Shown: positions 1 through 24,000 of the stretch, piece by piece
How the letters are laid out: every line of letters starts with the position of its first letter
How positions within the stretch are numbered: the first letter of the stretch is position 1
DNA from: Falsibacillus pallidus
GTDB lineage: Bacteria; Bacillota; Bacilli; Bacillales; DSM-25281
Reading direction: 5' to 3'
Length of the DNA: 24,000 nucleotides
Assembly (NCBI RefSeq): GCF_003350505.1
Contig: NZ_QQAY01000014.1
Span: forward strand, 1-24,000
The notes under the pieces: generated by a model
What the model was told of the DNA's origin: nothing
The model's input: the letters and a program-made list of their open reading frames with translations, nothing else
Databases searched by the model: none
Made by a program: the position numbers and the translations under genes

Positions 1-73
1 TCAATCCGCTCGACTTGCATGTATTAGGCACGCCGCCAGCGTTCGTCCTGAGCCAGGATCAAACTCTCCGAAA
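1..73 (-). rRNA. rrs: 16S ribosomal RNA, 5' end only (gene continues past the left edge of the window)
   Basis: The reverse complement reads tttttcGGAGAGTTTGATCCTGGCTCAGGACGAACGCTGGCGGCGTGCCTAATACATGCAAGTCGAGCGGATTGA. This is the universal 16S 5' end with a Bacillus-type continuation. Confidence 0.93.
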
Positions 74-177
74 AATTGTTGGCTCAAAGCCACAAAGTTT
101 CAAGCTTGATTAGCTCGATTTTTAAAAAATAGATTAACGTTGACGTTTTGTTTTGTTCAGTTTTCAAAGATCAAGTT

Positions 178-251
178 TGGAGCGGGTGAAGGGAATCGAA
201 CCCTCATCATCAGCTTGGAAGGCTGAGGTTTTACCACTAAACTACACCCGC
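178..251 (-). tRNA. tRNA-Gly (anticodon UCC)
   Basis: The reverse complement GCGGGTGTAGTTTAGTGGTAAAACCTCAGCCTTCCAAGCTG...TTCGATTCCCTTCACCCGCTCCA has 7-bp acceptor pairing, a GTTCGAT T-loop, the anticodon loop CTTCCAA and an encoded CCA. Confidence 0.93.
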
Positions 252-272
252 ATATAATATTGAAAGAAATCA

Positions 273-349
273 TGGTCGGGAAGACAGGATTCGAACCTGC
301 GACCCCTTGGTCCCAAACCAAGTGCTCTACCAAGCTGAGCTACTTCCCG
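273..349 (-). tRNA. tRNA-Pro (anticodon UGG)
   Basis: The reverse complement CGGGAAGTAGCTCAGCTTGGTAGAGCACTTGGTTTGGGACCAAGGGGTCGCAGGTTCGAATCCTGTCTTCCCGACCA folds as a cloverleaf with the anticodon loop TTTGGGA. Confidence 0.94.
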
Positions 350-447
350 GATAATGATAGATTTACTATGAATTTGCTCTGCTCGTTTACATCATAGTGT
401 TTTCTATGTACACTCGGTGTAACTCGCTCGCTTGTTTAAAAAATTTA

Positions 448-524
<77 letters not shown>

Positions 525-534
525 ATGATGTGTT

Positions 535-620
<86 letters not shown>

Positions 621-638
621 ATTTTAGCGACAGGATCT

Positions 639-668
639 ATTATAACCTGATGGCTTTCAAAAAGTCAA
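639..668 (-). promoter_or_regulatory. Sigma-A type promoter inside the tRNA cluster (TTGACT-N18-TATAAT)
   Basis: The minus strand reads aaaaagattcTTGACTttttgaaagccatcaggtTATAATag. An A/T-rich tract lies upstream, and the -10 element ends about 19 nt before the 5' end of tRNA-Leu(GAG). Confidence 0.6.
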
Positions 669-687
669 GAATCTTTTTGAAAAGAAA

Positions 688-772
688 TGGTGCGGGTGAA
701 GGGACTTGAACCCCCACGCCTTGCGGCGCCAGATCCTAAGTCTGGTGCGTCTGCCAATTCCGCCACACCCGC
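688..772 (-). tRNA. tRNA-Leu (anticodon UAG), class II
   Basis: The reverse complement GCGGGTGTGGCGGAATTGGCAGACGCACCAGACTTAGGATCTGGCGCCGCAAGGCGTGGGGGTTCAAGTCCCTTCACCCGCACCA has the anticodon loop CTTAGGA. Confidence 0.92.
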
Positions 773-811
773 ATAATTATGAAAGAGTTTTTGCTTTTCA
801 CAAAAATCTTA

Positions 812-887
812 TGGTGAGCCATGAAGGACTCGAACCTTCGACCCTCTGATTAAAAGTCAGATGCTCTACCAACTGAGCTAATGGCTC
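812..887 (-). tRNA. tRNA-Lys (anticodon UUU)
   Basis: The reverse complement GAGCCATTAGCTCAGTTGGTAGAGCATCTGACTTTTAATCAGAGGGTCGAAGGTTCGAGTCCTTCATGGCTCACCA has the anticodon loop CTTTTAA. Confidence 0.94.
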
Positions 888-890
888 TCT

Positions 891-965
891 TGGCTGGGCT
901 AGCTGGATTCGAACCAACGCATGTCGCAGTCAAAGTGCGATGCCTTACCGCTTGGCTATAGCCCA
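891..965 (-). tRNA. tRNA-Gln (anticodon UUG)
   Basis: The reverse complement TGGGCTATAGCCAAGCGGTAAGGCATCGCACTTTGACTGCGACATGCGTTGGTTCGAATCCAGCTAGCCCAGCCA has the anticodon loop CTTTGAC. Confidence 0.93.
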
Positions 966-1000
966 TCGTGTTTTTATTCTCGCCTTAAGACGAGGTTTTT

Positions 1001-1030
1001 AGTATATCACCATTTCTTGAAGACTGTCAA
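1001..1030 (-). promoter_or_regulatory. Sigma-A type promoter inside the tRNA cluster (TTGACA-N18-TATACT with a TG extension)
   Basis: The minus strand reads ttttgTTGACAgtcttcaagaaatggTGaTATACTaaaaa. It sits about 35 nt upstream of tRNA-Gln. Confidence 0.6.
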
Positions 1031-1061
1031 CAAAATGTTTCAAGTTTTTTTAAGAAAGAAA

Positions 1062-1138
1062 TGGCGGTCTGGACGGGACTCGAACCCGCGACCTCCTGCG
1101 TGACAGGCAGGCATTCTAACCAACTGAACTACCAGACC
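1062..1138 (-). tRNA. tRNA-Asp (anticodon GUC)
   Basis: The reverse complement GGTCTGGTAGTTCAGTTGGTTAGAATGCCTGCCTGTCACGCAGGAGGTCGCGGGTTCGAGTCCCGTCCAGACCGCCA has the anticodon loop CTGTCAC. Confidence 0.94.
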
Positions 1139-1220
1139 GAATTTTTTTGCTTTAGCAAAATAAATATCCTTAATTTACGCCAGCAAAATAACTTTCATTA
1201 TAAAGCGCAAGTAAAATAAA

Positions 1221-1295
1221 TGGTGACCCGTACGGGATTCGAACCCGTGTTACCGCCGTGAAAGGGCGGTGTCTTAACCGCTTGACCAACGGGCC
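1221..1295 (-). tRNA. tRNA-Glu (anticodon UUC)
   Basis: The reverse complement GGCCCGTTGGTCAAGCGGTTAAGACACCGCCCTTTCACGGCGGTAACACGGGTTCGAATCCCGTACGGGTCACCA has the anticodon loop CTTTCAC. Confidence 0.94.
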
Positions 1296-1303
1296 GATAT
1301 GTA

Positions 1304-1394
1304 TGGCGGAGAAGGAGGGATTTGAACCCTCGCGCCGCTTACGCGACCTACACCCTTAGCAGGGGCGCCTCTTCAGCCTCTTGAGTACTTCCCC
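1304..1394 (-). tRNA. tRNA-Ser (anticodon GCU), class II
   Basis: The reverse complement GGGGAAGTACTCAAGAGGCTGAAGAGGCGCCCCTGCTAAGGGTGTAGGTCGCGTAAGCGGCGCGAGGGTTCAAATCCCTCCTTCTCCGCCA has a long variable arm. The acceptor stem carries a G3:U70 wobble. Confidence 0.9.
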
Positions 1395-1405
1395 AAACAT
1401 AAAAA

Positions 1406-1480
1406 TGGCTCCGCAGGCAGGACTCGAACCTGCGACCGATCGGTTAACAGCCGATAGCTCTACCACTGAGCTACTGCGGA
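1406..1480 (-). tRNA. tRNA-Asn (anticodon GUU)
   Basis: The reverse complement TCCGCAGTAGCTCAGTGGTAGAGCTATCGGCTGTTAACCGATCGGTCGCAGGTTCGAGTCCTGCCTGCGGAGCCA has the anticodon loop CTGTTAA. Confidence 0.94.
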
Positions 1481-1510
1481 ATAAAAAGTATGTTTAATAC
1501 GACTCTTTAA

Positions 1511-1539
1511 ATTATACTTAGGGACACCTATACTGTCAA
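1511..1539 (-). promoter_or_regulatory. Consensus sigma-A promoter heading the tRNA cluster (TTGACA-N17-TATAAT)
   Basis: The minus strand reads cgtcTTGACAgtataggtgtccctaagTATAATttaaag. Both hexamers are perfect with 17-nt spacing, about 30 nt upstream of tRNA-Asn. Confidence 0.75.
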
Positions 1540-1552
1540 GACGATTTCCAAG

Positions 1553-1627
1553 AAAAAATATAGAAGGAAAACAGGCCGTTAAAACATCAATAAAATTCAT
1601 TTAAAACTTCGATAAGAGCTGTTTTCC
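1553..1627 (-). terminator. Possible terminator-like structure after ydcK (9-bp arms, large loop, then a T-run)
   Basis: GGAAAACAG (1566-1574) and CTGTTTTCC (1619-1627) are perfect inverted repeats. On the minus strand they are followed by tctatatttttt. The 44-nt loop is atypical. Confidence 0.3.
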
Positions 1628-1628
1628 T

Positions 1629-2084
1629 CTATCCTTTCTTAACGAGTTTCCCTGCACATTTCCCGCACACATACCTTTGTACGTTCACCCGTCTTTTCCG
1701 GTTGTATTTTTGCCCGCAGCCCGAACACTCATATAAATGCATCGCTTGTTTACGCTGCATCACCCTGCTTTTCAACGGGGTGCAATGTCTAGGAGATCCT
1801 GTTTCTTTCAGCAATTTGCGGAAATCTTCATCTCTGTGCTGATGCCCTTTCCCCTCAATATGCAGATGATAATGGCACAGCTCATGTTTGATAATGCCGA
1901 TCAACTCATCCATCCCGTGTTCTTCATAATAAGCGGGGTTAATTTCAATATTGTGAGAACGCAGCATATACCTTCCGCCAGTGGTCCGCAGCCTTTTATT
2001 AAAAAGAGCTTTATGGTTGAAAGTCTTTCCGAAGACATTTTCTGAAATGGTTTCAGTCAATTGCTGAAGCTTCTCATCGTTCAT
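1629..2084 (-). CDS. ydcK: SprT-family zinc metalloprotease-like protein (B. subtilis YdcK equivalent)
   Basis: The protein has the HExxH motif (HELCHYHLH) and a C-terminal CxxC...CxxC zinc ribbon (CSGCGQ...CGKCAG). It sits between the tRNA cluster and the Tex gene, as in B. subtilis. I moved the start to ATG 2084 (MNDEKLQQL), which follows a G-rich RBS; the ORF-track start at 2099 is the alternative. Confidence 0.85.
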   Translation of the reverse strand: MNDEKLQQLTETISENVFGKTFNHKALFNKRLRTTGGRYMLRSHNIEINPAYYEEHGMDELIGIIKHELCHYHLHIEGKGHQHRDEDFRKLLKETGSPRHCTPLKSRVMQRKQAMHLYECSGCGQKYNRKRRVNVQRYVCGKCAGKLVKKG

Positions 2085-2160
2085 CTGCAGTCCCCCCATT
2101 CACTTCTTCTCTCTATGATTTAAGGTGCAGGTATTCTGTAAACATGACAACCTATTATAG

Positions 2161-2168
2161 CATACAAT
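2161..2168 (+). promoter_or_regulatory. Candidate sigma-E type -10 element (CATACAAT) upstream of cmpA
   Basis: CATACAAT matches the mother-cell CATACA-T type -10 element and lies about 35 nt before the cmpA ATG. The -35 region is only a weak match. Confidence 0.3.
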
Positions 2169-2202
2169 GATTAGCAACTATCATGGCAAGGAGGTATTCT
2201 GC

Positions 2203-2316
2203 ATGCCGACTTGGCTGCAAAAACAAATGCAAAAAGCTTTTCTCGAGAAAAACAGATATCAGATCAAACTTCTCAACCAGTGCTGGTATTTCTATAGAAA
2301 AAAACACTGCTCCTAA
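2203..2316 (+). CDS. cmpA: Cortex morphogenetic protein CmpA (37 aa small sporulation protein)
   Basis: AAGGAGG lies 8 nt before the ATG. The translation is MPTWLQKQMQKAFLEKNRYQIKLLNQCWYFYRKKHCS. This closely resembles my recollection of the 37-aa B. subtilis CmpA. It sits at the same locus between ydcI and ydcK, on the opposite strand. It is too short for the ORF track. Confidence 0.75.
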   Translation: MPTWLQKQMQKAFLEKNRYQIKLLNQCWYFYRKKHCS

Positions 2317-2332
2317 TGAACAGTGTTTTTTC
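2296..2332. terminator. Bidirectional rho-independent terminator shared by cmpA (+) and the Tex gene (-)
   Basis: aaaaaACACTGctcctaatgaaCAGTGTtttttc has a 6-bp stem with an A-run on one side and a T-run on the other. The cmpA stop codon lies in the loop. Confidence 0.7.
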
Positions 2333-2334
2333 GT

Positions 2335-4509
2335 TTATTTAGAAGGAAGCATGGTCAAGGCTACTCGTCCTTTTTTCATGTCGACTGAATCGACCCAAAC
2401 TGTGACGACATCTCCGACAGCCACCACATCTAAAGGATGCTTGACGAAGCGGTTGCTTAATTTGGAGATATGAACCAACCCATCCTGCTTTACGCCGATA
2501 TCGACGAATGCGCCGAAATCGACCACGTTGCGGACAGTTCCTTGCAGTTCCATTCCCTCAGTGAGGTCTTCTAATTTAAGGACGTCTTTTTTCAGGATTG
2601 GCTTCGGCAATACGTCGCGCGGATCACGGCCAGGTCTTCTTAACGAATCCAGGATGTCCTTTAGCGTTAATTCACCGATCTCTAGTTCTGCCGCTAATTC
2701 TTGAATCGTGAACTTTTCAAGGGATGCACTTAATTTATCTGAGCCCAGTTCATTCAATCCCACACCGAGTTTCTTTAAGAGCTTTTCCACATCCCCGTAT
2801 GTTTCAGGGTGAATCGATGTTTTATCAAGCGGATGCTTTCCGTCCATGATTCTTAAGAACCCGATACTTTGCTCATACGTTTTGGCTCCAAGTCGAGGGA
2901 TTTTTTTCAGTTGGGCTCTGCTATTGATTTTTCCATTTTCATCGCGGAATTTTACGATATTGTTGGCAACTGTTTTGTTTAAACCTGCTACATATTGAAG
3001 CAAGGAAGATGAAGCTGTATTTACATTCACACCAACTTGGTTAACCACTGTTTCAACCACGAACGTTAAGGAATCATTCAGGTTTTTTTGTGAGACATCA
3101 TGTTGATACTGCCCCACTCCTACTGATTTTGGATCGATCTTAACCAGCTCAGCCAACGGGTCTTGCAGGCGTCTTGCGATGGATACCGCGCTTCTTTCTT
3201 CTACCTGGAGGTCAGGGAACTCTTCCCTCGCCAAGTCAGAAGCGGAATAGACGCTTGCCCCAGCTTCATTGACAATGATATAAGAAATATCTCTTTTTGC
3301 TTCTTTCAATGTATCTACGATGAACTGCTCGGTTTCCCGAGATGCTGTTCCGTTTCCGATTGCGACTAGTTCAACGGAGTACTTTTCCAGGATGGAAAGG
3401 ATGGCTTGTTTTGATTTTTCCGGCTGCGCTTTCGGCGGATGTGGATAGATGACTCCGATATAAAGGACCTTTCCTGTTTCATCCACCACGGAAAGTTTAC
3501 AGCCTGTCCGATATGCCGGATCTACCCCGAGCACTACCTTTCCTTTTAAAGGCGGCTGAAGCAGAAGGTTCTTCAAGTTTTCAGAGAAGATGTGGATGGC
3601 CTGTTCATCCGCTTTTTCAGTCAGTTCATTTCGGATTTCCCGCTCAATGGATGGCTGTATCAATCGCTTATATCCATCATTGACTGCATCCCTTACCACT
3701 TCAGAAGCAATGGATTTCTCATTAGGAATAAATTTTTTGAACAGGTATTCGTGTATTCTTTCAGTATCCGGCTGAACGGATACCTTTAGAATCTCCTCTT
3801 TTTCCCCTCTATTGATGGCAAGCGTCCGATGAGGGACTACTTTTGCAAGAGGTTCTGAGTAGTCATAATACATTTCATAAACATTCTTTTCATCCTTCTC
3901 CTCATCTTTTACAGCTGTTGAGAGCTTTCCAGATTTGAATGTTTCACGGCGGATCCACTGTCGGGCAGCGGGATCATCGGAGACGATTTCTGCGATGATA
4001 TCCTTCGCCCCTTCAATTGCTGCTTCAGCAGAATCGACACCTTTTTCAGATGAAATAAATGAAGCCGCTTTTTCTTCAAGGCTGCCTGCTGACGGAAATG
4101 TCAACAGCCACTCCGCCAGTGGCTCTAATCCTTTTTCTTTTGCCACTGTGGCTTTTGTTCTTCTTTTTTGTTTGTAAGGTCTGTATAGATCCTCCACCAC
4201 TTGGAGTTTATCGGCAGATTCAATGGATTTTCTTAGTTCCTCTGTAAGCTTCCCTTGTTCTTCAATCAAACGAATGACATCTTCTTTTCGTTTTTTTAAA
4301 TTCTGCATAAATGTCCATTTATCTATGATGGCACGGATTTGCACCTCATCCAGTGCACCTGTCATCTCTTTGCGGTAGCGGGCAATGAATGGGACGGTAT
4401 TTCCTTCATTAATCATGTCGATTACGTTATGTACCTGCTTTGATTTAAATCCCAACTCTTTCGAAATGGATAGGATCAATTGATCTTCCTGGGTTTTCAC
4501 TTGATTCAA
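2335..4509 (-). CDS. ydcI: Tex-like transcription accessory protein with a C-terminal S1 RNA-binding domain (YdcI)
   Basis: The 724-aa protein has the Tex N-terminal signature (TVPFIARYRKE), YqgF/RuvC-like and HhH regions, and a C-terminal S1 domain (GTVRNVVDFGAFVDIGVKQDGLVHISK). It uses a TTG start with a GGGGGA RBS. Confidence 0.93.
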   Translation of the reverse strand: MNQVKTQEDQLILSISKELGFKSKQVHNVIDMINEGNTVPFIARYRKEMTGALDEVQIRAIIDKWTFMQNLKKRKEDVIRLIEEQGKLTEELRKSIESADKLQVVEDLYRPYKQKRRTKATVAKEKGLEPLAEWLLTFPSAGSLEEKAASFISSEKGVDSAEAAIEGAKDIIAEIVSDDPAARQWIRRETFKSGKLSTAVKDEEKDEKNVYEMYYDYSEPLAKVVPHRTLAINRGEKEEILKVSVQPDTERIHEYLFKKFIPNEKSIASEVVRDAVNDGYKRLIQPSIEREIRNELTEKADEQAIHIFSENLKNLLLQPPLKGKVVLGVDPAYRTGCKLSVVDETGKVLYIGVIYPHPPKAQPEKSKQAILSILEKYSVELVAIGNGTASRETEQFIVDTLKEAKRDISYIIVNEAGASVYSASDLAREEFPDLQVEERSAVSIARRLQDPLAELVKIDPKSVGVGQYQHDVSQKNLNDSLTFVVETVVNQVGVNVNTASSSLLQYVAGLNKTVANNIVKFRDENGKINSRAQLKKIPRLGAKTYEQSIGFLRIMDGKHPLDKTSIHPETYGDVEKLLKKLGVGLNELGSDKLSASLEKFTIQELAAELEIGELTLKDILDSLRRPGRDPRDVLPKPILKKDVLKLEDLTEGMELQGTVRNVVDFGAFVDIGVKQDGLVHISKLSNRFVKHPLDVVAVGDVVTVWVDSVDMKKGRVALTMLPSK

Positions 4510-4584
4510 TGTACATCCCCCTATCAGTAAGCATGATTATAGTTTAACACACCTTTTTGGAGTAATTAAAATGGTGAACAAATA

Positions 4585-4617
4585 TAAAAAAGCTCACTCC
4601 ATTATCAGAGCAAGCTT
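4585..4617 (-). terminator. Probable terminator of the sigB operon
   Basis: The minus strand reads AAGCTTGCTCtgataatgGAGTGAGCTTttttatattt. The stem is 10 bp (two G-U pairs), overlaps the rsbX stop codon and is followed by a T-rich tract. Confidence 0.5.
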
Positions 4618-5201
4618 CCTACAATAAACGTTAAATCGTCTTCTGCATTACTATAGCTTCGTTCCAATTCTTGAGCAATATACTCTAAAGAAAAGGAATC
4701 TTTCAGCAGACTTTTGGTGCTTGAAATCCTTAAACCATCTGAATGGATTAAAAATCTTGCACCTTCTTCAAAGGGATATCGATGGGTACTGAATAGTTGC
4801 GGCCTGCCAGATAAATAACCTGTGACAGGTAGTGGGTAGGTTAATTTACCGGTAGGGGAGTATAAATAGAAGCGGATGTTTCCAACGCAGCTATAAACAA
4901 AATCCTTGGTCTTGAAATAAGCTTTGACAACGGCAACTGCAGCACCGCGTTTATTGAGCAGCACCTGATTGCAGAGCTTCATGAGCGTTTCTACATCTTC
5001 CTCTTTATTCTCCTCTACTACTTGAGCTACAGCTGAAGATGCTTCATTGGCGTATTTTCCGCTGCCTAATCCATCCGCCAGCACGCAAAGGAAATATTCA
5101 TCTGTAGCTGTGAAGTAATAGCTGTCGCCGCACTGTGCTTTACCTGCTTTTGACGTTTGATGCGAAAAGACTTCCACTTCCTTCTGCAAAAGATGGTTCA
5201 T
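4605..5201 (-). CDS. rsbX: RsbX, PP2C-type feedback phosphatase of the sigma-B stressosome pathway
   Basis: The 198-aa protein has a PP2C/SpoIIE-like motif (CGDSYYF...LADGLGSG). It is the last gene of the rsb-sigB cluster, and its ATG overlaps the sigB stop codon (ATGA). Confidence 0.9.
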   Translation of the reverse strand: MNHLLQKEVEVFSHQTSKAGKAQCGDSYYFTATDEYFLCVLADGLGSGKYANEASSAVAQVVEENKEEDVETLMKLCNQVLLNKRGAAVAVVKAYFKTKDFVYSCVGNIRFYLYSPTGKLTYPLPVTGYLSGRPQLFSTHRYPFEEGARFLIHSDGLRISSTKSLLKDSFSLEYIAQELERSYSNAEDDLTFIVGSLL

Positions 5202-5998
5202 AAGGAAGACCTTTCTGAAAATGCATCTTCTTCAAGGATTGCCTCTTTAAGCTTCTTGATCGCTTTTCGCTGCAGCCTTGATACGTGCATTTGAGAAATA
5301 CCCAGCATCTCTCCGGCATCTTTCTGGCTCATGTTATCAAGGAACGTATATTGAATGATTGAACGCTCCCTGTCACTCAGTACATGAAGAACCTTCTCCA
5401 GTACAAGCTTTTGGTTGGTTCTTTCATATCCCTCATCAACATTCCCAACAATATCGAGCAGTGTTACTGTACTACCTTCTGAGTCCGCTTCGATTGTATG
5501 ATCCACAGATAGAGCTTGATAGCTTTTACCCATTTCCATCGCTTCCAATACTTCCTCTTCGGAAATACCCAGATGGTCTGCGATTTCAATAACGCGGGGA
5601 GATCGCTGAAGCTCTGTGGTCAATTCTTCAAGCGTTGCTTTTATTTTCGGTCCAAGCTCCTTAATCCTCCTAGGGACGTGGACGCTCCATGTTTTATCTC
5701 TTAGAAACCTTTTGATTTCTCCCACAATCGTCGGGATGGCAAAAGCTTCAAAAGATTTACCGAAAGAATCATCATAGCGCCTGATGGCACCAAGCAAGCC
5801 GATCATGCCGACTTGATAGATGTCTTCATGGTATGACTTCCCTTTGGAATACTTTCGGGCAATGGATTCGACCAGTCTCTGATAGTGGACGACCAGACGA
5901 TCTTGGGCCTCTTGATCACCGTTTTCCTGGAATGCTTTAATCCAGCCATTCACTTGGTCGCGGGTTTGAAAATGATTAGGTTGAGATAGATTCGACAT
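5198..5998 (-). CDS. sigB: RNA polymerase sigma factor SigB (general stress)
   Basis: The protein is highly similar to B. subtilis SigB (KGKSYHEDIYQVGMIGLLGAIRRYD, FAIPTIVGEIKRFLRDKTWSVHVPRRIKELGP, GISQMHVSRLQRKA). I set the start at ATG 5998 (MSNLSQ), which follows an AGGTGG RBS. The ORF-track TTG at 6022 is an over-extension into rsbW. Confidence 0.93.
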   Translation of the reverse strand: MSNLSQPNHFQTRDQVNGWIKAFQENGDQEAQDRLVVHYQRLVESIARKYSKGKSYHEDIYQVGMIGLLGAIRRYDDSFGKSFEAFAIPTIVGEIKRFLRDKTWSVHVPRRIKELGPKIKATLEELTTELQRSPRVIEIADHLGISEEEVLEAMEMGKSYQALSVDHTIEADSEGSTVTLLDIVGNVDEGYERTNQKLVLEKVLHVLSDRERSIIQYTFLDNMSQKDAGEMLGISQMHVSRLQRKAIKKLKEAILEEDAFSERSSL

Positions 5999-6452
5999 CC
6001 CTATCCACCTGCTCTCCTTCAAGGTACTTAGTCATTAAGACTGTAACCCCTTCCTTATGGTGGATTTTCACTTCATCCATAAGGCTTTCGATGAGGTATA
6101 AACCTAAACCTCCCTCACGTAAAAACTCAACTTCGAGACTTTCGTGATAAGGTCCGATTTCCTCGCGTGTTTTTTGGAAATCAAAGCTTGTACCATGATC
6201 GGAGACCATGATTTCCAAACGATTGGCATAGATGCCGAATCCAATGAGGACATCGCCTTCCTCATCTTCTTTATAGGCATGCTGTACGGCATTGGTGATT
6301 GCTTCACTTGCAGCGATTTTCAAATCCTCAATAGAGTCATAGGAAAATCCCATTCGACTGGCGATTCCGGAAATAGTCAGCCGGATAACCCCAACAAATT
6401 CTGGTTTTCCTGGAACCTTCATCTCGATGTAATCAAAATCCTCCATCATCAT
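5976..6452 (-). CDS. rsbW: RsbW, anti-sigma-B factor / serine kinase
   Basis: The protein shows a DYIEMKVPGKPEFVGVIRLTISGIASRMGF...ITNAVQHAYKE GHKL-type kinase signature. Its start overlaps the rsbV stop codon (ATGA). Confidence 0.93.
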   Translation of the reverse strand: MMMEDFDYIEMKVPGKPEFVGVIRLTISGIASRMGFSYDSIEDLKIAASEAITNAVQHAYKEDEEGDVLIGFGIYANRLEIMVSDHGTSFDFQKTREEIGPYHESLEVEFLREGGLGLYLIESLMDEVKIHHKEGVTVLMTKYLEGEQVDRDVESIST

Positions 6453-6778
6453 ACTCCACCCTCTACCTCGGAATTGATTTCCATAATATCGGCCAATCCG
6501 GTGATATCGAATAAACGCTTCAAGCGTTCAGAAAGGCCTGTCAGTACCATTTGGCCGTCGTTTGCACGGATGCTTTTAAACAATCCGACAAAAACGCCAA
6601 GTCCTGTACTGTCCATGTATGAAACGTCTGTTAGATCTATGGTGAGATGTATATTCGGTTTGACGGCAAACGGAGAAAGAGCTTCCCTTACTTGAGGGGC
6701 TGTATACGCATCGATTTCTCCACCGATTTTACTTTTGACAAATTGTTCGTTTTCTTGAACTTCAACATTAATATTCAT
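6449..6778 (-). CDS. rsbV: RsbV, anti-anti-sigma-B factor (STAS domain)
   Basis: The protein reads MNINVEV...DVSYMDSTGLGVFVG...LSERLKRLFDITGL, with the phosphorylatable serine in its usual context. I chose ATG 6778 after a GGGGTG RBS; the ORF-track GTG at 6790 is less likely. Confidence 0.92.
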   Translation of the reverse strand: MNINVEVQENEQFVKSKIGGEIDAYTAPQVREALSPFAVKPNIHLTIDLTDVSYMDSTGLGVFVGLFKSIRANDGQMVLTGLSERLKRLFDITGLADIMEINSEVEGGV

Positions 6779-6817
6779 GAAATTATTCACCCCATCTACT
6801 TTTCAACACTAATACTT

Positions 6818-6842
6818 TTACCCCAAGAAAAACTGCTCAAAC
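6818..6842 (-). promoter_or_regulatory. Sigma-B dependent internal promoter (PB) upstream of rsbV
   Basis: The minus strand reads gGTTTGAgcagtttttcttgGGGTAAaag. This fits GTTTAA-N12-15-GGGTAT (GTTTGA-N13-GGGTAA). It lies just downstream of the rsbU stop codon, the same position as B. subtilis PB. Confidence 0.7.
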
Positions 6843-6847
6843 CAATT

Positions 6848-7855
6848 TCAGCATTTTCTTTTTAAAATGATTAGTGTAAAGTCATCCCTTAATTGAAAAT
6901 CCTGAAGTTTTTCAAGGTCTTTATATACATTATTTACAATTTCCTGCGAATTTAAATGGATATATTTTTGGATATATTCCACCAAATCTTCCCGCTCCAG
7001 GAACCCTTCCTCTGTACGGCATTCTGTTACACCGTCTGAGAGGAGGATGATCATATCCCCAATTTCCACATATCTCTCGTATTGCTGATATTTTGTCTTC
7101 TTATCGATGCCGAGAAGAAGGCCCTTCGCAGAAAGATCGCTGAATTGCTTCTTGCTGGAATGGTAATAGAATCCAGGTTCGTGACCAGCAGAAGAATAGT
7201 AGAACGTATGCTTATCCGTGTCATACATCCCATGGAACATCGTGATGAACATCGTAGGATCGACATTCTGCTCCACTACGCGGTTGATATTCTCCAATAC
7301 GCTGCTCGGGTTATATTGGTTTTCCGGAAGGCTGTCCATGGCATATTTGATCATGGACATACAAAGCGCAGCCGGGATCCCTTTCCCGATAACGTCGGCT
7401 ATCGCAACGCTGATTCGATTTTTTTCTTTAACGAAATGATAATAGTCGCCGCTCATAGTTTTGGCCGCGACACTGATGGCGCCTATATCCAAGCACTCCT
7501 CTGTCGGGATCTTTGTACCGAGGAGCGTCTGCTGCATATTGGCCGCTATTTCGATTTCCCCGCGAAGCTCCTGCTGCTGATTGCGGAGGCTTTGATGCTC
7601 CCTGTAGGCAAGGCCATAGCCGATCATCACTTCCAATAGGACATCAAAAGAATGAACGATGGAGTCCGGCATGTCCGGCTCCATCTCCATGATCAGCGAA
7701 CGGTGAAGACTGATGATTTCTTCAGGAGAAATCTTGTGTTCAATCGTTTTTCTACTGAACTTTTGCCCTTGGTAAAGCACTTGTTCATTTTGGTCTTTTA
7801 AATAGTTTTCGAGAATCTCTTTATATTTTAGTTCCATTATATTTCTAAAATCCAT
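6848..7855 (-). CDS. rsbU: RsbU, PP2C phosphatase (environmental stress branch)
   Basis: The 335-aa protein has an N-terminus matching B. subtilis RsbU (LYQGQKFSRKTIEHKISPEEIISLHR) and a C-terminal PP2C domain (GDYYHF...IADVIGKGIPAAL...SDGVTE). Confidence 0.93.
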   Translation of the reverse strand: MDFRNIMELKYKEILENYLKDQNEQVLYQGQKFSRKTIEHKISPEEIISLHRSLIMEMEPDMPDSIVHSFDVLLEVMIGYGLAYREHQSLRNQQQELRGEIEIAANMQQTLLGTKIPTEECLDIGAISVAAKTMSGDYYHFVKEKNRISVAIADVIGKGIPAALCMSMIKYAMDSLPENQYNPSSVLENINRVVEQNVDPTMFITMFHGMYDTDKHTFYYSSAGHEPGFYYHSSKKQFSDLSAKGLLLGIDKKTKYQQYERYVEIGDMIILLSDGVTECRTEEGFLEREDLVEYIQKYIHLNSQEIVNNVYKDLEKLQDFQLRDDFTLIILKRKC

Positions 7856-7865
7856 ACTACTCCCC

Positions 7866-8267
7866 CTAGCGGAGCCATTTGGTTGCTCTTATATCCGTCC
7901 CTTCACCGGGATTTGAATCGATTGAGAAATCATCCATCAATCTTTTCACCCCGGGAAGTCCGGCACCCAAACCTCCTGATGTCGAGAAGCCGTCCTCCAT
8001 GACTTTTCGGATATCGGTAATACCAGGACCTGTATCTACTGCGATAATCTTCAGGCCGGCTTTTCCATTCTCATATAACTTTTCAATGCAGACCTGTCCT
8101 TGTCCTGCATATAAATAAATATTTCGCGCAAGTTCACTAATAGCCGTTGTGATTCTCGCCTGGTCCACCGTACCAAACCCGAGCTCCTTGGCTACATTCC
8201 TACCCAATTGGCGGGCTGCGACGATGTCCCATTCGTTAAGAATTTTCACGCAGGATTGAACGTCCAT
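7866..8267 (-). CDS. rsbT: RsbT, stressosome serine kinase / RsbU activator
   Basis: The 133-aa protein has a GHKL-like kinase fold (ELARNIYLYAG...DTGPGI...GLGAGLPG) and sits between rsbS and rsbU. Confidence 0.92.
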   Translation of the reverse strand: MDVQSCVKILNEWDIVAARQLGRNVAKELGFGTVDQARITTAISELARNIYLYAGQGQVCIEKLYENGKAGLKIIAVDTGPGITDIRKVMEDGFSTSGGLGAGLPGVKRLMDDFSIDSNPGEGTDIRATKWLR

Positions 8268-8271
8268 ACCG

Positions 8272-8637
8272 TTAATCCCCCAGTTCCTGTTGTAATTTCT
8301 CCAGGCCTTTTTCTAAATCCAATGCGGTTAGGACCTCTTCCAATCCAATTCCTAATTCAATGAGGGTAATCGCAACTGCCGGCTGGATTCCTGTAATCAC
8401 TACTTTTGCACCCATTAGAGTGGACATATTAATGACATCCCCGAGTACTTTTGCAATGAACGAATCAATGAAGTCGATCGATGTAATATCGATGACGACA
8501 CCTTTTGCATTCGTTTCATGTATTTTATTTAATAAATCTTCCTGGAATTGAAGCGCCGTTTGATCGTCAAGCTCCCATTGGATCGACACTAAAAGACAAT
8601 CATGAAGTTTTAAAATTGGGATTCTCACTTTCATCAT
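8272..8637 (-). CDS. rsbS: RsbS, stressosome STAS-domain antagonist
   Basis: The 121-aa protein is near-identical in long blocks to B. subtilis RsbS ([61 protein letters not shown]). Its ATG overlaps the rsbR stop codon. Confidence 0.94.
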
Positions 8638-9458
8638 CCTTCCAGTTCCACGATTTTTCGATTCGTATATTCAAGTGCAGCCTCAATACCTTTTCTGAGA
8701 GTGCTCGTTGTAATGATCTGATTCAAGTTGATTCCTAAGTTCACAATGGTCTGTGCAATCTCGGGACGGATGCCTACAAGCATGCATTTCGCTCCGACAA
8801 GCCTTACAGCCTCAGCTGCCTGGATGATATGATGGGCAACCATAGTATCAACGACCGGAACCCCTGTAATATCAATCAGGACAACCTCTGCGCGGTGCTT
8901 TACAGTTCCAGTCAATAGATTTTCCATGATCAATTTTGCCCGTTCTGTATCGATTGTCCCCACAAGAGGAAGGACAGATATTTTCTCAAAGACCGGGATA
9001 AGAGGCGCCGATAATTCCTGAAGGGCAATTTTTTGGAGTGACACTGTCTTCTCCCATGTTTCTGTGTAGACATTGATGACTTCGTTATATAAAGGGGTCA
9101 TCCACTTTTCAAATACTTCGCCGAATTCGATCAAACGCTCATCCGGAACGGCTCCTTCTTCACGCATACCTTCAAAGATAATTTTACTAAATGCCTGCAT
9201 TCCTTTTGTAACAAATGTCAGCGGCCAGCCCAATCGGATGACTTTTGCAGCAAAGTCTTCTAATTTAGTGGAGAAATCCTGGTCGTTCACGAGATTGGAA
9301 TTCAACAAGTCGACGAATTCACGGCTTGTCCGGGTAAAAACCTGGTCTGAAACCACTTTGACAATCCTTTCGTCCGCCTGGTCTTTCATGGACTCCATCC
9401 ACTTTTCCAATAAAGTGTCCTTGTTGTTATGGATATAATCTACTAATTGATGATACAT
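8634..9458 (-). CDS. rsbR: RsbR (RsbRA-type) stressosome sensor/scaffold protein
   Basis: The C-terminal STAS region matches RsbRA ([24 protein letters not shown]...[13 protein letters not shown]...[34 protein letters not shown]). I set the start at ATG 9458, 5 nt after AAGGAGGG, which gives 274 aa. The ORF-track GTG at 9479 reads through the RBS. Confidence 0.92.
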
Positions 9459-9618
9459 GTTGCCCTCCTTATTTATCACGCGGAATATATAAGCGGCAGA
9501 ATCGAATCCCCTTTTTCGAAACCGCAGCGTTTGCTATGTTCTCTTTTGCTGGATTCATTCTTCAATCAAATGCATGTTTTATCTTATCTTCTTGCATTTA
9601 TTTGATATCAATCCTTAT

Positions 9619-9646
9619 TTTATATAAAAACAATCTATTCTGACAA
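9619..9646 (-). promoter_or_regulatory. Candidate sigma-A promoter for the rsbR operon (TTGTCA-N16-TATAAA)
   Basis: The minus strand reads aaatTTGTCAgaatagattgtttttaTATAAAat. It would give a leader of about 155 nt. It is the only reasonable -35/-10 pair I found in this gap. Confidence 0.35.
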
Positions 9647-9742
9647 ATTTTTAATACATTTTACATTTTCCCGTTACTCTTACTATACAGAAGTTAGGAG
9701 ATAATCACTATCATGAAATATTCCCAATTGAAAACTTCTGAT

Positions 9743-9778
9743 AAAAAAATAAAAAAACGCCCTTTTTTCGGAGCGTTC
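9743..9778 (-). terminator. Rho-independent terminator after ndoA (mazF)
   Basis: The minus strand reads gAACGCtccgaaaaaaggGCGTTtttttatttttttatc, a GC-containing stem followed by a long T-run. Confidence 0.7.
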
Positions 9779-9783
9779 TCAAT

Positions 9784-10134
9784 TTAAAATTCAATAAGTC
9801 CTACACTAATCTGCAGGGCTTCATCCACTTTTTCCATCATTTCATCATCCAAATGAGTGATCTTGTCTGTTAAGCGCTGTTTATCTATTGTCCGGATTTG
9901 CTCCAGCAATATAACGGAGTCACGTTCAAATCCATAGCGCTTTGCGTCAATTTCGACGTGCGTCGGCAGTTTTGCTTTTTGAATTTGTGCGGTTATGGCA
10001 GCGACAATTACAGTGGGACTAAACCGATTCCCTATATCATTTTGGATGACTAAAACTGGACGTACACCGCCTTGCTCAGATCCAACTACCGGGGAAAGGT
10101 CTGCAAAATACACGTCACCACGTTTAACAATCAA
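9784..10134 (-). CDS. ndoA: Type II toxin EndoA / MazF-family mRNA interferase
   Basis: The 116-aa sequence [88 protein letters not shown] is almost identical to B. subtilis NdoA. It uses a TTG start. Confidence 0.96.
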
Positions 10135-10138
10135 AGGT

Positions 10139-10420
10139 TTAACCTCCGCTTACTAAACGTTCAACTGTATGTTCTGCCTCGTACTCAGCTTGAATAGCTT
10201 CTGAAGCAATAGCTAAGTTGATCTTAGCCATTTCCATATAGCCGCGTCTCATTGACTCTCGAATTTGGCGTTTCTTACGTTCGCGAAGATACATTTTCGT
10301 AGCACGATAAATAAACTCATTCCGATTCACATTCTCTTGTTCTGCAAATCCATCCAATTCGCTTAAGAGCTGCTGCGGCAAACGTATTAATATTTCTGTT
10401 GTTGCGCTGGATTCAGACAC
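10139..10420 (-). CDS. ndoAI: Type II antitoxin EndoAI / MazE-family (RHH)
   Basis: The C-terminus [18 protein letters not shown]...TVERLVSGG matches B. subtilis NdoAI. I chose GTG 10420 ([11 protein letters not shown]), 8 nt after GGAGG, which gives 93 aa as in B. subtilis. The ORF-track ATG at 10456 reads through the RBS. Confidence 0.9.
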
Positions 10421-10611
10421 AATCGACACCTCCACCATCACTACACACCGTTTCATTCACTACCATTACAATCATACCATCAAACAACCGCAAAGAAAAG
10501 AGCATTCAGCAATCTTTATCTATTATCGGCAATGCCTGCCAGCTATTATGCATATTTTTTCCGCGAATGGCATTTAAATTATCTATTTTTTATGCCGCAA
10601 AGGAATATTTT

Positions 10612-11802
10612 CTATTCAATCAGCTTATTTTCAACGCTTTCCGGCTCATTATTGTGTATAAATACCCTTGGCACCCGATTGGAGATGATGCATGGCACTT
10701 CATAGTTGATGGTCTCCAGCTTCTCTGCGATTTCATCAATCGAGATGCTTTCATCCCCCTGGCAGCCGATCAAGGTCACAAGGGTCCCGACAGGCATTTC
10801 ATGCGGAAGCTTGATCATGCATTGATCCATGCAGATCCTTCCGACAATGGGAGCGCGCTTGCCATCCACTAATACTTCCTGTCCTTGAAGCCTCCGGATC
10901 CAGCCGTCTGCGTACCCTATCGGAAGCGTTCCGATCCACTCCTCGCCTTCAGCGGTATATGTGGCTCCATAGCTTACACTCTCGCCAGGATTGATTTTTT
11001 TGACATGAACCAGCCTGGCATGCAAAGAGAAAACTTCTTTCAACGGAAAAGGAAGCAGCCCTTTCATTTCTTCCGACGGGGAAAGCCCATACATGGAAAT
11101 GCCGAATCGGATGGCATTGAAGCTACTCTGCGAATGCCTCAAGGATGCCGCACTATTTGCAGCGTGGACATATTTGGGTTTCTCCCTTAGGGAAGCCACC
11201 ATCTCCTTGAATGCTGCAAACTGTTTCTGATAGAGGGATTCATCTAATTCATCCGCTGTGGCAAAGTGGGTGAAGACCCCTTCAAAAACCAGCTGTGGTG
11301 ATGAGTCCATGATCCGCTCCAGTTCTTTCAATTCTTCAATCGTCCTCACACCGAGCCTGTTCACCCCCGTATCGCACTTGATATGGAGGCTGACATTTTT
11401 TTCAGACGGCAAAAATCCCACCGCTTCTTCCAGCCACTCTCTTTGGAACACGGTTAAGGAAATATCATGCTCTGCAGCTAATGCAGCATCTTCAGCCCTG
11501 CTCGCGCCCAATACTAAAATCGGAGCTGTTATCCCCCTTTTTCTAAGCGAAAGCGCCTCATCTAAAAAGGCAACGGCCAATCCATGAGCACCCGCCTCGA
11601 GAGCCGTTTCTGAAACCTGGAAATCCCCGTGGCCATAGGCGTTTGCCTTTACAACTGCGAAAATACCGACACCTTCTGGAAGGAGCCCTCTGACAGCACT
11701 TACATTTTTATAAAGATTGTCCAAGTTGATTTCAGCCCATGTGTCACGGAAAAATTGAGTATTAGCGTTCAAAATGTTCACGTCCTTTAACCTTTGCCTC
11801 AT
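10612..11802 (-). CDS. alr: Alanine racemase
   Basis: The protein has the PLP-binding motif [11 protein letters not shown] and C-terminal RICMDQ and INYEV blocks, and resembles B. subtilis Alr along its full length. The true start may be the downstream TTG at 11772 or GTG at 11781 (see findings). Confidence 0.92.
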
Positions 11803-11814
11803 CTGCTACATTTG

Positions 11815-11844
11815 ATTATTTCAACTAAGAACCGTCCTTGTCAA
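11815..11844 (-). promoter_or_regulatory. Candidate sigma-A promoter for alr (TTGACA-N18-AATAAT)
   Basis: The minus strand reads acatTTGACAaggacggttcttagttgaAATAATcaaatg. Confidence 0.45.
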
Positions 11845-11895
11845 ATGTATTAATTACTAGCAAAAGAAATAAAAGCGTAAACGCCAGTTTTTGTC

Positions 11896-11929
11896 GAAAA
11901 AAACAGGCCGACACTTTCACGGCCTGTTC
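11896..11929 (-). terminator. Rho-independent terminator after ydcC
   Basis: The minus strand reads gAACAGGCCGtgaaagtgtCGGCCTGTTtttttcg. The stem is 9 bp and perfect, followed by a T-run. Confidence 0.85.
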
Positions 11930-11956
11930 TAGTAAGAATACGTAATGCATTTCAGA

Positions 11957-12967
11957 TTATTTTACGATGTCTCCTTGGACAGAGCGTGCCACCATCACCA
12001 TTTCATCCGAAGACAAATCTTTGGACGCAAGCATGTAGTCAACTCCATCGTATGTCCAGGAGATAGAAGTATCCGTCATAGCACCGACTGTAAAGCCCAA
12101 ATCGACGATCTTACCTGGCGCCTGCGTGGAAACCATCGCTGTCGGCATTACCTCTGCTTTTTCCTGAACCAATGTGAAGGACTTATCTCCGCCATATGTC
12201 AGGACAATACGTTTGCCGGAATCAGTTGCAATATCCTTTTCATCGATGAGGCTTGCGCCGACATCGGCTGTTGGATACTGAACTTTGAATTCCTTCGCGG
12301 AGGCTGAAGCATCCACCGGAACTTCAAGCTGGGCACCTGTCATATTTTTGTTCGTATCGAAAGCATCTTTATCGAAGCTTGCGTTGAAGTCCACTTTGGA
12401 AAATTCAACTGTGACAAGCGCATTGTGATCTGTATCCATCACTTTTACACTGACTGGAGCCAAGCTGCGTTTGCTAAGTTTGATTTCCTGTGTCGGAAGC
12501 ATTTTGCTGTTTTGGTAGCGCGTTTTTGTTTCAAATACATAATAGTCCTTTGTAGCTGAAAACTTCGCGTTTTTATCTTCGAGGATATCCTTTACAAGCG
12601 ATTCATATAAATACGCTTGGCTGCTGTTTTCCGGCCATTCGCTCTGGAATTTAAAGCTTTTGTTCAGAGCAGGCGTCAGCACATAGACACCTTCTTTATT
12701 CCTGAGGATCATTTGGCTTTGATCCCGCTGGGCATTTTTCAAATTCACTCTGTAGTAGTCCGGTTGATTATGCCAAACATCGATCTGATAAGTCTGCGGC
12801 TCATTCCCCATTTTAAGGGTCATCTTCGCATGTGCTTTATACCCTTTGATATCCCCCAGCTTCTCCGTCAAATCTTTTGTAACATCTTCCTGCGTTTTTG
12901 CACCGCAAGCAGATAGTGCCAGGATTGCTGAAATGGCAACTATGAGCACCCAAATCTTCCTTTTCAT
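11957..12967 (-). CDS. ydcC: Sporulation-associated lipoprotein YdcC (LolA-like fold family)
   Basis: A lipoprotein signal peptide with a lipobox is present (MKRKIWVLIVAISAILALSAC). The gene lies between acpS and alr, as ydcC does in B. subtilis. I set the start at ATG 12967, after an AAAGGGG RBS; the ORF-track start at 13027 is an over-extension. Confidence 0.8.
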   Translation of the reverse strand: MKRKIWVLIVAISAILALSACGAKTQEDVTKDLTEKLGDIKGYKAHAKMTLKMGNEPQTYQIDVWHNQPDYYRVNLKNAQRDQSQMILRNKEGVYVLTPALNKSFKFQSEWPENSSQAYLYESLVKDILEDKNAKFSATKDYYVFETKTRYQNSKMLPTQEIKLSKRSLAPVSVKVMDTDHNALVTVEFSKVDFNASFDKDAFDTNKNMTGAQLEVPVDASASAKEFKVQYPTADVGASLIDEKDIATDSGKRIVLTYGGDKSFTLVQEKAEVMPTAMVSTQAPGKIVDLGFTVGAMTDTSISWTYDGVDYMLASKDLSSDEMVMVARSVQGDIVK

Positions 12968-13192
12968 CTTTTCAGCCCCTTTTGTCTCATTTGAACGTAA
13001 AGGAGAGGGATTGAGGAGGCTGAACATCCATTCCGTTCCATCCCTTGCTTTGTGGTTCCGTCCTGTTGGATTGGAAATGGACGGATGGGGGATGATTCAG
13101 CACCCTTGTCTCTCCTATATGCACTATGAATATATGAGACAACCTTTTTGATTATGCTTGGGATAAAAAGACAAGCAGGAAAAACTTTTCAT

Positions 13193-13549
13193 TCAGTCCG
13201 TTTCTTCTATTATGACTTGTGCCGCTGCATATTCCCTGCTGTGGGTTATAGATAAGTGCACTCCTTTCTCCATCGGCTTGATGAATACCGGCTTTCCTTT
13301 TTCATCATAGGCCGTTTCCATATCCTGAAATGAAAGATCCTTTCCAATCCCGCTTCCCCACGCTTTCGAAAAAGCTTCCTTGGCAGCAAACCGCCCTGCA
13401 AGATATTCCGTCCTTCTTTGTCCATTGAGGCGGTGATAATTCAGGATCTCATTTTCCGAAAGGACCCGGCCGGCGAAACGAGGCTGTTTTTCTTCGAGAT
13501 GCCTGATCCTCTCAAGCTCCACAATATCCATCCCGATACCTTTAATCAT
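13193..13549 (-). CDS. acpS: Holo-[acyl-carrier-protein] synthase (4'-phosphopantetheinyl transferase)
   Basis: The 118-aa protein reads MIKGIGMDIVELERI...LAGRFAAKEAFSKA...SITHSREYAAAQVIIE, the canonical AcpS pattern. Confidence 0.93.
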   Translation of the reverse strand: MIKGIGMDIVELERIRHLEEKQPRFAGRVLSENEILNYHRLNGQRRTEYLAGRFAAKEAFSKAWGSGIGKDLSFQDMETAYDEKGKPVFIKPMEKGVHLSITHSREYAAAQVIIEETD

Positions 13550-13647
13550 AAAAAAACCTTCCTTCTATCCCGTGATTTCTGAGCATATATATGACAAGCA
13601 GAACTTGTACAAGAAAGAATCATTACACTAATTGAGGTGTGGCTAAC

Positions 13648-14238
13648 ATGTTTGTCAGAAATGAAAATTTCAATGATTATATCAAATTATATCCTATTAT
13701 TACATGCATCGCCGCCATTCATACCGTATTATTCGGGATAGCCGCTTTGCCTTACCTTCCTAACGATTGGATATTCGAAAAGCTGATCGGGGCCAATATC
13801 TATATCAAGCAAGGAGAACTTTGGCGTTTCGTTACCCCTTTATTCGTGCATGTGAATTTTTCTCATTTCATCTTCAATACGATTGCCCTTTTGATATTCG
13901 GTCCACCGCTGGAAAAAAAGCTGGGGAAAATCGGCTTCTTTTGTTTTTATTTACTGTGCGGCATTACCGGAAACCTTTTTGCTTTTCTCCTGCTGCCCCT
14001 CACTTATGTTCATACAGGTTCAAGCGGTGCCATCTTCGGTCTCTTTGGCTTTTATTTAGCAGCGGCCCTGTTCGGGAAAAACCCAACATCCAGATCGGCG
14101 CAGGTGATTCTGCCCGTCCTGATCATCTCTCTTTTCATGTCTTTCATCCAGCCAGGCGTCAATATCACCGCTCATTTGGCAGGCTTGTTTACCGGAGTAG
14201 CTGCCGGCATACTGCTGCGTGGAAAGCTTGAATCCTAA
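13648..14238 (+). CDS. ydcA: Rhomboid-family intramembrane serine protease (YdcA-like)
   Basis: The protein is polytopic. It has a WRFVTPLFVH motif, the catalytic GxSG motif (GSSGAIFG) and a downstream AHLAG histidine. It is divergent from acpS, as in B. subtilis. I chose ATG 13648, 8 nt after GAGGTG; the ORF-track GTG at 13639 lies inside the RBS. Confidence 0.85.
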   Translation: MFVRNENFNDYIKLYPIITCIAAIHTVLFGIAALPYLPNDWIFEKLIGANIYIKQGELWRFVTPLFVHVNFSHFIFNTIALLIFGPPLEKKLGKIGFFCFYLLCGITGNLFAFLLLPLTYVHTGSSGAIFGLFGFYLAAALFGKNPTSRSAQVILPVLIISLFMSFIQPGVNITAHLAGLFTGVAAGILLRGKLES

Positions 14239-14242
14239 AAGC

Positions 14243-14281
14243 AAAAAACTGCCGCGAATTTTATTCGAAGGCAGTTTTTTA
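14243..14281. terminator. Bidirectional terminator between convergent ydcA (+) and ydbT (-)
   Basis: AAAAAACTGCCgcgaattttattcgaaGGCAGTTTTTT is a perfect stem flanked by an A-run and a T-run. Confidence 0.8.
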
Positions 14282-14283
14282 GT

Positions 14284-15735
14284 TTAAGCCCGTTCTTCTT
14301 CAGGTAAGAACCATTCATACATTTTCTCTATTTGAACTGCATCTGCATATCTAACCACAGCTTTCCTTCCCATTTCCCCAGACTTAACGGCTGCTGAAAG
14401 GCTGGCAAGGTTCTTTCTTTTCTGAAACCAGCTTTGTGTCATCTCGAGGGATTGTATTCTCGCCTTTTTCATATAAATCGTTGTCTTTGTCACAGCCCGG
14501 CAGCAAAGGACTAATTGATCCCCCGCTATATTCCACCCTGCCGATTTATATTTCCACACACCTATTAATGCAGCCGCTGCCAGCACAATCAATGCGAGAG
14601 AACCCCACGGCCAAAACACAATTGAGACAACCGCTGCAGGAATCAGGACACGAACAGACTCCCGCACGATATAGCTCCCCAATGCACGGTTTGGCAGCTT
14701 AGTCAAACCCGCTTCCATTTGGTAGTCCGGAAAGAATTGTTCAGCCAGCATGGGGATCTTCTTCTTTTTGATGATCGGCAAGACCATCACAGACGCACTA
14801 TCCGCCTCTTTGACAGATCCTCCCGCACTATCTATATAGACAGTGGCAAACCCGAATGGCTGCCTTGCTATATTTTCAACAATCCGGATAGCCTGTATCC
14901 TTTTCAACGGGATCGTAAGCTGCTTCTTCTCAAGCAAGCCCCTTGTGATGATCAAATCATCAGCCGTTTTTCGAATTGTAAATCGGCTGTATTTCAGCAT
15001 GGTCACCACGATGGAAAACAGCCACGCCAACAGGAGGCCGAAAAATACAGCAAAAACGACCAATATAACGCTGCTGTGGACGGCCTTGTTCATCTGATTG
15101 AATACTTTTTGATAAGGAATGACTTCCTCAAATTGAAATACAAAAGCAGCAATGGCCGAAAGCACCACCCCGACACCGCCGGAAGTAACAGCCATCAATA
15201 ATAACTCTGAATTTGAAACGTGATGAACTACAGCTTCCGTTTTTATTTCTTCCTGATCTCCCGGATGATCGGCCGTACCCTGCTTTTCCTTTTGAATCGT
15301 CTTCTCAAGCCAGAGAGCCTCTTCTTTTTTGATGGCTGTCAGCTCACCCTCTGCATGATTTTTCTCATTGCCGCCTGCTGTTTCAATTTGAACACGAACA
15401 AGACCGAACGGACGATGAAGAATTCCTTCTGAAAAATCCAAACTCTGAATTCTTTCCAAAGGGATATATCGTTTTTTCTTAACAAAAAGGCCGTACTCGA
15501 TCCTTAACTCGCCATCCTCGATTCTGTAAGTGAATCGCTTCCACTTAATGATTCCTGAGACCAGGATAAAGATGATGGAGAGAACGGAAACAAAGAAGGG
15601 AAATGAATCCCAAAATGTCGAGTCCTTCCCTCTGCCTAAAAATAAAAAGACCAAAATGGGAAAAATCATTTCGCGCAGCTGTTTCAGCACTGTCCAGACT
15701 GCTGCAATCGGGTGAAGGCGTTTATATTCAGACAT
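14284..15735 (-). CDS. ydbT: YdbT-like membrane protein with three bacterial PH (bPH_2/DUF304) repeats
   Basis: TM hairpins alternate with repeated blocks of the type 'Y.i.d.eL.i..G...k....ip..rIQ'. I set the start at ATG 15735 (MSEYKRLHPI), which overlaps the ydbS stop by 8 nt (ATGTCTGA). The ORF-track start at 15852 runs inside ydbS. Confidence 0.85.
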   Translation of the reverse strand: MSEYKRLHPIAAVWTVLKQLREMIFPILVFLFLGRGKDSTFWDSFPFFVSVLSIIFILVSGIIKWKRFTYRIEDGELRIEYGLFVKKKRYIPLERIQSLDFSEGILHRPFGLVRVQIETAGGNEKNHAEGELTAIKKEEALWLEKTIQKEKQGTADHPGDQEEIKTEAVVHHVSNSELLLMAVTSGGVGVVLSAIAAFVFQFEEVIPYQKVFNQMNKAVHSSVILVVFAVFFGLLLAWLFSIVVTMLKYSRFTIRKTADDLIITRGLLEKKQLTIPLKRIQAIRIVENIARQPFGFATVYIDSAGGSVKEADSASVMVLPIIKKKKIPMLAEQFFPDYQMEAGLTKLPNRALGSYIVRESVRVLIPAAVVSIVFWPWGSLALIVLAAAALIGVWKYKSAGWNIAGDQLVLCCRAVTKTTIYMKKARIQSLEMTQSWFQKRKNLASLSAAVKSGEMGRKAVVRYADAVQIEKMYEWFLPEEERA

Positions 15736-16204
15736 CGTCTTTCGCCACCCTCGCCAACGCCGATATGGATGACCGCAATTCATCGGCTTCTCTCGTATCA
15801 AGGGCTGGAATATGGTGCGTTGTGGCAGCGGTCGAAACCGTAACTGTCGCAAGATGATATCTTCTCAGCAACGGCCCTTCCACCGTGTCGACATGCTGCA
15901 CCCGGACCATCGGCACTAGTGTTCTTTTTTTGAAAACGATCCCGCTCTGAAGTTCAATCTCTTTCTCACGGACCTCATACCTCCATCTTTTCCATTTCAA
16001 ATTCGGAAAAAGATAGACAAATATGTATACATAAAGGATGCTGACCACACCGCCGCAAAGGATAATCCAAGACGGCCAGTCAAAAATGGAAACAACCGTG
16101 ATGACCCCAAAATATATCGCTAAAATAATCAATGAATGCAGCATCCCCGTTATTCTCCACACTTTCAGGGCTTTATCAGAAATTTTATTCATCGGCTCCC
16201 TCAT
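15728..16204 (-). CDS. ydbS: YdbS-like membrane protein with one bPH_2 (DUF304) domain
   Basis: The 158-aa protein has two TM helices followed by WRYEVREKEIELQSGIVFKKRTLVPMVRVQHVD. It pairs with ydbT, as in B. subtilis. Confidence 0.85.
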   Translation of the reverse strand: MREPMNKISDKALKVWRITGMLHSLIILAIYFGVITVVSIFDWPSWIILCGGVVSILYVYIFVYLFPNLKWKRWRYEVREKEIELQSGIVFKKRTLVPMVRVQHVDTVEGPLLRRYHLATVTVSTAATTHHIPALDTREADELRSSISALARVAKDDV

Positions 16205-16246
16205 CCGCTATACCCCCATTTCTTTCTAGACCTATTCTCTCTTATT

Positions 16247-16272
16247 TACGCATCTACGGGAGGAAAGTTTCA
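16247..16272 (-). promoter_or_regulatory. Sigma-W (ECF) type promoter upstream of ydbS-ydbT
   Basis: The minus strand reads tgTGAAACtttcctcccgtagatgCGTAaataag. This equals the TGAAAC-N16-CGTA sigma-W consensus. From memory, ydbST belongs to the sigma-W regulon in B. subtilis. Confidence 0.65.
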
Positions 16273-16288
16273 CAAAAAAATAAAGGAT

Positions 16289-16315
16289 GCTTCACATGGA
16301 AGCGGCTTTTGACTG
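16289..16315. repeat. Left copy of a 27-bp direct repeat (a degenerate duplicate of the cshA terminator) bracketing repeat element A
   Basis: gcttcacatggaagcggcttttgactg matches 16746-16772 at 25 of 27 positions. Looser similarity extends into the upstream aaaataaa tract. Confidence 0.8.
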
Positions 16316-16717
16316 GGAAGGTGTCTTGAGAAAGTGCCTAGAAAGTGCCTGTCACGCCCCGGATTTTGTCGATTTTTGTAAAATTCAATTGGATCCATCA
16401 ATATGCTTAGCTTGCATTAGGTATATTTAGTAGAAAAAGTGCAAGTGGCGCATAAGATGGTGAGTTTGGCGCATAGCCCCAACCGGCCGGCGCATAGCAG
16501 AGGATTTTTCGCGCATAGAGCCAGAACAGCGGCGCATAGCCGATGGTTTCTGGCGCATAGAGCCTGCAGAAGAGGCTAATCTCCCTTGGAATCCTTGCTT
16601 TTTCGTCATTTAGTCACTCTAACGGACACCATCTGAACCTTTCACCACATCTATATGCTTATTTCGAGGAACATTCACCATCATTTCCACTCATGTCCCT
16701 TCTATTTTCCACCCCAA
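16316..16717. repeat. Copy A of an unclassified ~0.4 kb noncoding dispersed element
   Basis: It aligns by eye along its whole length with 22600-22977 in the same orientation. Exact shared blocks include gtgagtttggcgcatagcccc, accggccggcgcatag, cccttggaatccttgctttttcg, tttagtcactcta and cggacaccatctga. Confidence 0.85.
16447..16560. repeat. Array of six GGCGCATAG motifs at an exact 21-bp period (core of element A)
   Basis: The motif starts at 16447, 16468, 16489, 16510, 16531 and 16552. Variants are ggcgcataa (repeat 1) and cgcgcatag (repeat 4). The 12-bp spacers are unrelated to one another. Confidence 0.9.
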
Positions 16718-16733
16718 TGAACAAAATCAGACG

Positions 16734-16765
16734 AAAATAAAAGCCGCTTCACAAGGAAGCAGCTT
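16734..16765 (-). terminator. Rho-independent terminator of cshA (contains the right copy of the 27-bp direct repeat, 16746-16772)
   Basis: The minus strand reads AAGCTGCTTCcttgtGAAGCGGCTTttattttcg. The stem is 10 positions with one mismatch, followed by a T-rich tail. It starts 8 nt after the cshA stop codon. Confidence 0.75.
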
Positions 16766-16773
16766 TTGACTGA

Positions 16774-18252
16774 TTAGTTATTTTTTTGAGGTCTTTTTCT
16801 TGGCGGTCTGCTAGCAGAAGAACGCTGCTGGTCGCGCCCGTAGCTGCGCTGTCCTTGACCGGATCCTTGAGGCTTCCCTCTTCTGCGGGAGCGGCCGTTG
16901 TCTCTGCTTCCGCTTCCGCTACCCCTTCTGGATGGAAGAGGAGCTTCTTCGGTAATTTTGATTGCTGAACTGTCAGGCTCTTTTGTAAGAACTTTCAATG
17001 CAGCTGCAGCAATTTGCTCAGGAGTGAAATTCTCAAGCAATTTTTCGCCCATTTCCTGATAATCCTGCAATGAATTTGCTTCGATGGTTTCAGCTAATTG
17101 ATCGTAAGACGCTTTTAGCAGTCCTTCAAGTGCTTCTGACCAAGTCGGCGGCTTCATTGGAGTCATGCGCTTCTTAGTAGTCTGTTCAACTACTTTCAAG
17201 TAGCCCATTTCACGAGGGCTGACAAATGTCATTGCCACACCTTCTTTACCTGCGCGTCCAGTACGTCCGATACGGTGGACATAGCTTTCCGGATCTTGCG
17301 GGATATCGAAGTTGTAGACATGTGTGACGCCTGAAATATCCAGACCGCGAGCTGCAACATCCGTTGCAACCAATACATCGATTTTGCCTTCTTTGAACTT
17401 TTTAAGAACAAGCAGGCGCTTCGCTTGGCTTAGATCTCCGTGGATCCCTTCTGCCAAATATCCTCTTAAGGAAAGAGCATTTGCAAGTTCATCTACACGG
17501 CGCTTCGTACGGCCGAATACAATCGCAAGCTCAGGGGATTGCGTATCAAGCAAACGGGATAATACATCGAATTTTTCTCTTTCTGGTACTTTCACATAGA
17601 ACTGCTCGATGTTGGATACTGTCATTTCCTTTGCTTTTACTTTTACAAGCTCAGGATTCTTCATGAATTTCTCAGCGATGCGGCGGATTGGATCCGGCAT
17701 TGTAGCTGAGAATAGAAGTGTTTGGCGATCTGCCGGTACATTGGAAAGGATGGACTCGATATCTTCTTTGAAGCCCATGTTCAACATTTCATCCGCTTCG
17801 TCCAAAATCAATGTGTGAACATTATCTAAACGCAATGTGCGTCGTTTGATATGGTCAAGGATACGTCCTGGAGTTCCTACAACAATGTTAGGGTTTTTCT
17901 TAAGGGCACGGATTTGGCGCTGGATGTCCGCTCCTCCATATACAGCCAATACACGTGCACGGCTGTCTTGGCCGACTTTATATAATTCTTCAGAAACCTG
18001 AATGGCTAATTCACGGGTAGGGGCAATAATGATCCCTTGTACGTCATTGCTTTTTGGATCAAGCTTCTCGATCAGTGGAATACCAAAAGCAGCGGTTTTC
18101 CCTGTACCTGTCTGTGCCTGGCCGATGATGTCCTTTCCTTGTAGACTCAAAGGAATCGTTCCGGCTTGAATTGGAGTTGCTTCTTCAAAACCCATCCGTT
18201 TAACTGACTTCAACGTTGTTGGGCTTAAACCTAATTCTGAAAACTTCGTCAA
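16774..18252 (-). CDS. cshA: DEAD-box ATP-dependent RNA helicase CshA
   Basis: The Q motif, [15 protein letters not shown] and [10 protein letters not shown] motifs are all present, along with an Arg/Gly/Ser-rich C-terminal tail. It uses a TTG start downstream of AAAGGAG. Confidence 0.95.
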
Positions 18253-18325
18253 TGCTATTCATTCTCCTTTATTCTTCTTTAAAAGCGGCTACTTTATTTT
18301 ATAGTCACTTTTCGTTTTTTATAAA

Positions 18326-18364
18326 CAAAAAAAGACACTCTTCGGTTGAAGAGTTGTTTTTTTG
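18326..18364. terminator. Bidirectional-looking terminator after the alpha/beta-hydrolase gene
   Basis: aaaaaaagacACTCTTCggttGAAGAGTtgttttttt is a 7-bp stem flanked by an A-run and a T-run. Confidence 0.7.
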
Positions 18365-18410
18365 GGTATTAATGATGTTTCTGTAATGTTACCACTAATA
18401 AAGATGGATT

Positions 18411-19124
18411 TCAACGTAAGGACCTGCCTTTATTTTTTTCCTTCAAAAAACAAAATATTTCGTCAAATAATTCCATCTGCCCATCGCAATGGCAGATCAA
18501 ATGCTTGGCGCCAGGCTCCAGCCTTAGGATCTTTCGGCTGCTCCCGATTTTATCATATAAATAATAAGCGCTTTTAATGGGAACAATTCCATCTTCTTCC
18601 CCTTGAGCGATAAACGTGGGAATATCGATTTCACCCAGCACTGACTTGGAAAGCTTGACGATTTTCTTAAATTCTCTTGTGGAAGAAATTGGCGTTGAAA
18701 TTATTTTCTTTCTGTAGCGGTTAAACAACTCATTCTCTTTAAGCTTTCCATTTAACGAGTCATTTATGATTTCTTTTATATCCTTCAATAGTTGTTCAAA
18801 GTTGATATAGTACGCAGCGGCACTCAGCAGCACCAGGCGGGACACAGGGTACCTTGCTGCAAGATAGCCTGCAATCAATCCGCCCATCGAGAATCCGACA
18901 AGGTAGACCTCTTCGCACTCATCCAACAGATCTTTTAACGCTTCTTCCGCACACTCAATCCATTCATGATGAAGGATGCCCTTAAGCTCCAGCTCTTCCC
19001 CATGTCCGGGAAGAGTCGGAACCGCCACTTTCCACTCGGTATGCTCTGCCAGATAGTCGGCTAAAGGCTGCACTTCAAATGGGGAGCCGGTAAAACCGTG
19101 TATTAATAGACATCCTTTCATCAT
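18411..19124 (-). CDS. Alpha/beta-hydrolase, carboxylesterase-like
   Basis: The protein has HGFTGSP oxyanion-region and GFSMGG nucleophile-elbow motifs, plus a C-terminal Asp/His context (EEDGIVP...AKHLI). It has two tandem ATGs, and 19121 has the better spacing from the GGTGG RBS. Confidence 0.8.
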   Translation of the reverse strand: MMKGCLLIHGFTGSPFEVQPLADYLAEHTEWKVAVPTLPGHGEELELKGILHHEWIECAEEALKDLLDECEEVYLVGFSMGGLIAGYLAARYPVSRLVLLSAAAYYINFEQLLKDIKEIINDSLNGKLKENELFNRYRKKIISTPISSTREFKKIVKLSKSVLGEIDIPTFIAQGEEDGIVPIKSAYYLYDKIGSSRKILRLEPGAKHLICHCDGQMELFDEIFCFLKEKNKGRSLR

Positions 19125-19137
19125 ATTCCACCAACTT

Positions 19138-20520
19138 CTATTTTGATTCTAAAGCATGGACGATATCTTCCAGCTTCATCCCTCTTGATGCCTTTACGAG
19201 GATAAAATCCTTTTCTTGCACTTTACTCTTAAGTTCCTCGATCAACGGCTCTTTATCCAGTGAGGCGTGGACCCGCTTCTCGCCAAATCTTTCCCTCGCC
19301 CCTTCCGCAATCCACAGCCCGCGCTCGCCATAAGTGAATACTTCAGTGATTTTCTCAGGATCGATTTCCCGTCCGGTTTGAAGATGGAATTCCTTCTCTT
19401 TATCGCCAAGTTCGAGCATATCCCCAAGGACTAAATATTTTTTGCCCAATCCTGTCTGTTCTTCTGCAAGATTGATTGCTGCACGCATAGAAGTCGGACT
19501 GGCATTATAAGCATCATTAATAATGACAGATCCATTGATTCCAGCCACTTTCTCCATTCTCATGGCAGTCAGTTTGAGGCCGGCCAACCCGGTTTTGATT
19601 TTCTCCAAATCAAGGCCAAGCTTGCTGCCGACGATAACCGCTGAAATGGCATTCATTACATTGTGTATCCCCATTACCGGAACGAAGAATTCGATATCAG
19701 GATTGATGTTTACTCGAAAATGGTTTCCATCCGCTGTCGAATCTACCTGGACAGGGTAAACGTCATTATTTTCACTTTGTCCAAACGACTGCAATTTATA
19801 AGGCAGACTGCCCTGCAGCCTTTCCTGCAGCAACGGCTCGTCGCCGAAATAAACGAGTGTCCCTTCTTCCCCAAGACCAAGGGCAATTTCAAGCTTGGCT
19901 TCAGCAATTCCTTCCCTCGAACCGAGATCCTGCAAGTGGGATTCTCCAATATTAGTGATAACAGCGATGTCTGGACGGGCTAATTTTGTCAGGAACTCGA
20001 TTTCTCCTCTTGCGCTCATTCCCATTTCGAGGACGACCGCCTTTGTATCTTCCTCAATGGACAGCAGGGTCAATGGAAGGCCGAGGTGGTTATTGTAGTT
20101 CCCTTCTGTCTTCTGCACTTTAAATCCAGTGCCCAATACAGCAGCAATCATGTCCTTCGTTGTCGTTTTCCCGTTGCTGCCGGTGACGCCGACGACTTTC
20201 AAGTCTAGTTGATTCCGATACGACTTGGAAAGTTCCTGTACGGCTTCCATTGAGCTTTCCACCAGCAATATAGGGACATCCTGAGGAGGGTTGGGGACAT
20301 CTTTTTCCCACAATGCTGCCGCAGCCCCTTTTTCAAAGGCATCCTTGACCAATGTATGCCCGTCGATTTTTTCTCCTTTAAACGGAATGAACAAATTGCC
20401 TTTTTGCAGCTTTCTCGTATCAATGCAGACGCCTTGAATGTCAGTGTCTCCGAAAGCATCAAGAACCTTTTGATCAAACTGAAACATTTCCGAAAGCTGT
20501 TTTATCGAACGTTTTATCAT
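19138..20520 (-). CDS. murF: UDP-N-acetylmuramoyl-tripeptide--D-alanyl-D-alanine ligase
   Basis: The 460-aa Mur ligase has the GVTGSNGKTTTKDM P-loop and DAYNASPTSM block. It lies immediately downstream of ddl, with an AAAGGAGAA RBS. Confidence 0.95.
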   Translation of the reverse strand: MIKRSIKQLSEMFQFDQKVLDAFGDTDIQGVCIDTRKLQKGNLFIPFKGEKIDGHTLVKDAFEKGAAAALWEKDVPNPPQDVPILLVESSMEAVQELSKSYRNQLDLKVVGVTGSNGKTTTKDMIAAVLGTGFKVQKTEGNYNNHLGLPLTLLSIEEDTKAVVLEMGMSARGEIEFLTKLARPDIAVITNIGESHLQDLGSREGIAEAKLEIALGLGEEGTLVYFGDEPLLQERLQGSLPYKLQSFGQSENNDVYPVQVDSTADGNHFRVNINPDIEFFVPVMGIHNVMNAISAVIVGSKLGLDLEKIKTGLAGLKLTAMRMEKVAGINGSVIINDAYNASPTSMRAAINLAEEQTGLGKKYLVLGDMLELGDKEKEFHLQTGREIDPEKITEVFTYGERGLWIAEGARERFGEKRVHASLDKEPLIEELKSKVQEKDFILVKASRGMKLEDIVHALESK

Positions 20521-20559
20521 CTGGACGATTCTCCTTTTTCATAAACAATCAGGATACAA

Positions 20560-20593
20560 GAAGGGCCAACTAAAACAATTCTTAGTCAGCCTT
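20560..20593 (-). other. Long imperfect stem-loop in the ddl-murF intercistronic gap
   Basis: The minus strand reads GAAGGCTGACTAAgaattgttTTAGTTGGCCCTTC. It forms about 13 pairs, including two G-U pairs and one bulge. No clean T-run follows it. Confidence 0.5.
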
Positions 20594-20620
20594 CTATGAA
20601 TCACTATTGGATTTTCACTA

Positions 20621-21691
20621 TTAGAATGTATGCTTGATGTTTTGCTTTTCTTCATGGCGTTCAATCGCCAATTGAACCAATCTTTCAATAAGAGCCGGAT
20701 AGTCGACACCTGTATGCTTCCAAAGAAGAGGGAACATGCTGAATGGCGTGAAGCCCGGCATGGTGTTCACTTCATTGATCAGGACTCTTCCATCCTTCGT
20801 CAAAAAGAAATCCGCTCGCACAAGACCGGAATTATCCAATGCCTTATAGGATTTAACTGCCATGTCCTTCATCTCCGCGTAGACCTCATCGGAAATTTCA
20901 GCCGGGATGATCAGTGCTGTTTCACCATCTTCGTATTTCGCTTTGTAATCATAGAAATCTTTTTTCGGAACAATTTCACCGGCAACGGAACATTCAGGTT
21001 TATCGTTCCCCATTACGCCGATTTCGATTTCTCTTGCGACAACGCCTTCTTCAATGATGATTTTACGGTCGAATTGGAAAGCCTCTTCAAACGCTTGGCT
21101 CAATTCTTCTCTATTCGTACATTTGCTGATACCTACACTCGAGCCGAGGTTTGCCGGTTTGACAAAGCAAGGATACCCCAATCTCTCTTCTACTTCTTTG
21201 TAGGCAGCTTCAGGGTCATCCTTCCAAGATTGGCGGATGAACCAGACATAATCGACTTGCGCCAATCCTGCTTGGGCAAATAGATTTTTCATGATGACTT
21301 TATCCATGCCGGCAGCGGATGCAAGCACTCCATTCCCAACGTAAGGAAGGTTGAGCAGCTCCAGCATGCCTTGAACTGTACCGTCCTCTCCATTTGGACC
21401 ATGAAGGAGCGGAAAGACCACTTCAGTGTTTCCTTTTTCCACTTGTGCACTGGCGTCTGCCAAGGCAGTAGGTGCAATGTTTTCGCCATTGTTATATTCA
21501 AGTTCTTTCACGGTTTCTACCGGACCAGATAACAGTGGGCCTTTGACCCAGCGGCCTTCCGTTGTGATAAAGATCGGCTGAATATCATATTTTTCGGGAT
21601 CTAAAGCACCGATAACCGCTTTAGCTGTTTGCAAAGATACTTTATGTTCTGCGGATTTCCCGCCGTATAATAAATTTAATTTCGTCTTCAT
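20621..21691 (-). CDS. ddl: D-alanine--D-alanine ligase
   Basis: The protein shows the ATP-grasp Ddl signature ([35 protein letters not shown]). I set the start at ATG 21691, 5 nt after GGAGG; the ORF-track TTG at 21703 overlaps the RBS. Confidence 0.95.
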
Positions 21692-21884
21692 GTTGACCTC
21701 CAAATGGCATTTGAGATGTCTCTATTTTAACACTTTCCTTCAAAAGAAAAAGAAGGATTAAAGGCTTGTAATAAAAAAATAACTTAACCATATCGCACCC
21801 AGCTGCTTATATATGGATATGTAAAGGAAGAAAAAAAGAACCTATTCCACCTGAAAAACGTTTCTTATATTGTCGCCTGCATTT

Positions 21885-21893
21885 ATTATACCA
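21885..21893 (-). promoter_or_regulatory. Candidate extended -10 promoter (TGgTATAAT) upstream of ddl
   Basis: The minus strand reads ttattttGGTATAATaaatg, which contains TGgTATAAT. The -35 region is weak. A second candidate, TGtTAAAAT, lies at 21724-21732. Confidence 0.35.
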
Positions 21894-21957
21894 AAATAAT
21901 AAATATAGCTGTCTTTATTTTTCCTGTACCTATACCCATTGCACGCTGCAACTAAAA

Positions 21958-21977
21958 CCATTTTGGAATCAAAATGG
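21958..21977 (-). terminator. Possible terminator hairpin downstream of the 144-aa gene
   Basis: CCATTTTggaatcAAAATGG forms a 7-bp stem, followed on the minus strand by tttt. A second small hairpin (tgacttagtca, with a T-run on the minus strand) lies at 21990-22000. Confidence 0.4.
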
Positions 21978-22041
21978 CAAATAAAAAACTGACTTAGTCA
22001 ACATCTTGCTTTTGAGCCAGTTTATTATATTAATTTGAAGT

Positions 22042-22476
22042 TTATTGCTGGTTTCCCCGGACTAGCCATTTTTCTACAAATGAATAGCTGCCTACTGTTC
22101 CTTCCTTTGCGGCAGTAAAACGGCAGGAATCCGGAAATTCCATCCATTCAAATGTCATCCCGTCTTCTATCAACGATAAAAAGGTTTCCATGTGCTCCAC
22201 TTCCTTTACTTTTGAAAAGGTAATGGCGATCGAATCATGGATTTCCTTTTGCTTATTCGTATTATAAATCCAATCGTGGTTGAATTTCATAAACTGCTCG
22301 TAAAGAACCTCGCAGCTCCAAATCCCCCAAATATGCGCGTTAAACTCTGCATCCCAGCCGCCTAATTGCCACAACAGGCCTGGTGTATTTTTAACTTTGA
22401 GCCATTGACCTTGCGCATCAGAAAATAATTCCCTTTTCCCTTCTGCTACTTCACAAACAATATGCTTAATCAGCAT
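22042..22476 (-). CDS. Hypothetical protein, 144 aa (possibly DUF4937 / ABM-like fold; this assignment is from memory only)
   Basis: It is a clean ORF with an ATG start and a GGGGGAAAGAG RBS. It has no TM helix or signal peptide and is Trp-rich. I see no recognisable catalytic motif. Confidence 0.6.
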   Translation of the reverse strand: MLIKHIVCEVAEGKRELFSDAQGQWLKVKNTPGLLWQLGGWDAEFNAHIWGIWSCEVLYEQFMKFNHDWIYNTNKQKEIHDSIAITFSKVKEVEHMETFLSLIEDGMTFEWMEFPDSCRFTAAKEGTVGSYSFVEKWLVRGNQQ

Positions 22477-22599
22477 CTCTTTCCCCCAACATGTTTTTTC
22501 ACAAATCCCCTAAGCCATTTTACTATGAAATAGCCGCGGATAATAGTCTGATTATTCAATCTAGAATAAAAAATGAGGCTTCTTGCCTAAGTGCGTACA

Positions 22600-22977
22600 G
22601 GAAGGTGACTGTTACGCCCCGGGTTTTGTCGATTTATGTAAGAACCACTGGAATTCATTGATATGTGCAGATTTCTATAAGTTTATTTAGTCCAAAAAGT
22701 ACCAGTGGCGCATAGGAGTGTGAGTTTGGCGCATAGCCCCTACCGGCCGGCGCATAGTCGAGGGATTTTCGCGCATAGAACCAGAGAAATCGGTGCATAG
22801 CCGACTGATTCTGGCGCATTAGAGCCTCAGGAAACGGCTATTTACCCTTGGAATCCTTGCTTTTTCGACGTTTAGTCACTCTACCGGACACCATCTGATC
22901 CAATTGCCACATCCATAAGCCTATTCCGAAGAACATTCGCACTAATTTGACCCCATCACCCGCCAATTTCCTCACCA
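22600..22977. repeat. Copy B of the unclassified ~0.4 kb noncoding dispersed element
   Basis: It is collinear with 16316-16717 in the same orientation, with the same block order and the same 6-unit array. Confidence 0.85.
22707..22822. repeat. Array of six GGCGCATAG-type motifs at 21-bp spacing (core of element B)
   Basis: The motif starts at 22707, 22728, 22749, 22770, 22792 and 22813. One interval is 22 bp. Repeat 5 reads ggtgcatag and repeat 6 reads ggcgcattag. Confidence 0.9.
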
Positions 22978-22981
22978 AATA

Positions 22982-23011
22982 GAAAAAATCCGCCAATCAC
23001 CTCGGCGGATT
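22982..23011 (-). terminator. Rho-independent terminator of the 257-aa gene
   Basis: The minus strand reads AATCCGCCgaggtgattGGCGGATTttttctatt. The stem is 8 bp and perfect, followed by a T-run, 3 nt after the stop codon. Confidence 0.85.
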
Positions 23012-23014
23012 CCT

Positions 23015-23788
23015 TTATTTTACGAAAACCTTCCATTCCTTGGTTTTCCGGTCAAAGACTATCTTCCCATCAAGGGGATTAGCCGTTATATTTTGGTATT
23101 CTTCGTACATCTCATCCATATTGACGAAATCGCCGATGACCCAAATGGGAATCTCGATTTTCGTCCTGCTCTGTTCTGCCTTTTCGATCGAAAATAAGAG
23201 TCCTTCTTTCATATCTTCTATAAATGGATAAAGAATTTCTTTCGGCATCACAGGGTAATCTTTTCGCTTTTTCAGTCCAAGAAATGATTTTTCACCTTTA
23301 AAGCTGCTGAGTTTATGGGATAGAGCGGTGCCAAGTACTCCGTAAAAGTCATCCATTGAACGATAATACGTTTTATTGAACCAGCCGTCATCCTGCGCCA
23401 GATACGCAAATTGATTATTCAATTTCCGGTAGAAAGGCAGTCTGAGGTGGCTTTTTGAATGGCTTAAATATAATAATTCAGCGATTTCCTGCCCTTCAAG
23501 CTGATCAAGGGATTCTTCGTCCTCAAAATCCAGCCAGCAGAACCCGCCATATTGATGCACTTCTTCCTTTAAGAGCTTATCGATTTCTTCATCCCCGACA
23601 TATTCTAAAAGCGTATGGCGGTTAAATTCACCATCTTCAAAACGATGTTGCAGCAATAAAAGCTTCCCCGGCAGTTTGGGGACACCTGACATGAACTCTT
23701 TGAATTGAAGCCCATGTGATACGACATATTGATCTGAATGGTTTACATGAACATAGATGAGATTCCGCACATCCTGTGAATGTTTCAA
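23015..23788 (-). CDS. Hypothetical cytoplasmic protein, about 257 aa, acidic, no recognised domain
   Basis: This is a long clean ORF. I set the start at TTG 23788 (MKHSQDV), 7 nt after GGAGGG. The ORF-track TTG at 23818 reads through that RBS. Confidence 0.65.
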   Translation of the reverse strand: MKHSQDVRNLIYVHVNHSDQYVVSHGLQFKEFMSGVPKLPGKLLLLQHRFEDGEFNRHTLLEYVGDEEIDKLLKEEVHQYGGFCWLDFEDEESLDQLEGQEIAELLYLSHSKSHLRLPFYRKLNNQFAYLAQDDGWFNKTYYRSMDDFYGVLGTALSHKLSSFKGEKSFLGLKKRKDYPVMPKEILYPFIEDMKEGLLFSIEKAEQSRTKIEIPIWVIGDFVNMDEMYEEYQNITANPLDGKIVFDRKTKEWKVFVK

Positions 23789-24000
23789 ATACTTGCCCTC
23801 CGAATCATCATTTCTCAAGAGAAATTATGCTTCAATTAGTTCTAAATCACTCCTTATATTCTACCAAAATTCTCTCCCAACCCATAATGATATTTTCCAT
23901 ATTCATATTACATTTACATTACTAAATTGATCAGGACAGGAAATTTATCCTTTTGTCCCACGTGCTGGTATCGTCTGAAGTGAAAAGGGTAAAGTAATGA

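Follow-up and report, generated by a model that had tools for sequence, protein, structure and literature searches.

The window, a 24,000-nucleotide stretch of Falsibacillus pallidus DNA (positions 1 to 24,000 of contig NZ_QQAY01000014.1), has the gene order of the B. subtilis ydcI–sigB operon–alr–acpS–ydbT–ydbS–cshA–murF–ddl region, with all of these genes on the minus strand. The YdbS encoded here is 100% identical to the F. pallidus protein at NCBI; Falsibacillus is a genus distinct from Bacillus sensu stricto. Two arrays of a short repeated motif form the centers of paralogous intergenic elements of about 400 bp, element A (~16316-16726) and element B (~22585-22965), which are 81% identical; the genes near them are cshA, ydbS, ddl, murF, and a DUF4937 gene. 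Element A has the cshA terminator on one side and a SigW-type ydbS promoter on the other; a 46-nt direct repeat flanks it, and both copies of this repeat contain a bidirectional terminator hairpin. Element B lies between the terminator of a gene encoding 267 amino acids and the DUF4937 gene, and has a weak hairpin with a T-run of its own at its far end. The parts of both elements are listed in Table 1.

Table 1. Features of elements A and B and their boundaries (positions in the window)
Feature	Position	Strand	Remarks
46-nt direct repeat, left copy	16270..16315	.	83% identical to 16727-16772; separates element A from the ydbS promoter
Bidirectional terminator-like hairpin inside the left 46-nt repeat	16289-16303		
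Upstream module, copy A: AGAAAGTGCCT twice, then GTGCCTGTCACGCCCCGGATTTTGTCGATTT	16329..16378	+	includes Spo0A-box-like TTTGTCG
A/T-rich linker from module to array A	16379..16444	+	GC ~0.30
Array A: six T[C/G]GCGCATA[A/G] units with spacers	16446..16562	+	exact 21-bp period
3' box, copy A: GGCTAATCTCCC	16575..16586	+	exactly one period past unit 6
Tail of copy A, C-rich and G-poor	16587..16726	+	GC skew -0.44 to -0.63
46-nt direct repeat, right copy; cshA terminator, bidirectional	16727..16772	.	hairpin 16739-16767
Weak hairpin with T-run, distal end of element B	22565..22589	-	read off the sequence
Upstream module, copy B: GTGACTGTTACGCCCCGGGTTTTGTCGATTT	22602..22635	+	
Array B: six units	22706..22824	+	one 22-bp interval, one G-to-T change, one 1-nt insertion
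3' box (GGCTATTTACCC) and C-rich tail, copy B	22835..22965	+	
Terminator of the upstream 267-aa gene	22983..23015	-	bounds element B

In array A, GCGCATA starts at 16448, 16469, 16490, 16511, 16532, and 16553; all five intervals are thus exactly 21 bp, as a preliminary description of this DNA had stated. A 9-mer common to the six units had also been proposed. Such 9-mers do start at 16447 through 16552, but exact GGCGCATAG is found in only four of the six, unit 1 being GGCGCATAA and unit 4 CGCGCATAG; the invariant part is GCGCATA, with T[C/G] on its left and A/G on its right. The cores of array B, which start at 22708, 22729, 22750, 22771, 22793, and 22814, agree with the earlier account of six motifs and a single 22-bp interval. 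Unit 5 of this array (22793) reads GTGCATA, and unit 6 (22814), GCGCATTAG, carries a 1-nt insertion. The window contains 11 exact occurrences of GCGCATA, of which arrays A and B hold 10, compared with 2.1 expected, and none of 100 shuffles reached 11. The A/T-rich left flank ascribed to array A is likewise present, with a GC content of 0.30 at 16360-16439. A T-tract, TTYT[C/G], precedes units 2, 4, and 6 and is absent before units 1, 3, and 5, which gives the repeat a super-period of 42 bp; Tandem Repeats Finder reports a 42-bp period for this reason.

A pattern search of species-representative genomes for runs of three GCGCATA placed 20-22 bp from one another returned at least 120 loci, and among the 120 matches listed 66 are Bacillales loci. 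The reference chromosome of F. pallidus (strain FAL1) carries at least 26 further arrays at 14 or more loci, and the search for additional copies that the preliminary description had suggested showed that these, too, keep the motif and the 21-bp phase. Some of them form tandem higher-order repeats, with five repeats of about 330 bp at locus L031, three of 331 bp at L063, and three of 392 bp at L049; the array at L031 is broken by an IS3-family element, and that at L049 lies directly downstream of an rrn operon. IS elements are inserted within several copies, so single copies are dispensable. BLAST similarity among dispersed copies is restricted to the array, sometimes with the upstream module.

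For a logo we used 16 non-redundant F. pallidus copies, comprising 96 units and 80 intervals. The resulting motif is T[C/G]GCGCATA[A/G], with every core base 94-100% conserved, and the intervals are 21 bp in 75 of the 80 cases, 20 bp in four, and 22 bp in one. Spacer information is close to 0 bits except at the T-tract before units 2, 4, and 6. In 119 pairs of dispersed copies, the motif is 85% identical and the spacers 39%. The earlier statement that the spacers are free therefore holds across the larger family, but not between arrays A and B; within this window pair the spacers are 67% identical and the motif 93%, because the whole elements are paralogues. Homology between copies can be followed unit by unit: G(G/A)CCG, for example, closes unit 2, and AAGTG closes unit 4. 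A minisatellite that drifts would not keep such correspondence, which points to a structure with six fixed units. The comparison indicates that the six-unit array is an old, fixed structure in which motif and phase have been kept and the spacers have not, and from these alignments it appears that selection acts on motif and phase and leaves the spacers free. The earlier proposal of a conserved motif and phase, as opposed to a coding or simple tandem-duplication repeat, is borne out by the same figures.

Read in the orientation of GCGCATA, the family has a common layout. A module, GTGCCTGTCACGCCCCGGnTTTTGTCG, comes first in some copies; a linker leads to the six units, and these are followed by a 3' box, a tail, and a terminator. 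The 3' box, with the family consensus GGGWAWWTYCACC, lies exactly one period past unit 6. The tail that follows is 90-200 nt long, C-rich, and G-poor, and runs up to an intrinsic, usually bidirectional terminator shared with a convergent gene. Across the family, the composition of the tail is kept and its sequence poorly so; the skew downstream is below -0.2 for 18 of 23 F. pallidus arrays. The 27-nt upstream module also precedes arrays at loci L006, L041, L082, L095, and L117. Within it, the Spo0A-box-like word TTTGTCG(A/G)A is enriched four- to fivefold near arrays and is co-oriented with them every time.

Arrays with a CGCGCATAA core and a 20-21-bp period were found in Rossellomorea, Fictibacillus, Metabacillus, Neobacillus, Lederbergia, Virgibacillus, Pontibacillus, Aquisalibacillus, Amphibacillus, Salsuginibacillus, Sporosarcina, Planococcus, Bhargavaea, and others. 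Some are long and homogenized, with 19-20 identical units, as in Pontibacillus, Sporosarcina, and Virgibacillus, and others have free spacers; the neighbors of the long arrays are housekeeping genes. Adjoining arrays have the variant cores GCACATA, GCGCGTAAA, GCCCTTA, and CGCAGATAAA. Several genera have a period of 20 bp or a mixture of 20 and 21 bp, so that their sites do not all share strictly the same face of the helix. The number of units varies between 3, 8, and 19 at an orthologous Sporosarcina locus. An orthologous Rossellomorea locus has a composite layout, with a module TGTCGGATTTTGTCGGTTAATCGACAG, four to five units, GGGTATAT, and a second module, followed by a GCCCTTA array, a further GGGTATAT, a C-rich tail of 150-200 nt, and a gene; the module is shared with F. 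pallidus, and GGGTATAT is the counterpart of the F. pallidus 3' box. Closer to the window, a metagenomic relative whose YdbS is 71% identical (locus L123) has one terminator and no element in the slot of copy B, and the distal terminator of element B (22565..22589) is missing from this empty site. The cshA-ydbS slot of the same relative holds a 21-22-bp array of a different motif, TCGCGACTTTT. F. albus has neither the copy-B element nor an array between cshA and ydbS.

The arrays are always intergenic and beside terminators, and their orientation is not random. In F. pallidus, GCGCATA runs antisense to the gene upstream of it at 12 of the 14 reference loci listed and in both copies in the window (14 of 16), and 12 of these 14 reference loci fit a rule set by replication as well as one set by transcription; in the other genera, the GCGCATA strand is sense to the 5' neighboring gene in 35 of 44 cases, a bias of the opposite sign. 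Of the 43 array clusters in these genera, 25 have a sense terminator no more than 300 nt upstream; a second terminator follows downstream of many, and most arrays there are placed between two co-oriented terminators. The non-random orientation, the strand-asymmetric tail, and the order of terminator, array, and terminator show that some strand-specific process takes part, which keeps both a role at the RNA level and an orientation-biased selfish repeat in contention.

Coding capacity does not account for the repeat. On the minus strand, copy A has an open reading frame of 60 amino acids (16427-16609) that reads (M-R-x5)x6, and two minus-strand frames are open in 13 of the 16 copies. That openness, however, follows from the motif, which has no stop codon on that strand, and units of 20 or 22 nt break the frame in 5 of the 16 copies, copy B among them. 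Every unit interrupts one of the plus-strand frames with a stop codon, and the motif shows no variation at any codon position, wobble positions included, with the spacer "codons" free. A minus-strand heptad repeat, to which we assign next to no probability, was rejected on these grounds. The preliminary description had named a conserved reading frame with synonymous bias and a known RNA family as outcomes that would count against it; no frame is conserved in the 16 copies, and Rfam 15, searched at the gathering threshold and up to an E-value of 10 with the window and 17 loci, gave no match on the elements.

Signs of RNA structure and of a promoter were looked for in the same material. RNAalifold found no compensatory pairs in the 16 copies on either strand, only invariant GCGC pairing with GCGC, and folding was no better than that of shuffled sequences for both strands and for a Rossellomorea intergenic region (z = -0.08, +1.15, and -0.49). 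A long hairpin between the G-rich upstream region and the C-rich tail is thus unsupported (z = -0.49). Scans for sigma-A promoters in single and tandem units stayed at background level and gave none that is conserved; a -10-like xAxAAT word does stand 22-23 nt past the last core, but no more than about half of the copies have it. Manual comparison with the consensus sequences for sigma-B, F, G, E, K, H, D, W, and ECF revealed no consistent fit. The GGGWAW of the 3' box resembles a sigma-B -10 sequence, but no -35 sequence fits.

Evidence for mobility or for a dedicated partner gene was equally scarce. BLASTN of the whole element against 72,556 plasmids and 50,697 phages returned no match. An all-versus-all BLASTP of 364 flanking open reading frames, together with Pfam annotation of 15 neighbors, identified no recurrent neighbor protein; the matches were confined to orthologous synteny, SDR-type housekeeping genes, and IS3 transposases. 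No linked rep, par, or transposase gene was found near the arrays, apart from unrelated insertion sequences. In four copies, neither terminal inverted repeats nor target duplications were consistent, and the 46-nt direct repeat is present around copy A only; a MITE or transposon end was rejected for the lack of consistent inverted termini and target duplication. Two other kinds of repeat were set aside by their dimensions and surroundings. In CRISPR arrays the repeats measure 23 nt or more and the unique spacers 26-72 nt, and a leader or cas genes accompany them, whereas the conserved part here is 10 nt, the spacers are 11 nt, and the neighbors are not cas-like. The ToxI-like repeats of type III toxin-antitoxin systems are about 34-36 nt long, stand in tandem, and directly precede the gene for a toxin; the present units are 21 nt, no toxin open reading frame lies downstream, and the flanks are cshA and ydbS or the DUF4937 gene.

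The explanation that we tentatively favor is that the phased array may be a set of double-stranded-DNA sites for a sequence-specific protein, with an iteron- or LytTR-like geometry and not as a plasmid origin. It is suggested by the invariant asymmetric 10-bp word, the step of two helical turns, the phased T-tracts, the free spacers, and the lack of RNA structure or promoter; the near-identical core in 22-bp repeats before genes of unrelated phages (see below) also speaks for it. Six asymmetric 10-bp sites, T[C/G]GCGCATA[A/G], placed two turns apart, would each take up one putative protomer; the protomers would line one face of about 125 bp and bind cooperatively, and the T-tracts ahead of every second site would aid bending of the DNA. 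At terminator-insulated gene boundaries, such a complex would not be displaced by RNA polymerase. Its effect would be local, as a boundary, a roadblock, an operator-type complex, or a titration sink, and would not concern replication or partition. That the reader is a protein, that its target is DNA rather than RNA, and what the complex does are all points that we infer. Against binding to DNA stand the strong orientation bias, which a symmetric DNA platform does not require, the strand-specific composition of the tail, and the placement of most arrays of other genera between co-oriented terminators, which resembles a small transcription unit or a read-through 3' extension; the 20-bp or mixed 20/21-bp periods elsewhere, the failure to find a candidate reader protein or a protein family that recurs beside the arrays, and the copies interrupted by insertion sequences are further points against it. 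Several of these features would suit an element acting as RNA, which we consider rather unlikely: either a stand-alone non-coding RNA running from module through array and tail to terminator, or a read-through 3' extension of the upstream gene. GCGCAUA, or UAUGCGC on the opposite strand, might then bind or titrate an RNA-binding protein, as the preliminary description had suggested for a minus-strand transcript, or the C-rich tail might serve as a Rho-loading or seed region. In addition to the orientation bias and the sense terminators found upstream and, for many clusters, also downstream, such an RNA would account for the C-rich, G-poor tail that stops at an intrinsic terminator in F. pallidus and for the co-oriented Spo0A-box-like word upstream of the arrays, and a protein sponge would be expected to be unstructured. 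It is harder to reconcile with the lack of a conserved promoter and with the failure of either strand to show covariation or excess folding energy. If read-through from upstream were the source, F. pallidus would have to transcribe a different strand of the array from that transcribed in the other genera. A step of 21 nt per site is also long for known oligomeric RNA-binding rings such as TRAP, HutP, Hfq, and Rho.

The arrays could also be a selfish interspersed repeat or minisatellite without host function, which is tolerated only in neutral DNA past terminators and spreads by tandem amplification and ectopic recombination, or by a putative trans-acting enzyme that recognizes the motif. We regard this as unlikely, even though the dozens of copies, the tandem higher-order arrays (L031, L063, and L049), the presence or absence of elements among relatives, including the empty copy-B slot, and the variable unit number at the Sporosarcina locus are what a selfish repeat would produce, as are the homogenized long arrays of Pontibacillus, Sporosarcina, and Virgibacillus, the tolerated insertion sequences, and the lack of a tie to any particular gene function. 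Under neutral decay the motif would be lost along with the spacers; in F. pallidus, the spacers are saturated and the motif is 85-100% kept unit by unit, which calls for selection in place or for more than 10 ancient master lineages. The elements also lack terminal inverted repeats, a consistent target duplication, and a linked transposase other than those of unrelated insertion sequences. Plasmid-type iterons or a centromere, which would make the array a replication origin or partition site, are very improbable. The 21-bp direct repeats with a conserved core, free spacers, and an adjoining A/T-rich stretch had led the preliminary description to draw the analogy with iterons, but it fails on the surroundings: there is no rep, par, or DnaA-box context among the neighbors in the window, and no similarity to the plasmids and phages searched. 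Origins carry one or a few arrays per replicon, whereas dozens of chromosomal copies lie beside terminators here, with at least 26 arrays on one chromosome and some downstream of an rrn operon, and the long arrays of other genera adjoin housekeeping genes.

A wider reading, which takes in the other genera, is quite unlikely to our mind. The F. pallidus elements may be one branch of a Bacillales-wide superfamily, read by a conserved putative factor and acting as polar boundary elements; its common traits would be the 20-21-bp period, the CGCGCATAA core or close variants (GCACATA, GCGCGTAAA, and GCCCTTA), and a fixed orientation right after terminators. If so, the elements would block read-through or antisense RNA polymerase, or misdirected replication forks, at gene ends, including those past rrn operons, and would correspond in bacteria to the rDNA fork barriers or insulators of eukaryotes. 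Should a dedicated protein or RNA-binding factor read the arrays, it would have some 200 or more sites, grouped in sextets at gene boundaries, in F. pallidus alone. Related arrays occur in Bacillaceae, Planococcaceae, and allied families, and, if read, they would represent an unrecognized layer of chromosome or transcription-unit organization in a well-studied order. A 10-bp word in a fixed phase, with natural variants such as 20-bp periods and altered cores, makes this an easily testable system. Even a selfish element would constitute a new repeat family comparable to STAR, BOX, and REP and useful in strain typing. The repeat also bears on assembly and annotation, one copy carrying a spurious 60-aa open reading frame.

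Literature searches by sequence words and by topic found the arrays described nowhere, and within the reach of these searches the element is a previously undescribed non-coding repeat. Its geometry has close counterparts in two known types of protein-binding site. The LytTR sites bound by AgrA, ComE, and PlnC/D are imperfect direct repeats of 9-10 bp, 11-13 bp apart and about 21 bp from center to center, which LytTR-domain monomers read on one face of the DNA; the present array likewise combines a 10-bp motif with an 11-bp spacer. LytTR sites form one pair directly upstream of the -35/-10 promoter of a regulated operon, unlike the six sites found here, which have a different motif, no convincing promoter, and dozens of loci; no LytTR gene could be linked to the arrays. 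Plasmid iterons, such as those of RepA, pi, and RepE or the 3.5 repeats of 22 bp in lactococcal theta replicons, are tandem direct repeats, about 19-22 bp in length, in which a core is conserved and the rest varies; they follow one another at two helical turns beside A/T-rich DNA and are bound cooperatively. The arrays share with them tandem direct repeats in helical phase, with a period inside the range of about 17-22 bp expected of an iteron origin, and differ in being chromosomal, multi-copy, and bracketed by terminators, with neither an initiator gene nor plasmid homology.

The core itself recurs in other settings. On phage contigs in IMG/VR, TGCGCATA direct repeats occur as three to four copies of TGCGCATAAAC or TGCGCATACC; they recur every 22 bp, their spacers vary, and a gene begins right after them, in what looks like an operator or iteron-like layout. 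These phages are of higher GC content and not Bacillales-like, and their repeats differ from the arrays in having three to four units, being linked to a gene, and not being dispersed. The XerC arm of dif, GGTGCGCATAA in E. coli and ACCGCGCATAA in Aeromonas, contains the CGCGCATAA word in both cases (PMC2731167). A dif site spans 28 bp, occurs once per chromosome near the terminus, and has an 11-bp arm on either side of a 6-bp core, the two arms being inverted, whereas the arrays are direct repeats of a half-site-like word at many loci. The Firmicute dif arm differs from the proteobacterial one. A Xer/dif site was rejected, the arrays consisting of direct repeats only, at many loci, and the likeness of the core to the XerC arm may be taken as a lead only.

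The nearest described class is that of the STAR elements of S. aureus, intergenic interspersed direct repeats whose function and spreading mechanism are unknown (PMC3532100). Both have a short GC-rich motif at regular spacing, with locus-specific spacers, at many intergenic loci in Bacillales; both vary in repeat number, and their spacers are kept within a locus and differ from one locus to another. The motif of STAR is 14 bp, T(G/A/T)TGTTG(G/T)GGCCC(C/A), and its spacers, of 40 bp or more, impose no helical phasing (PMC3532100). The F. pallidus element has no sequence similarity to STAR and has a fixed number of six units, accompanied by a module, a 3' box, and a C-rich tail; it answers to the description of the class and does not belong to it by homology. 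It can be counted among the bacterial interspersed intergenic direct repeats or protein-site arrays.

The DNA up to 250 bp from the arrays is enriched 4-5-fold in a Spo0A-box-like word, TTTGTCG / TTTGTCGAA, which in every case lies on the same strand as the GCGCATA units. Its form in Rossellomorea is TGTCGG-N5-TGTCGG together with an inverted CGACA. In that genus, the upstream flank of the arrays is G/T-rich, and the downstream flank is a C/A-rich stretch of 150-200 nt, nearly devoid of G, which extends to the DUF2339 gene. Pairing of the two flanks into a long hairpin was considered and is unsupported by folding.

The surroundings of copy A in the window include a textbook SigW/ECF-type promoter (TGAAAC-N16-CGTA) directly upstream of ydbS, in keeping with B. 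subtilis, where SigW is known to control ydbST. The element is bracketed by a 46-nt direct repeat, and since both repeats contain a bidirectional terminator hairpin, the cshA terminator appears to have been duplicated at its far side. In contrast, the two terminators of copy B are mutually unrelated. The slot of copy A, the cshA-ydbS spacer, holds an array in a metagenomic relative (L123) as well; this comprises five units with a period of 21-22 bp in gene-sense orientation, but its core, TCGCGACTTTT / TCGCAACTTT, differs from that of copy A.

Array A can also be read as a 60-aa ORF encoding (Met-Arg-x5)x6. Because this frame is not kept in copy B or in 5 of the 16 family members, the ORF is an artefact of the repeat, albeit one that gene callers may annotate.

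Several other sequences are found in or beside the F. pallidus elements. Two different IS elements have inserted within them, each 100% identical at its two loci; one belongs to the IS3 family and has its transposase in two ORFs. At L049, a full 16S-23S-5S operon with its terminator is directly followed by three tandem elements, and beyond the trio lies a convergent gene under T-box leader control. DnaA-box-like words (TGTGAATAA, GGGGATAAT, GTCGGATAA) cluster just upstream of the module, the short conserved stretch preceding the array, of one element. Separately, an unrelated repeat of 95-120 bp (80-86% identity) occurs at four F. pallidus loci and has no match in Rfam.

Coordinates of features in and around the arrays (L-numbers, loci from the array searches; rc, reverse complement)
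Feature	Location	Strand	Remark
Spo0A-box-like word	L006, L041, L082, L095, L117; window 16345-16375, 22605-22635	GCGCATA strand	F. pallidus
Rossellomorea array flanks	L016 rc 5150-5300, 5950-6150; L030 3270-3400		
SigW/ECF-type promoter	window 16248-16273	minus	
46-nt direct repeat	window 16270-16315, 16727-16772		83% identical
60-aa ORF	window 16427-16609	minus	
cshA-ydbS array	L123 ~10000-10130		
IS element	L006 4609-6032; L031 862-2285		
Second IS element	L063 7182-8000; L108 409-1227		
rRNA operon and tandem elements	L049 1-4651, 4748-5952		
DnaA-box-like words	L117 ~2720-2830		
95-120-bp repeat	L006 7555-7673; L082 2299-2417; L095 5408-5501; L079 5807-5900		
Phage repeats	L125, L130, L134, L140, L165; also L131, L133, L138, L146, L150, L152, L154, L155, L160		

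A core word almost that of the F. pallidus arrays recurs in two phage families, in which TGCGCATAAAC or TGCGCATACCCC is directly repeated 3-10 times at 22-bp spacing. These repeats adjoin either the start of a gene or a stretch rich in A/T, and are probably operator or origin iterons.

Follow-up and report, generated by a model that had tools for sequence, protein, structure and literature searches.

The BOX elements of Streptococcus pneumoniae have a boxA–boxB(n)–boxC structure with units of ~45 nt and are predicted to form stable RNA or DNA structures, while the MIRU of Mycobacterium have near-identical units of 40–100 bp which vary in number and often contain short ORFs overlapping the neighbouring genes. 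In iterons, in centromere-like repeats and at the 9+12-bp sites that LytTR regulators recognise, proteins assemble along one face of the helix, the LytTR spacing being the nine conserved and twelve variable base pairs used by regulators such as AgrA and ComE. The STAR motif of Staphylococcus is a 14-bp sequence, T(G/A/T)TGTTG(G/T)GGCCC(C/A), repeated in variable numbers with spacers of at least 40 bp (PMC3532100), and the BrickBuilt MITE of Porphyromonas gingivalis is found in ~19 intergenic copies with ~23-nt tandem units placed between 'leader' and 'tail' modules (PMC4596501).

Here we describe an element found twice in a 24-kb stretch of Falsibacillus pallidus DNA (referred to below as the window), the CshA protein of which is 100% identical to F. 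pallidus RDI39874.1 / WP_114746644.1. Judged by sequence comparison, the element is an undescribed, modular and lineage-specific family of dispersed non-coding repeats of F. pallidus. It is like STAR in being a short GC-rich direct repeat with variable spacers at multiple intergenic loci of a Firmicute, and the likeness extends to loci which are stable within lineages, apparent purifying selection, a 'start signature' beside the array, and no known transposase or function (PMC3532100). It differs from STAR in having an 8–9-bp core, a strict 21-bp period, six fixed units in F. pallidus and additional conserved blocks; the core (GGCGCATAG) is not a 14-bp motif and shows no sequence similarity to STAR, and while the arrays are intergenic and interspersed, their spacers are only 12–13 bp rather than at least 40 bp. 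The order of end module, tandem internal units and second end module in a dispersed, intergenic and non-autonomous element recalls BOX, but there is no structure signal here and no sequence similarity. The repeats of BrickBuilt are contiguous, lacking any variable spacer, and its ends are small inverted repeats, whereas our element has no terminal inverted repeats and conserves just 8–9 nt in each 21. The likeness to MIRU lies in dispersed intergenic tandem units which are oriented with the flanking genes. The element lacks the features of sequence and spacing that define STAR, BOX, BrickBuilt and MIRU, which are nonetheless its nearest analogues.

Short direct repeats placed about two helical turns apart with bent or T-tract flanks are also seen in iterons, operators and LytTR sites, and six units at 21 bp fall within the iteron-like spacing of ~21–22 bp for direct repeats. 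However, in our case there is no adjacent rep, regulator or partition gene, there are many chromosomal copies rather than one and six sites rather than two, and the motif is unlike known LytTR boxes. An iteron-type replication origin was rejected on the grounds that the neighbouring spacer is 20–80 nt long and inconsistently A/T-rich, with no rep gene among the neighbours, and because conservation does not extend to this A/T-rich stretch, the sequences compared give no indication of a replication function.

Architecture of the two copies

The window has a Bacillus-like gene order (the start of a 16S rRNA gene and tRNA genes, tex, the sigB operon, mazEF, alr, acpS, ydbT/ydbS, cshA, an alpha/beta hydrolase gene, murF, ddl, a DUF4937 gene and a gene for a 267-aa protein), and all of the genes surrounding both copies are on the minus strand. 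Copy A is located in the cshA–ydbS spacer (16205–16773) and copy B in the one that separates the 267-aa gene from the DUF4937 gene (22477–23014); a Logan contig (L104) is identical to the window across both spacers compared. An earlier note had aligned ~400 bp of the cshA–ydbS gap with positions 22600–22977, and this alignment is real, with copy A (16316–16726) and copy B (22600–22982, the B end thus lying at 22982) sharing a mean column identity of 83% over ~420 columns, block by block. Each of the exact shared blocks listed in that note is present in both copies. The modules of the two copies are as follows (window coordinates).

16329–16372, plus strand: left block of copy A, an 11-nt tandem AGAAAGTGCCT present twice and then GTGCCTGTCACGCCCCGGATTTTGTCGA (half-palindrome and T-run)
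16373–16446, plus strand: variable spacer of copy A, A/T-rich here and 20–80 nt in other copies
16447–16560, plus strand: array A, six GGCGCATAG-type units with an exact 21-nt period, forming three 42-nt super-units
16561–16577, plus strand: small hairpin of copy A, AGCCT-gcagaag-AGGCT, adjoining the last unit
16583–16636, plus strand: right block of copy A, specific to the window subfamily
16637–16726, plus strand: right arm of copy A, which shows moderate conservation in copy B and is non-homologous to the arm at the same site of the sister genome FAL1
22600–22632, plus strand: left block of copy B, GGAAGGTGACTGTTACGCCCCGGGTTTTGTCGA
22707–22822, plus strand: array B, six units with one 22-nt step
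22823–22898, plus strand: hairpin (22823–22839) and right block (22845–22898) of copy B
22899–22982, plus strand: right arm of copy B, with a homologue in the 'old' arm that FAL1 has kept at site B

The six-unit array which had been proposed was located in each copy. The units of copy A begin at 16447, 16468, 16489, 16510, 16531 and 16552, with every step being 21 nt, and in copy B they start at 22707, 22728, 22749, 22770, 22792 and 22813, with the fifth unit reading GGTGCATAG and the last GGCGCATTAG with a 1-nt insertion. The core is 8–9 bp, the spacers 12–13 bp and the array 126 bp overall, and the unit takes the form YTATGCGCS when read on the minus strand, which is that of the genes. The 8-mer GCGCATAG occurs nine times in the 24-kb window, always on the plus strand and within the two arrays (0.32 occurrences are expected, and none of 100 shuffles reached nine), and in Falsibacillus it is found in the context tTtT[g/c]GCGCATAG[a/c]. 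Tandem Repeats Finder reports a period of 42 nt because T-rich spacers alternate with GC-rich ones. A polar genome word of the Chi/KOPS/SRS type was rejected as GCGCATAG does not occur outside the arrays in the window, and a CRISPR array as the core is 9 nt rather than ~23–50 nt, the 12-nt spacers are positionally conserved between copies, and there are no cas neighbours.

The module conserved across the whole family consists of the left block (GTGCCTGTCACGCCCCGGnTTTTGTCGA) and the array. The block takes the form of a palindrome or half-palindrome, GTGACnGTCAC-GCCCCGG, followed by a T-run, and was also found in L036, L102, L101, L105 A/B and L086 (these are array loci listed below), with the L086 block being a full palindrome between an A-run and a T-run. 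We note that a TTTGTCGAA-like stretch in the left block bears some likeness to a Spo0A box, and that a candidate likeness to a DnaA box (TTATCCACA) was also seen, both judged by eye.

The other modules are less constant. The left arm had been described as A/T-rich and variable, and while this holds for copy A, it is not a constant feature as across the copies the same position is simply a spacer of 20–80 nt. The small hairpin claimed for both copies was found at 16561–16577 and 22823–22839, with other copies having weak hairpins of unrelated sequence at the same position. A conserved right block of ~60 bp is similarly present in copies A and B, but it belongs to the window subfamily only and is replaced by other arms in FAL1; the family-wide part of the right side is limited to the short motif CCYTG-n-TTTYCRTGCYATTTT, ~25 nt from the array.

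Insertion sites and distribution of the family

In the orientation of the genes, each copy begins directly past the terminator of the upstream gene and stops before a second terminator-like hairpin. The four hairpins are as follows.

16739–16767, minus strand: T1, the intrinsic terminator of cshA (12-bp stem and T-run), which abuts the right end of copy A and is conserved in FAL1
16282–16310, minus strand: T2, a terminator-like hairpin between copy A and ydbS, which lies inside the 46-nt duplicate at 16270–16315, is terminator-like on both strands and is degenerate in FAL1
22564–22588, minus strand: T', a weak terminator-like hairpin and T-run on the DUF4937 side of copy B, conserved in FAL1
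22983–23015, minus strand: the terminator of the 267-aa gene, intrinsic and with a 14-bp stem, directly adjoining copy B on its right

The cshA terminator region is repeated on either side of copy A (16270–16315 and 16727–16772, 83% identity over 46 nt), and insertion therefore appears to have duplicated the cshA terminator. This flanking duplication was absent from the earlier note. At FAL1 site A the proximal copy of the terminator is intact and the distal copy is decaying. Copy B and the tsaD site of FAL1 would also fit a process in which the terminator is duplicated, though less clearly than copy A: the sequence past T' matches that which follows the single terminator at an empty site (L107, described below), and the sequence past the distal hairpin or T-run at the tsaD site likewise matches the sequence after the single terminator of the empty site.

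The element had been described as lacking terminal inverted repeats and a nearby transposase, and as neither an obvious IS element nor a classic MITE, and our results agree. The palindromic terminators are the only terminal inverted repeats that we found (around copy A, the sole inverted pair is the duplicated terminator), and the ends of the element, GGAAGGTG... and ...CAAAA, do not match one another. No short (2–10 bp) target-site duplication was seen, the flanking duplication at copy A being 46 nt, and no related IS or transposase was linked to the element in the ~150 kb of Falsibacillus DNA examined.

The boundaries also differ between strains. At site A the arm between the terminator and the array is non-homologous between the window strain and FAL1, and at site B FAL1 has kept the window-type arm and one unit, which are followed by ~230 nt of a different arm. 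As the arms differ between two F. pallidus lineages at the same sites, modules have been exchanged or nested over time.

Further members of the family were sought in a census sample of ~150 kb of Falsibacillus DNA selected for containing arrays, and in a scan of one genome per species for three GCGCATAG words 12–14 nt apart. The scan returned 103 matches which included seven loci from F. pallidus FAL1 (CP158866.1); many of these 103 genome matches and of a further 120 from metagenomes were unrelated perfect tandem repeats containing the 8-mer, and these were separated on the basis of spacer identity. An nhmmer array profile identified 13 arrays in the Falsibacillus DNA examined, with the array loci being window A and B, the orthologous sites of FAL1 (L105), L018, L019, L036, L072, L101 (two adjacent arrays), L102 and L086, the last of these a remnant of three units with IS3-family genes next to it. 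Of the 13 arrays, 11 share all six unit positions, with positionally homologous spacers, and the first spacer is GAAGGTGGTTTTC or a close variant in most copies. This argues for descent from one six-unit ancestor rather than growth unit by unit.

In FAL1 the element occupies both orthologous sites, and at least eight further arrays are present. Orthologous spacers of relatives were also compared for empty sites, and in F. albus (L106) and a related MAG (L107) the element is absent from both, with L107 site B being a clean 154-bp spacer containing a terminator and a promoter. The additional FAL1 arrays and the absence of the element from the F. albus and MAG sites therefore indicate a dispersed family and not a segmental duplication, an alternative which had been raised for the two copies and which fails given the many further members and the unrelated flanking genes (cshA and ydbS at copy A, and those for the 267-aa and DUF4937 proteins at copy B).

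A known element had also been considered as an alternative, and no match was found in Rfam, in plasmid and phage collections, or in the literature. The only Rfam matches in the window at the gathering score were to the tRNAs and the 16S end, with nothing meaningful at E ≤ 10 in 16200–16800. A blastn search with the element returned no match in the plasmid and phage collections, scans of viral contigs for the three-unit pattern, the palindrome or the right block gave zero or a handful of matches, and a literature search on the motif, the genus and intergenic repeats produced no description of this element, yielding only matches to primers and, as analogues, STAR and BrickBuilt.

The FAL1 arrays are scattered over 0.26–3.6 Mb and no recurrent gene family was found beside arrays among 56 neighbouring proteins, which are the products of ordinary housekeeping genes (leuS, serS, rpsD, zwf, fabZ, tsaD, cshA and others). 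A NERD gene and a GIY-YIG gene were each seen at one site or one orthologous group of sites. Of ten independent sites, nine have YTATGCGC in the sense orientation of the gene that ends at the terminator before the array, the exception being L018. In FAL1 the orientation of the arrays also follows the replichore at 9/10 sites, with YTATGCGC on the leading strand of both replichores, and because gene sense and leading strand coincide at these sites, transcription and replication are inseparable as causes.

Conservation of the core word and related arrays in other taxa

The window strain and FAL1 have proteins which are 96–98% identical and share 77% identity at 660 four-fold degenerate sites. 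In the two orthologous arrays, 81 of 84 positions in the TATGCGC cores are identical (96%) compared with 86 of 141 positions in the spacers (61%), and the cores differ significantly from both the spacers (Fisher P = 2e-10) and the four-fold sites (P = 5e-6). The sole change tolerated in the 8-mer is C/T at the first position. With 96% of core positions retained while spacers have fallen to 61% and four-fold sites differ by 23%, the motif itself is maintained, and inert transposon fossils would not show such retention of the core. It should be noted that gene conversion between the copies might give the core the appearance of being under purifying selection. The six intact words at each locus are kept by either purifying selection or continual homogenisation.

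Arrays of GCGCATAG with variable spacers were also found in other genera. They are present in all of the Bhargavaea species sampled, where they consist of 3–5 units and end in a perfect palindrome (CCGCGCATAG-N4-CTATGCGCGG), and where they occupy several orthologous sites and are conserved while their flanks diverge; as direct repeats ending in an inverted pair of the same word, these are like iterons combined with an inverted-repeat operator. Similar arrays occur in Paenisporosarcina and Halobacillus, and metagenomic contigs with a GC content of 41–46% and ordinary Bacillaceae-like neighbour genes carry arrays of 6–26 units, in which 132 of 148 steps are exactly 21 nt and steps of 19, 20, 24 and 43 nt are occasionally seen.

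In 17 of 24 evaluable non-Falsibacillus cases, in which orthologous Bhargavaea sites are counted although they are non-independent, a same-strand intrinsic terminator is found 13–94 nt upstream of the array (in the GCGCATAG orientation). The left block of F. pallidus, with its hairpin half and T-run, holds the same relation to its array as these terminators do to theirs, and this suggests a common syntax of 'terminator, then array'. In Paenisporosarcina (L007) there is a same-strand terminator 90 nt upstream and another terminator 21 nt downstream of the array. The 8-mer in Bhargavaea is found in the context aA[G/C]CGCGCATAGAA, which differs from the Falsibacillus flanks, and for this reason common descent of the Falsibacillus and Bhargavaea arrays is not established.

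Within the Falsibacillus clade, arrays of other core words occupy the same intergenic spacers. After tsaD, F. albus has six (G/A)CGCAAAAA units with a period of 20–21 nt, in a position that is occupied by two GCGCATAG arrays in FAL1 and by no array in the MAG, and after cshA the MAG has three to five CTCGCRACTTT units with a 21-nt period. The core words seen across lineages are GCGCATAG, CGCAAAAA and CTCGCAAC. Further afield, TTGCGCATAG occurs as three direct repeats and an inverted pair immediately upstream of wHTH-Fic genes in Proteobacteria and Acidobacteria, a layout which has an autoregulatory look and may provide a precedent for proteins reading this word when it is arranged in this manner.

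Possible function of the arrays

We tentatively favour, at a little under even odds, an explanation in which the array is a DNA-level docking site for a putative sequence-specific DNA-binding protein, carried within a modular interspersed repeat of the STAR/BOX type. The six 9-bp GGCGCATAG sites are 21 bp apart, which corresponds to two helical turns and would place all six on one face of the helix, with T-tracts recurring in phase every 42 bp, and the putative protein might then bind cooperatively along the array. It is the combination of a 9-bp word at two turns, six fixed sites, 42-bp T-tracts and conservation restricted to the word which points to such a protein platform. The array is accompanied by the left block and exchangeable arms, and copies are located just past the intrinsic terminator of a gene, mostly with YTATGCGC on the sense strand of that gene; at the better-preserved sites the target terminator appears to be doubled, in whole or in part, around the insert. 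Spread could possibly involve terminator-guided recombination or template switching, and binding may create a roadblock or insulator past terminators, or else a site with a topological or organising role. Among the genes neighbouring the arrays, no candidate binding protein was recognised. The orientation bias seen at 9/10 sites is not required by a DNA platform and could instead arise from a role as RNA, from the way in which the element inserts, or from the direction of replication.

The first of these, an RNA-level element, would be an unstructured stretch of read-through transcript or a small RNA in its own right, carrying six CUAUGCGCS (or GGCGCAUAG) motifs which bind or titrate an RNA-binding protein as a sponge or 3'-UTR element. 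We consider this unlikely, though the shared orientation to the upstream gene at 9/10 sites speaks for it, as do the terminator-like hairpins in gene orientation which bracket the element, the L007 terminator 21 nt after the array (which may place that array within a transcribed stretch), and the presence of STAR repeats in the 3' UTRs of Staphylococcus. However, the arrays lie downstream of strong terminators (12- and 14-bp stems) and no sigma-70-like promoter was found inside the element; readings as Sigma-B, ECF, sigma-54 or sporulation-sigma promoters, made by eye, were rejected as inconsistent across copies. Neither strand shows structure or covariation, with the RNA fold of copy A having energies no better than shuffles on either strand (z = 0.04 and +1.08) and RNAalifold finding no covariation among 11 copies on both strands (terms of -0.18 and -0.34), the only pairs being invariant GCGC:GCGC between units. 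A structured RNA was rejected on these fold z-scores and covariation results together with the lack of signal in Rfam. In other genera, moreover, it is the opposite strand (GCGCATAG) which is sense after the terminator, and a single RNA reading therefore does not fit all of the families.

The docking array also needs to be weighed against a purely selfish, non-autonomous mobile element with no host function, in which the six repeats would be sites for a transposase or recombinase encoded elsewhere. Multiple intergenic copies, presence and absence between species, module swapping, and nested or tandem copies are all in keeping with this, the duplication of the target terminator resembles a target-site duplication, and there is a precedent in the BrickBuilt MITE of P. 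gingivalis with its 23-nt minisatellite (PMC4596501). This explanation is nonetheless doubtful: there are no terminal inverted repeats beyond the palindromic terminators, no transposase is linked, with the sole nearby IS3 genes interrupting an array rather than forming part of one, and a duplication of 46 nt far exceeds the target-site duplications familiar to us. Copies which have been fixed since the F. pallidus lineages split also keep 96% of their core positions while the spacers drift.

Far less probable is a polar replication-fork barrier related to the RTP/Ter system of Bacillus subtilis. The Ter core, which we take to be CTATGTACYAAAT, resembles CTATGCGCCAAAC at ~10 of 13 bases for one unit, array orientation in FAL1 tracks the replichore at 9/10 sites, and RTP-family proteins are found in the Bacillaceae beyond the B. 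subtilis group. But none of 88 RTP homologues was attributed to Falsibacillus or Bhargavaea (in a word-indexed search with many unnamed matches), the arrays are dispersed over 0.26–3.6 Mb with no cluster at the terminus, and the two closest to the expected terminus, at 1.827 and 1.862 Mb, are oriented such that polar barriers would exclude forks from the 35 kb between them and not trap them, assuming that oriC is near coordinate 0. The orientation bias is also confounded with gene orientation.

The element is non-coding. Unit-to-unit steps are exactly 21 nt in ~88% of cases; the exceptions include steps of 20 and 22 nt, which break every reading frame, as seen in copy B, L018, L036, L072 and the long metagenomic arrays; the earlier observation that no ORF is shared between the two copies is borne out by a 60-aa minus-strand ORF in copy A which is disrupted in copy B by the 22-nt step. 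The suggestion that the array is the remnant of, or an unrecognised, heptad-repeat peptide gene (21 nt being seven codons, giving MRxxxxx or AH(S/R)xxxx repeats) is scarcely credible, as although a minus-strand frame of 60 aa and a plus-strand frame of 46 aa span the array in copy A and a gene caller placed a 92-aa ORF in a FAL1 copy, the frame is disrupted in several copies, there is no conserved start or ribosome-binding context, and several frames are open simultaneously as expected from base composition, the pyrimidine-rich strand having few stop codons.

One practical consequence is that such arrays are a source of spurious small ORF calls, including the 92-aa ORF in FAL1, and might also be flagged by CRISPR finders and similar array detectors. 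More broadly, there is some chance, though a fairly small one, that the F. pallidus element is one branch of a wider undescribed class in the Bacillales, in which terminator-proximal arrays of 8–9-bp cores at a strict 21-bp period would be conserved cis-sites co-evolving with a dedicated putative DNA-binding protein. If this is true, the arrays of the wider class could act past terminators as a roadblock or insulator, or as a topological or chromosome-organising element.

STAR and other repeats dispersed between the genes of Firmicutes were recognised decades ago and still have no assigned function. The short, information-rich word, strict phasing, six fixed sites and word-specific maintenance seen here, together with related arrays just past terminators in several genera, offer an unusually clean handle on repeat function. 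If a dedicated protein exists, the arrays would represent a new cis/trans system at gene ends in the Bacillales.

Spacer arrays in Falsibacillus and its relatives

The cshA–ydbS spacer that carries copy A of the repeat element in the window is matched in the related metagenome-assembled genome (MAG) ERZ25039495 by an equivalent spacer holding an array of 3–5 CTCGCRACTTT units with a 21-nt period (L107:11572-11690). The sigW-type promoter of ydbS, approximately 250 nt downstream, has a -35 region, TGAAACTTT, to which this unit is similar. In the window, the ECF (sigW)-type promoter upstream of ydbS (TGAAAC-N16-CGTA, 16225-16262, minus strand) follows immediately after the T-run of T2, the distal terminator-like hairpin on the ydbS side of copy A, and the promoter is kept in the sister F. 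pallidus strain FAL1, in F. albus and in the MAG. We note that F. albus has uvdE, encoding a UV damage endonuclease, between cshA and ydbS where F. pallidus carries the repeat element (L106:11604-12584).

Arrays are also found between tsaD and metY. In F. albus the tsaD terminator is directly followed by six (G/A)CGCAAAAA units with a 20–21-nt period (L238:3660-3790). In this spacer FAL1 has two arrays of the GCGCATAG type (L101:1891-2399), and that of the related MAG carries no array (L239:3367-3756). The F. albus units may be an orthologous array with an altered core, or an independent type of array.

RNA genes lie near the start of the window:
1-74, minus strand, 5' end of a 16S rRNA gene
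181-1480, minus strand, 11 tRNA genes

Arrays and related repeats in other lineages

Arrays of 3–5 GCGCATAGAA units are present in Bhargavaea (e.g. L022:5669-5718, L045, L048 and L103), with the first unit 13–70 nt 3' of a terminator and a perfect palindrome, CCGCGCATAG-N4-CTATGCGCGG, at the end. Five or six species keep these arrays at orthologous positions, between flanks that have diverged. A NERD-domain gene immediately precedes one of the sites. In two separate lineages, a cwlJ-like cell-wall hydrolase gene is located downstream of a GCGCATAG array, which may reflect chance or an old conserved site:
L066 / L079, Bhargavaea, GCGCATAG array with cwlJ-like gene downstream
L013 / L068, Virgibacillus sp. 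MSJ-26 and a Bacillota MAG, the same arrangement

The 8-mer TTGCGCATAG, shared with the arrays, occurs as three direct repeats immediately upstream of wHTH–Fic genes in Acidobacteria and Proteobacteria (L082, L095, L046, L042 and also L176), followed in L082 and L095 by the inverted pair TTGCGCATAG-N4-CTATGCGCAA. The genes encode proteins of 460–480 aa with an N-terminal winged-helix region plus a Fic domain, and the repeats look like an autoregulatory operator.

In a protein search, the replication terminator protein of B. subtilis (PF02334) had homologues beyond the Bacillus subtilis group, in genera that include Metabacillus, Priestia, Sediminibacillus, Domibacillus and Ureibacillus.

FAL1 copies, long arrays and gene calls

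The palindrome GGGGACAGGTTYCTTGTCCCC, a repeat of a second kind, flanks some FAL1 elements (L102:4190-4215 and about 4600-4700; L018:3290-3320) and is absent from the window. A three-unit array remnant (L086:1855-3281) immediately adjoins IS3-family orfA/orfB and appears to have been truncated by this IS, which does not appear to be part of the array. Another FAL1 copy (L105:11592-11870) contains a 92-aa ORF annotated by the source and without a Pfam match, and this is probably a spurious gene call that results from the scarcity of stop codons in the array.

Long arrays, of 14–26 units with the core GCGCATAG, a 21-nt period and variable purine-rich spacers, are on Ga0180431 and Ga0180435 metagenome contigs (L145:875-1428, L147, L160, L178, L185 and L229) with a GC content of 41–46% and ordinary Bacillaceae-like genes. 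All three frames are open on the pyrimidine-rich strand of these arrays, and this would invite wrong gene calls.

Follow-up and report, generated by a model that had tools for sequence, protein, structure and literature searches.

Copy B, on the minus strand of the 24,000-nt stretch of Falsibacillus pallidus DNA analysed here (the window, meaning the whole stretch), is securely one of the copies of a mosaic repeat, non-coding and dispersed among intergenic regions, which is found behind terminators. Taken as a whole, the element is best read as an intergenic mosaic of the STAR/BIME sort that would have inserted at hairpins, and whose phased core is a candidate for protein binding. The gene order of the window is syntenic with the ydb-ydc region of B. 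subtilis. Positions 1-1480 hold, on the minus strand, 11 clustered tRNA genes and the 5' end of a 16S rRNA gene; the other genes include tex, the rsb-sigB operon, ndoA/mazF, alr, acpS, ydbT/ydbS, cshA, an esterase gene, murF and ddl.

Two copies of the element are found in the window, copy B at 22590-22982 and copy A at 16329-16738, both on the minus strand. The preliminary description had regarded them as one repeat in a single orientation, and all comparisons agree with this. In a repeat search of the window, the interval 16341-16525 pairs with 22601-22785 at 81% identity, and 16558-16728 with 22820-22990 at 75% identity. Copy B is a direct repeat about 80% identical to copy A, as blastn of one against the other gives 79.9% identity over 358 nt, and the mean column identity in a MAFFT alignment of two 500-nt regions is 83%. 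In this alignment, homology extends from about 22592 in copy B and 16332 in copy A to the T-runs of the upstream terminators. The plus-strand sequence GCGCATAG occurs nine times in the window, against 0.32 occurrences expected, and all nine lie within the two copies.

The organization of the element has been derived from an alignment of 12 copies. In gene-sense order it comprises an upstream terminator, an exchangeable 5' module, a box, six motifs, the sequence CCACTGG, a linker and an end motif. All the window features listed below are on the minus strand. Copy B starts directly past the T-run of the terminator of the upstream 257/267-aa gene (22983-23015), which has a 14-bp stem and is conserved in FAL1, a second strain of F. 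pallidus (CP158866). Its 5' module, of type I (22868-22982), is common to copy A and to the 5' part of the element found at site B of FAL1. The conserved box (22845-22867) reads CCCTTGGAATCCTTGCTTTTTCG on the plus strand and is identical in copies A and B. The array of six motifs (22707-22822) fits the consensus YTATGCGCS on the gene-sense strand, SGCGCATAR on the plus strand. Motifs start at 22707, 22728, 22749, 22770, 22792 (GGTGCATAG) and 22813 (GGCGCATTAG), at spacings of 21, 21, 21, 22 and 21 nt, and are arranged as three double units of 42 nt. A variable A+T-rich linker (22634-22706), carrying CCACTGG at the end that adjoins the last motif, leads to the conserved 3' end module (22604-22633; GGTGACTGTTACGCCCCGGGTTTTGTCGAT on the plus strand). 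A weak 4-bp hairpin followed by a T-run (22566-22589) is located in the flank, outside the repeat; no terminator is detected there, and the hairpin is not kept in FAL1.

Copy A is the same element. The type I 5' module runs to 16738, the box (16583-16605) matches that of copy B, the six motifs (16447-16560) are spaced by 21 nt throughout, and the end module is found at 16344-16373. At the end of the element, beside the end motif, an 11-nt sequence is duplicated in tandem (AGAAAGTGCCT twice, 16329-16350). The terminator of cshA (16767-16739, 12 bp in the terminator scan) is included in the right-hand copy of a direct repeat (16727-16772), the left-hand copy of which (16270-16315) is decayed, being 83% identical and having its hairpin weakened to 5 bp. 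The preliminary description mentions neither this direct repeat nor the six phased motifs.

Additional family members have been searched by scanning one genome per species for GCGCATAG-N12-15 taken three times. This pattern identified 110 loci, of which 7, all in FAL1, share further modules with the window element. FAL1 hosts the element at both orthologous sites, in a syntenic region (locus L116), and eight or more further copies at loci L024, L025, L043, L083, L097, L113 (two copies) and L114. Across the two Falsibacillus genomes, the family thus has a minimum of 12 members. The window sequence recurs in a Logan contig from SRR7174675, with 100% identity over both of the element regions compared. 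The 144-aa DUF4937 protein of the window has a 100% identical counterpart in F. pallidus, and its orthologs are 83% identical in FAL1 and 48% identical in F. albus.

Family members share a core and vary around it. The 5' module is of type I in both window copies and of type II in most FAL1 copies. Family consensus sequences on the gene-sense strand are AAAA.AGCAnGnAAAnCAAGGG for the box and TCGACAAAAACCGGGGCGTGACAGKCACC for the end motif. The A+T-rich linker is not conserved, its length ranging among copies from about 20 to 110 nt, and element boundaries are heterogeneous. Complete copies feature six motif positions at 20-22 nt each, one position being degenerate in three copies; the L097 copy is truncated to three motifs. 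Spacing is 21 nt, now and then 20 or 22, and the distance from the first to the last motif is 104-107 nt in 11 of the 11 six-unit copies. Units alternate, one form being followed by GAAAA and the other by CGG, and a 42-nt super-period results. Spacers are positionally homologous between copies in the 12-copy alignment; for this, and for the size of repeat (9 nt) and spacer (12 nt), a CRISPR array was discarded.

The end of the element features peculiarities of its own. A solo end motif is located at about 4240-4285 of L024, directly after the terminator of a cytidine-deaminase-like gene. In L097 (3488-3508) the end motif is a near-perfect palindrome, CGGGGCGTGAC-N-GTCACNCCCCG. Local tandem duplications of 10-18 nt, in a different register each time, are found at the element end beside the end motif not only at window positions 16329-16350, but also in L116 (about 9855-9880 and 16150-16185), L113 and L114.

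The preliminary description had noticed that both window copies are found just past terminators and in the orientation of the flanking genes, and had suggested that the element may target this space. Both copies indeed lie directly behind strong minus-strand terminators (23015-22983, 14 bp, and 16767-16739, 12 bp), and run in the direction of the flanking genes. Once the contexts of the 12 copies from two genomes are tabulated, a strong strand bias emerges, and the suggestion gains support: nine of the 12 copies directly follow an intrinsic terminator, and 10 out of 11 share the orientation of the upstream gene, L024 departing from this rule. Sense-strand terminators have been identified by a strict script upstream of seven copies (winA, winB, F25, F43, F83, F113b and F116A), and recognised by eye upstream of two others (F114 and F116B); another copy comes second in a tandem pair. 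The strand of the element tracks the replichore in FAL1, copies being on the plus strand at 0.26-0.87 Mb and on the minus strand at 3.2-3.6 Mb, and the polarities of transcription and replication are therefore inseparable. In L113, a tandem pair of elements (1923-2480 and 2677-2790) is found between a terminator and a SAM riboswitch leader, which indicates that elements tolerate, or prefer, sites upstream of regulated leaders.

Hairpins are found also at the opposite end of the window copies. The hairpin with T-run reported earlier at the left end of both holds for copy A, where 16303-16289 is listed as a 5-bp stem; next to copy B, 22589-22577 forms a stem of only 4 bp and is unlisted. The two hairpins have no homology to each other in the MAFFT alignment, and are not kept at the orthologous FAL1 loci. 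The one at copy A is a decaying, target-derived duplicate of the cshA terminator. A direct repeat of 39-46 nt that holds the whole of this terminator flanks copy A (p<0.005 against shuffles), and the repeat is still visible in FAL1, where the left-hand copy is more decayed than in the window. The supposed terminator of the element itself is consequently not an element feature, corresponding to a decaying duplicated target in one case and to an unconserved 4-bp stem in the other. Similarly, a 21-nt direct repeat, made of a GGGACA..TGTCCC hairpin, is found on both sides of the L114 copy. GGGACA(N7)TGTCCC hairpins are a second small repeat, recurrent in Falsibacillus intergenic regions, as at about 4100-4600 of L114 and about 3290-3320 of L024.

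Insertions are old. Flanking genes of the two F. pallidus strains encode proteins 96-98% identical, and are 78% identical at four-fold sites. As the element is present at both orthologous sites in both strains, insertions predate the strain split. The syntenic comparison revealed no element at site B of F. albus. Copy A shares 80% identity with copy B, more than with its positional ortholog (75%), and positional orthologs have different 5' modules; both observations point to gene conversion or module exchange. Tandem or nested copies are found in L113, at site B of L116 and in L024.

Many of these data would fit a selfish, non-autonomous mobile element targeting hairpins or terminators, whose repeats and end motif are recognised by a transposase or recombinase from a gene located elsewhere. 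The place behind terminators would then denote choice of a target, not function. Hairpin-containing target duplications at two independent sites, presence in F. pallidus and absence in F. albus, tandem and nested copies, solo and palindromic versions of the end motif and local duplications at the 3' end are all in favour, and the orientation bias fits strand-specific insertion. The hypothesis is nonetheless somewhat unlikely, because repeat searches with the window copies detected no terminal inverted repeats at the element ends, near-identical copies are missing (the best pair is about 80% identical), no transposase adjoins any copy, and boundaries are heterogeneous. A MITE, or another derivative of a DDE transposon, was rejected on similar grounds: ends lack inverted repeats, and flanking duplications, found at 2 independent sites only, are long (21 and 39-46 nt) and hairpin-sized.

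The pattern of sequence change is also hard to reconcile with immobile selfish DNA. Window copies have been compared to their positional orthologs in FAL1, which were obtained by synteny and not by motif. The 7-nt core of the motif shows 3 changes out of 85 positions, the spacers 41 out of 121 (34%; Fisher p=3e-8). Information content is accordingly 1.6-1.9 bits at TATGCGC, and about 0-0.5 bits in the spacers. Motif and phase are thus maintained, and the intervening sequence evolves at or above the neutral rate. This conservation could partly reflect gene conversion from other copies, since copy A is nearer to copy B than to its ortholog. Old, fixed window copies that keep their motifs under apparent purifying selection are unexpected if the element is selfish and immobile.

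The preliminary description had also considered an independently transcribed minus-strand RNA of about 400 nt with its own terminator, while finding no convincing conserved sigma-A promoter at the right end. The latter remark was confirmed, as a scan for sigma-70-like promoters gave no minus-strand match within copies A and B, and no sigma-A, sigma-H, sigma-B, sigma-E or sigma-G promoter motif conserved between copies was recognised by eye in the 5' module. The independent RNA was not corroborated. Rfam 15 gives no match over copies A and B, either at the gathering threshold or at E<=10, and eight related loci are equally devoid of matches. For copy B, predicted folds are no more stable than those of shuffled sequences (MFE z = +0.86 and +0.77 for the two strands). 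RNAalifold finds pairings only among the self-complementary GCGC cores and no other conserved structure; strong alifold z-scores, which might be mistaken for covariation, are an artefact of the self-complementary GCGC present in each repeat. A conserved hairpin before the first motif is not significant. The 5' part is swapped between positional orthologs, and left-end hairpins are derived from flank or target. A structured non-coding RNA gene was rejected because of the positive fold z, the pairings confined to GCGC, the missing promoter and the non-homologous, decaying 3' hairpins, and the element does not appear to be an independent structured RNA gene.

An unstructured RNA might function in a different way. 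A minus-strand transcript, originating at an unrecognised promoter or from terminator read-through, would display six CUAUGCGC(C/G) motifs and act as a CsrB-like sponge for an RNA-binding protein or a small RNA. Co-orientation with the upstream gene in 10 of 11 copies would be explained, as would be the lack of structure in the motif region (z about +0.8), which is what single-stranded display of the sites requires, and the presence of a hairpin and T-run of some kind after both window copies. Such an RNA is unlikely all the same. Next to the lack of a conserved promoter, of covariation and of an Rfam family, the upstream terminators are strong, with stems of 12-14 bp and T-runs; the 5' module, where a promoter is expected, is exchanged between positional orthologs; and distal hairpins are non-homologous and decaying. 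A strict 21-nt phasing is moreover unnecessary for a sponge, and arrays of opposite polarity are found in Bhargavaea (see below).

Arrays are similarly not protein-coding. A coding repeat of heptads was taken into account, arrays being stop-free in several frames, yet no frame is common to the copies. Spacings of 20 or 22 nt interrupt the frame in 5 of 12 copies, copy B included, and third positions of the would-be codons are invariant. Open reading frames run through the arrays because 21 nt correspond to 7 codons and the repeats are devoid of stop codons. The 60-aa ORF of copy A (16427-16609, minus strand) and the 92-aa gene called in FAL1 (L116, 15823-16101, plus strand) are likely annotation artefacts.

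Arrays of the same motif are found in other Bacillales. In six Bhargavaea genomes, 21 arrays have been identified (loci L007-L115), which feature 3-5 GCGCATAG units at 21 nt and usually end with an inverted copy, usually GCGCATAGnnnnCTATGCGC. A same-strand intrinsic terminator precedes 17 of the 21, and arrays are found 7-40 nt past intrinsic terminators, as in L018, L029, L054, L057 and L115. With respect to the upstream gene, the arrays point the opposite way from those of Falsibacillus. Orthologous loci of five species retain the arrays, although spacers have diverged; at five orthologous loci, motifs are identical and spacers 21% different, a comparison carrying some ascertainment bias. 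Arrays are found also in Halobacillus, Virgibacillus, Paenisporosarcina and Siminovitchia. Most of the matches of the scan outside Bacillales are plain tandem repeats.

A metagenome scan added 120 loci, some of which feature alternating spacers and as many as about 25 units; the Falsibacillus-specific array pattern had zero matches in metagenomes. Long YTATGCGCG arrays with 21-nt period are found in L118, L141, L160, L163, L173, L195, L200, L204, L223 and others. They feature two alternating spacer types, and hence a 42-nt super-period, and lie in Bacillota-like chromosomal intergenic regions, for example in a flgG-fabZ region or beside pepF. Plasmid and phage sequences have no blastn match to the element or to a long metagenomic array. 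Viral contigs gave nothing with three element-specific patterns (the box and two end-motif patterns); four stretches detected in them by the three-motif array pattern were judged to be unrelated tandem repeats. Literature searches on the motif, on 21-bp intergenic repeats in Bacillaceae and on the B. subtilis '190-bp element' gave nothing relevant.

Motif repeats are also found next to genes for a specific protein. In five unrelated genomes of Proteobacteria/Acidobacteria type, 3-5 direct TTGCGCATAG repeats plus a terminal inverted copy, at 20-21 nt, are located immediately upstream of a wHTH-Fic gene (L035, L050, on the minus strand around 5546-5611, L055, L093, 6108-6182, and L106). The encoded protein, of about 460 aa, combines a winged-helix region at the N terminus with a Fic domain (PF02661). 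Judging from their position, these repeats are probably an autoregulatory operator. They resemble the Falsibacillus arrays for the same 8-mer, the 20-21-nt period and the succession of direct repeats and inverted copy, and differ because they are single-copy, include 3-5 units and are placed in front of a presumed target gene. No wHTH-Fic gene is found near the Falsibacillus copies. Clustering of the ORFs within 2 kb of arrays revealed no recurrent family beyond orthologs and the Fic group, and no recurrent gene adjoins the Bacillales arrays. Two candidate binders were dismissed. The 152-aa gene of L024, downstream of the sole inverted copy, encodes a cytidine-deaminase-like protein, and the gene following one Bhargavaea array belongs to an ordinary arsR-arsB operon, missing at the orthologous array of another species.

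The Falsibacillus element can be compared to known repeats. STARs of S. aureus are interspersed intergenic direct repeats, in which a 14-bp motif, T(G/A/T)TGTTG(G/T)GGCCC(C/A), is found in 1-7 units separated by spacers of at least 40 bp (PMC3532100). Both families are chromosomal, intergenic and multi-copy in Bacillales, are made of a short G+C-rich direct motif and variable spacers, and occupy loci conserved within lineages; the function and spread of STARs are likewise obscure. In contrast, the Falsibacillus motif is the 9-mer YTATGCGCS, with strict 21-nt period, six units and conserved flanking modules, and there is no sequence similarity, the STAR consensus being absent from the element. 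The latter is therefore an interspersed direct repeat of the STAR sort in kind only. Resemblance to the REP/BIME elements of enterobacteria concerns the extragenic location at gene 3' ends, the mosaic of conserved modules and concerted evolution. BIMEs are known protein-binding sites, for gyrase and IHF. They are made, however, of inverted palindromic REP units tied to the RAYT transposase, whereas the Falsibacillus core consists of direct repeats; niche and mosaic structure fit, the core is not palindromic, and one end motif (L097) is. Group IIC introns are similarly found just downstream of intrinsic terminators and co-oriented with the upstream gene. The niche fits, but the element has no match to Intron_gpII or group-II Rfam models, no domain V and no stable fold, and measures about 400 nt only; an intron of this type was excluded. 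The element shares sequence with none of STARs, REP/BIMEs and group IIC introns.

The geometry of the core recalls instead sites bound by proteins. LytTR regulators recognise 9-bp repeats with 12 bp in between (PMC2766830). Direct repeats of 9-10 bp, spacers of 11-12 bp, a 21-bp period and exposure on one face of the helix are shared by LytTR sites, iterons and the Falsibacillus arrays. Theta replicons feature arrays of 5-7 iterons at about 22 bp. LytTR sites are paired and located upstream of promoters, and iterons adjoin a rep gene, whereas the sites of the Falsibacillus element are six, dispersed and behind terminators, with neither regulator nor rep gene adjacent. An origin-like or incompatibility-like iteron cluster of plasmid, phage or satellite derivation, which titrates or is fired by a Rep-type initiator, is suggested by the six direct repeats at about 21 bp found beside an A+T-rich stretch in the window copies. 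It is very improbable, given ten or more dispersed chromosomal copies, no similarity to plasmid or phage records or to viral contigs, no rep gene in the flanks and no DnaA boxes noticed on reading copies A and B. An A+T-rich linker unconserved between copies is a further objection, and with the missing rep gene and the missing plasmid or phage similarity led to rejection of an iteron-type origin.

Motifs of 9 nt set two helical turns apart, spacers free to vary and a geometry shared with LytTR sites, iterons and wHTH-Fic repeats favour a function at the DNA level. The selected core would be a helically phased docking array for a putative sequence-specific DNA-binding protein; the interpretation is tentative, with a little less than an even chance of being correct. 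The element has the conserved sites and the phasing of an operator array, and the cognate protein is putative. The repeats upstream of wHTH-Fic genes, operator-like and sharing 8-mer and 20-21 nt spacing, are counted as a precedent for DNA binding. Some observations go against a docking array. The Bacillales arrays have no recurrent neighbouring gene. The strand bias (10 of 11 copies), itself confounded with replication direction, is more naturally expected from an RNA-level function or from strand-specific insertion. The opposite polarity of the Bhargavaea arrays makes a single polar function hard to formulate, and gene conversion may account for part of the motif conservation.

The history and the working of the element may be pictured as follows. 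The element would have reached its sites via insertion or recombination at hairpins, and modules would later have been swapped between copies through gene conversion. Six sites, set at intervals of two helical turns and all facing one side of the DNA, would allow the cooperative docking of a sequence-specific DNA-binding protein. Binding might serve as a roadblock or insulator behind terminators, titrate the protein, or offer a handle to a recombinase.

In a bolder extension, YTATGCGCS arrays with 21-nt period would make up an undescribed chromosomal system, in which a dedicated putative protein coats phased arrays behind terminators, where it might be a fail-safe (roadblock or insulator) or provide a handle on supercoiling or topology at the ends of genes. 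The system would span Falsibacillus (six units), Bhargavaea (3-5 units), other Bacillales and metagenomic Bacillota-like contigs (up to 25 units). Such an extension is speculative and, taken as a whole, rather unlikely.

Intergenic repeats scattered over genomes, REP/BIME, STAR, BOX and ERIC among them, are common, and most have no known function. The Falsibacillus family offers a cleaner handle on the problem than most, as it combines a 9-base motif under purifying selection with exact phasing at two turns, a constant number of six sites and a terminator niche that recurs from copy to copy; motif, phasing and niche make the function experimentally tractable. ORFs called across such arrays, as the 92-aa gene of FAL1 and the 60-aa ORF of copy A, are likely artefacts, and annotation should take this into account. 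The occurrence of motif arrays in several Bacillales genera, along with the probable wHTH-Fic operator, suggests a wider protein-DNA recognition module, not described so far.
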